A DNA stretch of 63,623 nt, the filler included, from Sandaracinaceae bacterium (GTDB lineage Bacteria > Myxococcota_A > Polyangia > Polyangiales > JADJQN01), in NCBI GenBank assembly GCA_947483975.1. It is 6 parts of 6 records of this genome, joined end to end, with 100 filler letters (N's around TTAATTAATTAA, not from the genome) between each part and the next. Parts side by side here need not be neighbours in the genome. Positions count along the whole stretch, not along the records: positions 21,380 to 31,907 come from CANKOL010000169.1; 5 more parts are not named here. One strand, given 5' to 3'. The position numbers were made by a program, and so were the translations under genes. Below are positions 1 to 63,623 of this stretch, in pieces (position 1 is the stretch's first letter; every line of letters starts with the position of its first letter). The notes beneath the pieces are model-generated. The model ran no database searches. It was not told the origin of the DNA and saw only the letters and a program-made list of their open reading frames with translations.

Positions 1-795
1 GCGACGGACTTCGCCGCGCGGAACGTGCAGTCCGGCGCCGACCTCGAGCAGGCGCGGGCCGACCTCGCGCGCCTCGAGCGCCTCGGCGCGTCGCAGCTGA
101 CGACGGTGCAGGCGGTCGAGCAGGCGCGCACGCGGGTCGCCGTCGCGCAGGCGCAGCGCGCGCTCTCTGGGCGGCAGGTCGCGGACACCACCGTGCGCGC
201 GCCCTTCCGCGGAGCGATCAGCCGCCGCTACGTCTCGCGCGGGGCGTACGCGCGCGTCGGGGCGCCGCTCTTCGACCTCGTCGCCGTCGAGGACCTGCGC
301 CTCGCGCTCGAGGTGCCTGAGCGCTACGCGCCCGAGGTCGGCCTCGGCGCGCTCGTGCGGGTGCGCCCCGACGGCACCGCCGCGCAGGACACCGTCGAGT
401 CACCGATCGTGCGCGTGTCGCCCGTGATCGACGCCGCGCGCCGCACCTTCCGCGTCGAGGCGAGCGTCAGCGCAGCGCACGGGCTCCGCCCCGGGATGTT
501 CGTCATCGCGTCCATCGTGCTCGGCGAGGCGGTCGACGCCGCGCGCGTGCCGCGGAGCGCGGTCTTCACCGTGCTCGGCGAGAGCCGCGTCGTGCGCGTC
601 GTCGAGGGCAAAGCCGAGCCCGTCGCGGTCGTGCTGCTCGGCGAGGACGGCGCCGACTCGATCGTGCAGGGGGTGTCCGCCTCAGACCTCGTCATCACGC
701 GCAGCGGCGCCTCGCTCGCCCCCGGCGCCGCGGTCCGCCTCGAGGGCGACGCCGCCCCCCGCGCCGAGCAGCCCGCCCGGAACCACGGCGGATGA
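1..795 (+). CDS. RND efflux periplasmic adaptor (membrane fusion protein), 5'-truncated
   Basis: Frame is open from base 1. VRAPFRGAI lipoyl-like half motif, SPVIDAARRTFRVEA and LRPGMF motifs. Stop overlaps the ATG of the RND permease (ATGA). Confidence 0.92.
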   Translation, partial: ATDFAARNVQSGADLEQARADLARLERLGASQLTTVQAVEQARTRVAVAQAQRALSGRQVADTTVRAPFRGAISRRYVSRGAYARVGAPLFDLVAVEDLRLALEVPERYAPEVGLGALVRVRPDGTAAQDTVESPIVRVSPVIDAARRTFRVEASVSAAHGLRPGMFVIASIVLGEAVDAARVPRSAVFTVLGESRVVRVVEGKAEPVAVVLLGEDGADSIVQGVSASDLVITRSGASLAPGAAVRLEGDAAPRAEQPARNHGG

Positions 796-3700
796 CGCTC
801 TCGGAGATCTGCGTACGGCGCCCGGTCTTCGCGACGATGCTCGTCTCGGCCTGCGTCGCCTTCGGCCTGCTCTCGTTCGGCAAGCTCGGCGTCGACCGCA
901 CGCCGAACGTCGACCTGCCCGTCGTCACGGTGACCACGGCGCTGCGCGGCGCGAGCCCCGAGGAGATCGAGACGCAGGTCACGAAGGTGATCGAGGACGC
1001 CGTCAGCACCTCCGAGGGCATCGACGAGCTGCGCTCGACCTCGCTCGAGGGGGTGTCGTCCGTCACGGTCAACTTCGTCCTCGATCGCAAGGGCGTCGAG
1101 GCCGTGCAGGACGTGCGCGACAAGGTCGCCGCGATCCTCCGAGAGCTGCCCGTCGGCACCGAGCCGCCGGTGATCACGCGCCGCGACACGAGCGCGAGCC
1201 CCGTGCTGACGCTGGTGCTCAGCGGGAACCGCGAGCTGCGCGAGCTGACGGATATCGCGGACAAGCGCGTGCTCGAGACGCTGCAAGGATTGTCGGGCGT
1301 CGGTGACATCCAGATCGTCGGCGGGCGCACGCGCGCCTTCGACATCGACCTCGACGCCGGGCAGCTGGCGGAGCTCGGGCTGACCGTCGCCGACGTGCGC
1401 AGCGCGATCCAGGCGCAGAACGTCGAGGTCCCCGGCGGGCGCCTCGAGAGCGCGGGGCGCGAGGAGGTCCTGCGCACCGTCGCGCGCGTGACGAGCGCGG
1501 ACGAGCTGCGCGCGATGGTGATCGCCGAGCGACAGGGCGCGCCCGTGACGCTCGGCGCCGTCGCCCGCGTGCGCGACGCCGAGGAGCAGCCGCGCTCGCT
1601 CTCGCGCCTCGACGGAGTGAACGCCGTCGCCCTCGTCGTGCAGAAGCAAGCGGGCACGAACACCGTCGCCGTCGTCGACACCGTCCTCGCGCGCGTCGCG
1701 ACGCTCGAGGTGGCGCTCCCCGACGATCTGCACATCCAGGTGGTGCGCGACGAGAGCACGTTCATCCGCCGCTCGATCCACGAGGTCGAGCTGCACCTCG
1801 TGCTCGGCGCGCTCCTCGCGAGCATCTGCGTGCTGCTCTTCATGGGCTCGCTGCGCTCGACGCTGATCGCCGCGCTCGCCATCCCGAGCTCGATCATCAC
1901 GACCTTCGCGGTGCTCCGCGCGCTCGACTACACGCTCAACAACTTCACGCTGCTCGCGCTGACGCTCGCCGTCGGCATCGTGATCGACGACGCCATCGTC
2001 GTGCTCGAGAACATCTATCGCCACATCGAGGAGGGCGAGGACCCGTTCACCGCGGCCATCCGCGGCACCAAGGAGATCACGCTCGCCGTCGTCGCGACGA
2101 CGCTCTCGCTGATCGTGATCTTCTTGCCGACGGCGTTCATGGAGGGGCGCGTCGGGCGCTTCTGGCAGAGCTTCGGCATCACGACGGCGTTCGCCATCGG
2201 CATCTCGCTGCTGATCGCGCTGACGCTGACGCCGATGCTCTGCTCGCGCTGGCTCTCCGCGAAGAAGCACGTCCCGGAGGGAACCAAGAAGAGCCTCGTC
2301 GCGCGCTTCAACGGGCTGCTCGATCGGGGCTACGGCGCGCTCGTCGGCTGGTCGCTGCGCTGGCGCTGGCTCGTCGTCCTCGTCGCCGTCGCCATCGTGG
2401 CCACGACGGTGCCGCTGTCGCAGCAGGTCGGCAAAGACTTCATGCCGCAGGACGACACGAACGAGTTCTCCGTCTCGATGACGATGCCCGAGGGCTCGGA
2501 CCTCGCGAGCGCGAGCACCGTCGCGACCGAGATCGAGCGCAAGCTCCGCACGCTGCGCGACGTCGAGCTGATCTGGACGCGCGTCGGCGCGCAGAGCGGC
2601 GGCGACGACGTCACGCAGGTCGAGATCTACGTGCGCATCGTCGCGCTCGAGAAGCGCGCCTACTCGCAGTTCGACGTCATGGACGACGCGCGCGCGATGC
2701 TCGCGCCGTACGCGGATCTGCGCCCTTCGGTGTCGAGCGTCGGCAGCGTCGGCGGTGGCGGGCACTCGCAGCTCTCGTTCTCGCTGCGCGGCCCGGACCT
2801 CGACCGCCTCAACGTCTACGCCGCGCGCCTGATGGAGCGGATGCGCGCGGACGCCGCGTTCGTCGACGTCGACTCGGGCGCGGCCGTCCGCAAGCCCGAG
2901 GTGCGCGTCTTGATCGACCGGCAGCGCGCCGCGGATCTCGGCATCCGCGCGGGCGAGGTCGCGACGGCGCTGCGCACGATGGTCGGCGGCGAGCCCGTCT
3001 CGAAGATCCGCGTCGGCGACGAGCAGTACGATGTCTGGCTGCGGTTGCAGCCCTCGGACCGCGACTCGATCGAGACGCTGCGCGGGCTCTCGCTCCGCGG
3101 GCGCGACGGCCTCGTGCGCCTCGACACGATCGGCACCTTCGAGCGCGATCGCAGCCCGGCGCAGATCACGCGCATGAACCGCGTGCGGCAGGTCGAGGTC
3201 GGCGCGAACCTCGCGGGCGTGCCGCTCGGCACCGCGGTCGAGCGCGTGAAGGCGCTCGTCGCGGACCTCGAGTTCCCGCCCGGCTACGAGATCGTGTTCG
3301 GCGGGCGCGCGAAGCTCTTCGACGAGACGCTGCGCAACCTGCTGACGGCGCTGATGCTCTCGCTCGTGTTCATGTACATGGTGCTCGCGGCGCAGTTCGA
3401 GAGCTTCCTGCACCCGATCACGATCCTGCTCGCGCTGCCGCTCTCGCTGCCGTTCGCGCTGCTGTCGCTGATCCTGATGAACGACACGCTCAACATCTAC
3501 TCGGCGTTCGGCGTGTTCATGCTCTTCGGCATCGTGAAGAAGAACGGCATCCTGCAGGTCGACTTCACCAATCAGCTGATCAAGCAGGGGATCGCCCGCA
3601 ACGAGGCGATCATCCGCGCGAACGTCACGCGCCTGCGCCCGATCCTGATGACGACGCTGACGCTGATCGCCGGCATGACGCCGATCGCGCTCGGGCGCGG

Positions 3701-3911
3701 GCCGGGCGCCGCGTCGCGCGCGAGCATGGCGAACGTGATCATCGGCGGGCAGGCGCTCTCGCTCCTGATCACGCTGCTGATCGTGCCCGTCGCGTACTCG
3801 CTCTTCGACGACGCCGGCAAGCTCGGCGGCAAGCTGCGCGCGCGCTTCGGCAAGAAGCCCGTCGAGGCGCCGAGCGAGGTCGAGGGCCCGGCGCCGGAGT
3901 CGGCCGAGTAG
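792..3911 (+). CDS. RND efflux permease, AcrB/AcrD/AcrF family
   Basis: 1039 aa. RRPVFATML start, GIVIDDAIVVLENI (TM4), GIVKKNGIL and RLRPILMTT motifs. Confidence 0.96.
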   Translation: MTLSEICVRRPVFATMLVSACVAFGLLSFGKLGVDRTPNVDLPVVTVTTALRGASPEEIETQVTKVIEDAVSTSEGIDELRSTSLEGVSSVTVNFVLDRKGVEAVQDVRDKVAAILRELPVGTEPPVITRRDTSASPVLTLVLSGNRELRELTDIADKRVLETLQGLSGVGDIQIVGGRTRAFDIDLDAGQLAELGLTVADVRSAIQAQNVEVPGGRLESAGREEVLRTVARVTSADELRAMVIAERQGAPVTLGAVARVRDAEEQPRSLSRLDGVNAVALVVQKQAGTNTVAVVDTVLARVATLEVALPDDLHIQVVRDESTFIRRSIHEVELHLVLGALLASICVLLFMGSLRSTLIAALAIPSSIITTFAVLRALDYTLNNFTLLALTLAVGIVIDDAIVVLENIYRHIEEGEDPFTAAIRGTKEITLAVVATTLSLIVIFLPTAFMEGRVGRFWQSFGITTAFAIGISLLIALTLTPMLCSRWLSAKKHVPEGTKKSLVARFNGLLDRGYGALVGWSLRWRWLVVLVAVAIVATTVPLSQQVGKDFMPQDDTNEFSVSMTMPEGSDLASASTVATEIERKLRTLRDVELIWTRVGAQSGGDDVTQVEIYVRIVALEKRAYSQFDVMDDARAMLAPYADLRPSVSSVGSVGGGGHSQLSFSLRGPDLDRLNVYAARLMERMRADAAFVDVDSGAAVRKPEVRVLIDRQRAADLGIRAGEVATALRTMVGGEPVSKIRVGDEQYDVWLRLQPSDRDSIETLRGLSLRGRDGLVRLDTIGTFERDRSPAQITRMNRVRQVEVGANLAGVPLGTAVERVKALVADLEFPPGYEIVFGGRAKLFDETLRNLLTALMLSLVFMYMVLAAQFESFLHPITILLALPLSLPFALLSLILMNDTLNIYSAFGVFMLFGIVKKNGILQVDFTNQLIKQGIARNEAIIRANVTRLRPILMTTLTLIAGMTPIALGRGPGAASRASMANVIIGGQALSLLITLLIVPVAYSLFDDAGKLGGKLRARFGKKPVEAPSEVEGPAPESAE

Positions 3912-3960
3912 CGAAACGCCCGGGATTTGGTGGGGTTGCGCACCGCGTCATCGGAGCGTC

Positions 3961-5373
3961 ATGCTCTTCCCCATGCCGCCGCTCGACGCCCCGCACACCG
4001 ACGTCTCGACGATCCCCGCGCTCGCCGCCGACGTACGCCGCACGTTCGAATCGGGGCTGACGCGGCCCATCGCGTGGAGGCGGCTGCAGCTCCAGCGACT
4101 CCACGCGCTGCTCACCGAGCGCGAGAAGGACCTCCTCGACGCGCTCGAGGCGGACTTCCAGAAGCCGCGCTTCGAGGGCTGGGCGACCGAGGCGGGCTTC
4201 ACCGCGACCGATGTGCGGCACACGCTCTCGCAGCTCAGCAAGTGGATGCGCCCCGAGCGCGTGCGCACGAACCTCGCGAACCTGCCGGGCAGCAGCCGCA
4301 TCCTCCGCGAGCCGCTCGGCTGCGTGCTGATCATCGCGCCGTGGAACTACCCGATCCAGCTCGTGCTCTCGCCCCTCGCCGCAGCGCTCGCCGCGGGCAA
4401 CTGCGCGGTGCTCAAGCCGTCGGAGCTGACGCCCGCGTGCGCGACGCTGCTCGCGAAGCTCGTGCCCGAGTACCTCGATCGCGAGGCGGTGCGCGTCGTC
4501 GGCGGCGCGGTCGAGGAGACGACGGCGCTGCTGCGTGAGCGCTGGGATCACATCTTCTTCACGGGCGGCGGCGCGGTCGGGCGCGTCGTGATGGAGGCCG
4601 CCGCCAAGCACCTGACGCCGGTGACGCTCGAGCTAGGCGGCAAGAGCCCGTGCATCGTCGACGCGGACGCCGACCTCGTCACCGCCGCGCACCGCATCGC
4701 GTGGGCGAAGTTCCTCAACGCGGGGCAGACCTGCGTCGCGCCCGACTACGTGCTCGTGCACAAGTCGGTCGAGAGCGCGCTGCTCGACGAGCTGAAGAAG
4801 GTCGTCACCGAGTACTACGGCGCCGACCCGCAGAAGAGCCCCGACTTCGCGCGCATCGTCAACACGCGCCATCACGCGCGGCTCGTCGGGCTGCTCGGCG
4901 ACGGCGAGGCGGTCGTCGGCGGGCAGCACGACGCGGCGACGCGCTACCTCGCGCCGACGGTGCTGACGAAGGTGAAGCTCGACGGCAAGCTGATGGGCGA
5001 CGAGATCTTCGGGCCGATCCTGCCCGTGCTCGCCGTCGACAGCGTCAGCGAGGCGATCCGCTTCGTGCGCGCCCGCGAGAAGCCGCTCGCGCTCTACGTC
5101 TACTCGCGCAGCCAAGACACGGTCGACGAGGTCCTCGCCGGCACGAGCTCCGGCGGCGTCTGCGTCAACGACTGCATCATGCACCTGACCGTGCCCGACC
5201 TACCCTTCGGCGGCGTCGGCCCGAGCGGCATGGGCGCGTACCACGGCAAGGCGGGCTTCGACTGCTTCAGCCATCGCAAGTCGGTGCTCGACAAGTCCAC
5301 GATGGTGGACCCGCCGCTCCGCTATCCGCCCTACAGCGCCGACCGCGAGAGGTGGGCGCGGCGCTTGCTGTAG
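3961..5373 (+). CDS. Aldehyde dehydrogenase, ALDH3-like (start may be 3973)
   Basis: IIAPWNYP, LKPSE, LELGGKSP, GQTCVAPDY, EIFGPILP and PFGGVGPSGMG motifs. Confidence 0.95.
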   Translation: MLFPMPPLDAPHTDVSTIPALAADVRRTFESGLTRPIAWRRLQLQRLHALLTEREKDLLDALEADFQKPRFEGWATEAGFTATDVRHTLSQLSKWMRPERVRTNLANLPGSSRILREPLGCVLIIAPWNYPIQLVLSPLAAALAAGNCAVLKPSELTPACATLLAKLVPEYLDREAVRVVGGAVEETTALLRERWDHIFFTGGGAVGRVVMEAAAKHLTPVTLELGGKSPCIVDADADLVTAAHRIAWAKFLNAGQTCVAPDYVLVHKSVESALLDELKKVVTEYYGADPQKSPDFARIVNTRHHARLVGLLGDGEAVVGGQHDAATRYLAPTVLTKVKLDGKLMGDEIFGPILPVLAVDSVSEAIRFVRAREKPLALYVYSRSQDTVDEVLAGTSSGGVCVNDCIMHLTVPDLPFGGVGPSGMGAYHGKAGFDCFSHRKSVLDKSTMVDPPLRYPPYSADRERWARRLL

Positions 5374-5418
5374 CGCGCCGCGCGCCGGGAACGTTCACCC
5401 GGCGCGCTCGCGGTCCGC

Positions 5419-7413
5419 TCAGAGCGTGAGATACGTCTGCTCTTTGAGCCCGCGCGCGTAGTCGGCGAGCAGGCGCATGCCCTCGGTGGGCTTGAGCTTG
5501 TCCTGCTTGATCGCCTGATCGACCTGCGCCTTCAGCTTCGCGGCGAGGTCCTTGGCGTCGTACTGCGTCATCTGGAGCACGTCCGCGACGGTGTTCCCGG
5601 CGATCGTCTCCTCGATGTAGTAGCCGCACTCCTCGTCGTCATCGAGGAAGACGTGCACCTCGTTCACGCGCCCGAAGAGGTTGTGCAGGTCACCCATGAT
5701 GTCTTGGTAGGCGCCGGTGAGGAACACGCCGAGGTAGTACGGCTGCCCCTCCGTGACGGGGTGCAGCTGCAGCGTGTCGCGCGTGTCGTTGAGGTCGATG
5801 AACTTCGACACCTTGCCGTCGGAGTCGCAGGTGATGTCGACGAGCGTCGCGGGCTGCGTGGGGCGCTCGTTGAGGCGGTGGATCGGCACGATCGGGAAGA
5901 GCGCGCCGAGCGCCCAGTGATCGAGCAGCGACTGGAACACCGAGAAGTTGCAGATGTATTGGTCGGCGAGCTGCTTCTTCAGGTCGTCGAAGCCGTCGGG
6001 CACCTCGCTCGGCTCGAGCGTGCTCGCCATGTGGTGGATGCGCTCGGCGACCTCCCAAAACAGCTCCTCGACGCGCGCCTTCACGGGGAGGTCGAGGATG
6101 CCGAGCTCGAAGGACGTCTGCGACTGCTCCTTCGCCTCGATGATGTCGTGCCAGCTCTCGCCGAGGTTCGACGTCTTCAGGTTCTGCAGCGTGTAGATCA
6201 GCGACTGCACGAGCTTGTGATCGTCGGCGCCGAGCTCGTAGCGCGTCTCGGGCGTCTTCTCGATCGCGCCGAGCGCCTCGACGACGAGCACGCTGTGGTG
6301 CGCGACGATGGCGCGCCCGGACTCGCTGATGATGTGCGGGTGCGGGATGCGCTCCTCGTCGCAGACGTCCGCGATGTGGTGCACGACGTCGCGCGCGTAC
6401 TCCTCGACGCTGTAGTTCATCGACGAGTGATCGGTGCTCTTCGAGCCGTCGTAGTCGATCGCGAGCCCGCCGCCGACGTCGAGGTACTCGATCGGGTAGC
6501 CCGCGCGCCGCAGCTTCGCGTAGTGCCGCGCCGCCTCACGCACCGCGCGCTTGAGGATGAGGATGTCCGGCACCTGCGAGCCGATGTGGAAGTGGATCAG
6601 CTTGAAGGCGGCGAGCATGCCCGCCTCCTTCATGATCTCGGCCGCCTGCAGGATCTCCGTCGTCGAGAGACCGAACTTCGCGCTCTCGCCGCCCGACTCG
6701 GCCCACTTGCCCGCGCCGCGCGTCATCAGGCGCACGCGCAGCCCGATCATCGGCTCGACGCCGAGCTCCTTCGCGAGGCGGCAGATCGCGCGCACCTCGC
6801 TGAGCTTCTCCGCGATCAGCACGACCTTCTTGCCGAGCTTCCGACCGAGGAGCGCCGTGCGGATGTACGCGTCGTCCTTGTAGCCGTTGCAGACGATCAG
6901 CGACTCGTTGTCGGTGTGCACCGCGAGCGCGGCGAAGATCTCGGGCTTGCTGCCGACCTCGACGCCGTAGTGAAACTTGAGGCCCGCCTCGAGGATCTCC
7001 TGCACGACCTCGCGCAGCTGATTGACCTTGATCGGGAACACGCCGCGATAGGTGCCGCGATAGCGCTCCTCGACGATGGCGGCGTTGAACGCGTCGTTCA
7101 GCGTCTTGACGCGGTGGTGCAGGATGTCCTGAAAGCGCAGGAGCATCGGCGTGCGCAGGCCCTCGTCCTTCATCGCCGCCTGGACGACGTCGTAGATGGA
7201 GATCTTGCGCCCGCGCTCCTTCAGCGGCGCGACCTGCATCGAGCCGTCGGCGCCGACCTCGAAGTAGCCCGAGCCCCAGCGGTCGATCAGGTAAAGCTCG
7301 TTGGCGTCTTCTGTGGTCCACGGCGGCTCGCTCGAAGCGGGCGCGGTCGGGCTCGGGGTGCGCGTGGTGCCGTCCACGTCGTTGCTCGGCGAAGTCGGGC
7401 CTGATGCTTCCAC
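5419..7413 (-). CDS. speA: Biosynthetic arginine decarboxylase
   Basis: FPIKVNQ (PLP lysine), CNGYKD, HFHIGSQ, DVGGGL, ESGRA, DITCDSDG and GAYQDIMGDLHNLFG motifs. Confidence 0.95.
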   Translation of the reverse strand: MEASGPTSPSNDVDGTTRTPSPTAPASSEPPWTTEDANELYLIDRWGSGYFEVGADGSMQVAPLKERGRKISIYDVVQAAMKDEGLRTPMLLRFQDILHHRVKTLNDAFNAAIVEERYRGTYRGVFPIKVNQLREVVQEILEAGLKFHYGVEVGSKPEIFAALAVHTDNESLIVCNGYKDDAYIRTALLGRKLGKKVVLIAEKLSEVRAICRLAKELGVEPMIGLRVRLMTRGAGKWAESGGESAKFGLSTTEILQAAEIMKEAGMLAAFKLIHFHIGSQVPDILILKRAVREAARHYAKLRRAGYPIEYLDVGGGLAIDYDGSKSTDHSSMNYSVEEYARDVVHHIADVCDEERIPHPHIISESGRAIVAHHSVLVVEALGAIEKTPETRYELGADDHKLVQSLIYTLQNLKTSNLGESWHDIIEAKEQSQTSFELGILDLPVKARVEELFWEVAERIHHMASTLEPSEVPDGFDDLKKQLADQYICNFSVFQSLLDHWALGALFPIVPIHRLNERPTQPATLVDITCDSDGKVSKFIDLNDTRDTLQLHPVTEGQPYYLGVFLTGAYQDIMGDLHNLFGRVNEVHVFLDDDEECGYYIEETIAGNTVADVLQMTQYDAKDLAAKLKAQVDQAIKQDKLKPTEGMRLLADYARGLKEQTYLTL

Positions 7414-7566
7414 TGCGATCTCCGTGCGCGCGGGACGAAATGCGCCGCGCGAAGTGCGCGATTATGCGGGAACGCGCAGGGCGTTCAATGGAGAAGCGCG
7501 CCGCGGCTGCGTGACGGGCGCGCGACGTTCTCGACGCAGGAGTGTGACGGGCGCATTGTCTGCCGC

Positions 7567-8244
7567 GTGGGTGGCCCTTCGATCGACGCTGAGCTCGTGC
7601 GCACCGCGCTCGGCGGACCGGGAACGGTGCTCGACACCGCGTGGATCTCGGCGGCTGCGCCAGCGCCCGCGGCGGTGCTCCTCGCGCTGCGCCTCGAGCT
7701 CGCCGCGCCGACCGTCGTCGCGATGCTGCGCGCGGGCAACCTGCGCGATCACTCGAACGAGGTCGCGTTCCCGGGCGGCAAGCCCGAGGTGGGCGACGCG
7801 TCGCTGCTCGCGACGGCGCTCCGCGAGAGCCGCGAAGAGGTCGGGCTCGGCGGCGACGACGTCGAGTTCCTCGGCACGCTGAGCGCGGTGCCGGTGATCA
7901 CGGGCAAGTACCTGATTCACCCGCACGTCGCGGTCGTGCACGCGGGGCGCACGCCGCACCTCGGCTCAGCGCAGGAGGTCGCGCGCGTGCTCGAGGTGCC
8001 GCTGACCGACTGGCTGACGGGCGAGCGACAGTGGGAGGCGGTCAAGCTGCCGTGGCGCGGCACGGAGCTGCTGATGCCGCACTTCCCGCTCGGCGACGTG
8101 ACGCTCTTCGGCGCGAGCGCGTTCATCTTCCACGACCTCTTGCGGCGCCTCGCGCTGACGCTCGGTCAGGCGCTGCCTGAGCCCGTGCTCCGGGAGACGT
8201 ATCCGTGGGGCGACCGCTACGCCAAGCACCGCGGAGGGCCCTGA
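7567..8244 (+). CDS. Nudix hydrolase, CoA pyrophosphatase (NudL-like)
   Basis: LRDHSNEVAFPGG followed by the Nudix box ALRESREEVG. Confidence 0.85.
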   Translation: MGGPSIDAELVRTALGGPGTVLDTAWISAAAPAPAAVLLALRLELAAPTVVAMLRAGNLRDHSNEVAFPGGKPEVGDASLLATALRESREEVGLGGDDVEFLGTLSAVPVITGKYLIHPHVAVVHAGRTPHLGSAQEVARVLEVPLTDWLTGERQWEAVKLPWRGTELLMPHFPLGDVTLFGASAFIFHDLLRRLALTLGQALPEPVLRETYPWGDRYAKHRGGP

Positions 8245-8245
8245 G

Positions 8246-9250
8246 ATGGCGGCGATCGACTCCCACGCGCGCGCGACCGCCGCGCCGCTCCCGACGTGGT
8301 CCATCTGGGGCTTCGCGTTCGGCTACTTCGCCGCCTATGCGCCGTACGCCGCGCTGACGAAGCACCTCTCGACGGGCGGCACCGACGGGCTCTCGCTCTT
8401 GCCGGTGTCGACGCTCGCGTCCGTCGCGACGATGCTCGTCTACGTCTTCGCGACGGGGCTGCACAGGCACGCGCGCCGCGTGACGCTGTTCGGGCGGCGG
8501 GTGCCGATGCCGGGACCCTGGACGGCGCTCTCTGGGCTCGCGAGCGCGGCGATCGTGATGACGACGACGCTCGCCTACACGTTCGAGGGCGTGAGCATCG
8601 TCTTCATGATGCTGTTGCTGCGCGGCGGCGTGCTCGTGATCGCGCCGCTCGTCGACGCGATCACCGGGCGCTCGGTGCGCTGGCAGTCGTGGGTCGGGCT
8701 GGTGCTCTCGCTCGCGGCGCTCGTCGTCGCGTTCCTCGCGCGCGCGTCGTTCGAGCTGACGCTGCTCGCGGCGCTCGACGTCGGCGTCTACCTGCTCGCG
8801 TACCTGATCCGACTGCGCTTCATGAGCCGCCTCGCGAAGTCCGACGACAGCAACGTCACGCTCCGCTACTTCGTCGAGGAGCAGCTCGTGACGACCCCGG
8901 CGGCGGTCCTCTTTCTATCGATCTTCGCGCTCTTTCCGGGGACGGTGGGGGACCAGCTTCGCGCGGGCTTCGCGATGCTCGCGGGCGGTCCGCACCTCGG
9001 GCTGACGCTCCTGATCGGCGTGCTCTCGGCGGGCACGGGCGTCTTCGGCGGGCTCGTGCTGCTCGACCCGCGCGAGACGACGTTCACCGTGCCCGTCAAC
9101 CGCGCGTCGTCGATCCTCGCGGGCGTGGTCGCCTCGACGTCCCTCGCGCTCTTGAGCGGCGCGAAGCCGCCGGGCGTCCCCGAGCTGACCGGCGCGGGGC
9201 TGCTCGTCGCGGCGATCGTCGTGCTCGCCGTCGGCGGCAAGAAGCCGTAG
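8246..9250 (+). CDS. Multi-pass membrane protein, possibly DMT/EamA-like fold
   Basis: About 10 hydrophobic segments. GGAGG upstream; starts 1 nt after the Nudix stop. Confidence 0.65.
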   Translation: MAAIDSHARATAAPLPTWSIWGFAFGYFAAYAPYAALTKHLSTGGTDGLSLLPVSTLASVATMLVYVFATGLHRHARRVTLFGRRVPMPGPWTALSGLASAAIVMTTTLAYTFEGVSIVFMMLLLRGGVLVIAPLVDAITGRSVRWQSWVGLVLSLAALVVAFLARASFELTLLAALDVGVYLLAYLIRLRFMSRLAKSDDSNVTLRYFVEEQLVTTPAAVLFLSIFALFPGTVGDQLRAGFAMLAGGPHLGLTLLIGVLSAGTGVFGGLVLLDPRETTFTVPVNRASSILAGVVASTSLALLSGAKPPGVPELTGAGLLVAAIVVLAVGGKKP

Positions 9251-9254
9251 CGGG

Positions 9255-10621
9255 TCAGTGGTGGCGCGCGCCCGCGAGGTACGCGGCGAGCGAGCACTGC
9301 AGGCCGAAGTGGTCGGCGTCGCGGAGGTGCGCGAGGTCCGGGGCGAACAGGCGCTGCGCGCGCGCCGAGTCGAGGAGCGCGACGTGGAAGCCCCAGTGGC
9401 TGCGCGGCGGCTCGAGGAGCAGCGGCAGGTGCTCGCGGAGCACGCCGACGGCGCTCGGCGCAGAGAGCGCGTGCGCGACGGTGCGGCGGAGGTCCTCGCC
9501 CGTCTCCGGGCTCGCGAGGAGCGCCCGCGCGAGGGCGTGCCACTCGGCGGGCGGGCTGAGCGCGACGAAGCTCTCGAAGGCTTCGCTCGGGCGCTCGCCG
9601 CGCTCGAGGCGGGCGCGCACCCGCGCCGCGAGCGGGGCGTCCTGCCCGAGCTCGCGGGCGTAGTAGCTCGCGGCTGCCGCGACGGCGCGGCTCGGGTCGT
9701 CGAGCAATTCGAGCATCCGCCCGGGGTCCTGCCACGCGACGAAGGCGACCGGCGCGTGGGCGCGCACGGACGGATCCGGCCACGCGAGCAGCGCATCCCC
9801 GAGCGCCGAGCGCACGCCGGGATGGACGGCGGACCAGTCGCAGCGCGCGAGCTCGTCGTCGAGCGGGCGAAACGGCTGATCGGTGTCGCCGAAGCGCGCG
9901 CAGAACGCCTCGACCGACTCAGTCCAGCGATACGGGCGACGGGGCGCCGAGAGGGGCGCGTCGAGCTCGGGCTCCGCGCCCGCGTCGACGTCCTCGACGA
10001 GGTCGGAGATGAGCGACCAGATGGGCTCGAGCCACTCGCGCAGGTGCGCGCGCGACTCGTCCGTGTGCTGGGCGAGGCGCGTCGCGAAGACGCCCGCGAC
10101 GCCCTCGAGGATCTCTGCCGCGCGCTCGCGCAGCGCGTCGTTCGAGGTGCGCTCGTAGAACGCGGCGACGCCGAGCAGCATCTCGCGCGAGTCGTCGTAC
10201 CAGGCGAGCGTCTCCAGCGCCTCGGCGGCGAGCTCCGCGCTGGGGTCATCGAGCAGCGCGAGCAGCGGCGCGATTGCGGCGGTCGGCTCGGTGAAGAGCA
10301 CCGCCTCGATCGCCGCGCGGCGCACGCGCGCGTCGGGGTGCGAGAGCGCGCCGACGGCGTGCGCGATGAAGCGCGGATGATCGAAGCCGCCCGCGAGCGT
10401 CTCGATCGCCTCGGGGTACGCGCGGTGCGCCGGGTCCGCGAGCACGCCGAGCACGACCGACTCGTGCTCGCGCCCCATGTGCAGCAGCGCGAGGCGCTCG
10501 AGCGTCGGGTCCTCGCGGCGCGCCCACCAAGCGTCGACGCCGTCGAGCGGCGCGTGCTGCCCCGTCGCGAACACCGACGCCGCGGCCTCGCGCACGCGCA
10601 CGTCGAGGCGGACGTCCTCGA
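9255..10621 (-). CDS. HEAT-repeat protein, 5'-truncated at contig end
   Basis: Repeated L-x-x-P-D-x-x-V-R and LLDDPS helical motifs. Confidence 0.7.
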
Positions 10622-10721
10622 NNNNNNNNNNNNNNNNNNNNNNNNNNNNNNNNNNNNNNNNNNNNTTAATTAATTAANNNNNNNNNNNNNNNNNNNNNNN
10701 NNNNNNNNNNNNNNNNNNNNN
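10622..10721. other. Artificial contig linker (N44-TTAATTAATTAA-N44)
   Basis: 100-bp spacer carrying TAA stop codons on both strands, repeated five times in the window. Confidence 0.99.
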
Positions 10722-10765
10722 GCCCGCGCGCCGCGGCGGAACAGGCTGAGAGCTCACCTCATCCA

Positions 10766-12010
10766 GTGGCTGTAGAACGTCTCCAGAAGATCCTCGCGCA
10801 GGCGGGGCTCGCGTCGCGTCGCGCCGCGGAAGCACTCATCACGGACGGTCGCGTCCGCGTCAACGGCAAGCTCGTCACGGAGCTAGGCAGCCGCGCCGAC
10901 GGACGCCGCGACCGCATCGAGGTCGATGGCAAGCGCATCACGCTCGAGCGCCCGATCTACTATCTGCTGCACAAGCCGCGCGGCGTCGTCTCGACGCTGA
11001 GCGACCCAGAGGGACGCCCGTCGCTCGGAGAGCTGCTCGCGCGCTATCCAGAGCGCCTCTACCCCGTGGGGCGCCTCGACTTTCACACGAGCGGCGCGCT
11101 CCTCATCACGAACGACGGCGAGCTCGCGGAGGCGCTCCTGCACCCGAGCAGGAAGGTGCCGAAGGTCTACGTCGCCAAGATGCGCGGCGACCTCGACACC
11201 GACGCCCTCGACGGTCTTCGCAACGGCGTAGAGCTCGACGATGGCTTCATGACGGCGCCCGCCGACGTCATCGTGCTCCGTGAAGAGGCGGGCTCCACGT
11301 GGATCCGCATCACGATCCACGAGGGCAAGAACCGTCAGATCCTGCGCATGGGGGATGCGATCGGCCACCCGGTCACGCGCCTCGCGCGCATCAGCTTCGC
11401 CGGCCTCGACACCGAAGCGCTGCGCCCCGGCAACCTCCGGCAGCTCGAAGAAAAAGAGATCGAGAAGCTCAAGAAGACCTATCTCGTCCCCGCGAGGGCA
11501 CGGAAGCTCGGCCAAAAGCGCAGCGCCGCGCGCGCCGCGCGTGCCGCCACCGACGAGGTCGAGGGTGACCCAGGCGACGATGGGCTCGACGAGGCGCTCT
11601 CGCTCGGCGATGACCTCGAGGGCGAGGCGGAGGCTGCCGAGTGGCACGCGGACTCGGAGGGCGATTCTGAGCCCTCTGATGGCGACGCAGGCCCGTCCTT
11701 CCCGCGGGAGAGAAGCCGCACCCCACGCGTGACCAAGCGCGCTCGCGAGATGGAGCGCGGCGTGCAGAACGCTCGCGGCAAGGCGCGCGACCCCCGCACC
11801 CGCGAGGGCGTCCGTGCGAGCGCCTCGAGGCAGACCAAGCGCGAGGAGGGCGCCGGCGCAGGGCCGAAGCGCGCCAACGCTCGAACGCCTTCGAATCCGC
11901 AGGGCGTGGCCGCGTCGAAGGGCCCACAGCGCCCGGCGAAGAGCGGCGTCGCGTCGGCGTCGCGCGGTGCGCCGACCAAGGGCCGTCGCGGTATTCGCAA
12001 GAGTCGCTGA
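10766..12010 (+). CDS. rluB: rRNA pseudouridine synthase (RluB/RsuA family) with long low-complexity C-terminal tail
   Basis: S4 domain ERLQKILAQAGLASRR, HKPRG, catalytic VGRLD, EGKNRQI. Confidence 0.88.
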   Translation: MAVERLQKILAQAGLASRRAAEALITDGRVRVNGKLVTELGSRADGRRDRIEVDGKRITLERPIYYLLHKPRGVVSTLSDPEGRPSLGELLARYPERLYPVGRLDFHTSGALLITNDGELAEALLHPSRKVPKVYVAKMRGDLDTDALDGLRNGVELDDGFMTAPADVIVLREEAGSTWIRITIHEGKNRQILRMGDAIGHPVTRLARISFAGLDTEALRPGNLRQLEEKEIEKLKKTYLVPARARKLGQKRSAARAARAATDEVEGDPGDDGLDEALSLGDDLEGEAEAAEWHADSEGDSEPSDGDAGPSFPRERSRTPRVTKRAREMERGVQNARGKARDPRTREGVRASASRQTKREEGAGAGPKRANARTPSNPQGVAASKGPQRPAKSGVASASRGAPTKGRRGIRKSR

Positions 12011-12019
12011 CGAGAGTCG

Positions 12020-12047
12020 TTGACAGACCAGCGGTTCTGCATATACT
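12020..12047 (+). promoter_or_regulatory. Sigma70-type promoter of tRNA-fMet
   Basis: TTGACA (12020-12025), 16 nt, TATACT (12042-12047), 14 nt before the tRNA. Confidence 0.8.
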
Positions 12048-12061
12048 CCGCTCACTTCTGA

Positions 12062-12138
<77 letters not shown>

Positions 12139-12157
12139 AAGCTTCCGAAGCGCATTC

Positions 12158-12186
12158 ACGGCCGGCCCTCTTCTGGGCTGGCCGTT
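12158..12186 (+). terminator. Hairpin after tRNA, likely terminator
   Basis: ACGGCCGGCCC-TCTTCT-GGGCTGGCCGT stem with a weak T tail. Confidence 0.55.
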
Positions 12187-12209
12187 CGTGCTTCTGGCGT
12201 GCGAGTTCC

Positions 12210-12380
12210 GCTCGGCGCGAGCGGATTCTGAAATCGTCTTGGCCGCGCTCAGCTCGGCGTGAGCGGATTCTGAAATCGTCTTGGCCGCGCTCAGCTCGGC
12301 ATGAGCGGATTTTGAAATCGTTTTGGTTGTGCTCAGCTCGGCGCGAGGGATTCTGAAACCGTTCTCGGTGAGCTCAGCTC
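12210..12380. repeat. 42-bp tandem repeat x4
   Basis: Unit GCTCGGCGYGAGCGGATTCTGAAATCGTCTTGGCCGCGCTCA. Cores at 12223, 12265, 12307 and 12348. Confidence 0.9.
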
Positions 12381-12462
12381 ACGCGCGCCTCGTTCCGGTC
12401 CGCGTCGCGTGCTCGTTGACCGCGCCCGTAGTGGGCGGCTCGCCCGTAGGCTACAAAATGGA

Positions 12463-12496
12463 ACAGCCGCCTCACGGGGACTCCGGAGGCGGCTGT
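12463..12496 (-). terminator. Putative terminator for the 12534-14538 gene pair
   Basis: ACAGCCGCCTC/GAGGCGGCTGT stem followed on the minus strand by TCCATTTTG. Confidence 0.55.
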
Positions 12497-12533
12497 CTGG
12501 CGTGTCTCGCGGTGACCCGCGCTGGCGTGTCGA

Positions 12534-13523
12534 CTACGGGTGGTTGTTCGGTAGCTCGGTGATGTTGAGCCGCCCGCGCGCCTGGACGCCGGTCTGGTAG
12601 CTGCCGATCCACACGTTGTAGAGGCCGGGTCCGGCGTTCGGCAGGTCGATGGACGGGTTGACGCCTCCGTAGGAGTCGTCGTTGCAGACCCACGTGCCGT
12701 CGGCCTTGTTGATGATCAGCGTGGTGTCGCCGTTGCCGCGCACGTGGTCGACGTAGACGCGCAGGCTCGGGCTCGTGCCGGTGAGCGTGAAGTTGAGGTC
12801 AGGCTGGGCGGTGACGAAGCCGGTGCAGCCCGCCGCGAGGTTGAGGGACGTCACGTTGATGCTGCCGCCGGAGACGACGTTGACCCGCATCGGATCGCGC
12901 GGGAAGCCCGGGGCGACGCGGCGCGCGCCGAAGTTCGGGCGGGCCGTCGTCGAGAGCGCGGTCGAGCCCGTCGGTGCGGTGGTCGGTGCGACGGTCGCGC
13001 CGGTGCCGCCGCCCGGCATACGACTGCGGAGCTCGGTGATGTTCAGGGTGCCGCGGGCGCGGGTGCCCGTCGCGTAGCTGCCGATCCAGACGTTGTAGAG
13101 GCCGGGACCCGCGTTGGTCATGTCGACCATCGGGTTGCGGTTCGTCGTGCCGTTCGAGTCGTCGTTGCACGCCCAGGCGTTGTTCGCCCGGTTGATGATC
13201 AGCGTGGTGTCCTCGCTGCCGGCCTCGACGTACACGCGCAGGAAGGCGCTGGTGCCCGTCAGCGTGAAGTTGAAGTCGGGCTGCGCGGTCGCGAAGCCGG
13301 TGCAGTCCTGGCCCAGGTTCATCTGCGAAACGTTCAGCGTGCCGCCGGACGTGACGGGGATCTGGATCGGGTCCGGCGTGAAGCCCGGCGCGATGGTTCG
13401 CGCGCCGAAGTTCGGGGCGCCGGAGGTTGTCAGGCGCTGCGCGGAGGCACCCGCAGGGGCGAGCGCGGCGACCGTCAGAGCAGCGGAGAGCACAGCGAGG
13501 GCGAGCGACTTGGACGAGAGCAT
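12534..13523 (-). CDS. Secreted protein with two ~135-aa PPC-like repeats (paralog A)
   Basis: Signal peptide. Each repeat reads PNFG..PGF..DP..SGG..CTGF..PD..DTTLIIN..W.CNDDS..GPGLYNVWIGSY. Confidence 0.85.
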   Translation of the reverse strand: MLSSKSLALAVLSAALTVAALAPAGASAQRLTTSGAPNFGARTIAPGFTPDPIQIPVTSGGTLNVSQMNLGQDCTGFATAQPDFNFTLTGTSAFLRVYVEAGSEDTTLIINRANNAWACNDDSNGTTNRNPMVDMTNAGPGLYNVWIGSYATGTRARGTLNITELRSRMPGGGTGATVAPTTAPTGSTALSTTARPNFGARRVAPGFPRDPMRVNVVSGGSINVTSLNLAAGCTGFVTAQPDLNFTLTGTSPSLRVYVDHVRGNGDTTLIINKADGTWVCNDDSYGGVNPSIDLPNAGPGLYNVWIGSYQTGVQARGRLNITELPNNHP

Positions 13524-13560
13524 GGGGTTCCCCTTCTTCGATGGGCTGGGTGCGTGGAGA

Positions 13561-14538
13561 CTACGGGTGATTGCCGGCGAGCTCCGTGACGTTCAGGCGC
13601 CCGTGCGCCTGCACGCCGGTCTCGTAGCTGCCGATCCAGACATTGTAGAGGCCGGGGCCTGCGTTCGACAGGTCGATGGCGGGGTTGGTGCCGCCGTTCG
13701 AGTCGTCGTTGCAGATCCAGTTGCCGCTCGCCGTGTTGATGATCAACGTCGTGTCCTTGTTGTCCTGCACGGCGTCGACGTAGACCCGGAGGAACGCGCT
13801 CGTGCCGGTGAGCGTGAAGTTGAAGTCCGGTCGAGCGGTCGCGAAGCCGGTGCAGCCCGCGCCGAGGTTCTGCTGCGAGATGTCGATGTTGCCGCCCGAG
13901 ACGACGTTGATCCGCATCGGGTCAGGCGTGAAGCCCGGCGCGATCGTGCGCGCGCCGAAGTTGGGGGCGCCGCTCGTCGTGAGCGCGCCGCCGCTGTGCG
14001 CGGAAGAGGGCGGAGGCGTCGGTGCCGCCGACCCGCCGACGGGCAGCTGGCTGCGGAGCTCGGTGATGTTCAGCGTGCCGTGGGCGCGGGTGCCGGACGC
14101 GTAGCTGCCGATCCACACGTTGTAGAGGCCGGGGCCCGCGTTGTTCAGGTCGACCATCGGGTTGCGCCCGCCGTTCGAATCGTCGTTGCACGCCCACTGG
14201 CCGTTGGCCTTGTTGATGATCAGGGTGGTGTCTTCGCTGCCCGCGTTCACGAACACGCGGAGGAAGTTGCTCACGCCGGTCAGCGTGAAGTTGAAGTCCG
14301 GCTGCGCGGTCGCGAAGCCGGTGCAGTCGGTGCCGAGGCTCATCTGCGACACGTTCAGGGTGCCGCCCGAGGTGATCGCGACCTGGATCGGGTCGGGCGT
14401 GAAGCCCGGGGTGACGCTGCGGGAGCCGTAGTTCGGCGTGCCCGAGGTGTTCAGGCTCTGAGCGGACGCGGCGACCGGGACGAGGAGAGCGGTCATGAGC
14501 GTGAGAACTGCGAGCGACTTCTGGGAGATGGCGGGCAT
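13561..14538 (-). CDS. Secreted protein with two ~135-aa PPC-like repeats (paralog B)
   Basis: Same architecture and highly similar sequence to 12534-13523. GAGG RBS. Confidence 0.85.
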   Translation of the reverse strand: MPAISQKSLAVLTLMTALLVPVAASAQSLNTSGTPNYGSRSVTPGFTPDPIQVAITSGGTLNVSQMSLGTDCTGFATAQPDFNFTLTGVSNFLRVFVNAGSEDTTLIINKANGQWACNDDSNGGRNPMVDLNNAGPGLYNVWIGSYASGTRAHGTLNITELRSQLPVGGSAAPTPPPSSAHSGGALTTSGAPNFGARTIAPGFTPDPMRINVVSGGNIDISQQNLGAGCTGFATARPDFNFTLTGTSAFLRVYVDAVQDNKDTTLIINTASGNWICNDDSNGGTNPAIDLSNAGPGLYNVWIGSYETGVQAHGRLNVTELAGNHP

Positions 14539-14726
14539 CGGGGGGTTCCTCGGGTTCGGGGGGAGCGCGCTTCGGACGAAGGAGGCTAAGCGACATTCAA
14601 TGGATGCCGCGCGGATTGTGTAGCGCGGGGCACTTATGGCCTCGGCGGGCTTTTGTCGAGCCCGGCCCCGCCGCGCGTCAGTCTCGCTTGCAGGGAGGGC
14701 TAGGTACCCCCTAATGTCCCGCCACC

Positions 14727-15869
<1,143 letters not shown>

Positions 15870-15889
15870 GGAGCCCGGTGCGGCGCAGG

Positions 15890-16636
15890 ATGTCGGCGAC
15901 GCTGCGTCGCCTCGCGGTCTGGTGGCTCGCGTGCGCGACGTGCGCGGGCCTCGGGGCGGCGTGCGGCGGTGCCGGCGCGGCGGACCAGGACCACACCGTG
16001 GTGGTGGCGCAGCACGACGATGGGCGCCGCGAGGAGCCCCATGATGGCGCCCGGATGAGCGGGCTGATGGGGACGATCTCCGCCGATGGGGTGCGCGACA
16101 CCCTGCAGATGCGCCAAGACCGGTTCTTGTCGTGCTTCACGCATCGCCTCGACGACGTGAGCGTGCTCGGCGGCACCATCGAGCTCGCGTTTCGCGTGAG
16201 GCTCGATGGGGGCGTGCGCTGGGTCTACCCGAAGCGCTCGACGATCGGGGACCGCGAGACGGAGCGCTGCATCCTCGGCGTCGCGTCCTCCGTGCACTTC
16301 AGGCAGCCGAGCGGCGGTGAGGCCGAGTTTACCTGGCCGTTCGAGGTCGCCGCGCCGGACGATGTGCGCCCGGCGCTCGACTGGACCGCGGATCGCGTCG
16401 CGCCGCTCCTCGCGCAGCACTCCGACCTCGGCGCGCGTTGCCGCCCGCCGGGCACGGACGTGACGTTCTCGATCACGGCGTACATCGCGCCGGGCGGCGC
16501 CGTCCTCGCGGCGGGCGGCGCGCCGAGCGAGCTCGGCGGGCTCGACGCGGTCGACTGCGTGCTCGACTCGGTGCGCGCTTGGTCGCTGCCCGACCCAGTG
16601 AGCTATCCAGCCAAGGTCACGTTCGACGTTCAGTAA
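15890..16636 (+). CDS. Lipoprotein with AgmX/PglI-type TonB-C-like domains
   Basis: Lipobox GAAC. C-F...GTIELAFRV..DG...STIGDRETERCI...F.QPSGG pattern, with a second degenerate copy. Start uncertain (15866 or 15890). Confidence 0.7.
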   Translation: MSATLRRLAVWWLACATCAGLGAACGGAGAADQDHTVVVAQHDDGRREEPHDGARMSGLMGTISADGVRDTLQMRQDRFLSCFTHRLDDVSVLGGTIELAFRVRLDGGVRWVYPKRSTIGDRETERCILGVASSVHFRQPSGGEAEFTWPFEVAAPDDVRPALDWTADRVAPLLAQHSDLGARCRPPGTDVTFSITAYIAPGGAVLAAGGAPSELGGLDAVDCVLDSVRAWSLPDPVSYPAKVTFDVQ

Positions 16637-16662
16637 CTCCCACCCAGAGCGAACACAGAGCC

Positions 16663-17799
16663 ATGGACTTCGAGCTCGATGAGACGCAGCGCCTCGTGCG
16701 CGACACCGCCCGCGACTACGCGACCAAGACCCTCGCGCCGCTCGCGCGGAAGATCGAGGCCGAGGAGTGCGTCCCGCCGGAGGTGCTGCGCGCGCTCGGC
16801 GGGCTCGGTTTGCTCGCCGTGAACGTGCCGGAGGCCCTCGGCGGCGCGGAGGCGGGCGTCGTCGCGTACAGCGTCGCGATGTCGGAGATCGCGAAGGCGT
16901 GCTCCTCGACGGCGGTGACCATGGCCGTGACCAACATGGTCAACGAGGTGATCGCGACCTTCGGCAACGACGCGCAGAAGCAGCGGTATTGCCCGTGGCT
17001 CGCGAGCGGCGAGACGCTCGGCGCGTTCGCGCTCTCGGAGGCCGATGCGGGCTCGGACCCTGGCGCGATGCGCACGACCGCGCGGCGCGACGGCGATGAT
17101 TGGATCGTCGACGGCGGCAAGCAGTGGATCACGAGCGGCGCGTGGGCTGGCGTGTTCGTGCTCTGGGCGCGCACTGGAGAGCCTGGAACCAAGGGGATTT
17201 CCTGCTTCTTGGTGGACGCTGGCACGCCGGGACTGCGGATCGGGCACCACGAAGACAAGATGGGGATTCGCGGCTCGAACACCGTCGCGCTCGAGTTCGA
17301 CGAGATGCGACTCCCCGGGAGCGCGCTCTTCGGGGAGCTAGGGCAGGGCTTTCGCATCGCGATGATGGCGCTCGACGGCGGGCGAGTCGGCATCGCGTCG
17401 CAGTCGCTCGGCATCGGCGAGGGCGCGCTCAGCGATGCGCTCCGCTACGCGAAGGAGCGGCAGGCGTTCGGGAAGCCGATCGCCGAATTCCAGGCGATCC
17501 AGTGGATGATCGCGGACTCGCGCACGGAGCTCGACGCGGCTCGGCTGCTGACGCTGCGGGCGGCTGCGATGAAGCAGCAGCGCGTGCCCTTCACGAAGGA
17601 GGCGTCGATGGCGAAGCTCTTCGCGAGCGAGGCCGCGTGGCGCGTCTGCAACCGCGCGGTGCAGGTGCACGGCGGCTACGGCTACACGCGCGACTTCGAC
17701 GTCGAGCGCCGCTTTCGCGACGTGCGCGTCACTCAGATCTACGAGGGCACGAGCGAGATTCAGCGCGTCGTCATCGCCCGCTTGGTCTTGAAGGACTGA
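16663..17799 (+). CDS. Acyl-CoA dehydrogenase
   Basis: Start MDFEL. FALSEADAGSD, KQWITSG, LDGGRVGIA and IYEGTSEIQR motifs. Confidence 0.95.
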   Translation: MDFELDETQRLVRDTARDYATKTLAPLARKIEAEECVPPEVLRALGGLGLLAVNVPEALGGAEAGVVAYSVAMSEIAKACSSTAVTMAVTNMVNEVIATFGNDAQKQRYCPWLASGETLGAFALSEADAGSDPGAMRTTARRDGDDWIVDGGKQWITSGAWAGVFVLWARTGEPGTKGISCFLVDAGTPGLRIGHHEDKMGIRGSNTVALEFDEMRLPGSALFGELGQGFRIAMMALDGGRVGIASQSLGIGEGALSDALRYAKERQAFGKPIAEFQAIQWMIADSRTELDAARLLTLRAAAMKQQRVPFTKEASMAKLFASEAAWRVCNRAVQVHGGYGYTRDFDVERRFRDVRVTQIYEGTSEIQRVVIARLVLKD

Positions 17800-17812
17800 G
17801 CGCGGGCGTCTG

Positions 17813-18757
17813 ATGCGCACCGACCAGACGATGCTCTGCACGCGCTGCGCGGTGCGCTTCTCGCCCGCGAAGCGCTGCCCTCGCTGCGGCGGCGCGAGGC
17901 TGCACGATCTGCGTCGCGCGCATGAGCGCAAGACGGCGCTGCCGCTGCTGCGCGCCGTGGCGAGCAACCGCGCGGAGTGGCTCGCCGAGACGGTCGAGCG
18001 CGTGCTGGTGGGCTATGTGCGCTGGGGCTTCGCGCTGCTGACCGGCGTCGCGTTCGTCGCGGGCTGGGTCGAGACCTCGGCGACGGCGGGCGGGGTCTTG
18101 GTCGCGTGCCTCGCGGCGATCGCGCAGGTCGTGCTCGTGGTCGCGCTGGTCGGGGTCGTCTCGGCGATCTCGGTGCTCGCGCGCGTGTTCTCTGCGGTCG
18201 CGCGCCCGCTCGGTCGGGCAGGCGCCGCGAGTCCGGCGCGTCGACAGGTGCTCCCGCTGCCGGCGCCGGTCGCCGCGGCGACGACCGAGCGGCAGAGCTT
18301 CACGGGCCGAGTGCGGTGCAGGACGCCGCTCCTGTCGCCCGTCGGTCACGAGCGCTGCGCGGCGTTTCGCATCGTCGGGGACGCGCCCGGCGGGGCGATC
18401 GACGACGCGGGCATCGCGCCCTTCGAGGTGATCGGCGAGGACGGCGCGGTGTGCGTCGTCGCGGAGTGCGTCGGGACGGTCTCGCTCGAGCTGGAGAGCC
18501 CCGCGCGCACCGTGCGCCCGGATGAGGCGCTGCGGGCGTTTCTCGACGAGCGCGGCGCCTACAGCGAGCTCGGCGCGGTGCGGCTCGCGGAGGCTGTGCT
18601 GCGCGAAGGCGAGGCAGTGACCGTCGAGGGCGTCGCGGACGACACCGTGCGCGCGGACGGCTATCGCGACTCGCGCATCGTGCGGGTGTTGCGCGATGTG
18701 CCGGGCGCCCCGCTCGTCATTCGTCGCGCGCCAGCGCTGGTCGCACAGCACGATTGA
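17813..18757 (+). CDS. Hypothetical membrane protein with N-terminal Zn ribbon
   Basis: CTRC..CPRC, two hydrophobic segments, C-terminal EAVLREGEAVTVEG. Confidence 0.6.
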   Translation: MRTDQTMLCTRCAVRFSPAKRCPRCGGARLHDLRRAHERKTALPLLRAVASNRAEWLAETVERVLVGYVRWGFALLTGVAFVAGWVETSATAGGVLVACLAAIAQVVLVVALVGVVSAISVLARVFSAVARPLGRAGAASPARRQVLPLPAPVAAATTERQSFTGRVRCRTPLLSPVGHERCAAFRIVGDAPGGAIDDAGIAPFEVIGEDGAVCVVAECVGTVSLELESPARTVRPDEALRAFLDERGAYSELGAVRLAEAVLREGEAVTVEGVADDTVRADGYRDSRIVRVLRDVPGAPLVIRRAPALVAQHD

Positions 18758-18789
18758 CGCACGCCTCGAGGCGTCGGCTGCATCGCTGG

Positions 18790-19149
18790 ATGCGCAGTCG
18801 ATTCTCCAGGCTCCTCGGCTCTGCGGTCCTCACGGCAGCGTTTGTCACGGCGGGCTGTGGTGACGATGACCTCACCCCTGAGGCGTCGCTGTCTCTCGAT
18901 CGCGACCTGCGCGAACCGCGCTGCGCGCTGTGGCGTTTCGTGCCCGCAGAGCGCCGCATCGCGTACATCCTCGACTTGCCTTCTCGCGGCGACACCTGCT
19001 TTGCGAGCGTGCTCGACGGGGCGAGTCCAGACGAGGTGATCGTCTACGACTACAGCTCTCCCATCGATGGTCCCGACGTCGCGTGGAACGTCGGACAAGA
19101 GGGCTAGACGCGCGTTTATCGGCACGTCCTGCGCTTCACGCCGCGCTGA
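18790..19149 (+). pseudogene. Probable internally deleted lipoprotein remnant with in-frame TAG
   Basis: Signal peptide and lipobox (TAGC) joined almost directly to a C-terminal-looking segment DLPSRGDTCF..YSSPIDGPD. The frame continues after TAG (19105-19107) as TRVYRHVLRFTPR. Confidence 0.5.
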
Positions 19150-19179
19150 GCGAGGCCGCGCCAGCGCGCAGTCGAACGA

Positions 19180-21279
19180 TCAAGGGGAGGTCGTGAAGTC
19201 GAGGGAAACACGCGCGTTGCCCCCGGGCGCGACCTGTAGAACGTGGGTGTGCGTGACTCCGTCACGGTCGACGAGGCGCAGCCGGAGAGTGCCCGAGGGG
19301 ACGGTCGCCTGCCCAATCGGGGTCGTTCCGAGCAGCGTGCTGCCGACATAGACCTTCGACCACGGACGAGTGGTGATCGACAGCGTCGCAGGAGGGCCGG
19401 TGGGCGCGTGCCGACGCGCGACGAGCGGCGCGTCCACGGACGTCAGGTCGCCCGCGGCGACGAGGAACTGCCCCGCCCAGACGTCGAAGCCCGCGTGCGT
19501 CACGCGGAGGGCGTGCGGGCCGACCGCGAGGTCTCGCAGGTCGAGCGGCGTGATGCCGGGAACGGCTGCGCCATCGACCTCCACGAGCGCGCCGGCGGGC
19601 GTGCTGTGGACGGAGACCGCGCCCGTCGCGGGGCCTGCGGGGGCGTTCGGCCCGGCCAGGGCTTGCGGCGCGACCGGGGGCGGCATCTCCGGGGGGTGCG
19701 GGGAAGCCGGTATTCGCGTGGCCGGCATCGCCGGGGCGAGGGGCGCGCGTGGCGTGGCCGTCGGGCGGCCTGCGACGCCAAACGCCCACGCCCCGCCGCC
19801 GACGAGCGCGAGCAAGGCGACTGCCGCGACGGCGAGGATGGCAGTGTTCGGCTTCCTCGGCGGAGGCGGACGCGATGCGCCCGGGACATCCATCGTGATC
19901 TCGAAGTCTCGCTGCGGAGCCGCGCCCGCGCTCTCGACGGCGCCGTCCGCCGGGCGAATCCGCACGCGAGAGAGGCCCGTCGAGATCGAGGCGTCGACCT
20001 GCGGCCCGCGCCGAATCTCCGTGTGATAGAGGCTGTCGAGGTACTCCGACACTCGCGTCGCGCCGACGACCTCGCGCGAATCCTGCAGATAGTGCTCGAG
20101 CGCGCTCTGCAGCTCTCCGGCGGTCTGATAGCGGTCTTCAGGCTTCTTCGCGAGCGCCTTCTGCACGATGGCGTCGAGCACGACCGGCAGGTCGGGGCGG
20201 ACCTCCCGGGGCGAGGGCACGGGGCCATCGACGATGGCCTGCATCGTCTCGTACTCATTCGGGCGGTGATAGAGCTTCTTGCTCGTCAGGGCTTCGTAGA
20301 GGCAGACGCCGAGCGAGAAGATATCCGCTCGCGCGTCGATCTCCTGCCCCATGCAGTGCTGCGGGGACATGTACGCGAACTTGCCCTTCACCGTGCCGGC
20401 GACGGTCTTCGTCCCCTGCGAGGCTGCCTTCGCCACGCCGAAGTCGAGCAGCTTCACGCCGGCTTCGTAGCTGACCATGATGTTCGCCGGGCTGACGTCG
20501 CGGTGCACGATGCCGAGCGGCCGACCACGCTCGTCCCGCGCGCGGTGCGCGTAGTGCAGCGCCTCGGCGATGTGCGAGATGATCTTCACGGTGACGGCGA
20601 CGGGAATGCCGCCTTCGCTCCGAGTGCGGCTGATCAGCTTGCCGAGCGGCACGCCGTTCACCCACTCCATGGCCATGAAGTAGCTGTTGTCCTGCCGACC
20701 GAACTCGTAGATGTGGCAGATGTTCGGGTGACTCAGCTGAATGGCGAGTCGCGCCTCGTCGAGGAACATCTGCACGAACAGGTCGTCGTCGGCGACGTGC
20801 GGCAGAATCCGCTTGATCACGACGTTGCGCTGCGAGCCGCTCGAGCTCATCTGTCGCGCGAGAAAGATCTCGGCCATTCCGCCGAACGCGAGGCGTCCGA
20901 AGACCTCGTAGTCGCCGAAGACTCCCACGACGGGTAGCTCCGCGGGCGGCACGGAACTCAGGGTCTTCGGCGGAGGTAAGGAGTCGGGCGCGGGGTCCAA
21001 GGGCACGGAGGCGGCGGCCTCCGCGAGCGCCTGAAAGTCGCTCGGCAGGCGCCCCGGCTTCGGCGCGGAGCGCTCGTCGTCGTCGAACACGATGGCGGGG
21101 TGAACCGAGTCGCGCTTGACCGTCTCGGTCCGCTCGCGAGGCCTTCCGGCGCGGGGCGCCATCGTGGCGGGTTGGTCGCTCGCCGGGTGGCGCGCCTCGG
21201 GCGGCGCGTCCGCACGGTCGGGGGTCTTCGCCGGTGTCGCCGGCTCGGACGCCGGTGTCTGCGCGGGAGCGGCCACGAC
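19180..21279 (-). CDS. Membrane Ser/Thr protein kinase with PEGA domain(s), probably 5'-truncated
   Basis: GGMAEIF, VIKR, HRDVSPANI, DFG, GKFAYMSP, TM segment, then VHSTPAGALVEVDG..TP (PEGA). Confidence 0.93.
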   Translation of the reverse strand, partial: VVAAPAQTPASEPATPAKTPDRADAPPEARHPASDQPATMAPRAGRPRERTETVKRDSVHPAIVFDDDERSAPKPGRLPSDFQALAEAAASVPLDPAPDSLPPPKTLSSVPPAELPVVGVFGDYEVFGRLAFGGMAEIFLARQMSSSGSQRNVVIKRILPHVADDDLFVQMFLDEARLAIQLSHPNICHIYEFGRQDNSYFMAMEWVNGVPLGKLISRTRSEGGIPVAVTVKIISHIAEALHYAHRARDERGRPLGIVHRDVSPANIMVSYEAGVKLLDFGVAKAASQGTKTVAGTVKGKFAYMSPQHCMGQEIDARADIFSLGVCLYEALTSKKLYHRPNEYETMQAIVDGPVPSPREVRPDLPVVLDAIVQKALAKKPEDRYQTAGELQSALEHYLQDSREVVGATRVSEYLDSLYHTEIRRGPQVDASISTGLSRVRIRPADGAVESAGAAPQRDFEITMDVPGASRPPPPRKPNTAILAVAAVALLALVGGGAWAFGVAGRPTATPRAPLAPAMPATRIPASPHPPEMPPPVAPQALAGPNAPAGPATGAVSVHSTPAGALVEVDGAAVPGITPLDLRDLAVGPHALRVTHAGFDVWAGQFLVAAGDLTSVDAPLVARRHAPTGPPATLSITTRPWSKVYVGSTLLGTTPIGQATVPSGTLRLRLVDRDGVTHTHVLQVAPGGNARVSLDFTTSP

Positions 21280-21379
21280 NNNNNNNNNNNNNNNNNNNNN
21301 NNNNNNNNNNNNNNNNNNNNNNNTTAATTAATTAANNNNNNNNNNNNNNNNNNNNNNNNNNNNNNNNNNNNNNNNNNNN
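21280..21379. other. Artificial contig linker
   Basis: N run with TTAATTAATTAA. Confidence 0.99.
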
Positions 21380-21545
21380 TGCCGCCAGGCCGAGTGCCGC
21401 CCGGCCGAGTGCCGCCCGGCCGAGTGATGGACCAATCGTCTTGCGCCGCGACCGGCCGACCGGCGAGCACACCCGCGAGAAACAAGCCGCTCGCGCAGCA
21501 GAGCGCGAGCAGCCTGGCGAGCGTCCGTGCCCGCCGCGGGCTCAC
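21380..21545 (-). CDS. N-terminus of a secreted protein (TRPGG repeats), truncated by contig end
   Basis: GTG overlapping the upstream stop (GTGA), signal peptide, then 15-bp coding repeats. Confidence 0.6.
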
Positions 21546-22534
21546 GGCACGCAGAACGTTCCGTCGCACGACTGCGCCGGGTCCACGCACTCGAGCGCGG
21601 AGCCGGTCATGCCGCACGGCGCCGAGCAGACGTTCGCGCGACAGGTCCCGGGGAAGAGGAAGTCGTCGGTGGTCGAGCCGAGGGGCGCGCACTCTTCGTC
21701 GGCCGAACAGTCCCGGCGCTGCCACGCCGCGAAGAACGTCGTGCAGGAGGTGATGAGCGGGAGACAGTCGCTCGTCGTCGCGTCACAGGCGGTCCCTTGC
21801 GGGCACGAGCCATCGCTCGCGCAGCGCGCGACGCAGACCCGCTCGAGCGGGGTGTCCCGCTGCAGGCAGCGCGTCTCGAACGTCCCGATCGCGCCGCGGC
21901 AGTCGACGTCGAGTTTGCACGGCGCGCACTGCGCCGGCACGAACGAGCGGCACACGCCGTAGGCCACGTCGCAGACGGGCGTCGCCGCGCCGCAGTCGTC
22001 GCTCGTGCGGCACTCGACGCACGTCCCGGTGCGCGGGTAGCAATAGGTCCCGCCGGAGCAGATCACGTCGGCGCAGGGGTCGATCACGCCGAGGTCGGGC
22101 GGGCCCATATCCGGGCGCGGCGTCGTGCGCGTGACGCACACTCCGTGGGTGCACTGCTCGCCCGCGGTGCAGGCGTCGTCGTTGGCGCAGCCCGCGTAGC
22201 AGTGCCCGAGCAGACAGACCTGCCCGGTCGCGCAACCGCTGCCGAGCGCGGCGCGCGCCCCGCCGGTGCCGCCATCAGTCGGCGCTCCCCCACCGTCCGC
22301 CGCCGGACCACCGTCCGACATCAGCCCGCCGCCGTCCCGCGCCGGACCGCCGTCCGACATCAGCCCGCCGCCGTCCGTCGTCGGCGCTGGCTCGTCCGAG
22401 ATGCACTCGATGCCGAGGTCCCGCGGAGTCGCGGGGAACGTCGGCAGATCCTCCCCGCAGCCGAGGAGCCCGACGAGCGGCAAAGCCAGGAAGAACAGGG
22501 AAGCGAGAAGTCCGAGGAAGTGGGCGCGCGCCAT
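21542..22534 (-). CDS. Cys-rich lipoprotein with DGG linker repeats
   Basis: MARAHFLG..LLGC lipobox, duplicated DGGGLMSDGGPA linker, many C-x(n)-C modules. Confidence 0.8.
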   Translation of the reverse strand: MARAHFLGLLASLFFLALPLVGLLGCGEDLPTFPATPRDLGIECISDEPAPTTDGGGLMSDGGPARDGGGLMSDGGPAADGGGAPTDGGTGGARAALGSGCATGQVCLLGHCYAGCANDDACTAGEQCTHGVCVTRTTPRPDMGPPDLGVIDPCADVICSGGTYCYPRTGTCVECRTSDDCGAATPVCDVAYGVCRSFVPAQCAPCKLDVDCRGAIGTFETRCLQRDTPLERVCVARCASDGSCPQGTACDATTSDCLPLITSCTTFFAAWQRRDCSADEECAPLGSTTDDFLFPGTCRANVCSAPCGMTGSALECVDPAQSCDGTFCVP

Positions 22535-22601
22535 GGTCCCGGAATCTAACACGACGACCGCGCATTGCGCGGACGACGGCAGCCGATACCCTACGGCCCC
22601 C

Positions 22602-23423
22602 ATGCCCCACGTCCACGCTGGTGCGCTCCTCGAGCGCGCCCCCGGCCCGCGGTACCTCGCGCGCCTCCGCTTCGCCGAGGTCGCGCTGCGCGCTCCTCTC
22701 CCCCGCCCCGCCACACTCACCCGCTGGCGCGCGGCGCTGCCCGAAGGCTTCGTCCTTTCGCTCGTCGCGCCCAAGACGTCCGTCGTCTCCGCGCGCGGGC
22801 CGCTGCGCTTCGATGACGCGCTCGAGGCGGGCTTCGCTTGGCTTCAGGCGTCGGCCGACGCGCTGAAGGCACAGTTCGTCGTCGTCCCGACGCCCGCGAG
22901 CCTGACGACGGGCCAGCGCGATCGCGATCTGCTCGCCGCCTACGTCGAGCGTCTCCGCGCGCACGCCCCCACCCGGCAGATCGTGTGGGCCCCGACCGGT
23001 CTCTGGGAGCCCGACGCCGCCCAGGTCTTCGCCAAGCACCTCGGCATCCTCTGCGCGTTCGATCCCCTCGAAGCGCCCGCCCCCGACGATCCGGTCATCT
23101 ACGCGCGCCTCGAGGCGCTCGGCGGCCGCCAGCGCTTCGCGGATCCGCTCCTGCGCGACGTCTCCGAGTTGCTCGACGCGAGCGACGCCGCCGACGCGTA
23201 CGTCGCGATCGCCTCGCCGCAGTCATTCCAGCAGGCGAGCCGCCTCGCGCAGATCGCGAGCGACGCACCCCTCGCGGGCAGCGCAGGCGTCGTCGAGGGC
23301 GAGGACGCGCTCGAGGACGACGAAGACGAGGACGGCGACGAGGACGGCGACGACGACGAAGACGACGACGAAGACGACGAAGACGACGACGACGACGACG
23401 ACGACGCTGACGACGGGAGCTGA
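22602..23423 (+). CDS. Divergent DUF72-like protein with poly-Asp/Glu tail
   Basis: TLTRWRAALPEGFVLSLVAPK, VVPTPAS, AFDPL and IYARL pattern. Confidence 0.65.
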   Translation: MPHVHAGALLERAPGPRYLARLRFAEVALRAPLPRPATLTRWRAALPEGFVLSLVAPKTSVVSARGPLRFDDALEAGFAWLQASADALKAQFVVVPTPASLTTGQRDRDLLAAYVERLRAHAPTRQIVWAPTGLWEPDAAQVFAKHLGILCAFDPLEAPAPDDPVIYARLEALGGRQRFADPLLRDVSELLDASDAADAYVAIASPQSFQQASRLAQIASDAPLAGSAGVVEGEDALEDDEDEDGDEDGDDDEDDDEDDEDDDDDDDDADDGS

Positions 23424-23425
23424 CG

Positions 23426-24853
23426 CTGGACCCCGTCGGAGCGCTCGGCGCGCTCTGCGGGGCGCTCGTTCGGCGGGTCGACGCCCTCAGCGACCGAGTG
23501 CTCGCGCTCGGCTTGGACGTCGGCTGCACGCTCGTCGTCGGCACGGCTCGCTCGGCGCGGGGCGTAGGGCTGATCAGCGCGCGAAAGAAGGGCAGCAGCC
23601 CAGCGAGCGCCCTCGCCAACCACCTGCGCCCGCACCTCGAGGGCGCGATGCTCACCGACGCGCGCGTGCAAGAGTCGACGCTCCTGCTGTCGTTCGCGGG
23701 CACCGGAGCAGCCGCGACGCTCGCCTGCGCGCTCGAGGGCACGGATGGCGCCCTCGCGCTGCTGGATCCGTCGGGGCTCGTGCTCGTGACGACCTCGCCC
23801 CGGGCGCACCCGCTCGGCGAGCCGTTCGCCGCCGCCGCCGCGCGCGCGCCCCTCGCCTTGCCCCAATCGCTCGCCGAGCTCGAGGCGTCGGGCGAGGCGC
23901 TCCTGCGCGCGCACGCGCTCGCCAACCTCGACGCCCGGCGCCGCGCCCTCGAGCGGGCCGTGCGCCGTGGGCTCGAGCGCGCGACGCGTCGGCTCGACGC
24001 CATCGGCCAAGACCTCGCCGCGAGCGCCGAGGCCGGTACGCTGCGGATGCGCGCTTCGCTGCTGCTCGCGCACGCGCGCGAGGTCGCGGACGACGCCACC
24101 GAGGTTCGGCTCCTCGACGAGACGTCCGAGGTGCCCGTCGTGCACATCGTTCCGCTCCCGCGCGAGCACGGCCGACCGAGCGGTCCCCGCGCCGCGATCG
24201 AGCTCGCACAGAAGCTCTTCGTCCGCGCGCGCAAGCTCGACACCGGCGCGCGCATCGCGAGCGAGCGCCGCACCCGCACCCTCGAGGAGCGCGCACAGCT
24301 CGCCGCTCTGCTCGAGCGCGTGCTCCTCGCGATGGACGAACGCGCCCTCGGATCCCTCGCCGCCCAAGCGCACGCGCTCGGCGTCGTCGGCGCGCAGAGC
24401 TCCCTGACGGCGCGCGCGGACCTCTCCGAGAAGAAGCGCCGCGCACGCCCGGAGGAGCGCGTCCCGTACCGCCGCTTTCTCGCGACGGGCGAACGCCCGG
24501 TGCTCGTCGGGCGCGGCGCCGCCGACAACGACGCGCTCACGCTCCGGCACGCCCGCTCGCAGGACCTCTGGCTCCACGCGCGCGGCGTTCCGGGCGCGCA
24601 CGTCGTGGTCCCGCTGACCCGCGGCGAGGTCTGCCCGCCGGAGCTGCTGCTCGACGCCGCGACCCTCGCCGCCCACTTCAGCGACGCGCGCGGTGAGCCG
24701 CTCGTCGAGGTGCAGCACGCCCCGCGGCGCTACGTGCGCAAGCCGCGCGGCTCCGCGCCCGGCGCCGTCCTCGTCGACCGCGAGAAAGTGCTCGCCCTCC
24801 GCCTCGAGTCGGCTCGCCTCGCCAGGCTGCTCGCGCGCGAGTCGCTGACCTAG
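23426..24853 (+). CDS. NFACT family protein (RqcH/FbpA-like) with NFACT-R domain
   Basis: AQKLFVRARKL, VLVGRGAADNDALT, DLWLHARGVPGAHVVV, AATLAAHFS, YVRKPRGSAPGAV. Start is CTG 23426 or GTG 23498. Confidence 0.88.
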   Translation: MDPVGALGALCGALVRRVDALSDRVLALGLDVGCTLVVGTARSARGVGLISARKKGSSPASALANHLRPHLEGAMLTDARVQESTLLLSFAGTGAAATLACALEGTDGALALLDPSGLVLVTTSPRAHPLGEPFAAAAARAPLALPQSLAELEASGEALLRAHALANLDARRRALERAVRRGLERATRRLDAIGQDLAASAEAGTLRMRASLLLAHAREVADDATEVRLLDETSEVPVVHIVPLPREHGRPSGPRAAIELAQKLFVRARKLDTGARIASERRTRTLEERAQLAALLERVLLAMDERALGSLAAQAHALGVVGAQSSLTARADLSEKKRRARPEERVPYRRFLATGERPVLVGRGAADNDALTLRHARSQDLWLHARGVPGAHVVVPLTRGEVCPPELLLDAATLAAHFSDARGEPLVEVQHAPRRYVRKPRGSAPGAVLVDREKVLALRLESARLARLLARESLT

Positions 24854-24897
24854 CTCGCCGGCGTCGCGCCGGAGGCGGTGCGCCTTCGTCGCGCCCC

Positions 24898-24938
24898 AAA
24901 TAGGAACGTCCCAGTGGCGAAGCCTCTGGGACGTCCCT
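24898..24938 (-). terminator. Terminator-like hairpin
   Basis: AGGGACGTCCCAG...CTGGGACGTTCCT followed by ATTT on the minus strand. Confidence 0.6.
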
Positions 24939-25373
24939 CGCGCTGTCTGACCCTAATGGGGGCCGCGACCTGCGCGCCATCTTTTGTCTTACCGCTCGGT
25001 GCGCCCAGTCCTGTCCTTGGAGGACTGGCCCGAGCCCCGAGGCACTCGCGGAAATGACCCAGCGAGCGCCACGGGCGAGGCGAAACCAGCTGCCAGCCAG
25101 CACTTCGCTGACTTGCGACCGAGCCAGCACCTCGCTGGCCCACGGCCGACCCAGCTTTTCGCTGGGCCACAGCTACCGGCCAGCACCCCGCTGGCTCACC
25201 GCTGGCTCAGCATATGGCTGTCCAGCAGTGCCGCCCCCTCCGCTATCCTCCGACACGACCCCCTGCCGGGCGCCGTGCGGGCCGCGGTTCCAACCTCGGC
25301 GACCATGAGGGTCGCCAAAGTCACCCCACGAGAGTCTGAACGAGCCCGAACACTCCGCGAACGAGCGGGGTGA
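24898..25373 (-). ncRNA. Candidate structured RNA or long 3' UTR downstream of the histone-like gene
   Basis: About 10 hairpins, most stem mismatches resolving as G-U only on the minus strand; ends in a terminator-like stem followed by ATTT. Confidence 0.5.
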
Positions 25374-25721
25374 TCAGGTGCTCGAAACCGGCGGCACGCC
25401 GAACACTTCGGCAGCCGGCTTCTTGGCGGCGGCCTTCTTCGCGGGCGCCTTCTTGGCGGCCGGGGCTGCCTTCTTGGCGGCCGGGGCTGCCTTCTTGGCG
25501 GCCGGGGCTGCCTTCTTGGCGGCCGGCTTCTTGGCGGGGGCGGCCTTCTTGGCGGGCGCCTTCTTGGCCGGGGCGGCCTTCTTGGCGGGCGCCTTCTTGA
25601 CGGCTGCCTTCTTGGCGGGCGCCTTCTTGGCCGGAGCGGCCTTCTTGGCGGGCGCCTTCTTGGCGGCTACGGGCTTCTTCGCTGCTACGGGCTTCTTCGC
25701 GGGGGTCTTTGCCTTGGCCAT
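25374..25721 (-). CDS. Histone H1-like Lys/Ala/Pro-rich protein
   Basis: 115 aa of AKKAPAKK repeats. GAGGAGG RBS upstream. AT-rich upstream region 25760-25920. Confidence 0.85.
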
Positions 25722-26019
25722 GATGTCTTCCTCCTCTGGCGGTGTATGCCAGACGATGTGAACCGTATTGTCACGTCACGTCACCTGTCAAGCCGGAACA
25801 ACCATAATTTATATCTAACTTAGCGCTCTTTGGACACTGAGTGAACGTCGACATTTGCAAGTAGCTGAAATCGCACAAAAAAAACATATGGCGATCCAGA
25901 CCCGCGGAAGTGTTGAGAAAGCACGATCCGGAGCCCTCCGCTGATCGCGTTGACACCCGGGAAGGGCCGCTCTACGGTCGGCTCGCCTCGTGGGGAGGCG
26001 GCGAGCCAGGAGTGACGAG

Positions 26020-26877
26020 ATGACGATGCTTCGAGTCGGGACGGTAGGAACTGTCGGAGCGTTTGCGCTCCTCACGGTGGGGCTCTTGGGCGCGGGCTGC
26101 GGGCCCTCCGAGGCGCAGATCGCCGCTGAAAACCGGGCTCACGAGCTCGAGCAGCAGCTGGCGGACGCGAACACGGCCCGGCAGGGGCTCGACCGCCGCC
26201 TGACGGAGCTGACGGCGACGAACGAGGCCATGACGGAGCGCCTGCGCGCCCTCGGCCAGAACGTCGAGGGGCTCCAGTCCCACGTCCAGGGGCTGCAGTC
26301 GGACCTCGACCGCACCCAGCGCGCCCTGACCGAGCTACAGGAGCGCGAGCGCCAGGCGCAGGCGCGCCTCGCCACGTTCCGGCAGATGGTCGAGCGCTTC
26401 CGCGCGATGATCGCCAGCGGCCGGCTGCGCGTCCGCATCGTGCGCGGCCGAATGGTCGTCGAGCTGCCGGACAACATCCTGTTCGAGTCGGGCGAAGCCG
26501 ACCTCAAGGACGCGGGTCAGGCTGCGCTCAGCGAGATCGTCGAGGTCCTCAAGACGATCCCGGGCCGCGACTTCCAGGTCGCCGGACACACGGACAACGT
26601 GCCGATCCACTCGCGCCGCTTCCCGTCCAACTGGGAGCTCTCGACCTCGCGCGCCGTCGCCGTCACGAAGTTCATGATCGAGCGCGGGCTCGAGGGCAGC
26701 CGCCTCTCCGCCGCGGGCTGCGCCGAGATGGCGCCCGTCGCCCCCAACGACACCCCCGAGGGCCGCGCGCAGAACCGACGCATCGAGATCATCTTGCTCC
26801 CGAACCTCGACGAGCTGCCGGACCTCTCCTCGCTCGAGGGCCCGCCGGCCCCGGCTCCCGCGACGCCCGCTCCCTGA
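26020..26877 (+). CDS. OmpA/MotB-family lipoprotein with coiled coil
   Basis: Lipobox GAGC, ILFESGEA, AGHTDNVPI, NWELSTSRA, RAQNRRIEI. AGGAG RBS. Confidence 0.9.
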   Translation: MTMLRVGTVGTVGAFALLTVGLLGAGCGPSEAQIAAENRAHELEQQLADANTARQGLDRRLTELTATNEAMTERLRALGQNVEGLQSHVQGLQSDLDRTQRALTELQERERQAQARLATFRQMVERFRAMIASGRLRVRIVRGRMVVELPDNILFESGEADLKDAGQAALSEIVEVLKTIPGRDFQVAGHTDNVPIHSRRFPSNWELSTSRAVAVTKFMIERGLEGSRLSAAGCAEMAPVAPNDTPEGRAQNRRIEIILLPNLDELPDLSSLEGPPAPAPATPAP

Positions 26878-27124
26878 GTAGGCTGTGCGTTCTGATCGGG
26901 CGAGACGAGCGTCTCGCCTGGACTCCCCCTCCCCGGTCCGGTACGCTCGGCCCGCTTCTGCGCTCCCCAGCGCTTCCGCTCTCCGCGAGAAACGGTCTCG
27001 CGCGGGAATACGGATCACCGGGGCAGGGTTCGAGGCCGTCCTACCGGACATGTCGACCGGCGGGGCGTCAAGCGCGACTTCGGAACGCCTCGTGCGTCGC
27101 CGGGGTCGGTGGAGGAGTCCTTCC

Positions 27125-27631
27125 ATGCAGGCTCGTAGCGAGAAGCTCTTCAAGGTCGGTGACAAGGCCGTCTATCCCGCGCAGGGAGTGGCCGAGGTGA
27201 TCTCGATCGAAGAGAAGGACATTGCCGGGAACCGGCAGCAGTTCTACGTCCTTCGAATCCTCGACACCGACCGCAAGATCATGGTCCCGGTCAACAACGC
27301 CAAGTCCGTTGGGCTGCGCGCGCCGATCACCGAGACCGAGATCCGCGAGATCTTCGAGATCCTCAAGGAGCAGACGGTCGCCTTCGACAACCAGACGTGG
27401 AACCGCCGCTACCGCGGGTTCATGGACAAGATCAAGACCGGCAGCGTCTTCGATGTCGCCGAGGTCATGCGCGACCTCTACCGCCTCAAGGCGGAGAAGA
27501 GCCTGTCGTTCGGGGAGCGCCGTATGCTCGAGACCGCCCGCTCCTTGATCGTCAAGGAGATCGCCGTCGCGCGCCGCAAGCCCGAAGAGAAGGTCCGCGC
27601 CGAGATCGAGAAGATCTTCGAAGCGAACTGA
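27125..27631 (+). CDS. cdnL: CarD-family RNA polymerase-binding factor (CdnL type)
   Basis: FKVGDKAVYPAQGV, TWNRRYR, LSFGERRML. 168 aa with no HMGA-like tail. GGAGGAG RBS. Confidence 0.88.
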   Translation: MQARSEKLFKVGDKAVYPAQGVAEVISIEEKDIAGNRQQFYVLRILDTDRKIMVPVNNAKSVGLRAPITETEIREIFEILKEQTVAFDNQTWNRRYRGFMDKIKTGSVFDVAEVMRDLYRLKAEKSLSFGERRMLETARSLIVKEIAVARRKPEEKVRAEIEKIFEAN

Positions 27632-27658
27632 GCTCGGAGCCCGGCGCCCGTGACCGCG

Positions 27659-27692
27659 CCCTCCCCCGGCCCTCTCCCCTCGGGGGGAGAGG
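27659..27692. repeat. REP-like palindrome (CCCTCTCCC..GGGAGAGG family)
   Basis: CCCTCCCCCGGCCCTCTCCCCTCGGGGGGAGAGG. Relatives at 45766, 46260 and 60062. Confidence 0.7.
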
Positions 27693-27901
27693 CGCTGGAA
27701 GCGGTGAGGGCGCTGGAAAAAGCGGGCGCTCGAGCGCGACGGTGGGTTGAAGAGTTGGGGTAGGCAGCGCGGGTTGTCGGCGGCGAGCCGCGAGCAAGCG
27801 CTCGGCACCGAAGTGAGAGCAAGCGCAAAGCGCGCTGGCGCGCATGCCCCCGTGCGGTGTACGCTGCGGCCTGGCTTCGGCTACGAGGCCAGTCGTCTTC
27901 T

Positions 27902-27986
27902 TTCCGGCCTAGGATTTCCCTCGGCTTCGTTCCGGCCCTGGGTTCTGCCTCGGCCTCGTTCCGGCCTGGGGTTCCCCTCGGCCTCC
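27902..27986 (+). repeat. 28-29-bp tandem hairpin repeat x3 in the RNase G/E upstream region
   Basis: TTCCGGCCTAGGATTTCCCTCGGCTTCG / TTCCGGCCCTGGGTTCTGCCTCGGCCTCG / TTCCGGCCTGGGGTTCCCCTCGGCCTCC. Confidence 0.75.
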
Positions 27987-28107
27987 GCGGCCTCCGCCTC
28001 GTGCGGCGGGTCGCTTCACGCAGATTTCGTGACGCCTCGGCGTCGCTCCAATTCCGTCCGTGCGCGCGCCCCGGAGTGCCCGCCCGGGCCACAGCTTCCA
28101 GGTTCGG

Positions 28108-29631
<1,524 letters not shown>

Positions 29632-29632
29632 C

Positions 29633-30034
29633 GTGCCTGACCAAGCGAAGCCAGCGTCGGCGGGGCGACCCGCCGGCCAAGACGGGGAGACGCAGGCCGA
29701 GCTCGACGCCGCAGAGGCGAGCCGCCTGGAAGAGCGCGTCACGATCAACAAGGAGTTCGAGTCCTTCGACGCGTTCATCCACGAGTACGTGACCAACATC
29801 TCGCGCTCGGGCGTCTTCGTGAAGTCCAAGCAGCCGCTCCCCGTCGGCACGCGGGTGAACCTGAAGTTCACGGTGATCATGGACGACATCGAGACGATCG
29901 AGGGCGTCGGCGAGGTCGTCCGCGTCGAGAGCGATCCGCCCGGGATGGGCGTCGTCTTCACGGAGCTGAGCCAGTACTCGAAGCACCTGATCGATCGGCT
30001 GCTCACGGTGCCGCGCGCGGCCGCTGAGCCCTGA
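29633..30034 (+). CDS. PilZ-domain protein (myxobacterial TIGR02266 type)
   Basis: RLEER, YVTNISRSGVFV and PGMGVVF motifs. Confidence 0.85.
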   Translation: MPDQAKPASAGRPAGQDGETQAELDAAEASRLEERVTINKEFESFDAFIHEYVTNISRSGVFVKSKQPLPVGTRVNLKFTVIMDDIETIEGVGEVVRVESDPPGMGVVFTELSQYSKHLIDRLLTVPRAAAEP

Positions 30035-30046
30035 GCGCGCACCCTC

Positions 30047-30523
30047 GTGGGCGTGATCGATCGCTTTGCGCAGCTCGCCCGAGGGACCCTCGTGAGCCTC
30101 ACGGACCGCACCTTCGGACGCACGCAGAAGCCGCTCGCTGAGCTCTCGGACTCTGAGCTCGAGGAGGAGCTGATCCGTCGCCGCCGCGCGCGCGCAGCCA
30201 AGCGCAGCGGCGGCGCGAGCGCCGAGGAGGCCAACGCCGAAGAGGCGCGCGAGCGCGTGGCGAAGGACGAGCCGAAGCCGAGCCCCGCGAAGGAGCCCCC
30301 GCGCTCGCCGCAGGAGCAGCAGCTGACGCAGTACTACGCGAACCTCGAGCTGAGCCCGGGCGCGACGCTCGACGAGGTGCGCAAGGCGTACCGCGACCTG
30401 ATGAAGCGCTACCACCCCGACAAGCACCTCGGCGATCCCGAGCGCCACAAGGCGGCGACCGAGCTCGCGCAGAGCCTGACGCGCGCGTACACAGCGCTCG
30501 TCGAGACGCTCGGCAAGAAGTGA
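30047..30523 (+). CDS. J-domain protein
   Basis: C-terminal YYANLEL..VRKAYR..YHPDK. Confidence 0.88.
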   Translation: MGVIDRFAQLARGTLVSLTDRTFGRTQKPLAELSDSELEEELIRRRRARAAKRSGGASAEEANAEEARERVAKDEPKPSPAKEPPRSPQEQQLTQYYANLELSPGATLDEVRKAYRDLMKRYHPDKHLGDPERHKAATELAQSLTRAYTALVETLGKK

Positions 30524-30610
30524 GTCGCTCCGCGCGGCGGTAGGCGTCGATTCGCCGTCCTCTCGAGCCCCGACGCAACCGCTCTGCTCCCCGCCCGATG
30601 ACGTCGCCAC

Positions 30611-31681
30611 ATGGCCGACGTCCAGCCGCACGACGCGTTGATGAAGGTGCTGTTCGGCACGCCGGAGCGCGCCATCGCGCTGCTGCGCGGGGCGCTGCCG
30701 CCTGGCGTCTGCGCTGCCCTCGATTGGCCCACGCTGCGCCAGCTGCCGACGGACCTCGTCGACGACGACCTGCACGCGCGAGTGCCGGACTTCCTCTTCG
30801 CGGTCATGCCGCGCTCGGACGCGAACGCCTCTGTCGATAGGCACGCAATCAACGCTCGCGCCTCCAAATCCGCGCGACCAGAAGAGGCCTATGTCGCCGT
30901 GCTCCTCGAGCACCAGAGTCGCCAGGCGAAGTGGATGGCCCTGCGCTTGCTCGGCGGCACCGTGCGCCTCCTCGAGCGCGCGAGGGGTAAGTCGCCGCGG
31001 AGCCTGCCCGTCGTGCTGCCCGTCGTGCTCCATCACGGGAAGCGCCCGTGGACGGCGCCGCAGGACCTCGATGCGCTCGTCGCCGTCCCGCCGCCGCTCG
31101 CGGCGTTCGTGGCGCAGAGCGGCCTCCGCTTTCGCTACTTCGTCCTCGACCTCGCGACGCTCGACGACGACGCGCTCGCTGCGCTGGCGCCCGACGTCTT
31201 CGCGCTGCTCGCCCTCGCCGCGCTGCGCGACTCCCGCACTGCGCCGGACCTGACGACGCTGCTCTTGGGCCTCGCGGGCTTCCTCGAGCGCTACCGCCGC
31301 GACGGCGACCTGCGCGCGGCCCTCGACCTCGTGCTCCGCTATACTGCCCACGTACGCAGAGCCGAAGCGGCCGACCTGCGCAGGATCATCGAGGTCTCGG
31401 GCGCGCTGCCGCCGCTGATGGAGGACGACATGAAGACGATCGCGCAGGCGCTGCAGGAGATGGGGGAAGTGCGGGGAGAGGCGCGAGGAGTCGTCCTCGG
31501 GGAGGCGCGAGGAGAGGCGCGAGGCCTGTCGCGCTCACTGCTCCGCGTCGTCGAGCGTCGCTTCGGCGCCGTGCCCGAAGCGCTCCGCGCGCGCATCGCC
31601 TCTGCCGACGTGGAGACGCTCGAGCGCTGGATCGACCGCGCCATTTCCGTCGAGCGCGCGGAGGACGTGCTCGACGGGTGA
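30611..31681 (+). CDS. Rpn family (YhgA-like) PD-(D/E)XK nuclease with DUF4351-like C-terminus
   Basis: HDALMK, LDWPTL, PDFLFAV, LLEHQS, LPVVLPVVLHHG..W, GEARG repeats, RRFG..ADVETLERW. Confidence 0.92.
   Translation: MADVQPHDALMKVLFGTPERAIALLRGALPPGVCAALDWPTLRQLPTDLVDDDLHARVPDFLFAVMPRSDANASVDRHAINARASKSARPEEAYVAVLLEHQSRQAKWMALRLLGGTVRLLERARGKSPRSLPVVLPVVLHHGKRPWTAPQDLDALVAVPPPLAAFVAQSGLRFRYFVLDLATLDDDALAALAPDVFALLALAALRDSRTAPDLTTLLLGLAGFLERYRRDGDLRAALDLVLRYTAHVRRAEAADLRRIIEVSGALPPLMEDDMKTIAQALQEMGEVRGEARGVVLGEARGEARGLSRSLLRVVERRFGAVPEALRARIASADVETLERWIDRAISVERAEDVLDG
31430..31681 (+). CDS. Putative nested small antitoxin (RpnS-like), 83 aa, in frame within the Rpn gene
   Basis: GGAGG (31420-31424), 5 nt, ATG, giving MKTIAQALQE. 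Confidence 0.65.
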   Translation: MKTIAQALQEMGEVRGEARGVVLGEARGEARGLSRSLLRVVERRFGAVPEALRARIASADVETLERWIDRAISVERAEDVLDG

Positions 31682-31786
31682 GGGGTTGGCGGGGCGCGGG
31701 CTCCTCGCGCACTCCTCGTGGCCTCGCTGTTGGGGCCCAGGCTCCCCAACGCAACTCTTGCTCGACGCGCCCGATGACGTCGCCAC

Positions 31787-31907
31787 ATGGCCGACGTCCA
31801 GCCGCACGACGCGTTGATGAAGGTGCTGTTCGGCACGCCCGAGCGCGCGATCGCGCTACTGCGCGGGGCGCTGCCGCCTGACGTCTGCGCTGCGCTCGAT
31901 TGGCCCA
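31787..31907 (+). CDS. Second tandem Rpn gene, truncated by contig end
   Basis: 31769-31907 nearly duplicates 30593-30731 (about 5 differences by eye). Confidence 0.88.
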
Positions 31908-32007
31908 NNNNNNNNNNNNNNNNNNNNNNNNNNNNNNNNNNNNNNNNNNNNTTAATTAATTAANNNNNNNNNNNNNNNNNNNNNNNNNNNNNNNNNNNNN
32001 NNNNNNN
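31908..32007. other. Artificial contig linker
   Basis: N run with TTAATTAATTAA. Confidence 0.99.
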
Positions 32008-32418
32008 CGCGTGCGCGGTGCCCCCGGCGGGCTGACGATCCGCCGCCGCCGTGCGCAGCTGCTCGATGCGGGCGCGGACCGCGCGGGCGTCGCCGGCCTC
32101 CGGGTCGCGATCGAGGTAGCGGGCGAAGAAGTCCGCCGCGCGCGTCGGATCGCCGAGGCGCTCGTAGCAGACGCCCGCGTTGAAGAGGAACGCGCTGAAC
32201 GCCTGCGCCTCGTAGGCGAGCTGGAATTCCTCGGCCGCCTCGACGAAGCGCGAGCTCGCGAAGAGCTCTTGGCCGCGCTCCATGTGCTCGCGGGCGGACT
32301 CCATCGACGCGGCCGCGGGCGGCTCCTGCGCGGAGGCGCGTACTGTGAGCGAGAGCGAGCCGAGCAGCAGTGCGATCGCGCCGAGGCGCCCGAGAAAGCG
32401 ATAGTCCAAGCGTCTCAC
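32008..32418 (-). CDS. Secreted TPR protein, 3'-truncated
   Basis: Signal peptide, then AREHMERGQELF..AYE..LFNAGVCYERLG. Confidence 0.8.
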
Positions 32419-32551
32419 ACAGCCCTCCCAGGGAGCGCGCTGCGGTCGAGGCCGTCAGCGTCGGCGGCAACGATACAACGTCCCGGGGAGCCCTGCCCGT
32501 CCTTCGCCGCCGCTTGCCGATGGGCTCCACGCTCCTCAGAGTCGCCCGCAC

Positions 32552-33103
32552 ATGACCCCCGCGCCGCCCCCCCGCCGTCCGCGCCCGCTGCTCGAGCGCC
32601 TGATGCGAGGCGCGCTGCCGTGGGCGGCGATCGCCGTGCTCGGCGGGCTCGCGATCGCGGAGCTGCGGGGCTCCGGCGGGCCCGACGAGGGGAGCGCGTC
32701 GCCGAGGCTCGTCATCGACCTCGACGACGGCACGCGCTTCGACCTCGCGAACGAGCGCGGGCACGTCGTCATCGTGAATTTCTGGGGCACGTACTGCCCG
32801 CCGTGTCGCGCCGAGGCGCCCGTGCTGACGCGCGTCTGGCGCAGCCTGCGCGGCTCGGGCGATCGGCTCGTCGGCGTCGCGGTCGATCGCGCGCCGCTCG
32901 CGGACGTCACGCGCTTCGCCCGCGGGCTCGGCATGGACTACCCGATCGCGGTCGGGCCGCTCGCGCTCCTCGGCGACTTCCAGGTGCGGCTCGTGCCGAC
33001 GACGGTCGTCGTCGACCGCCGCGGCATCGTCGCCCGCACGCTCGTCGGCGAGGTCAGCGACGCCTCGCTGACGCGCGCGCTCGAGGCCGCCCGGCGGCGC
33101 TGA
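32552..33103 (+). CDS. TlpA/ResA-like thiol-disulfide oxidoreductase
   Basis: N-terminal TM segment, VNFWGTYCPPCRAEAP, VPTTVVVDRRG. Confidence 0.9.
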   Translation: MTPAPPPRRPRPLLERLMRGALPWAAIAVLGGLAIAELRGSGGPDEGSASPRLVIDLDDGTRFDLANERGHVVIVNFWGTYCPPCRAEAPVLTRVWRSLRGSGDRLVGVAVDRAPLADVTRFARGLGMDYPIAVGPLALLGDFQVRLVPTTVVVDRRGIVARTLVGEVSDASLTRALEAARRR

Positions 33104-33137
33104 CGGTGCGCTCGCTGCGGGTGCTTGAACGCCGCGC

Positions 33138-33983
33138 CTATTCGCCGCGCATGGTCGTGCCGACGAGCGCGCCCGCGGCGACGTAGGTGCCGGTGTCCGA
33201 CGCCGGCAGGATGTCATACGTCGCGTCATACTCGTACGGCACGAGCTCGAGCGAGGCGATCGTCGCGTCCCCGAGGCGCATCCCGGGCGCGAGCGCGCGG
33301 AACGGCACGCCCTCCGCGGTGGGATGCCCTTCGCTCATCTCGACGACGCGCCCGCTCGAGAGCGTGATGCGCACGACGTGATGCGCGAGGACGGGCACGC
33401 GCTGCGTCGCGCGGAGCGGCACGACGCGGAGCGCGCCGTGGTCGACGCTGAGCACGAGGTCGCCCATGCGCAGGTCGCTGATCGGGCGCTCGCCGTCGGG
33501 CGTCGCGACCATCGTGTCGGGCGACGCGCAGACGGCGCCCCAGGTGCAGCCGAAGCCGACGTCCGTGCAGATCCCGTCGGCGCCCGCGGACGGCGCGTTG
33601 CAGTGCGGGCGCGCGGGGTCGGTGCAGTTCGCGTCCGAGGTGCACGCGGTCGTGCAGAGGAAGTGGTTGCGGGGGCCGCCCGCGGGGCAGCCGAGGCAGG
33701 CGGTGCCGACGAGCCCACAGCTCCCGAAGGTGAAGTCCGCGCAGAGCGGGCCCGCGTCGACGTTGCCGCCGTCGAAGTCGCCCGCGTCCGTGGTGCCTGC
33801 GTCCGTGGTCCCTGCGTCCGTGCTGCCTGCGTCCGTGGTCCCGCCGTCGACGTCGCCGCCGAGGTCGCGCCCCGCGTCGGTCGCGGGCGCGGCGTCGTCG
33901 CCTCCGCACGCGGCGAAGGGCGCGGCCGCGAGGAGCGCAGCGGCGAAGAGCACGTTCGACCAGCGCGGCGTTCGACGGTTCAT
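33138..33983 (-). CDS. Cys-rich lipoprotein with C-terminal Hint domain
   Basis: Lipobox FAAC, TDAG repeats, 10-Cys module, then CASPDTMVATPDGERPISDLRMGDLV..SEGHP..TYDI..YVAAGALV. Confidence 0.85.
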   Translation of the reverse strand: MNRRTPRWSNVLFAAALLAAAPFAACGGDDAAPATDAGRDLGGDVDGGTTDAGSTDAGTTDAGTTDAGDFDGGNVDAGPLCADFTFGSCGLVGTACLGCPAGGPRNHFLCTTACTSDANCTDPARPHCNAPSAGADGICTDVGFGCTWGAVCASPDTMVATPDGERPISDLRMGDLVLSVDHGALRVVPLRATQRVPVLAHHVVRITLSSGRVVEMSEGHPTAEGVPFRALAPGMRLGDATIASLELVPYEYDATYDILPASDTGTYVAAGALVGTTMRGE

Positions 33984-34135
33984 GGCGAGCCTCCGCCGCA
34001 AGCGTCGACAGCAATGGGTTCCGCGTCAAGCCCGGCTGCGCTCGCTGCGATTCGGAGTAGCCGTGGCCGCGGTCGAGGCGGCGGTCCGCGCTTTCCAGGC
34101 GTCGCCCCGCGTCGCGGCTGGTATCGTTCCCGCCC

Positions 34136-35701
34136 ATGCCTGTCCTCTTGCACACCCTCTCCGCCCGCGACCTCGCCGCTCGCCTCAGCCGGCGTGAGCT
34201 CACCTCGGTGGCGATCGTCGAGGCGCTCTGGGCGCGCGCGGACGCCGTCGACGGCAAGGTCCACGGCTTCACCGAGCAGCTGCGGCGCGAGGCGACGCGC
34301 GAGGCGAAGCTGCGCGACGAGGAGCGGGCGCGAGGCGTCGTGCGCGGTCCGCTCCACGGGCTGCCCGTGACGATCAAAGAGAACATCCACGTCCTCGGCA
34401 CCGAGACGACGGCGGGGCTGCGCGCGCGCGCCGGCAAGCGCTCGACCTTCGACGCGGCGATCGTGCAGGTGCTCCGGGAGAGCGGCGCCGTGATCCTCGG
34501 CAAGAGCAACGTGCCTCAGACGCTGATGGCGCCCGAGTCGACGAACCACGTCTACGGCACGACCAACAACCCGTGGAACACCGCGCGCGTGCCGGGCGGC
34601 TCGTCGGGCGGCGAGGCGGCTTTGCTGGCGTCCGGGCAGAGCGTGCTCGGCGTCGGCACCGACATCGCGGGCTCCATCCGCATCCCGGCGAGCTTCTGCG
34701 GCGTCGCGGGGCTGAAGCCGACGCTCCATCGCTGGTCCACCGTCGGCTCGACGGGCGCGCTCCCGGGCATCGAATTCGTGCGCGCCGTGATGGGCCCGCT
34801 CGCGCGCTCCGTGGACGACCTCGCGTTCTTCTTCGAGGCGCTCGATCCGGCGCAGATGTCAACGCTCGACCCCGAGGTGCCGCCGCTGCCCGTCGGCGAG
34901 TCGGCGAAGGTCGACCTGACCAAGCTGCGCGTCGGCTACTACGAGGACGACGGCTGGTTCACGCCGAGCGCCGCGATCAAGCGCGCGGTCCGCGAGGCCG
35001 TCGAGCACCTGCGCGCGGCGGGCGCGGAGGTCGTGCCTTACGCGCCGCAGCACGCGGAGGAGATCTACTTCCTCGGCGTCGCCGGCATCACCTCGGACGG
35101 GCTCGTCACGCTGCGCCGCGAGCTCGCGGGCGAGGACGTGATCGCGCCGCTGAAGATGAACGAGCGCCTGTCGAAGCTGCCCGACGGCGTGCGGCACACG
35201 ATCGCGCGCGGGCTGCGGCTCTTCGGCGAGGAGCGGGTCGCCCGCACGATCGACGCGCTCGGCGAGAAGCGCGTCAGCGACTACTGGGCGCTCTCGTGGC
35301 GGCGCACCGTGCTCGCGCGCGAAGAGACGACCGCCTGGACCAACGCGGGCATTCACGCGCTGCTCGGGCCGGGCTACGCGACGCCGGCGCCGCAGCACGG
35401 CGCGACGGGCGACTTCTCGATCGGCGCGTCGAACACGCTCCGCTGGAACCTGCTCAACCGCCCCGCGGGCAGCGTGCCCGTGACGCGCGTGCTCGCGTCC
35501 GAGACGACGCGCGGCGAGGTGCGCGACCGCCTCGACAAGCGCGCGCAGTCGATCGACGAGGGCAGCACGGGCTTGCCCGCGAGCGTGCAGGTCGCCGGCG
35601 TGCCCTACCGCGAGGACATCGTGCTCGCGGTGATGCGCGCGATCGAGCGCGGCGCGCGCGAGCGCCCAGGCTTCCCGACGACGCCGGTCGACCCGGGCTG
35701 A
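34136..35701 (+). CDS. Amidase signature family (FAAH-like)
   Basis: GPLHGLPVTIKE, GGSSGGEAA and GTDIAGSIRIPA motifs. Confidence 0.95.
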   Translation: MPVLLHTLSARDLAARLSRRELTSVAIVEALWARADAVDGKVHGFTEQLRREATREAKLRDEERARGVVRGPLHGLPVTIKENIHVLGTETTAGLRARAGKRSTFDAAIVQVLRESGAVILGKSNVPQTLMAPESTNHVYGTTNNPWNTARVPGGSSGGEAALLASGQSVLGVGTDIAGSIRIPASFCGVAGLKPTLHRWSTVGSTGALPGIEFVRAVMGPLARSVDDLAFFFEALDPAQMSTLDPEVPPLPVGESAKVDLTKLRVGYYEDDGWFTPSAAIKRAVREAVEHLRAAGAEVVPYAPQHAEEIYFLGVAGITSDGLVTLRRELAGEDVIAPLKMNERLSKLPDGVRHTIARGLRLFGEERVARTIDALGEKRVSDYWALSWRRTVLAREETTAWTNAGIHALLGPGYATPAPQHGATGDFSIGASNTLRWNLLNRPAGSVPVTRVLASETTRGEVRDRLDKRAQSIDEGSTGLPASVQVAGVPYREDIVLAVMRAIERGARERPGFPTTPVDPG

Positions 35702-35786
35702 GCTGGGCTGGGCTGGGCTGGGCTGACCACAGCGTTCAGGAGGGCCCGACGCCCGCGCACTCCGCGCCGATGATACCGTCGCGCTC

Positions 35787-36593
35787 ATGCCACGCATCGC
35801 CGCGCCGGAGCTCGAAGATCACCCAGCGTTTCCGGGGCTCCTGCGCGACGCGATGACGGGCTATCTGCGCGTCGCGTCCGAGTTCCTCGGCGTCTCGGGC
35901 GTCGCGGCGCCGCTCGTGCTCGAGGCGATGGACGCGGTCGGTACGAGCCACGTCGTCGACCTCTGCTCGGGCGGTGGCGGGCCGGTGCTCTCGCTCGTGC
36001 GACGGCTGCGCGAGAAGCACGGCCGCGCGGCGACGGCGACGCTGACGGACAAATTTCCGAACCACGCCGCGTTCGCGCGCGCGGAGGGCGAGCTCCCCGA
36101 GGTCGTGCGCGGGCGGCGCGAGTCGACGGACGCGACGGCGGTCCCCGCGGACCTCGTCGGCGTGCGCACGATCTTCAACGCGTTCCACCATCTGCCGCCC
36201 GAGCTCGCGCGCGCCGTGCTCGCGGACGCCGCCGAGCAGCGCCAGCCGATCCTCACCTTCGAGGTGGTCGAGCGCAGCCTCCAGGGCGCGGTGATCGCGC
36301 TCGGCACGCCGCTCAGCGTGTACGCGTTCACGCCGTTCGTGCGCCCCGCGCTGCTCTCGACGCTCGCGCTCACCTACGTCGTGCCCGTGCTGCCGCTGCT
36401 CGTCGGCTGGGACGGCTTCGCGTCGTGCCTGCGCGCGTATTCCGTCGCGGAATTGGAGGCGATGGTCGCGCCGCTCCAGCGCCCTGATTACCGCTTCCGC
36501 GTCGTGCGCACGCTCCTGCCGATGCGCCCCGGCTACGTGACGAGCGTCGTCGGGATGCCCGTCGGCGGCGCGCGCGCGGCTACTCGGTCGTGA
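35787..36593 (+). CDS. Class I SAM-dependent methyltransferase-like protein
   Basis: VVDLCSGGGGP, LTDKFP and FNAFHH motifs. Confidence 0.75.
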   Translation: MPRIAAPELEDHPAFPGLLRDAMTGYLRVASEFLGVSGVAAPLVLEAMDAVGTSHVVDLCSGGGGPVLSLVRRLREKHGRAATATLTDKFPNHAAFARAEGELPEVVRGRRESTDATAVPADLVGVRTIFNAFHHLPPELARAVLADAAEQRQPILTFEVVERSLQGAVIALGTPLSVYAFTPFVRPALLSTLALTYVVPVLPLLVGWDGFASCLRAYSVAELEAMVAPLQRPDYRFRVVRTLLPMRPGYVTSVVGMPVGGARAATRS

Positions 36594-38514
36594 GGTCGAA
36601 GAACGCCGTCGCGCCCTGCCCCGCCTCGACGCGGACGGTGCGGCGATGCGTCGCGCCGTCGCGATCGACGAGGCGGAGCGCGATGCTGCCGACGGGCACG
36701 CTGATCCCGCCGAGGGGCGTCGTGCCGAGCAAGCGCGAGCCGATGTAGACCTTCGACCAAGGGCGCGTGTTGATCGCCAGCGTGCCCATCACGCGCGGGT
36801 GCGAGGGCTCGTGCGTCGTCGGCGTGCTCGGCGCCTCGGGGTCGTCGCTCCCCGGGATGGTCGGCGGCTCGACTGGAGCGACGGGCAGAACCGGAACGAC
36901 TGGCACGACTGGGACGTCTGGAACCACCACAGCCACAGGCGCGCCGGCGTCGACCACAGCCGCGACGAGCGCGACGACAGGAGGCGGAAGCGGCAGAGGC
37001 GCGATGGGCTCGGGTCGGTGCAGCACCACCCACGCCACCAGCCCACCGCCGAGCGCGAGCACGAGCAGCGCCGCGGCGACGCCGCCGAGGACCAGCGGCA
37101 GCGTGCTCTTGGGCTCCACGGGCGGGCGGCTGCGGCGCTCGGCGGGGCTCGTCTCGATCAGCGCCTGAACGAGCGAGGGGGTCGGCGGCAGCGTGTACGG
37201 CTGCGGCGTGTGCGGCATCCGGTCGAGCCCCGCCGCCCGCGCGTTCGGCGCCGACGCGCTCGCCGCCGGGAGGTGCTCTCCGGTGCCGCCCCCGGGCGAG
37301 ATCGAGGTCGTCGTGATGCTCGGGCCGCGCGCGATCTCGTCGCCGTAGAGCGTCTCGAGATACTGCCCGGTGCGCGCCGCGTTCATCATCTCGCGGTGAT
37401 CCGTCAGCCACTGCTCGAGCGCCTCTTGGAGCTCGCCGGCGCTCTGCCAGCGCTCGTCGGGGAGCTTCGCGAGCGCGTGCTGCACGATCGCGTCGAGGTC
37501 CGCGGGGAGCTCCGGCTTGAACGAGCGCACGGACGGGACGGGGTCGTCCATCACCGCCTTCAGCGTCTCGAACTCGGTCGCGCGGTGATAGAGCGGGCGC
37601 CCCGTCAGCGCCTCGAAGAGGCACACGCCGAGCGCGAAGACGTCAGCGCGCGCGTCGATCTCCTCCCCGCGGCACTGCTCCGGCGCCATGTACGCGAGCT
37701 TGCCTTTGACGACGCCCGCCTGCGTCTTGGCGGAGTGCGAGTTGGCCTTGGCGACGCCGAAGTCGAGCAGCTTCACGCTGCCCGAGTACGACACCATGAT
37801 GTTCTGCGGGCTGACGTCGCGGTGCACGATGCCGAGCAGCTGCCCCTGATCGTCGCGCGCGCGGTGCGCGTAGTGGAGCGCCTCGGAGATCTGCGCGAGC
37901 ACGCGCACCGTGACGGGCACCGGGATGCCGCCCGTCGCGCGCGCCTTGCGGATCAGCTTGCCGAGCGGCACGCCGTTGACCCACTCCATCGCGATGAACC
38001 AGGTGCCCTGCGCCTCACCGAACTCGTAGATCGGGCAGATGTTCGGGTGCTGCAGGCGGATCGCGAGGCGCGCCTCGTCGAGGAACATCGTGACGAAGCC
38101 CTCGTCGTCGGCGACGTGCGGCAGGATGCGCTTGACGACGAGGTGCCGGGACGCGCCGGTCGCGGAGCTCTCGCGCGCGAGGAAGATCTCCGCCATGCCG
38201 CCAAAGGCGATGCGCCCGAGCAGCGCGAAGCGGCTGTAGTGCCCGATGACGGGGAGCTCGGCGATCGAGTTCGCCGTGCGCCCGCCAGCCTCGGCGCGCT
38301 CGGGAGGGCCGGACGCCGGGCCCGACGCCGCTGCCGGCGCCGACGACGAGCCGGACGCCGCGGCCAAGCCGGACGCCGAGCGCTGCGGGCGCAGCGTCGG
38401 CCTCACCTCGGGGACGGGGCGCTCCGCCAGAGCCGTCGGCACCACGTCGTCGAGCTCGATCTCCTCGTCGAGCGAGATCGTCGGCGAGGAGTCTTTGTCG
38501 GGGATCGATCCCAT
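36580..38514 (-). CDS. Membrane Ser/Thr protein kinase with PEGA-like C-terminus
   Basis: GGMAEIF, HRDVSPQNI, DFG, YMAPE, TM segment, INTRPWSKVYIG..GTTP. Paralog of 19180-21279. Confidence 0.94.
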   Translation of the reverse strand: MGSIPDKDSSPTISLDEEIELDDVVPTALAERPVPEVRPTLRPQRSASGLAAASGSSSAPAAASGPASGPPERAEAGGRTANSIAELPVIGHYSRFALLGRIAFGGMAEIFLARESSATGASRHLVVKRILPHVADDEGFVTMFLDEARLAIRLQHPNICPIYEFGEAQGTWFIAMEWVNGVPLGKLIRKARATGGIPVPVTVRVLAQISEALHYAHRARDDQGQLLGIVHRDVSPQNIMVSYSGSVKLLDFGVAKANSHSAKTQAGVVKGKLAYMAPEQCRGEEIDARADVFALGVCLFEALTGRPLYHRATEFETLKAVMDDPVPSVRSFKPELPADLDAIVQHALAKLPDERWQSAGELQEALEQWLTDHREMMNAARTGQYLETLYGDEIARGPSITTTSISPGGGTGEHLPAASASAPNARAAGLDRMPHTPQPYTLPPTPSLVQALIETSPAERRSRPPVEPKSTLPLVLGGVAAALLVLALGGGLVAWVVLHRPEPIAPLPLPPPVVALVAAVVDAGAPVAVVVPDVPVVPVVPVLPVAPVEPPTIPGSDDPEAPSTPTTHEPSHPRVMGTLAINTRPWSKVYIGSRLLGTTPLGGISVPVGSIALRLVDRDGATHRRTVRVEAGQGATAFFDLTTE

Positions 38515-38651
38515 CAGGCGCCGACACTATACGCCTCCGGAGCGACCCGTTTGTCTCTTGACGGTGACGGCGCGCGCACGAGCCGCGGCACGCCGCCGCC
38601 GGGCCGCACCGTTGACAGCGCCGATCCCGCGTGTTCCAACGGTCGGCGCCC

Positions 38652-39434
<783 letters not shown>

Positions 39435-39456
39435 CCGAGCGGAGGAGACGCAGACC

Positions 39457-39897
39457 ATGGGCATGAGCAGCGGAGGAGGGCGCGGCAATCGCGCGCCGCT
39501 CAGCGAGATCAACGTCACCCCGATGGTGGACGTGATGCTCGTGCTGCTGATCATCTTCATGGTGTCGGCGCCCATGCTGACGACCGGCGTCGACGTCGAT
39601 CTGCCGAACGCGCGCGCGCCGGCGATGGAGATGAACCAAGAGAAGCTGCTGCTGACGGTGACCGAGGACGAGAAGGTCTACCTCGGCGAGACGCTCGTGC
39701 CGTACGACCGCCTCGAGTCGGCGATCGCGTCGAACGCGCGCATTCAGCAGGAGAAGGAGCTGTACGTGCAGGCCGACGAGGGCGTGCGCTACGGCTTCGT
39801 CGTCAAGGTGCTCGCGATCGTGCGGCGCGCGGGGATCGAGAAGCTCGGCCTCGTCACGAACCCCGTCGGCGAGGGCAACGCGCCCACGCAGGAGTGA
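39457..39897 (+). CDS. tolR: TolR
   Basis: EINVTPMVDVMLVLLIIFMV, VDLP and ADEGVRYG motifs. GGAGGAG RBS. Confidence 0.92.
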   Translation: MGMSSGGGRGNRAPLSEINVTPMVDVMLVLLIIFMVSAPMLTTGVDVDLPNARAPAMEMNQEKLLLTVTEDEKVYLGETLVPYDRLESAIASNARIQQEKELYVQADEGVRYGFVVKVLAIVRRAGIEKLGLVTNPVGEGNAPTQE

Positions 39898-39904
39898 GCC
39901 CGAC

Positions 39905-40711
39905 GTGTACGTTCACGCCGACGACGTCGCCCCGCCCTCGCTCCTCGCCGGACGCCCGCTCGGCGCAGGCGCTTGGCTCGCGGGCGTGCTCCTCGTGCTC
40001 GGCTCGCACCTCGGCCTGCCGCTCCTCTTGATGCTGATCTTCTTCGTGGCGAAGGTCGTGACGGGCGCGACGGACGACGTGCGCGCGCCGGTCGATCACC
40101 GCGAGGTCGTCGTCGCGCACTTCGTCGAGAAGGGCATTCACTTCGACCCGCGGCGCCTCCCGAACCGCCGCGTCAACCGCCTCTCGACCGCGCCTCCGCG
40201 CGATCAGCTCACCGTCTCGAAGAACATGAACCCGCACCCCGTAGCGGAGCGGCCCGACATGGGCCCGACGCCGGAGAACGCGACCGTGGCCGCGCTCGTG
40301 AACATCGGCGACCGCGCGCAGATCTTCGCGGAGCTCGCGGCGGCGGTCGAGCGCGAGGGCGACCCGAACGGCGTCGAGGGCGGCTTCGCGACGGCGCAGG
40401 AGGGCGACCTCTACCTCGGGCAATTCGTGATGTTCTTCCGCCGCGGCTGGTCGACGCCGACGGTCATCGACGCCGAGGCGCTGCAGGCGCTCAGCGCGAC
40501 GGCCGACGTCGACATCAGCGCCGACGGGCACCTGACGAGCTTCTCGATCACGAACGGCAGCGGCAACGCGCTCTTCGATCAGTCGGTGCTCGATCGCTTC
40601 GAGGGGCTGAAGGCCGCCGACGCGACGATCCCCGAGCCCCCCGAGTCGGTGCGCGATCAGTACTACGGCCGCGCGCGCAGCGTGCGCTTCAACGGGCGCG
40701 ACGCGCGCTGA
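39905..40711 (+). CDS. TolA-like / TonB C-terminal domain protein
   Basis: TM segment with His, SGNALFDQSV..PEPP C-terminal motif, located between tolR and tolB. Confidence 0.75.
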   Translation: MYVHADDVAPPSLLAGRPLGAGAWLAGVLLVLGSHLGLPLLLMLIFFVAKVVTGATDDVRAPVDHREVVVAHFVEKGIHFDPRRLPNRRVNRLSTAPPRDQLTVSKNMNPHPVAERPDMGPTPENATVAALVNIGDRAQIFAELAAAVEREGDPNGVEGGFATAQEGDLYLGQFVMFFRRGWSTPTVIDAEALQALSATADVDISADGHLTSFSITNGSGNALFDQSVLDRFEGLKAADATIPEPPESVRDQYYGRARSVRFNGRDAR

Positions 40712-40771
40712 TGCCGGTGGGCAACGGCCGTCCCGTTCGCCCCCGCGCAGCGCTCGGCTATGCTCGCGGCC

Positions 40772-42166
40772 GTGTCGAATCGTGAGCCAAGCCGCCGTCC
40801 TCCTGCGAATCAGAACGCCTCAGCTTCCGTCCGAGCCTCGATGCGCTCTCCCGACGTCTCCCGCCGCGCCGTCCGCGCCGTGCTCCTCTCGCTCGTCGCG
40901 GCGCTCGTCGTCGTCGCCGCGGCGCCCTTCGGCGGTGAGCGCGCGCGCGGCCAAGACCACGACTCGCCCGACGCCGGCTTGCCCGATCGCGGCCCGATCA
41001 TCGACATCGACGCGCCCGAGCGCGCGCTCTACAAGATCGCCGTCCCGCAGCTGCTCGGCGACTCGGGGCTCGGCGCGCAGGGCGCGGAGGTGCTGCGCAA
41101 CGACCTGAAGCTCGTCTCGCTCTTCACGATCCTCGACCCGCGCTCGTTCCTCGCGGACCCGGCACGCGAGGGGCTCGGCGTCACGACGACGGCTTGGTCG
41201 GCGGTCGGCGCGCAGGGCGTGATCAAGGGAGAGATCAGCGGCTCGGGCGGCTCGCTGACGATCGAGATGCGCCTCTTCGAGCTCGCGCGCGGCACGACCG
41301 CGACGCTGTCGAAGACCTATCACGGCGGCCCCGGCGAGCTGCGCGGCTTCATGCACGACTTCGCGAACGAGGTGCTGCGCGTGCTCACCGGCGACGCGGG
41401 CGCGTTCGGCACGCGCTTCACCTTCGCACGGCGGAGCGGGCCCGGGCGCAAGGACGTCTACGTCGCGGACTTCGACGGCGCGAGCGTCGGGCGCGTCTCG
41501 AACGGCACGGGCGTCGCGATGCTGCCGGCCTTCGGGCCGGGCGGCGTGTGGTACTCGGTGCTGACGAAGCGCGGGATGTTCATCACGCGCACGGGTCGCG
41601 CCGAGCAGCCGGTGATCGGCGGCGACGGCATGAACATGGGCGTCACCTTCTGCGGGAGCCGCGCGCTCTTCTCCTCGACGCGCGATGGAAACAGCGAGAT
41701 CTACAGCTCCGCCGCGGACGGCAGCGACGTGCGCCGCCTGACGCGCAACCCAGGGATCGACGTCTCGCCCGCGTGCGGACCGGGCGGGCAGGTCGCGTTC
41801 GTCAGCGATCGCAACGGCGGCCCGCAGATCTTCGTGATGGACGCGAGCGGCGGCGGCGCGCGGCGCGTGACCTTCCGCGGCAACCACAACCAGACGCCCG
41901 CTTGGTGCCCCGTCGCGGGCAAGAGCCTGCTCGCGTTCACCGGGCGCGACAGCGGCATGGACATCTTCACCGTCGACGTCGCGACGCAGCAGTACACGCG
42001 CATCACGCAGGGCCAAGGCGTCAACAAAGACCCCGCCTTCTCGCCCGACTGCCGGATGCTCGCGTTCTCTTCGACGCGCGGCGGCATCTTCCTCAGCAAC
42101 CCCGAGGGCCAGAACCAGAACCTCGTCGTGCCCGGAGCCGCTGAGACGATCCGCTGGTCGCGCTGA
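40772..42166 (+). CDS. tolB: TolB beta-propeller protein (start uncertain, 40760-40841)
   Basis: TolB-N-like region, then PD40 repeats (RDGNSEIY, DVSP, FVSDRNGGPQIF, PAFSPD). Confidence 0.9.
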   Translation: MSNREPSRRPPANQNASASVRASMRSPDVSRRAVRAVLLSLVAALVVVAAAPFGGERARGQDHDSPDAGLPDRGPIIDIDAPERALYKIAVPQLLGDSGLGAQGAEVLRNDLKLVSLFTILDPRSFLADPAREGLGVTTTAWSAVGAQGVIKGEISGSGGSLTIEMRLFELARGTTATLSKTYHGGPGELRGFMHDFANEVLRVLTGDAGAFGTRFTFARRSGPGRKDVYVADFDGASVGRVSNGTGVAMLPAFGPGGVWYSVLTKRGMFITRTGRAEQPVIGGDGMNMGVTFCGSRALFSSTRDGNSEIYSSAADGSDVRRLTRNPGIDVSPACGPGGQVAFVSDRNGGPQIFVMDASGGGARRVTFRGNHNQTPAWCPVAGKSLLAFTGRDSGMDIFTVDVATQQYTRITQGQGVNKDPAFSPDCRMLAFSSTRGGIFLSNPEGQNQNLVVPGAAETIRWSR

Positions 42167-42180
42167 AGAACCCCGCCCGC

Positions 42181-42393
42181 GTGCACGAGCCCAGCAGCAA
42201 GCCGCTCGCGCTCACGCTCGCGCTCTCCCTCACCGCGCACGTCGCGGTGGCCGTGACGCTCGTGCTCTCGACCTCGCTGATGCCGCGCGTCGAGCGCGTG
42301 TTCCCCAACATCGAGCTGACGGTCGAGCTCCACGCGGCGCCGGACACGCCCGCAACGCCGACGCCGACGCCGACCGAGGCGCGCCCTAGGTGA
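42181..42393 (+). pseudogene. Short ORF resembling a TonB/TolA-type N-terminal anchor, possibly a remnant
   Basis: SLTAH TM motif plus Pro/Thr stretch, stopping after 70 aa. Confidence 0.35.
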
Positions 42394-42533
42394 CCGTCGG
42401 GCAAAGCCCCTGCGGCCCACGGTGCGGCGCTACCGCGGCTCGTGCGCGGCGACGTGGCATCGAGCCCCTGAGCGATCTGGAGGCGGCGAAGAGCGCCGAG
42501 GTCGCTTCTTTGGGTGCTTCCGCGAGGCCGTAC

Positions 42534-42633
42534 NNNNNNNNNNNNNNNNNNNNNNNNNNNNNNNNNNNNNNNNNNNNTTAATTAATTAANNNNNNNNNNN
42601 NNNNNNNNNNNNNNNNNNNNNNNNNNNNNNNNN
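42534..42633. other. Artificial contig linker
   Basis: N run with TTAATTAATTAA. Confidence 0.99.
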
Positions 42634-43779
42634 CGTCGGCGCCTGCGCAGGAGCGGGAGAGCCCGCGTCGACGCCCGCGTCAGGCGCTCTGCGCGTGGCC
42701 CCGCGCACTCCGCCATCGGGCGCGTCTCTCGCGTGACGGGGCGCGGTGAGCGGCGCCTCCGCCTCGTTGCCGAGCGGCAGCGGCTGCGGCGGGCCGTACT
42801 CCTGCGCGGCGGCGTCCCAGAGGCGCACGGTGCGCTCGACGTAGCGGACGCACTGCCCGTTCTCGAAGTCGCCGAGGCTCGCCTCGACCGCGGCGAGCGT
42901 CGGCACGCGGGTCGAGGTCTCGCAGACGCGATTGCCGTGGTCGGTCGCGGTCGCCCAGCGCTGCCGCACGACGAGGTCGCGGTCACCGTCGTGGTCTTGG
43001 TCCGGGAACCCAACCCACGCGTCGAGCGTCGGGATGCAGCTCGCCTGCTCCTCATGCGTCTCCACGACCAGCGGCGCGCCGCCGTCCACGCGCAAGAACG
43101 CCTGAAACGCGGCGACCATCCCGCCGCAGCCGCACTGCTGCGCGTGAAAGAGCGGGTCGCCCGTGACGCGCACGCGATACGGCCCCTCGAGCCCGCGCGC
43201 CGCAGGCTCGACGACCACCTTCAGCACGGTCGCGAACGGCCCCACGTTGTCGTCGTCGTACTCGGCGATGCACACGTCCGGATAGAGGACCGCCGCCGAG
43301 TCGATCGTCGCCTCACGCGCGCCCGTCGGCACCGACAGCCGCGCGCTCCAGAGGTCCGGACAGCTCGCGTCCACGTGACTCCCCGGCTCGGGGTGCGCGC
43401 TCTGCCGCGGCCGCGGCTGCGCGACGCGAAACATCACCACCGCGGCGACGCCCGCCGTCCCGCTCCGCGCCTGCACATCGAGCAAGCGCAGGTCCGGGTC
43501 GTCTTCCGGTCCGCCGAAGTTCAGCTCTGCCGGGCGCCCCCCTTCGACGTGCCGGAGCAGCGCGCGCGGGAACGCGCGACGAAGCGCGCGGACGATGAGC
43601 GCGTCCGCGCGATGGGTCGGCGTGCCCGCCCAAGCGACGAGCGGCGTCGTCGTACTCTCCGGCGGGGCACGGCGCTGCGCGCGAGCCGTCGAGACGGTGA
43701 GGAGGCCCAGCACGGCGACGGCGGAGGCGAGCGCGAGGAAGCTCGAACCCCTGACAAAGGAAGGCGAGAGTGGGCGCAC
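42634..43779 (-). CDS. Secreted hypothetical protein, 3'-truncated
   Basis: Signal peptide (ARA/Q), several Cys, DQDHDGDRD Ca-binding-like loop. Confidence 0.6.
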
Positions 43780-43879
43780 GCCTCAGAGGCTGTCAAACGG
43801 CGTCTGCGAAGTCAAAGAGGAACACCCCCCGCGCGCTCACCCCGCAGCGCCACCCGCCGCTCGTGGTAAAAGCGGGCCG

Positions 43880-45583
43880 ATGGCCGCGGGAATGGTGAAG
43901 ATGCGAGACCGACCTGAGGCGTTCGTGGCGTGGCTCCTCGCGGACCGCGGCCGCCGCGCGCTTGAGGGCGCCGCGCTGCTCGTCGTGTTCGTCGCCGTCG
44001 CCTGGCCGCTCGCGCGCGCCGCGTGGCTGCCCTTCGTCGACTACCCCGAGCACCTCGGCACGATCGCCGCGCTCCACGGCGCGCGCACGCCGGCGTTCTC
44101 GCAGTTCTTCGTCGTCGACTACCCGCGCACGCAGTACCTGCTCTTCTACTTCCTCGGCGACGTGCTCGTGTCGCTCTTCGGCGTCGAGGGCGCCGGGCGC
44201 GCGACGGTGATCCTCTCGGTCGCGACGCTCCCGCTCGCCGTCGCCGTGTGGCTGCGCGAGCACGGGCGCCCGCCGCTGCTCGGCGCGCTCGCCGCCGGCA
44301 TCGCCATCCACACGTTCGTGATGTGGGGCTTCCTCAACTTCGCGATGGGCATGGTGCTCGCGCTCCTCGCCCTCGCCGCGCTCGCGCGCGTCGTCCGCCG
44401 CCCCGACGCGCTCTCCGCGCTCTGGCTCGCGCTCCTCGCGCTCGCGACCTTCTACGCGCACGCGCAGCTCTTCGCGTGGTTCGGGCTCGCCGCGATCGTG
44501 CAGACCGCCGCGATGGCGCCCTCCGCGGGCTTTGCGCGCACGCGCCGCGCCGTCGGCTACGGGGCCGTCGCCGCGCTCCCCGCCGTCGTCGGCGTGCTCG
44601 TCTGGCTGCGCAACTCCGGCGTCCTCGAGCGCGGCGTCGCCGGCACGCGCAACCCGCTCGCGGCTGGCGTCGGCAGCGCGCCGCCGAGCTTCCACCCGGC
44701 GCACGACACGCTGCGCGGCTGGCTCGGTCACTCGTTCGCGACGTGGACGGACGGCTCCGGCGAAGACGTCGCCCTCGCCTTCCTCTTCGCCGCGCTCCTC
44801 CTCCTCGCGCTCCGCGGCCTCAGCAGCGGCAGCAGCACGAGCAGCAGCGCCCGCCCCGCCGACGCCTTCGCGAAGTCTTTCCGCGCGCGCGCCCCGCTCG
44901 CCGCGCCCATCGCGAGCCTCGCGCCCGAGGCGGTGCTCGGGCTGACCTTCGCGCTCTATCTGTTTGCGCCGTTCAGCTACCGCTACATCGAGCCCATCAA
45001 CGAGCGCTTCCTGCCGCTGACGCTCGCGCTGCTGCCCGCGCTCGGCGCGCGCGGCCCGCTGACGCCGACCGTCCGCGCGATCGTTGCTGCAGCAACCGTC
45101 TCCGTCGCGCTCTTCGCCTCACACGTGCACGGCGCCGGCTTCGCGCGCACGGACGCCGAGATGGGCGACCTCCGCGAGGCCCTCTCGCACACGCGCCCCG
45201 GCCACCGCCTCCTCGGCCTCATCTTCGACAAGCAGAGCGCCGAGGTCCCGCTGCCCGTCTACCTGCACGCGCACCAGTACTACCAAGCGCACGTCGGCGG
45301 CCTCGCGGCCTTCGGCTTCGTCGAGTTCCCGATCTCGCCCATCCAGTACAAGCCCGGCGCCGAGCCCCCGCCCTTCCCCGCGCGCTTCGAGTGGACGCCC
45401 GAGCGCTACGACCACGCCGTCTACGGCGACGCCTTCGACTACTGGCTGATCCGCCACGCCCCCGGCCAGCCCGCCCCCGCCTCCCTCTTCCGCCGCCGCG
45501 CCCCGAGCGGCGCCGAGCCTCCCGCCGTCGCCTACGAAGGCGTACGCTGGACGCTGTTCGCTCGGCCCGGTCTCGAGCGCTAG
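43880..45583 (+). CDS. Polytopic membrane protein, probable GT-C glycosyltransferase
   Basis: LPFVDYPEHL acidic first loop, WGFLNF, 10+ TM segments, INERFLP, extracytoplasmic C-domain. Confidence 0.65.
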   Translation: MAAGMVKMRDRPEAFVAWLLADRGRRALEGAALLVVFVAVAWPLARAAWLPFVDYPEHLGTIAALHGARTPAFSQFFVVDYPRTQYLLFYFLGDVLVSLFGVEGAGRATVILSVATLPLAVAVWLREHGRPPLLGALAAGIAIHTFVMWGFLNFAMGMVLALLALAALARVVRRPDALSALWLALLALATFYAHAQLFAWFGLAAIVQTAAMAPSAGFARTRRAVGYGAVAALPAVVGVLVWLRNSGVLERGVAGTRNPLAAGVGSAPPSFHPAHDTLRGWLGHSFATWTDGSGEDVALAFLFAALLLLALRGLSSGSSTSSSARPADAFAKSFRARAPLAAPIASLAPEAVLGLTFALYLFAPFSYRYIEPINERFLPLTLALLPALGARGPLTPTVRAIVAAATVSVALFASHVHGAGFARTDAEMGDLREALSHTRPGHRLLGLIFDKQSAEVPLPVYLHAHQYYQAHVGGLAAFGFVEFPISPIQYKPGAEPPPFPARFEWTPERYDHAVYGDAFDYWLIRHAPGQPAPASLFRRRAPSGAEPPAVAYEGVRWTLFARPGLER

Positions 45584-45596
45584 CGCAGCCCGCCGA

Positions 45597-45714
45597 CCTC
45601 AACCTCGGTCGGCTCTGCCGCCACCCCAAACCTCAACCTTGGTCGGCTCTGCCGCCACCCCAAACCTCAACCTTGGTCGGCTCTGCCGCCACCCCAAACC
45701 TCAACCTTGGTCGG
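45597..45714. repeat. 34-bp tandem repeat x3.5
   Basis: CCTCAACCTYGGTCGGCTCTGCCGCCACCCCAAA at 45597, 45631, 45665 and 45699. Confidence 0.92.
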
Positions 45715-45765
45715 AGCCACCCGCGCGGTCATGGCGCGGAATCATTCAGGAAACATCCCCCGCGG

Positions 45766-45813
45766 ACTCCTCTCCCCAGCTCTCTCCTCGCGAGCGAGGA
45801 GAGGGGGACGGGA
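45766..45813. repeat. REP-like palindrome
   Basis: CTCCTCTCCCCAGCTCTCTCCTCGCGAGCGAGGAGAGGGGG. Confidence 0.7.
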
Positions 45814-45822
45814 GCGCCGCGA

Positions 45823-45980
45823 CTCAACCCCGGTCGGCCTCCGAACCTCAACCTCGGTCGGCCTCCGAACCACGTCGGTCGGCCTCCGAACCACCTTGGT
45901 CGGCGTCCGAACCTCAACCTTGGTCGCCCTGGCTCGGTCGCCCTGGCTGACCGTCCGGGCCTCAACCTCGGTCGGCCAAC
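45823..45980. repeat. Degenerate 21-24-bp repeats sharing the AACCTYGGTCGG core
   Basis: About 6 copies of (CTCA)ACCTCGGTCGGCCTCCGAAC. Confidence 0.8.
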
Positions 45981-46007
45981 CTCGCCCAACCTTCACCTTG
46001 CCTGCCT

Positions 46008-46130
46008 CCGGAACCCTCCCACCCGTTTTCCAAATCCCTCCCCCGGGTCCCGGGACCCCCCCTCCCGTTTTCCAAATCCTTCCGCCCGGTGCCGGGACCC
46101 CCCGATCGTTTTCCAAATCCCTCCGCCGCC
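46008..46130. repeat. 41-42-bp tandem repeat x3
   Basis: Invariant core CGTTTTCCAAATCC at 46024, 46066 and 46107. Confidence 0.85.
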
Positions 46131-46259
46131 CACCACCCACCTCTTACGCGACCCCACCAACCCGCAGCCCACCGCGCGCCGCTCCCGGCGATGTGCCGCG
46201 GCCGCGCCAGCGCCCGGCTCCCCCCGACGCACCTCTGCGACGGCGACCCCTTCCGATAG

Positions 46260-46298
46260 CTCCCGCCCGCTCGGGAGGGGGCGGGCTGGGGTGGGGGT
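46260..46298. repeat. REP-like palindrome, reverse orientation
   Basis: CTCCCGCCCGCTCGGGAGGGGGCGGGCTGGGGTGGGGG. Confidence 0.5.
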
Positions 46299-46388
46299 GC
46301 GACGTCCTCAATTGCACATTTGAAAGCCCCCCCGTATCGTTCCCCGCTACCCGGGCGCCCAGCCCGCCGTCGAAACAGGGGACCCCGC

Positions 46389-47207
46389 GTGCGCATGAAC
46401 CTCAGGAAGGTGCTCTTCATCCTTCCGAACCTCTTCACGCTCTCGAGCATCTTCTGCGGCTTCTACGCCGCGGTGCTCTGCCTCGGCGGGCGGGACGGCG
46501 CGCAGCCGACGGGCGACGACTTCAACCGCGCCGCGCTCCTGATCATCTTCGCCGGCTTCTTCGACGCGATGGACGGCCGCGTCGCGCGCCTGACCAAGAC
46601 GCAGAGCGCGTTCGGCGTGCAGATCGACTCGCTCGCGGACCTCTCGTCCTTCGGCGTCGCACCCGCGCTCCTCGTCTACCGCTGGTCGCTCTATTCGCTC
46701 GGCTCGCTCGGGCTCGCGGCGTCGTTCGGCTTCCTCGCCTGCGCGGCGATCCGCCTCGCGCGCTTCAACGTCCTCGCGATGAACGAGAGCGGCGCGCCGA
46801 AGAAGGCGGGCGGCTTCTTCTCTGGGCTGCCGACGCCCGGCGCCGCCGGCATCGTCGTCTCGCTGATCCTCGCCGACCACGCGCTCTCCGGGCGCCTGCC
46901 CGGCCCCTCGAGCCCGCTGCCTGTGCTCGCGGTCGTCGTCGGGATCTCGCTGCTGATGGTCAGCAACATCCCGTTCCGCACCTTCAAGAACGCCAAGTCG
47001 GGCCCGCGCACCTTCGCGTTCATCGCGCTCACGCTCGGCTCTGCGACGCTCGTCGGGCTGGTGTTCCATCCGTCGTTCGCGCTCGTCTGGCTGCTCGGCT
47101 GCTACGTCGTGATGGGCGTCCTCGAGGGCACGCTCGGGCTGTCCCGCCGCGTCACGCGCCGCGGCGCCCGCGCCGACCTCGAGCAGCCTGAGCGCGACTC
47201 CGAGTGA
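46389..47207 (+). CDS. pssA: CDP-diacylglycerol--serine O-phosphatidyltransferase
   Basis: LPNLFT, DAMDGRVAR..SAFGVQIDSLADLSSFGVAP, RLARFNV and FSGLPTP motifs. Confidence 0.92.
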   Translation: MRMNLRKVLFILPNLFTLSSIFCGFYAAVLCLGGRDGAQPTGDDFNRAALLIIFAGFFDAMDGRVARLTKTQSAFGVQIDSLADLSSFGVAPALLVYRWSLYSLGSLGLAASFGFLACAAIRLARFNVLAMNESGAPKKAGGFFSGLPTPGAAGIVVSLILADHALSGRLPGPSSPLPVLAVVVGISLLMVSNIPFRTFKNAKSGPRTFAFIALTLGSATLVGLVFHPSFALVWLLGCYVVMGVLEGTLGLSRRVTRRGARADLEQPERDSE

Positions 47208-47791
47208 CCTCGCCGCTCCGCGTGACCCCGCCGCATCGCCTCGCGCTCGCGCTGGTCCTCGCCGCCTCGAGCGCCTGCACGAGCACCCCCGCCACGCCGA
47301 CCCCCGCGGAGCTCCTCGCGAAGAGCTGCGCAGGCGCGCGCCTCGACGTCTGCGAGCCCTACGCCTACGCCATCGCGACGAGCGGCTCGATCACTCCGGA
47401 TATGCTGCGCATCGGCGACCTCGCGGCCGACGCGCGCATCCAAGCGACGCTCCACACCTGCGGCGCCGCTTCCCCCGCCGCGCACAGCATCCGCGTCGAG
47501 GCGCTCGCGACCGGCACCGTGCCCGACGGCGGCACCTCGACGCGCTCGTTCTTCCTCTTCGCCGCGGAGGACACCGACCGCGACGGCGTGATCGACGTCA
47601 CCGTGCCGAGCCCCTTCGACAGCAGCCTCCCGTCGAGCACGCCGGTCACGCTGCGCTTCACCCCGCGCATCAACGTCCCCGTCATGCTGCCCGACGGCAC
47701 GATCAGCACACGCTCCTGCAACGGCGCCTCCTTCACGACGCCCTACACGACGGGCGAGCCGTACATGATCACCCGCGACGCGGGGCTTTGA
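47204..47791 (+). CDS. Putative lipoprotein
   Basis: Lipobox SSAC. GTGA overlap with pssA. Confidence 0.65.
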   Translation: MTSPLRVTPPHRLALALVLAASSACTSTPATPTPAELLAKSCAGARLDVCEPYAYAIATSGSITPDMLRIGDLAADARIQATLHTCGAASPAAHSIRVEALATGTVPDGGTSTRSFFLFAAEDTDRDGVIDVTVPSPFDSSLPSSTPVTLRFTPRINVPVMLPDGTISTRSCNGASFTTPYTTGEPYMITRDAGL

Positions 47792-47794
47792 TTC

Positions 47795-48340
47795 TCACCA
47801 GCTGACGTGAAACAAACAGTGCTTGCCGCCCCAATCGCGGCAGCTCGCCGGGTCGTGCACGAGGAACGCGTTCGGCTCGAAGCGGCGCGCCATCTCGAGC
47901 ACCAGCCCGCCGTCGAACGCGCACGGATACGGGTTCTCGCAGTGCACGTCGGCTGAACGCTCGCCCGTCGCGGCGTAACCGTAGATGCCGATCTCGCCGC
48001 CCCGATGGTTGAGGTGATAGGCGACGTCGATCGCGGCGAGCGCCTTCTGCGCCGAGTCGATGGCGGGCGGGAAGTCCGCAGTGTCGGGGATCTGCTGCCC
48101 GATGATCATCAGCGTCTCGGTGCCGATGTCCCGCTGGATCCGTCGGAACGCCGCCACCCAGAGGACGGCGGGGTACCAGCCCTCGGGAGTGACCAGCGGC
48201 AGCCCCTCCTCGCGCATGATCTGATCGGCGACTGACTGAAACGCGCCGAACCCTCGGCTCATCGCGAGCACAGTCCGACCATTGACCGCGACCAACGGGC
48301 TCACGACGCCATCGAACGCGGTGCTGAACGGGGAGGTCAC
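47795..48340 (-). CDS. V4R-like small ligand-binding protein
   Basis: YHLNHRGGEIG, CENPYPCAFDGG and CRDWGGKHCLFHVSW motifs. AGGAG upstream. Confidence 0.65.
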   Translation of the reverse strand: MTSPFSTAFDGVVSPLVAVNGRTVLAMSRGFGAFQSVADQIMREEGLPLVTPEGWYPAVLWVAAFRRIQRDIGTETLMIIGQQIPDTADFPPAIDSAQKALAAIDVAYHLNHRGGEIGIYGYAATGERSADVHCENPYPCAFDGGLVLEMARRFEPNAFLVHDPASCRDWGGKHCLFHVSW

Positions 48341-48408
48341 GAGCGTCTACTCCTGCGTCTTACAAAGAGGCCCTACCTCTACCAGATATCCCTCGCCTCG
48401 GCATCGAC

Positions 48409-50169
48409 TCAGCGCACCCTCCGCGCGAGCCTCCGCCGCGCGTGCGCCGGGTTCTCGTACACGGTGACGATCGGCACGCCGTCGTAGGTCAGGACCGTCG
48501 CGGGCGTCGAGGTGCCGAAGGCGACCCAGATCTGAAAGTCGACCTCCGCGAAGTGCTTCTCGTGATGGACGAGCGCGTAGTCGGCGTGCGCGAGATCGCC
48601 CGCGGCGCGGATATTCTCGGGCAGGAGCCCGTCGCGCTGCAGCATCCGCCAAGCGCCCCAGGTCGTGTCGCAGAGCCACACGGTGCCGCCCTCGGGCATC
48701 TGCTGCTTGAACCACGGCACCAGGCTGCCCGTCGTGAAGCCCCAGAACTGCCGGTTCATGCCGAGCGTCGCGGCGCCGGGCACGCCGCCCGCGAGCATCC
48801 CGTAGTGCGAGAGCGCGAACGGGTGGCTGTGCGCGGTCTCCGCGAGCGAGGGCGCGAGCAGCACGAGCGCGGCGAGCGCGCGCACGACGACGCGCGGCGA
48901 CGGGATGCGCTGCCCGACGAGCTGCCGGAAGCCGCGCGTGACGTAGACGAAGCCGACGCCCGCGAAGAGCGCGAGGAACGGGTACGCCGCGAACCAGTGC
49001 TTGGTGCCGCCGAAGATCGGCGTCGACGGCAGCGCGATCACGAGCATCGGCTGCAGGAGCGCCCCGAGGAACAGCACATCCGTCGCGCGGCGGTCGGCCC
49101 GGATGACGCCCGTCGCGTGCAGAAACTGCGGCAGCGCGCGCTCCGCGAGCGACGCCGGCAAGAACGCGCGCGTGCGCCGCAGCAGCGCGCCGAGCGCGAG
49201 CACCAGCGTCGTCACGGGCACGGTGAACGCCGTCATCACGAACGGGTACGAGACGGGGAACGGCGGCCAGAAGTAGTTCCGGCCGAAGTACTCCATGTTG
49301 TAGTAGTCGTGGTGCAGGTGGAACGCGGCGTACTCGCGGAGGCGCGGCAGCGTCTCGTGCCAGATCCACGGCCAGCTCGCATAGAACACCAGCGGCCCGA
49401 GCGTGAGGATCGCGAGCAGCCACCACGGCACCAGCGAGACCTCGCGCACCCCGCCGCGGCGCCGCGCGCGCACCTCGCCGAGCGCCGCCCACACCCAGTG
49501 GATCACGAGCACGCCGGGCAAGAGCCACGCGTTGTGCTTGGTCGCGAGCGCCAAACCGTAGGTCACGCCCGTCGCCAGGACCCAGAACCAGCGGAAGCGA
49601 GAGAGCGTCAGCGAGCGCCAGTAGCAGTACGTGACGAGCGTCAGGAAGAAGACGATCGGCACGTCGAAGCAGTCGAGGTGCGCGTGATAAAAAACGCGCG
49701 GCATCAGCGCGAGCGAGGCCGCCGCGAAGGCGCCCGCCGCGCGCCCGAAGGTGCGCACGCCGAAGACGTAGACGAGCCAGAGCAGCAGGCCCGCCGTCAC
49801 CATCCCGGGGAAGCGAAACGCCAAAGAATCGTTGGGGAAGACGTGCCACTTCTGCTGCGCCATCCACGAGAACGCGAACAGCGCCTTCATCAGCGCGGGG
49901 TGCTCGTGGTTGTACGACCAGCCGCGCGTGATGGCCTCGGGCGTCATCGCCGCCGCGCGGTCGCTGCCGAGCTGCTCGAACCAGCCCGCGTAGCTCTGCG
50001 CCGCGTCGACGTAGAAGCTCTCGTCGCGCGCCATCGCGAGGTCGTTCGCCGTCGCGAGCAGCACCGCGACGTAGACGACGCACATCAGGAGCCCGGCGAG
50101 GTGATCGCGCCAGGTCGCGCGGGGCTCCGCGAGGACGCTGACGGCGGGGACTCCGAGCGTCGGCGTCAT
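48409..50169 (-). CDS. Glycosyltransferase family 39/83 (PMT/ArnT-like, GT-C)
   Basis: ARDESFY, EHPALMK, PRVFYHAHLDCFD and GLALATKHN motifs; many TM segments. ATGA overlap with the upstream gene. Confidence 0.85.
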   Translation of the reverse strand: MTPTLGVPAVSVLAEPRATWRDHLAGLLMCVVYVAVLLATANDLAMARDESFYVDAAQSYAGWFEQLGSDRAAAMTPEAITRGWSYNHEHPALMKALFAFSWMAQQKWHVFPNDSLAFRFPGMVTAGLLLWLVYVFGVRTFGRAAGAFAAASLALMPRVFYHAHLDCFDVPIVFFLTLVTYCYWRSLTLSRFRWFWVLATGVTYGLALATKHNAWLLPGVLVIHWVWAALGEVRARRRGGVREVSLVPWWLLAILTLGPLVFYASWPWIWHETLPRLREYAAFHLHHDYYNMEYFGRNYFWPPFPVSYPFVMTAFTVPVTTLVLALGALLRRTRAFLPASLAERALPQFLHATGVIRADRRATDVLFLGALLQPMLVIALPSTPIFGGTKHWFAAYPFLALFAGVGFVYVTRGFRQLVGQRIPSPRVVVRALAALVLLAPSLAETAHSHPFALSHYGMLAGGVPGAATLGMNRQFWGFTTGSLVPWFKQQMPEGGTVWLCDTTWGAWRMLQRDGLLPENIRAAGDLAHADYALVHHEKHFAEVDFQIWVAFGTSTPATVLTYDGVPIVTVYENPAHARRRLARRVR

Positions 50170-51224
50170 CGCGCGCTCCGCGGGCGGCGCGGGCCGTCTT
50201 CCGTGCGCGCGGCCCAGCAGAACGTGCGCAGGTTCGGGTTGACGGCGGTGACCTCGATGCTGACGTCGCCGCGCGTGCCGGGGCGCTCGGCGGTCGCGGC
50301 CTCCATGCGCTTCCAGCCGTCGAGATCGCGGTGAGTCATCGTGCCGACGACGATGCCGTCGACCTTGACCGCGACGTCGATGGGGCCGTTCTCGCCCATG
50401 CGCTCGTGCGTCGCGTAGACGCCGCCGTAGAGCACGAGGCGCGTGCCGAGCGGGACGTCGTGATAGGTGACGCGCACAGGCTCCGCGCCCGGCGGGTGCT
50501 GATAGACGCAGTAGCGCGCCTCGAGCGAGAGGTCCTCGTTGACGACGGGCGCGACCCAGAGCCACGGGCGGCGCGGGTCGCAGATGAAGCGCGCGGCGGG
50601 CGTCTCCGTGCCAGCGCCGACGCCGCCGCCCTCGGCCGAGCCGACGCGCCACGGACACGGCAGCTCGCGGTCGCCCTCGACGCGCACGACCTCCGCCTCG
50701 CGCACATGCTCGACGAGGTCGAAGCGCACGGGTGAAGCGCCGAGGTCCCAGCGAAGCACGCGGACCCTGCCGAACGCCTGCTCGAAGTCCGGGTCACGCG
50801 GCGGCGCGTCGTGGGGGCGCTCCCCGCGGACAGATAGCGCCCACATCCGCGTGAACGCGTCGGTGTCGCTGCGACCGGTCTGCGCGAGGGTGACGCGGTC
50901 CCCGAGCACGAGGCGCAGGACGGGGTCAGTCCACGCGGGCGCCGACGTGATGAGGTCGCCCGGGCGCTGCTGAGCGCGCACGAAGGTCGCCGCCGCGCGC
51001 CAGTCGCTGTGCGGCGCGACGCGAGAGACGCGGACCGCGAGCGAGGCGACCTCGATGAGCGCGAGGAGCGGCACGAGCAGCCAGAGATGGCGCGCGCTCG
51101 CCAGCCTCGCGCGGAGGCTCTGTCGCGCGCCATCCGGGCGCGGCGCTGCGGCGGGGACGCTTGGGCTCGTCGAGGCTTGGGTCACGCGGACGGGCGATCC
51201 TAGAGGGGCGCGCCGAGGTGTCAA
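50166..51224 (-). CDS. Membrane-anchored hypothetical protein
   Basis: TM segment, DWRAAATFVR..PGDLI (resembles GT-C C-terminal domains), Cys pairs. Start uncertain. Confidence 0.6.
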   Translation of the reverse strand: MTPRRAPLGSPVRVTQASTSPSVPAAAPRPDGARQSLRARLASARHLWLLVPLLALIEVASLAVRVSRVAPHSDWRAAATFVRAQQRPGDLITSAPAWTDPVLRLVLGDRVTLAQTGRSDTDAFTRMWALSVRGERPHDAPPRDPDFEQAFGRVRVLRWDLGASPVRFDLVEHVREAEVVRVEGDRELPCPWRVGSAEGGGVGAGTETPAARFICDPRRPWLWVAPVVNEDLSLEARYCVYQHPPGAEPVRVTYHDVPLGTRLVLYGGVYATHERMGENGPIDVAVKVDGIVVGTMTHRDLDGWKRMEAATAERPGTRGDVSIEVTAVNPNLRTFCWAARTEDGPRRPRSAR

Positions 51225-51319
51225 CGTGTGTTCGCCGAGGCGCCGCGCGGGAGGCGCTCGGCTTGCCGCGGGCGGGACGCAACTTGCTGATCGAGTGTGC
51301 GGACGAATACAATGAGCGG

Positions 51320-52654
51320 GTGGTATTCAACTTATCGCCTCACCTCCTTGCTTTCGCTCGCTGGGTCCCGACGCCGCGCGCTGCGGTGCCGCTGCTCGCC
51401 GCGCCGCTCCTGCTCGCGGCGCTGAGCGCCTGCGGCGACGACCGTCCGCCGCCGCCGCCGACCGACATGATGATCACGTTCGACGCCGGGGACGGCGGCA
51501 TGATCGTCGACGTCGACGCGCAGGCGAAGGACCTCGGCGGCATGGGGGTCGACGGCGGAGGCGGAGGCGGGCCTTGTCACGTCGAGGGCGCGGTGCTGAC
51601 GCTGGCGACGGACACCACCGACCGCACCGTGCGCCTCGTCGACGTCGCGGTCAGCGCCTCGACGTTCGTCGTCGCGTGGACCGACGCGCGCAGCGCCGTC
51701 GGCGACGCGTACGTCTACGCGTGGCCCGCGGCGGACGCGACGGGCCTCGAGCACCGCGTCACCGACGACTTCGCGCTGACGCGCGAGCCGCACCTCGGCG
51801 CGCGCACGGACGGCTTCACGGTCGGCTGGGTGGACAACACGACGGGCACGTTCGAGCTGTTCGCGCGGCCCCTCGACGCGGCGGGCATCCCGTCGGGCGC
51901 GGCGCAGCGCCTGACGAACAACGCGCTCCGCGAGGACTCGCCGCGCGTCGCCGGGCTCGGCGGCACCGCGACGATGTTCGCGTGGCTCGAGTCGGACGGC
52001 AGCGGGGGTCCGACGGTGACGCACGCGCTCCCGCTCGACGCGACGGGCGCCGCGGTCGGCGCGCCGACGCTCGCGACCGCCGCCCCGCGCCATCCCTCAG
52101 AGCTGACGCTCTCGCGCCTCGGCACGGGCGCCGCGCTCGCGTGGAACGAGGACGGCACGGTGTACCTGCAGCGGCTGACGAGCGCGGGCGTGATGGCCGG
52201 CGCCGCGGCGGCGATCAACACCGAGGCCAACGCGAGCGGCAGCGCGGCGCTCGCCCTCGACGCGACGGGCGGAGGCGTGGCGTTCGGCGTGCGCGTCGCC
52301 GGGGCGCGCGCGGAGATCCGCATGCGCACGGTCGGCCCGACGGGCGCGACGGTCGGCGCAGAGACGATCCTCACCGCGCCTCCTGCGACAGGCGCCGACC
52401 CGATGATCGCCGCCTACGCGTCGGGCTACGCCGTCGCGTACCGCGCCACGGCCGCCGACGGCACGAGCGCCATCCGCGTCGCCTTCGCGACCGCGACGGG
52501 CGAGTACTCGAGCAGCCTCGACGTCGCTGCGACGACCGCGACGGGCGGCGCGCCGCACCTCGCCGTCGCCCCCGACGGACGCATCCTCGTGGCTTGGATG
52601 GACGCGAACGCTCCGAGCGCCGACGTGCGCGCGGCAAAGGTGATCTGCGAATGA
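51320..52654 (+). CDS. Lipoprotein with beta-propeller-like repeats
   Basis: Lipobox LSAC, DAG/DGG linker, repeated V(A/G)W-x-D/E strands. TACAAT 6 nt upstream of the GTG. Confidence 0.72.
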   Translation: MVFNLSPHLLAFARWVPTPRAAVPLLAAPLLLAALSACGDDRPPPPPTDMMITFDAGDGGMIVDVDAQAKDLGGMGVDGGGGGGPCHVEGAVLTLATDTTDRTVRLVDVAVSASTFVVAWTDARSAVGDAYVYAWPAADATGLEHRVTDDFALTREPHLGARTDGFTVGWVDNTTGTFELFARPLDAAGIPSGAAQRLTNNALREDSPRVAGLGGTATMFAWLESDGSGGPTVTHALPLDATGAAVGAPTLATAAPRHPSELTLSRLGTGAALAWNEDGTVYLQRLTSAGVMAGAAAAINTEANASGSAALALDATGGGVAFGVRVAGARAEIRMRTVGPTGATVGAETILTAPPATGADPMIAAYASGYAVAYRATAADGTSAIRVAFATATGEYSSSLDVAATTATGGAPHLAVAPDGRILVAWMDANAPSADVRAAKVICE

Positions 52655-53082
52655 CTCGACTCCGTACTGCGCTCTCGCTGACCACGCTGGCCGCCCTGCT
52701 CGCGCTCGCCGCCCCGCTCTGCCTCGCCGCCCCGCTGCTCCTGACGGGCTGCGCCGACCCGAACCCCGCGCCCGTGCCCCCGGTCAAGGCGGACCTCGGC
52801 TCGGACGCGACGTTCGACGGCGGCGAGGTCGATGGCGGCGAGCTCGACGCGCACTTCCCCATCGACGGCGACCCCGGGCCGAAGGACTTCGGCAGCGACC
52901 TCGACGACGCCGCGCTCGACGACGCCGCGACGCCCGACGACGCCGCGCTCGATGACGCCGCAGCGCCCGATGACGCCGCAGCGCCCGACGACGGCGGACG
53001 CAGCGACGCGGGCCCGAGCGACGCGGGCGCGAGCGAGGACGCGAGCTACGCGGACTTCGGTCCGCCCGTCTCGTGCCTCGAC
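52651..53082 (+). CDS. Lipoprotein with DDAA/DAG repeats, 3'-truncated
   Basis: ATGA overlap with the upstream gene, lipobox LTGC. Confidence 0.72.
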
Positions 53083-53182
53083 NNNNNNNNNNNNNNNNNN
53101 NNNNNNNNNNNNNNNNNNNNNNNNNNTTAATTAATTAANNNNNNNNNNNNNNNNNNNNNNNNNNNNNNNNNNNNNNNNNNNN
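53083..53182. other. Artificial contig linker
   Basis: N run with TTAATTAATTAA. Confidence 0.99.
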
Positions 53183-54550
53183 ATCGCTCACCGCGGCCGA
53201 GCGCGCGGCGATCGCGGCCGCTGCGGCAGCGTCGCGCGACATCTCCGCTTGCGGCGCTTCCTCGCCGCGCAGCTCCATGCGCGCGCGCACCGCCGCGACC
53301 GCCGCGTCGACGTCGGCGCGCAGTCCGAGATACGCGGGCTGCCCGCGCAGCGCCTCGAGGCCGGGCAGCGCGCGCGCGTCACCGACGCAGCCGAGCGTCC
53401 GCACCGCCGAGGCGATCAGCCGCGCGTCGGGGGCTGAGAGCAGCGCGGTGATCGACTCGACGTCCTCGGCGCCGCCGAGCGTCTCGAGCGCTTCGAGCAC
53501 CGCGAGCAGCGAGCCCTCGTCGCGCACGGCGCGCAGTCCGCGCACATAGGCAGCGCCGCTCGTGTCCCCTTGCTCCCCGAGCGCGCCTGCGAGCACCGCG
53601 CGAGGTGCCTCCGGGATCGTGCGCTCGAAGGCGGCGCGCAGCAGCGGCAGCACGCGCGGATCCTCGATGCGTCGAAGCGCGCGCGCCGCATCGGTCGCGA
53701 GCACGGCGTCCGTGCCCGCGAGCAGGGAGCCCAACGCGGGGACCAAGCGCGGGTCGCCCGCGTGCCGCAGCGCCGCGACGAGCGCGCGTCGGGCGTCGAG
53801 GGACGCGAGGCCGTCCGCGCCCTCGAGCACCGCGCCGACGTGGTCCACGAGCCGGTCAGGCAGATCGCGCAGCCGGAGCAGCAGCAGCGAGCGGCTCTCG
53901 CTCGGGAGCGCCACGACCGGGTCCTCCGGGTCCTCGCCCTCCCAGAAGCGCTGTACCGCGCCCGATACCTCCGTGACGGCCGGGCCAAACGCCTCGCGCT
54001 CGGCTCGCTCCTCGCGCCCCGCGTTCCCCGGCAGCGCGGCGAGCGCCTCGGAGACCTCGTACACGATCTCCACGTCGCGGCTGGAGGTCAGCGCCTGCAT
54101 GACCGTACGTAGCTCCTCGGCGGCGCGCTCTTTCACGCGCTCCTTCGAGTGCTCGCCGACGAGCTGCACGAGGCGCCGCACCGCCGCGCGCCGCAGCCGC
54201 AGCGGGCCTGCGTGCATGACGGCGACGAGCGTGCGGACATCGGCGAGCTCGAACACTCCGGTGCGCTCGTCCTGGCCCGCGGCCGCCGCCCCGAGGCGCC
54301 CGAGGAACGACGCGTCGGCGCTCCTCGGTAGCTCTGTCGCCGCCGTCCGAGCCTCGCGCGCAGGCGGCGGTCCGCTGCGCACCTCGAGCGCGCGGAGGTG
54401 CGCGTCGGTCACTTCTTGGACCAGCGCGCGGGCGACCACGCGGTCCTCCTCGCCCTCCGCCAAGCCGAGCGCGCGCCGCACCGCAGGCTCGTCGCCCGCG
54501 CCCGTCCCGCTCCGCAGCGCCCGCAGTAGCTCCTGTCGCTCCGCGGCCAC
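53183..54550 (-). CDS. HEAT-repeat protein, 3'-truncated
   Basis: AL..GDPRLVPAL, ALRRIEDPRVLPLL and LGCVGDARALPGL repeats. Confidence 0.78.
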
Positions 54551-54554
54551 GCGC

Positions 54555-56144
54555 TCAGCTCTCCCGCGAGGCCAGCGCCAGCCGGAAGAGCCCCGCGCTC
54601 GTCGCCGCGAGCACCGTCGTGCCGATGCGCCCCGCTCGCACGTCCAGCCCGAGGACTCGATTGTCGCCCTCCGCGTCACCGAGCGCCTCGATCGAGCGCG
54701 CGTCGCGCTCCGCCGCGACGTCGAGCAGCACCGCGCTCACGCCGTCCGGTCCGCGGCGCACCAGCACTCCCCGGTCGACCCCCGCGTAGAACACGCCCGC
54801 GTAAAGCGCGACTCCGCCAAGCTCCCTCGCGAGCGCCACGACGCCCGCGCCCGCAAGCTCCCCGAGCCGCGCCCAGCTGACACCGGCGTCGGTCGAGACG
54901 TGCGGCCCCTCGGCGTCGCGCTCGTGTGAGATGACGATGACGTCCCCAAGCGCCGCCAGCGCCGGTTCGTCGCCCGACATGAAGCCCGCCGCCCCGCTCG
55001 CGGCGCTGCCAGGCGCATCACGCATGAGCCATCGCGCGCCGCCATCCGACGAGCGCGCGATCTGCGCGGCGCCCCGCCCACCGGTCAGCACCACGACGCC
55101 GCCACCCGCCGCGTCCACCGCGAGCGCCCTCGCCGGTCCGAGCAGCAGCGGCCCTGCCCAGGTCTCGCCAAAGTCTTCGCTGCGATAGAGCGCGCCCGAG
55201 CGCGTCCTCGCCCAGAGGCGCGAGCCGCCCACATGCGGCTCGATCGCGACGTACAGCGCCACCTCGGGCGCGCCCTCGCGGCGCTGCCAGGCGTTGAAGG
55301 TATCAAACGTTGCACCGCCGTCCAGGGACACGAGCACCCCCGCCATGCGAGTGCCAACCGCGATACGTTGCGGGTCCGTAGGGTCGACGGCGATCGAGGT
55401 GGTCCCTTCGCCGGACAGACCGTCGGCGTCGAGCGTGACCACGCCGCTGTCTCCTGCGCGATACAGCGCCTCGAGCCCGCCTGCGACCAGCGTGTCCCCC
55501 GAGCGCGCGACGCACGTCAGCGCATCGTCTTCCGGCCCGAGGTAGCTGATCGCGAGCGTCCCGTCGTCCGGGTGCCGCGGCAGCGTCGTGCCCCCGAGGC
55601 GCGGCTCCGCGTCGTCGGAGAGATCGACCCCGTCGAGGTCGCCCGCCTCGCGGACGTCGAGGTCGTCGGCGGCCTCGTCGAGGTTCGCCGTCGCGAGCGG
55701 TTCGAGCGCAGGTAGATCCGAGTCGTCGTCCGACCCAGTGCCGGCTCCCTCGTCGTCGTCGACGCCCTCTTCACCGCGGTCCGCGACGGCGACGCTCTCC
55801 CCGTCATCGTCCGTGAGATCGTCGTCCTCATCGTCCGCGAGCGGTCCCGCCTCGTCAGCGGCGCTCCAGGTCGCCTCGCCCTCGTCGCCGAAGTCCTCTT
55901 CGCCGTCGTCGAGGTCGTCCGACTCCTCCGAGCCCTTGGTCCACGCCTCGTCCTCGTCCGAGTCGCCGGTGGGCTCGTCCTCCTCGCCGTCGATGCCGAG
56001 GGCGGCGTCGAGCCCGACGTCCTCTTCCTCGGTGAGCTCGTCGGCGCCTTCGTCCTCCTCGCCGATGCCAGAGGCGGGCTCGTCGTCCCCGTCGAGCGGA
56101 GGCAACCCAGGCAGCAGATCATCGTCGACGTTCGGTCGGGCCAC
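54555..56144 (-). CDS. Protein with ~190-aa acidic N-terminus and BNR/Asp-box beta-propeller
   Basis: SLDGGATF, SEDFGETW, SSDGGARW and STDAGVSW Asp-boxes. No signal peptide. Confidence 0.8.
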   Translation of the reverse strand: MARPNVDDDLLPGLPPLDGDDEPASGIGEEDEGADELTEEEDVGLDAALGIDGEEDEPTGDSDEDEAWTKGSEESDDLDDGEEDFGDEGEATWSAADEAGPLADDEDDDLTDDDGESVAVADRGEEGVDDDEGAGTGSDDDSDLPALEPLATANLDEAADDLDVREAGDLDGVDLSDDAEPRLGGTTLPRHPDDGTLAISYLGPEDDALTCVARSGDTLVAGGLEALYRAGDSGVVTLDADGLSGEGTTSIAVDPTDPQRIAVGTRMAGVLVSLDGGATFDTFNAWQRREGAPEVALYVAIEPHVGGSRLWARTRSGALYRSEDFGETWAGPLLLGPARALAVDAAGGGVVVLTGGRGAAQIARSSDGGARWLMRDAPGSAASGAAGFMSGDEPALAALGDVIVISHERDAEGPHVSTDAGVSWARLGELAGAGVVALARELGGVALYAGVFYAGVDRGVLVRRGPDGVSAVLLDVAAERDARSIEALGDAEGDNRVLGLDVRAGRIGTTVLAATSAGLFRLALASRES

Positions 56145-56238
56145 GCGCGCAATGTGCGTCGGCCGCGCGCGTTTGGCTACCGACCGCGCGACGGTCGGCG
56201 ACCGTCCACTCAGCGACCTTCGAGCCCCCGGTCCGCGG

Positions 56239-57063
56239 CTAGCGGCTGACCCCGAGCTTCGCCATCACCGCCTGCAAGTCGCTCCACACGGGGCGCTTCA
56301 GCTCCGCGGAGCGCAGCACCTCAGCGGGCGCGTGCGTCGCGATCAGCGGCACGCCGCGCCACGCCGACCAGATCCCTCGCCAGTCACCGCGCTCCGTGGT
56401 CGCGCCGCCGAGCGCCTCCGCCGCGCCTCGCCCGAGCGCGACGATCACCTTGGGCCGCAGCGCCTCCAGCTGCGCGACGTAGAACGGCTCGCACGCCGCA
56501 GCCTCCGCGGGCGATGCGCTCCGAGCGGTCGCCGACCGGCACTTCATCACCTGACAGAGGTACACGGCGTCCCGCGCGAACCCCATCGCGCCGATCATCT
56601 TGTCGAGCAGCTCCCCCGCCGGGCCCGCGAAGGGCTCCCCCGCGCGGTCGTCGTCGGCGCTCGGACCTTCCCCGACGAACACGAGCGTGGCGTCGGGGTT
56701 GCCGCGCGCGAACACGCCCCTCGTCCGGCTCGCGTGCCGAGCGCAGCGCGTGCAGTCGCTCGCCTGCTCCGCCAGCGCAGCGAGCACGACGGCGCGCTCG
56801 CCCGTCGGCACCACGATGGGCCCCTGCGCGGGGGTGACGGGCGCGATGGGCGCGACGGGCCTGACGGCTGCCACCAATGCGGCGGCCTTCGGCGCGATGT
56901 CGTCCGCGGTCACCGCCGCGATCAGCGCGTCCACGGCGCCGCGCCGCCCGGACACCGGCGCGGCGACCACTGGCCAGCCGCTGCCGCTGAGCTCCGTCTC
57001 CCACGCCGCGTGCGCGCGCAGCGCCGTCGCGAGCTCTCGGATCTCGTCGTCGTCTCCAGCCAT
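56239..57063 (-). CDS. Uracil-DNA glycosylase family 4-like (Fe-S)
   Basis: CTRC, VFVGEGP, PFAGPAGELLDKM, KCR, ACEPF, PKVIVALGRGA, VWSDL. Confidence 0.85.
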   Translation of the reverse strand: MAGDDDEIRELATALRAHAAWETELSGSGWPVVAAPVSGRRGAVDALIAAVTADDIAPKAAALVAAVRPVAPIAPVTPAQGPIVVPTGERAVVLAALAEQASDCTRCARHASRTRGVFARGNPDATLVFVGEGPSADDDRAGEPFAGPAGELLDKMIGAMGFARDAVYLCQVMKCRSATARSASPAEAAACEPFYVAQLEALRPKVIVALGRGAAEALGGATTERGDWRGIWSAWRGVPLIATHAPAEVLRSAELKRPVWSDLQAVMAKLGVSR

Positions 57064-57073
57064 GCGCCTCTCG

Positions 57074-58042
57074 CTAGCCGTTCGGCGCCGTCGTCGCAAG
57101 CCCCACGGCGACGACCCCGCTCGCGGTCACCACCGCGTCGCGCGCGCTCTCGTCGACGCGCGCCCCATCCCAGACGACGACTCGCTCGAGCGTGACGCCA
57201 GCCCCGACGACCGCGCCCTCCCCGATCACACAGTCGATGAGCCGCGCGCTCTCGTGCACCTGCGCGCCCGCCGCGATGAGCGTGCCGCTCGGGCTCGGCG
57301 ACACATACGGCGACGCGAGCCTGCCCGACGCGAGCTCGAGGTTTCCGTCGAGGTACTCGCGCAGCGTCCCGAGGTCTCGCCACGGCGACTCGTCGAGCAC
57401 CGCGCCGACGAGCTGCCCCGCGTCGATCCAGCGCCGATACGCCGAGCGCACGATGCAGCCCTGCGTCGGCAAGTCCGCGAACGCGCGCCTCGACAGCAGG
57501 TGCACGCCCGTGAACGTCACCGGCGCGAGCCCCGGAGGCGGCACGGCGGGCAGCTGATGCAGGCGCCGCACGCTCGCGCTCGGCGCGTCGATCTCGACGG
57601 CGCCATGCCCGTCGCTGCCCGGCGTCGCCCGCACGATCATCGTCGCGATCGCGCCCGACGCGCGGTGCTGCGCGAGCGCGCGCGGCAGGTCCGGCGCGAA
57701 GACGACGTCGCCGTTCATCACGACGATCACCTCGTCGTCGGCGGCGCCACTGAGCAGCGCGCTCGCCGCATGACGCAGCCCGCCGCCGGTTCCGAGCAAC
57801 TGCGCCTCCTGCACGTAGCTGACGCGCAGCCCCGCGGGCATGTGCGCGGCCATCAGCCCCGGCAGCCGCTCGCCGAGGTGGTGCGTGTTCACGACGACGT
57901 GCTCGGCGCCCGCGGCGGCCAAGTGCGCGAGGGCGAGCGACGCGAGCGGGCGATTCGCGACCGGCACCCCCGGCTTCGGACGCTCGTTCGTCAGCGGCAA
58001 GAGCCGCGTCCCGAGCCCAGCAGCGAAGACCATGGCGCGCAT
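57074..58042 (-). CDS. NDP-sugar synthase / nucleotidyltransferase
   Basis: AMVFAAGLGTRLLPLT..PKP, LGTGGGL, MNGD, C-terminal hexapeptide repeats. Confidence 0.88.
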   Translation of the reverse strand: MRAMVFAAGLGTRLLPLTNERPKPGVPVANRPLASLALAHLAAAGAEHVVVNTHHLGERLPGLMAAHMPAGLRVSYVQEAQLLGTGGGLRHAASALLSGAADDEVIVVMNGDVVFAPDLPRALAQHRASGAIATMIVRATPGSDGHGAVEIDAPSASVRRLHQLPAVPPPGLAPVTFTGVHLLSRRAFADLPTQGCIVRSAYRRWIDAGQLVGAVLDESPWRDLGTLREYLDGNLELASGRLASPYVSPSPSGTLIAAGAQVHESARLIDCVIGEGAVVGAGVTLERVVVWDGARVDESARDAVVTASGVVAVGLATTAPNG

Positions 58043-58154
58043 CGCCGCATCGCTACGCGCGCCCGCCGATCCCGTCAACAACGCGGCGCAAAACGGCGGC
58101 GCCCGTGCGCTGAGCCGCGCGGGACCGGCGTGCTACCGTCCGGCCACCAAGACG

Positions 58155-59147
58155 ATGACAGCCGCCCCCCCGCTCGCGCTCGATCGCACGCGGCCGACCA
58201 TCGGCGTCGTCGTCAATCCCAAGGCGCGTCGGCACCGCCGCGACCCCGAGGCGACCTCGCGCCTGCGCTCGGCGGTCGGTCGGCAGGGCCTCGTCCGCGA
58301 GGCGCATGACCTCGAGGAGCTCGCGCAGATCGCCGACGAATTCCGCCAGGCGCGCCTCGAGGTCCTCGCCATCGGCGGCGGAGACGGCACCAACACGACG
58401 ACGCTGACGGTCTTCGCCCGCGTCTACGGTGACGAGCCGCTCCCGGCGGTCGCGCTGCTCCGCGGCGGCACGATGAACACCGTCGCGAACGGCCTCGGCG
58501 TGCCGCGCCTCACCCCGGACGCCCTCCTCCGCCGCCTCGCGCTGGCCGCCCGCGACGGCGAGACGCTGCCCACGCACGACAACGCGACGATCGACGTCGG
58601 CGGCCGCCTCGGCTTCCTGTTTGGCACCGGGATCTTCCGCAGCTTCCTCGACGAGTACTACGCCGCGGGCCCCGACCCGACGCCCATCACGGCGGCCAGC
58701 ACCTTCACGCGGATCGCCTCCTCGATCGCCGTCCAAGGGGCGCTCGCCAAGCGCTTGATGGCCCCCATCGACGTGCAGATCGAGGCCGACGGCGCCCGGT
58801 GGAGCGCGGGGCCGTACCTCGCGGTCGCGGCCGGCACCGTCGATCAGGTCGGCCTAGGCTTCCGCCCATTTCACCGCGCGTTCGACCGCGCCGACGCGTT
58901 CCATCTGCTCGCCCTGCGCTGCACCGCGCTCGAGGCGCTGCTGCAGCTCCCGCGCATCCATCGGGGCGAGCATCTGCCGGCATCGCTCGTCCGCGAGGGC
59001 CTCGTCCGCGACGCCGTGCTCACCTCCCGCGACGCCTCCGTTCGCTACATGGTCGACGGGGATCTGCTCGAGAGCAGCGGCCCGCTCAGGCTCCGCGCCG
59101 GCCCGTCGGTGCGCGTCGTCGGACAGCCGCCTGCTCGCGGCGTTTGA
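58155..59147 (+). CDS. Diacylglycerol/lipid kinase family protein
   Basis: VVVNP, GGGDGT, LRGGTMN and YMVDGD motifs. Confidence 0.88.
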   Translation: MTAAPPLALDRTRPTIGVVVNPKARRHRRDPEATSRLRSAVGRQGLVREAHDLEELAQIADEFRQARLEVLAIGGGDGTNTTTLTVFARVYGDEPLPAVALLRGGTMNTVANGLGVPRLTPDALLRRLALAARDGETLPTHDNATIDVGGRLGFLFGTGIFRSFLDEYYAAGPDPTPITAASTFTRIASSIAVQGALAKRLMAPIDVQIEADGARWSAGPYLAVAAGTVDQVGLGFRPFHRAFDRADAFHLLALRCTALEALLQLPRIHRGEHLPASLVREGLVRDAVLTSRDASVRYMVDGDLLESSGPLRLRAGPSVRVVGQPPARGV

Positions 59148-59203
59148 CGCGCACACACGGGGCGCGGTAGCGTGCCCCACCGTAATCCGGAGGGTTTTCG
59201 TCC

Positions 59204-59983
59204 GTGAGCTCGAACGCACGCCTCCTCGTCGCCGGCGAGACCAACGTCGGAATGAAGCGCAACCACAACGAGGACAACTTCGCCGTCCTCGAAGAGGAGA
59301 AGCTGTTCGTCGTCGCCGACGGCATGGGGGGTCACGCCTCCGGCGAGGTCGCCAGCCAGATGGCGATCGACACCCTGCGCGAGTTCTTCCGCGCCACGAG
59401 CCAGGACCCCGAGGCGACCTGGCCGTACAAGATGGACAAAGCGCGGGGTTACGAAGAAAACCGCCTGATCACGGGCGTCAAGCTCGCGAACCTGCGCATC
59501 TTCGAGAGCGCGCAGCGCGACGCCGCGCAGCGAGGCATGGGGACGACGCTCGTCGCCATCCTCGTCGTCGACGACGGCGTGCTCGTCGGTCACGTCGGCG
59601 ACAGCCGCGTCTACCGGTGGCGCGACAACAAGCTCGATCAGCTGACCGAGGACCACTCGCTGCTGAACGACTACATCAAGATGAAGCGGCTCAGCGAGGA
59701 AGAGATCGCCAACTTCCCGCACAAGAACGTCATCGTGCGCGCGCTCGGCATGAAGGACTCGGTCAAGGTCGACACCATCCTCGACCCGCCCAAGCCCGGC
59801 GACATCTACATGCTCTGCTCGGACGGCCTCAGCGGCCCCGTGACGGACGAGGAGATCGCCGAGATCATGAGCGCAACGCACGAACTCCGCGCGGCCTGCA
59901 GCCGCCTGATCGAGCGCGCGAACGCCAACGGCGGCCCAGACAACGTAACCGTCGTCATGTGCAAGTGGGTCGGCGCGGGCTGA
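59204..59983 (+). CDS. pph1: PP2C-type Ser/Thr phosphatase (Myxococcus Pph1-like)
   Basis: VGMKRNHNED, VADGMGGH, ATWPYKMDK, GMGTT, HVGDSR, CSDGL and GGPDN motifs. Confidence 0.88.
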   Translation: MSSNARLLVAGETNVGMKRNHNEDNFAVLEEEKLFVVADGMGGHASGEVASQMAIDTLREFFRATSQDPEATWPYKMDKARGYEENRLITGVKLANLRIFESAQRDAAQRGMGTTLVAILVVDDGVLVGHVGDSRVYRWRDNKLDQLTEDHSLLNDYIKMKRLSEEEIANFPHKNVIVRALGMKDSVKVDTILDPPKPGDIYMLCSDGLSGPVTDEEIAEIMSATHELRAACSRLIERANANGGPDNVTVVMCKWVGAG

Positions 59984-60061
59984 CCTGCGCGCGCTTCGTC
60001 AGTCTCAACACGCACGTCGCCGCCTGGCGGATAGAACCTCGTTCGGCACGCCGCTCGGCAT

Positions 60062-60097
60062 CCTCTCCCCAGCCCTCTCCCTCCACGGGAGAGGGGG
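60062..60097. repeat. REP-like palindrome
   Basis: CCTCTCCCCAGCCCTCTCCCTCCACGGGAGAGGGGG. Confidence 0.75.
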
Positions 60098-60203
60098 CAG
60101 AGCGGCTCGCGCCGCCTAGACATTTCTCGAAGGGGCGGCGAAGCACCGTCGGGTGCGCTACACCGCCCGCGCTCGCGGACGCTCCAACACGAGGACAACA
60201 ACG

Positions 60204-61510
60204 ATGCGTATCTGCATGGTCGGCTCTGGCTACGTCGGTCTGGTCTCGGGTCCGGGGTTCGCGGAGACCGGCAACGAGGTCATCTGCGCGGACATCGACG
60301 CGACCAAGATCGAGCGCCTGAACGCCGGTGAGATCCCGATCTTCGAGCCGGGCCTCGAGGAGCTCGTCGAGCGCAACGTCAAGGGCGGGCGCCTGACCTT
60401 CTCGAGCGACGTCGGCGCCGCGATCGCGAGCGCGCAGATCATCTTCATCGGCGTCGGCACGCCGCCCCGCCCCGACGGTGGCGCGGACCTCAGCGCCGTC
60501 GACGCCGTCGCGAAGCTCGTCGCTGAGCGCGCCGAGCGCGAGGTCGTGCTCGTCGCCAAGAGCACCGTGCCCGTCGGCACCAACGCCCGCCTCAAGGCCA
60601 TCGTCGCCGGGGCCAAGCACAAGGTGCACGTCGTCTCGAACCCCGAGTTCCTCAAAGAGGGCGACGCCGTCAACGACTTCCTCCGCCCGGACCGCGTCGT
60701 CGTCGGCGTCGATGCCGACGATACGTTCGCGCGCGACCTGATGGCCCGCCTCTATCACCCGCTCTGCCTCGACCGCGATCGCCTCGTGTGGATGGATCCG
60801 ACGAGCGCTGAGCTCACGAAGTACGTCGCCAACACCATGCTCGCGATGCGCATCTCGTTCATGAACGAGATCGCCGGCCTCTGCGACAAGGTCGGCGCCG
60901 ACGTGCACAGCGTCCGCATCGGCGTCGGCAGCGACTCGCGCATCGGCGGGAAGTTCCTCTACAGCGGCCCCGGCTACGGCGGCTCGTGCTTCCCGAAGGA
61001 CGTCACCGCGCTCGTGCACACCGCGCGCGAGCACGGCGTCGAGCTCGAGCTCGCAGACCTGACCGACAAGGTCAACCGCCGGCAGAAGACCGTCCTCTTC
61101 ACCAAGCTCAGCAAGCACCTCGGCGACCTGCGCGGCAAGCACATCGCCGTCTGGGGCATCGCGTTCAAGCCGCGCACCGACGACATCCGCGAGTCGCCGA
61201 GCCTGGCCCTGATGGACGCCCTCCTCGAGGCCGGCGCGACCGTCTCCGCGCACGATCCCGAGGCCGGCGTCCCGGCGCGCGAGCGCTACGGCAGCCGCAT
61301 CACCCTCGCCGACGACCACTACGCCGCGGCCAAGGACGCCGACGCGCTCGTGCTCGTCACCGAGTGGCGCCAGTACCAGAACCCCGACTTCGACCAGCTC
61401 AAGAAGCTGCTCAAGCGCCCGCTGCTGATCGACGGCCGCAACATCTGGTCCGGCTACGGCCTGCGCGCGCAGGGCTTCACCTACGACGGCATCGGCGTCC
61501 GGGGGACTTG

Positions 61511-61511
<1 letters not shown>
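60204..61511 (+). CDS. ugd: UDP-glucose 6-dehydrogenase
   Basis: [34 protein letters not shown] and [10 protein letters not shown] motifs. Confidence 0.95.
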
Positions 61512-62446
<935 letters not shown>

Positions 62447-62641
62447 GCGAGCGGCTCAGCGATTCGCCACGCGCAGCGGGCGCCCCGTGCGGCGCACGCG
62501 CTCGAGCGCGGCGACGCAAGTGGCCTTGAACTTCGAGATCGGCATGGAATCCATGGTCCCGATCGTTCCATGGTCAAACACCATGGTCCACGTGGGGCGG
62601 AGAGGTCGATCGCCCTCGGCGACGCCCCAATCGCTCGCTCC

Positions 62642-62914
62642 TCAGCCCGCGAACAGCTCGTCGAGCGTGGCCGCGACGAGGATGCGCTCCGTCCACAGGT
62701 CGAGGCTGGCCTCGTCAGCCGCGTCGAGGCGCGCGCGCGTAGCATCGCTGAGCGCGCCGAAGCGCAGGCGGATCAGCTTGGCGAGCGTCAGGCGGCGGCC
62801 CTCGGCCTTGCCCTCGGCCTTGCCCTCGGCCTTGCCCTCGGCCTTGTGTTTGGCCTCCTTCTTGGCCTCGTACTCGGCCTGCCATTCCGCTACGAGACTG
62901 TCGTACACGGTCAC
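62642..62914 (-). CDS. Putative nested small antitoxin (RpnS-like), 90 aa
   Basis: AAGGAGG (62926-62920), 5 nt, in-frame GTG, giving MTVYDSLVAEW. Confidence 0.65.
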   Translation of the reverse strand: MTVYDSLVAEWQAEYEAKKEAKHKAEGKAEGKAEGKAEGRRLTLAKLIRLRFGALSDATRARLDAADEASLDLWTERILVAATLDELFAG

Positions 62915-63623
62915 GAGATCCTCCTTCGCCCCAGAGGGCAGCGACGCGATGACCCGCCGGCCCGCCGCGGGCCCGCCCGCTTTCGTCCTTACAAGATACG
63001 CGAAGAGGGACAGGAACGCCGGGCGATCCTCGCGCGTCGCGGCGTCGAGAAGCTCGCTCGCCGCCGCGCTGTACACCTCGATCTCGGCGGTCGTCGTACG
63101 TGCGTCGCGCAGCAGGCGCAGCATCAGGCGGAGCACGCTCGTCGTCACGCGCGCCGCGATCTCCGCGTCCGACAGCGGCGTCACGTCCTCGAGCAGATAC
63201 GTCAGTCGCGGCACGAGCGGCCCCAGCGCGTCGAGCAGCGCGCGCGGCGCGTCGTACAGCTCGTCTAGCGCGAGCGCGCCCGTCCACGGCCGCTCGGTGT
63301 GCGAGAGCACGACCGACACGACCAGCGGCACGCGCGCGCTGCCCGCCCGCAGCACGCGCTCCTCGAAGATCCGTGCGACGTACACGAACAGCCGCAGCGC
63401 CATCAGCGGGTCCTCGGTGCTCTGGTGCTCGAAGAGCACGTAGACGAGTGCCTCGCGCGCTGGCACCTCGCGCTCCGGCGCCTCGCGCAGCGGCGTTTCG
63501 CGCGGAGGCTGAGCGCGGAACGGAACAGAGAACAGCAGATCCGACCGCCGCGTCCCGCCGTCGACGCGCACGTACTCCGTCGGCTCCGTGCGCAGCGCGC
63601 TCCAGTCGAGCGCCTCGCAAAGC
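62642..63623 (-). CDS. Rpn family (YhgA-like) nuclease, 5'-truncated
   Basis: LDWSAL, RSDLLFSV, VYVLFEHQS, MALRL, AEGK repeats, RFG..LDLWTERIL. Confidence 0.92.
   Translation of the reverse strand, partial: LCEALDWSALRTEPTEYVRVDGGTRRSDLLFSVPFRAQPPRETPLREAPEREVPAREALVYVLFEHQSTEDPLMALRLFVYVARIFEERVLRAGSARVPLVVSVVLSHTERPWTGALALDELYDAPRALLDALGPLVPRLTYLLEDVTPLSDAEIAARVTTSVLRLMLRLLRDARTTTAEIEVYSAAASELLDAATREDRPAFLSLFAYLVRTKAGGPAAGRRVIASLPSGAKEDLVTVYDSLVAEWQAEYEAKKEAKHKAEGKAEGKAEGKAEGRRLTLAKLIRLRFGALSDATRARLDAADEASLDLWTERILVAATLDELFAG

Follow-up and report, generated by a model that had tools for sequence, protein, structure and literature searches.

CpxQ and the hilD 3′ untranslated region (UTR) are examples of bacterial RNAs derived from 3′ UTRs and of long regulatory 3′ UTRs. 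Palindromic repeats of the REP/BIME type, located in 3′ regions, stabilize mRNA. Tandem RNA repeats also occur in type III antitoxins, where they lie directly upstream of the gene for the toxin endoribonuclease and are essential to the system. In Chlamydia, the histone-like protein Hc1 is regulated by IhtA, a small RNA in its own right that targets the beginning of the mRNA. To our knowledge, structured bacterial RNAs of several hundred nucleotides outside the known families are uncommon and have mostly been found by chance. Regulators derived from 3′ UTRs have been described under the names OppZ and CarZ (PMC7398697) and GlnZ (PMC9731577).

Here we describe a conserved structured RNA, of a family not in Rfam, that lies directly behind a gene for a lysine-rich, histone-H1-like protein. 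The DNA analyzed, referred to below as the window (63,623 nt, filler included), consists of several contigs of one metagenome bin (G+C content, 71%; completeness, 81%), and the element is carried by contig C169 (window positions 21380 to 31907). The element is conserved, shows compensatory changes, and occurs in RNA libraries, a combination found here in bacteria known only as lake metagenome bins. Full-text literature searches, in a collection without most subscription journals, listed no paper whose title or abstract described an RNA element behind a myxobacterial H1-like gene.

Gene neighborhood and coding potential

The gap between positions 24854 and 25373 separates two convergent genes, an NFACT-like gene on the plus strand and the H1-like gene on the minus strand (Table 1). 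The name H1-like refers to composition only and not to family membership, because the scores of the protein against both Pfam HC2 (E = 0.0015, 19.1 bits, cut-off 40) and NCBIfam hist_H1_lk_Burk (33.9 bits, cut-off 80) are sub-threshold. The gap is non-coding: the codon-phase GC signal of the NFACT-like gene (0.82/0.55/0.93) is absent from it (0.73/0.69/0.66), and neither of its two open reading frames matches a Pfam family.

Table 1. Features of the H1-like locus, in window coordinates
Feature	Position	Strand	Basis and remarks
NFACT-like gene	23498-24853	+	Pfam NFACT-R_1 and NFACT_N, both above cut-off
H1-like gene, 115 aa, AKKA/PAKKA repeats	25374-25721	-	Open reading frame; codon-phase GC 0.63/0.61/0.90
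Putative promoter and 5′ UTR of H1-like gene	25722-25830	-	TTGACA, 18 nt, TACGGT; upstream AT-rich stretch; 5′ hairpin before ribosome-binding site
Whole structured RNA element, putative 3′ UTR	24898-25373	-	From stop codon to end of the U-stretch of the putative terminator; fold z-score, homology, covariation
Variable leader, including window-specific stop-codon hairpin	25328-25373	-	Other sequence and length in L035; mostly missing in L034
P1 5′ arm, GGGGUGA	25321-25327	-	Long-range helix with 25077-25083; consensus helix 2
P2 hairpin	25295-25319	-	10 pairs, 6 with double-sided changes
P3 long hairpin, then purine-rich conserved block	25237-25287	-	Helices 4 and 5; 18 pairs, 4 with double changes
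Variable insertion, five tandem units of ~27 nt	25095-25225	-	TRF period 27, 3.8 copies, 70% matches; repeat family D1
P1 3′ arm, UCGCCUC	25077-25083	-	Partner of 25321-25327
P4 hairpin, conserved 12-nt loop region UGGGUCAUUUCC	25036-25075	-	Helices 8 and 9
P5 hairpin, outer and inner helix, loop CCAAGGAC	24994-25035	-	Helices 10 and 11; 14 pairs, 5 with double changes
A-rich single-stranded linker	24977-24993	-	Unpaired in consensus; RNA-library contigs stop at 24986
P6 hairpin, nearly invariant C-rich apex GGCCCCCAUUAGGG	24939-24976	-	Helices 12 and 13; 93 to 94% of cells paired
Terminator-like 17-bp hairpin (24938-24902) and UAUUU	24898-24938	-	Helix 14; 17 pairs, 98.5% of cells paired; kept in four of four sequences

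Folding of the single sequence

Folded on its own, the minus strand of the gap reaches a minimum free energy (MFE) of -303.5 kcal/mol, compared to -259.8 ± 6.4 kcal/mol for dinucleotide shuffles (n = 100 per strand; z = -6.79), and the plus strand reaches -258.9 kcal/mol, compared to -224.1 ± 6.7 kcal/mol (z = -5.21). On neither strand did any of the 100 shuffles fold as well. The per-strand comparison with shuffles proposed in the preliminary description of this DNA thus comes out in favor of structure; because both strands beat their shuffles, the strand preference that can be drawn from the single sequence is modest. The minus-strand MFE structure of 24898-25373 has 19 helices, 18 of them with at least 4 bp, and 12 of these 18 contain G-U pairs (21 G-U pairs in total). 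Both the strand preference of the fold and the G-U asymmetry of the single sequence are partly compositional, because the minus strand of the gap is rich in G (203 G versus 158 C).

The minus strand has every stem that the preliminary description had listed by eye. UCACCCCGC and GUGGGGUGA pair at the stop codon, hairpins lie at 25319-25295, 25073-25038, and 25030-25003, and the final terminator-like stem is a hairpin of 17 bp (24938-24902) with UAUUU behind it, up to 24898. Its suggestion that the RNA is undescribed also holds against Rfam 15, which gave no match in the gap at the gathering score; the sole match in the window is a tRNA at 12062-12135. At E ≤ 10, Rfam returned six chance-level matches (best E = 1), with 15.8 to 18.7 bits against gathering scores of 37 to 100.

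Homologous loci and conservation

A BLASTN search of 40 relatives with the gap as query returned two short matches, both at chance level and off-locus, and nothing else. The DNA search was fruitless even within the genus, and homologues were therefore sought by gene order. Of 29 relatives' loci across the order, 18 have an NFACT-like gene facing a lysine-rich gene, separated by 83 to 731 nt, and a simple scan placed a terminator-like site on the H1-sense strand, 164 to 256 nt past the stop codon, at 7 of 19 loci (opposite strand, 3 of 19). This recurring gene order, together with the distal terminator-like sites, indicates that long 3′ regions are usual for the H1-like gene.

Two closer relatives, L035 and L034, came from a metagenome scan (identity of the NFACT-like protein, 87% and 70%, respectively), and both have the gene order of the window and a plainly homologous gap; a third metagenome locus (L036, 45% identity) has no lysine-rich gene behind its NFACT-like gene and was left out, and a scan of genome contigs added one distant relative only (L042). 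G001, a genome of the same genus, shares the gene order too; there the homology is partial, and the gap aligns mainly over the last ~95 nt. Identity to the window is 88% (L035) and 86% (L034) in the 3′ domain of the element and 76% (L035) and 78% (L034) in its 5′ part, compared to 54% (L035) and 56% (L034) at four-fold degenerate sites of the adjacent NFACT-like gene. Conservation peaks in the last ~90 nt, the sole part that aligns well with G001, and the first ~45 nt past the stop codon are variable among relatives. Indels of 1, 2, and 4 nt among the close relatives exclude a conserved reading frame in the 3′ domain.

With a covariance model of the 3′ domain (R1), G001 reaches 118 bits, and the window, L034, and L035 reach 205 to 212 bits. 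Among 151 genomes sampled from the order, R1 matched the H1 locus in two, the window's genome and G001, and found nothing at that locus in the other 149, which confines this sequence family to a genus-level clade among the genomes searched. Two weak matches lie off-locus: one in G020 (contig C13; E = 0.004), away from that genome's NFACT-like locus, and one in G033 (contig C112; E = 0.007), which covers the terminator-like hairpin only (model positions 151 to 183). In other families, the gap at the H1-like locus holds other conserved elements, and five families share an invariant UCGAUUGA(C/A)A motif. In the UCGAUUGACA-motif regions of these families, the motif alone is alignable, plus a flanking hairpin within one family. 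An improbable generalization would make the H1-like protein and the RNA behind its gene a functional pair across the order, with long, conserved modules specific to each lineage (P1 to P6 here, UCGAUUGA(C/A)A in five other families). The protein would then be bound, titrated, or scaffolded by the RNA, or the RNA would be set free as a regulator linked to nucleoid state. Such a pair, if true, would be a new kind of bacterial protein-RNA chromatin module.

Consensus structure, covariation, and strand

The RNAalifold consensus of four sequences has 111 pairs in 14 helices, with 90.2% of cells paired. The sample is small, with these four sequences in the alignment and one strain variant besides. 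Double-sided changes occur at 23 of the 111 pairs, compared to 8.4 ± 2.3 in shuffles (0 of 500 reach 23) and 3 to 6 with slid partners, both controls being biased because a single alignment served both to derive the consensus structure and to score it. The compensatory changes are located outside the tandem-repeat array described below. With homologous gaps in L034, L035, and G001 and compensatory changes among them, the conserved structure in relatives that the preliminary description had set as a check is borne out, and the element is a real, conserved structured RNA.

Three signals fit the orientation of the H1-like gene. For the three close sequences, RNAalifold gives a consensus energy of -186.4 for the minus strand and -142.2 for the plus strand; the pairs predicted for the two strands, pooled and read on the minus strand, include 46 G-U cells versus 10 A-C cells; and only the minus-strand side of the last hairpin carries a U-stretch. 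The preliminary description had argued for the minus strand from imperfect pairs that are G-U there and A-C on the plus strand. That argument, partly compositional within one sequence, becomes convincing only with the relatives (46 versus 10).

On this consensus, the element would be organized as two domains. The 5′ domain would be closed by P1, a long-range helix enclosing P2, P3, and the tandem hairpins, a tolerated insertion, and the 3′ domain would comprise P4, P5, the A-rich linker, P6, and a hairpin terminator. P1 consists of 7 pairs, with 92.9% of cells paired, and varies by wobble changes only. The MFE structure of the window's own sequence has a long-range pairing of 25336-25324 with 24961-24949; P1 is preferred over this pairing, which is disrupted in both L034 and L035, with C-A replacing a U-A pair. 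A double change in P4 turns a U-A pair into C-G in L035, and the G-U cells of P4 would be A-C on the plus strand. P6 is the most conserved block and is recognizable in G001 as well. The hairpin at the stop codon, which had been counted as part of the element, does not belong to this conserved structure: it is not conserved in the relatives and is specific to the window's genome.

The loops and the linker are conserved above the need of a mere stabilizer, which points to an additional specific recognition. In a separate reading, the RNA would be a partner of the H1-like protein. The very basic protein would bind its own structured UTR, either to control its own synthesis by feedback or so that the RNA titrates or scaffolds it. 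The RNA is closely linked to the gene, the two are conserved jointly, and the putative UTR (~475 nt) is longer than the coding region (348 nt). Lysine-rich proteins of low complexity, however, show no sequence preference in binding nucleic acids, and sequence-indifferent binding would leave the invariant loops unexplained. We judge this reading quite improbable.

A tandem-repeat insertion of variable copy number

In the consensus fold, a repeat array is placed inside the domain closed by P1. Four of its five units are hairpins of the form (C)CAGC-GNNNN-GCUGG, with loops GGGGU, GAAAA, GAGGU, and GAAGU, and the fifth has the loop CAUAU. Copy number varies from five units in the window to three in L035 and none in L034, and we read the array as a tolerated expansion segment of variable copy number rather than as core structure. 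The "about 10 stems" of the preliminary description are therefore present, but they do not form one fixed structure, the five central hairpins being this insertion. Because ~130 nt (25095-25225) consist of tandem hairpin units, the fold score of the single sequence is inflated on both strands.

Arrays of this general kind are common in the window's genome, where TRF reported 174 intergenic rows with periods of 22 to 34 nt that are not multiples of three. A very similar 28-nt unit is arrayed at G000:C98:15030-15108, at the end of contig C98, and clusters of the hairpin pattern occur at three places in the genome (C98, the H1-like locus on C169, and C207). An nhmmer profile of the five units found only the H1-like locus at E below 0.1 and nothing elsewhere at E below 0.6, which indicates that the units are not a high-copy dispersed family.

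These repeats bear on the reading that the gap has no RNA function at all and is a GC-rich spacer holding a tandem-repeat array plus a shared terminator, its apparent structure arising from composition and palindromes. That both strands outfold their shuffles would fit, as would the many intergenic arrays (174 TRF rows), the varying copy number of the central hairpins, and the kindred array on C98. Against it stand the conservation of the gap (86 to 88% identical where neutral sites are 54 to 56%), compensatory changes that lie outside the array, the strand-specific wobble pattern, and the RNA-library contigs over the gap. We regard an element without function as extremely doubtful, a reading largely refuted by the 3′ conservation, the strand bias of the wobble pairs, and the covariation.

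RNA-library contigs and a variant strain

The element is probably transcribed. Six RNA runs contain 10 to 19% of the sampled words of the stretch, and four of them were examined as contigs (X13, X14, X17, and X18). Lake metagenomes (X10 to X12, X15, and X16) contain 16 to 39% of the words. X14 yielded a 494-nt contig (depth, 27.7) that covers 24986-25440 and 36 nt deeper into the coding region, differing from the window by 32 letters and 3 gaps over ~455 nt. X17, from a second study, yielded a 439-nt contig (depth, 125) that covers 25041-25440 and beyond and carries the same variant as X14, and X13, from a third study, yielded a 172-nt contig (24986-25157) identical to the window. X18 contributed 31-nt pieces on the repeat-rich coding end and one 34-nt piece at 24827-24860, and nothing else. 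The X14 and X17 contigs run continuously from the H1-like coding region into the gap. Such contigs are blind to strand, RNA ends, and single-molecule span, and RNA libraries may also hold DNA; the lack of cover by X13, X14, and X17 on 24600-24985 (the 3′ end of the NFACT-like gene and P6/terminator) was not counted as absence.

The X13 and X14 contigs, from two studies, both end exactly at 24986, in the A-rich linker, with no loose end. This shared end is a weak hint of an RNA end and could be an assembly effect, e.g., a graph branch between strains.

The variant strain represented by X14 and X17 provides a comparison at close range. In 388 nt of the gap it has 18 substitutions and no indels, compared to 9 substitutions plus three 1-nt insertions in the 36 nt of coding tail next to the gap. 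Of the 18 substitutions, 13 fall in columns that are unpaired in the consensus structure; four of the five in paired columns keep the pair, all through G-U on the minus strand, and none breaks one. Two substitutions in P4 preserve pairing on the minus strand only. The picture on the single-sequence MFE structure is weaker, with four pairs kept and four broken among the eight paired positions hit.

Transcription signals and proposed model

As read from the sequence, the 5′ region of the H1-like gene includes a -35 box close to consensus as well as a 5′ hairpin that shows compensatory changes, and ~80 nt of this promoter/5′ UTR region are nearly identical in L034 and L035. An automated promoter scan flagged none for the gene by its own criteria. 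RNAduplex placed pairing between the 5′ UTR and the 3′ UTR at differing sites in the window and in L034. At the other end, the hairpin at 24938-24902 has a short, weak U-stretch (UAUUU) and was flagged neither by a strict terminator scan nor by the simple scan.

The element might instead be an independent noncoding RNA gene with its own promoter, merely sited behind the H1-like gene. It is large, multi-domain, and conserved in both sequence and structure, like free-standing structured RNAs, and the same gap in other families holds other conserved elements. However, an automated scan of the gap found no promoter-like site, the region after the stop codon is variable, and no conserved promoter for a separate transcript is evident there. 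Two scans of the interval between the stop codon and P2 found no terminator-like hairpin with a U-stretch, and the contigs continue from inside the coding region into the gap. We regard a separate gene as quite unlikely.

The reading that we put forward, and to which we give about an even chance of being right, is that the gap is a long (~475 nt), structured 3′ UTR of the H1-like mRNA on the minus strand. What is observed is the conservation, the covariation, the absence of a coding signal, and a presence in RNA libraries that continues from the coding region. The preliminary description had offered a noncoding RNA or a processed 3′ UTR cotranscribed with the basic protein gene, which the conservation, the minus-strand bias, and the contigs continuing from the coding region fit. 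Transcription would start on the minus strand from the H1-like gene's own strong promoter and would end at the putative terminator. The RNA would act mainly in cis, its dense 3′ structure and the 5′-terminal hairpin shielding a very abundant, short mRNA from exonucleases, and the amount of the nucleoid protein would depend on this protection. The A-rich linker is the probable site of a cut, which would leave an mRNA end ~8 nt past P5 and release a terminal fragment of ~88 nt, consisting of P6 and the terminator.

Alternatively, this terminal fragment could be the main product, a trans-acting small RNA of ~88 nt (24898-24985) that is cut from the mRNA and pairs with other transcripts through its invariant C-rich apex, with the remaining UTR as its precursor. 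Two hairpins, the second a terminator, are the usual shape of small RNAs derived from 3′ UTRs. The last ~90 nt are the most conserved part and alone align well with G001, and the contigs of two studies stop at 24986, just before the piece, itself a weak hint. The piece was not itself seen in the RNA data, however, the common contig end may be an assembly effect, and P2 to P5 are also under selection, which would be needless for a mere precursor. Hfq was found in none of the four genomes of the family by a search whose control was positive in 5 of 14 reference genomes, and this fits its absence from M. xanthus as stated in one report (10.1101/2025.09.11.675593). We consider a trans-acting product unlikely, though credible; if true, it would be a 3′ UTR-derived RNA in a lineage where Hfq was not found (0 of 4 genomes).

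The gene to which the RNA is attached encodes a probable major nucleoid protein whose long 3′ region is kept across the order, and this suggests that the dosage of a histone-like protein is set post-transcriptionally.

Comparison with known systems

The element is best filed as a new RNA family, absent from Rfam and a concrete candidate for it, of a known kind, the long structured 3′ UTR. As in bacterial long regulatory 3′ UTRs and the small RNAs derived from them, it spans the interval from a stop codon to a terminator-like hairpin, its conservation peaks toward the 3′ end, its last two hairpins follow a single-stranded, A-rich linker, and the host gene appears strongly expressed. Unlike them, it is far longer (475 nt), it has a multi-domain fold closed by a long-range helix, and Hfq is found in none of the four genomes of the family.

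Several repeat-bearing RNAs invite comparison with the central insertion. The array shares with REP/BIME elements its tandem palindromic hairpins (130 nt), its position in a 3′ region, its variable copy number, and a kindred array on C98, but the likeness is limited to the insertion and does not extend to the conserved core. A dispersed family of REP type was rejected, with the unit profile finding only the H1-like locus at E below 0.1 and hairpin clusters at three places. A type III antitoxin RNA (ToxI-like) was likewise set aside: the repeats here lie downstream of a low-complexity basic gene, face the convergent NFACT-like gene, and are missing in L034. The several repeated hairpins in an RNA of a few hundred nucleotides recall the CsrB/RsmZ sponges, and a CsrA gene is present in three of the four genomes of the family. 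The sponge reading was rejected because GGA is not enriched (10 observed versus 9.7 ± 2.3 in shuffles). The repeated loops also differ from those of the sponges in being GNNNN, strain-variable, and without a conserved GGA; the repeats are missing in L034, and Rfam gave no match.

The element resembles 6S RNA (RF00013) as an abundant structured RNA of a few hundred nucleotides and differs from it in being a row of hairpins rather than one long rod with a central bubble. A 6S RNA was rejected: RF00013 has no match at the locus, and its candidates lie elsewhere, in G000 (contig C388; 36.4 bits, below the cut-off) and in G001 and G002 (40.2 and 54.6 bits, above the cut-off). The chlamydial Hc1/IhtA system offers a parallel on the protein side, with RNA-level control over the synthesis of a bacterial protein that resembles histone H1. 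The RNA at this locus, in contrast, is the gene's own 3′ region, and the resemblance of the proteins is compositional only.

Sequences flanking the H1-like gene

The upstream region of the H1-like gene carries the elements TTGACA and TACGGT on the minus strand, separated by an 18-nt spacer of (GTGAC)x3 and preceded by an AT-rich stretch, and a 5' hairpin (UCUGGC...GCCAGA) with compensatory changes stands immediately ahead of the ribosome-binding site. At the other end of the gene, the segment encoding the C-terminal tail of the protein is far more divergent between the two strains compared than the non-coding RNA next to it. Over 36 nt, the coding tail has 9 substitutions plus three 1-nt insertions, versus 18 substitutions in 388 nt of the adjoining RNA.

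Features and their coordinates (C-numbers are contigs of the window's own genome, G000; L-handles are relatives' loci)
Feature	Location	Strand	Remark
H1-like gene upstream region	window 25722-25830	-	near-identity over ~80 nt with metagenome relatives L034 and L035
H1-like protein C-terminal tail	window 25374-25409	-	coding
TCGATTGA(C/A)A motif	L008, L009, L014, L021, L047, L048, L077-L080	H1-sense	gap behind lysine-rich gene
Tandem array, period not a multiple of three	C98:15030-15108		example
Tandem array, period not a multiple of three	C119:8441-8613		example
Tandem array, period not a multiple of three	C333:3020-3225		example
Tandem array, period not a multiple of three	window 27893-27985		example
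6S RNA candidate	C388:1287-1400	+	36.4 bits; gathering score 46.4
N-run joints	window 10622-10721, 21280-21379, 31908-32007, 42534-42633, 53083-53182

A motif at the same locus in other families

The gap between a lysine-rich gene and a convergent NFACT-like gene also holds an invariant motif, TCGATTGA(C/A)A, in 10 genomes from five families other than the window's, six of these genomes belonging to a single family; at this locus it was not found in the window's own family. In the six-genome family the motif is flanked by a covarying hairpin, with a terminator downstream. Among 40 matches to the pattern examined in the order, six lie at lysine-rich/NFACT-like loci and the remainder at other places.

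Tandem repeats and window composition

Intergenic tandem repeats with periods that are not multiples of three are plentiful in the genome (174 TRF rows, periods 22-34), and among them is a recurrent family with the core CAACCTTGGTCGG. Several arrays are located at contig ends, where they probably caused the assembly to break. Unrelated tandem repeats occupy the NFACT-proximal end of the gaps at L009, L011, and L021, where they separate the terminator from the NFACT-like gene; the repeat units are ~17 nt x6, ~31 nt x8, and 16 nt x5. The window itself joins six contigs of one bin with runs of N between them rather than being a single piece of DNA, and neighborhood across these joints is therefore meaningless.

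6S RNA

The genome's 6S RNA candidate is sub-threshold, and matching candidates score 40.2 bits in the same-genus genome G001 and 54.6 bits, above the cut-off, in genome G002.
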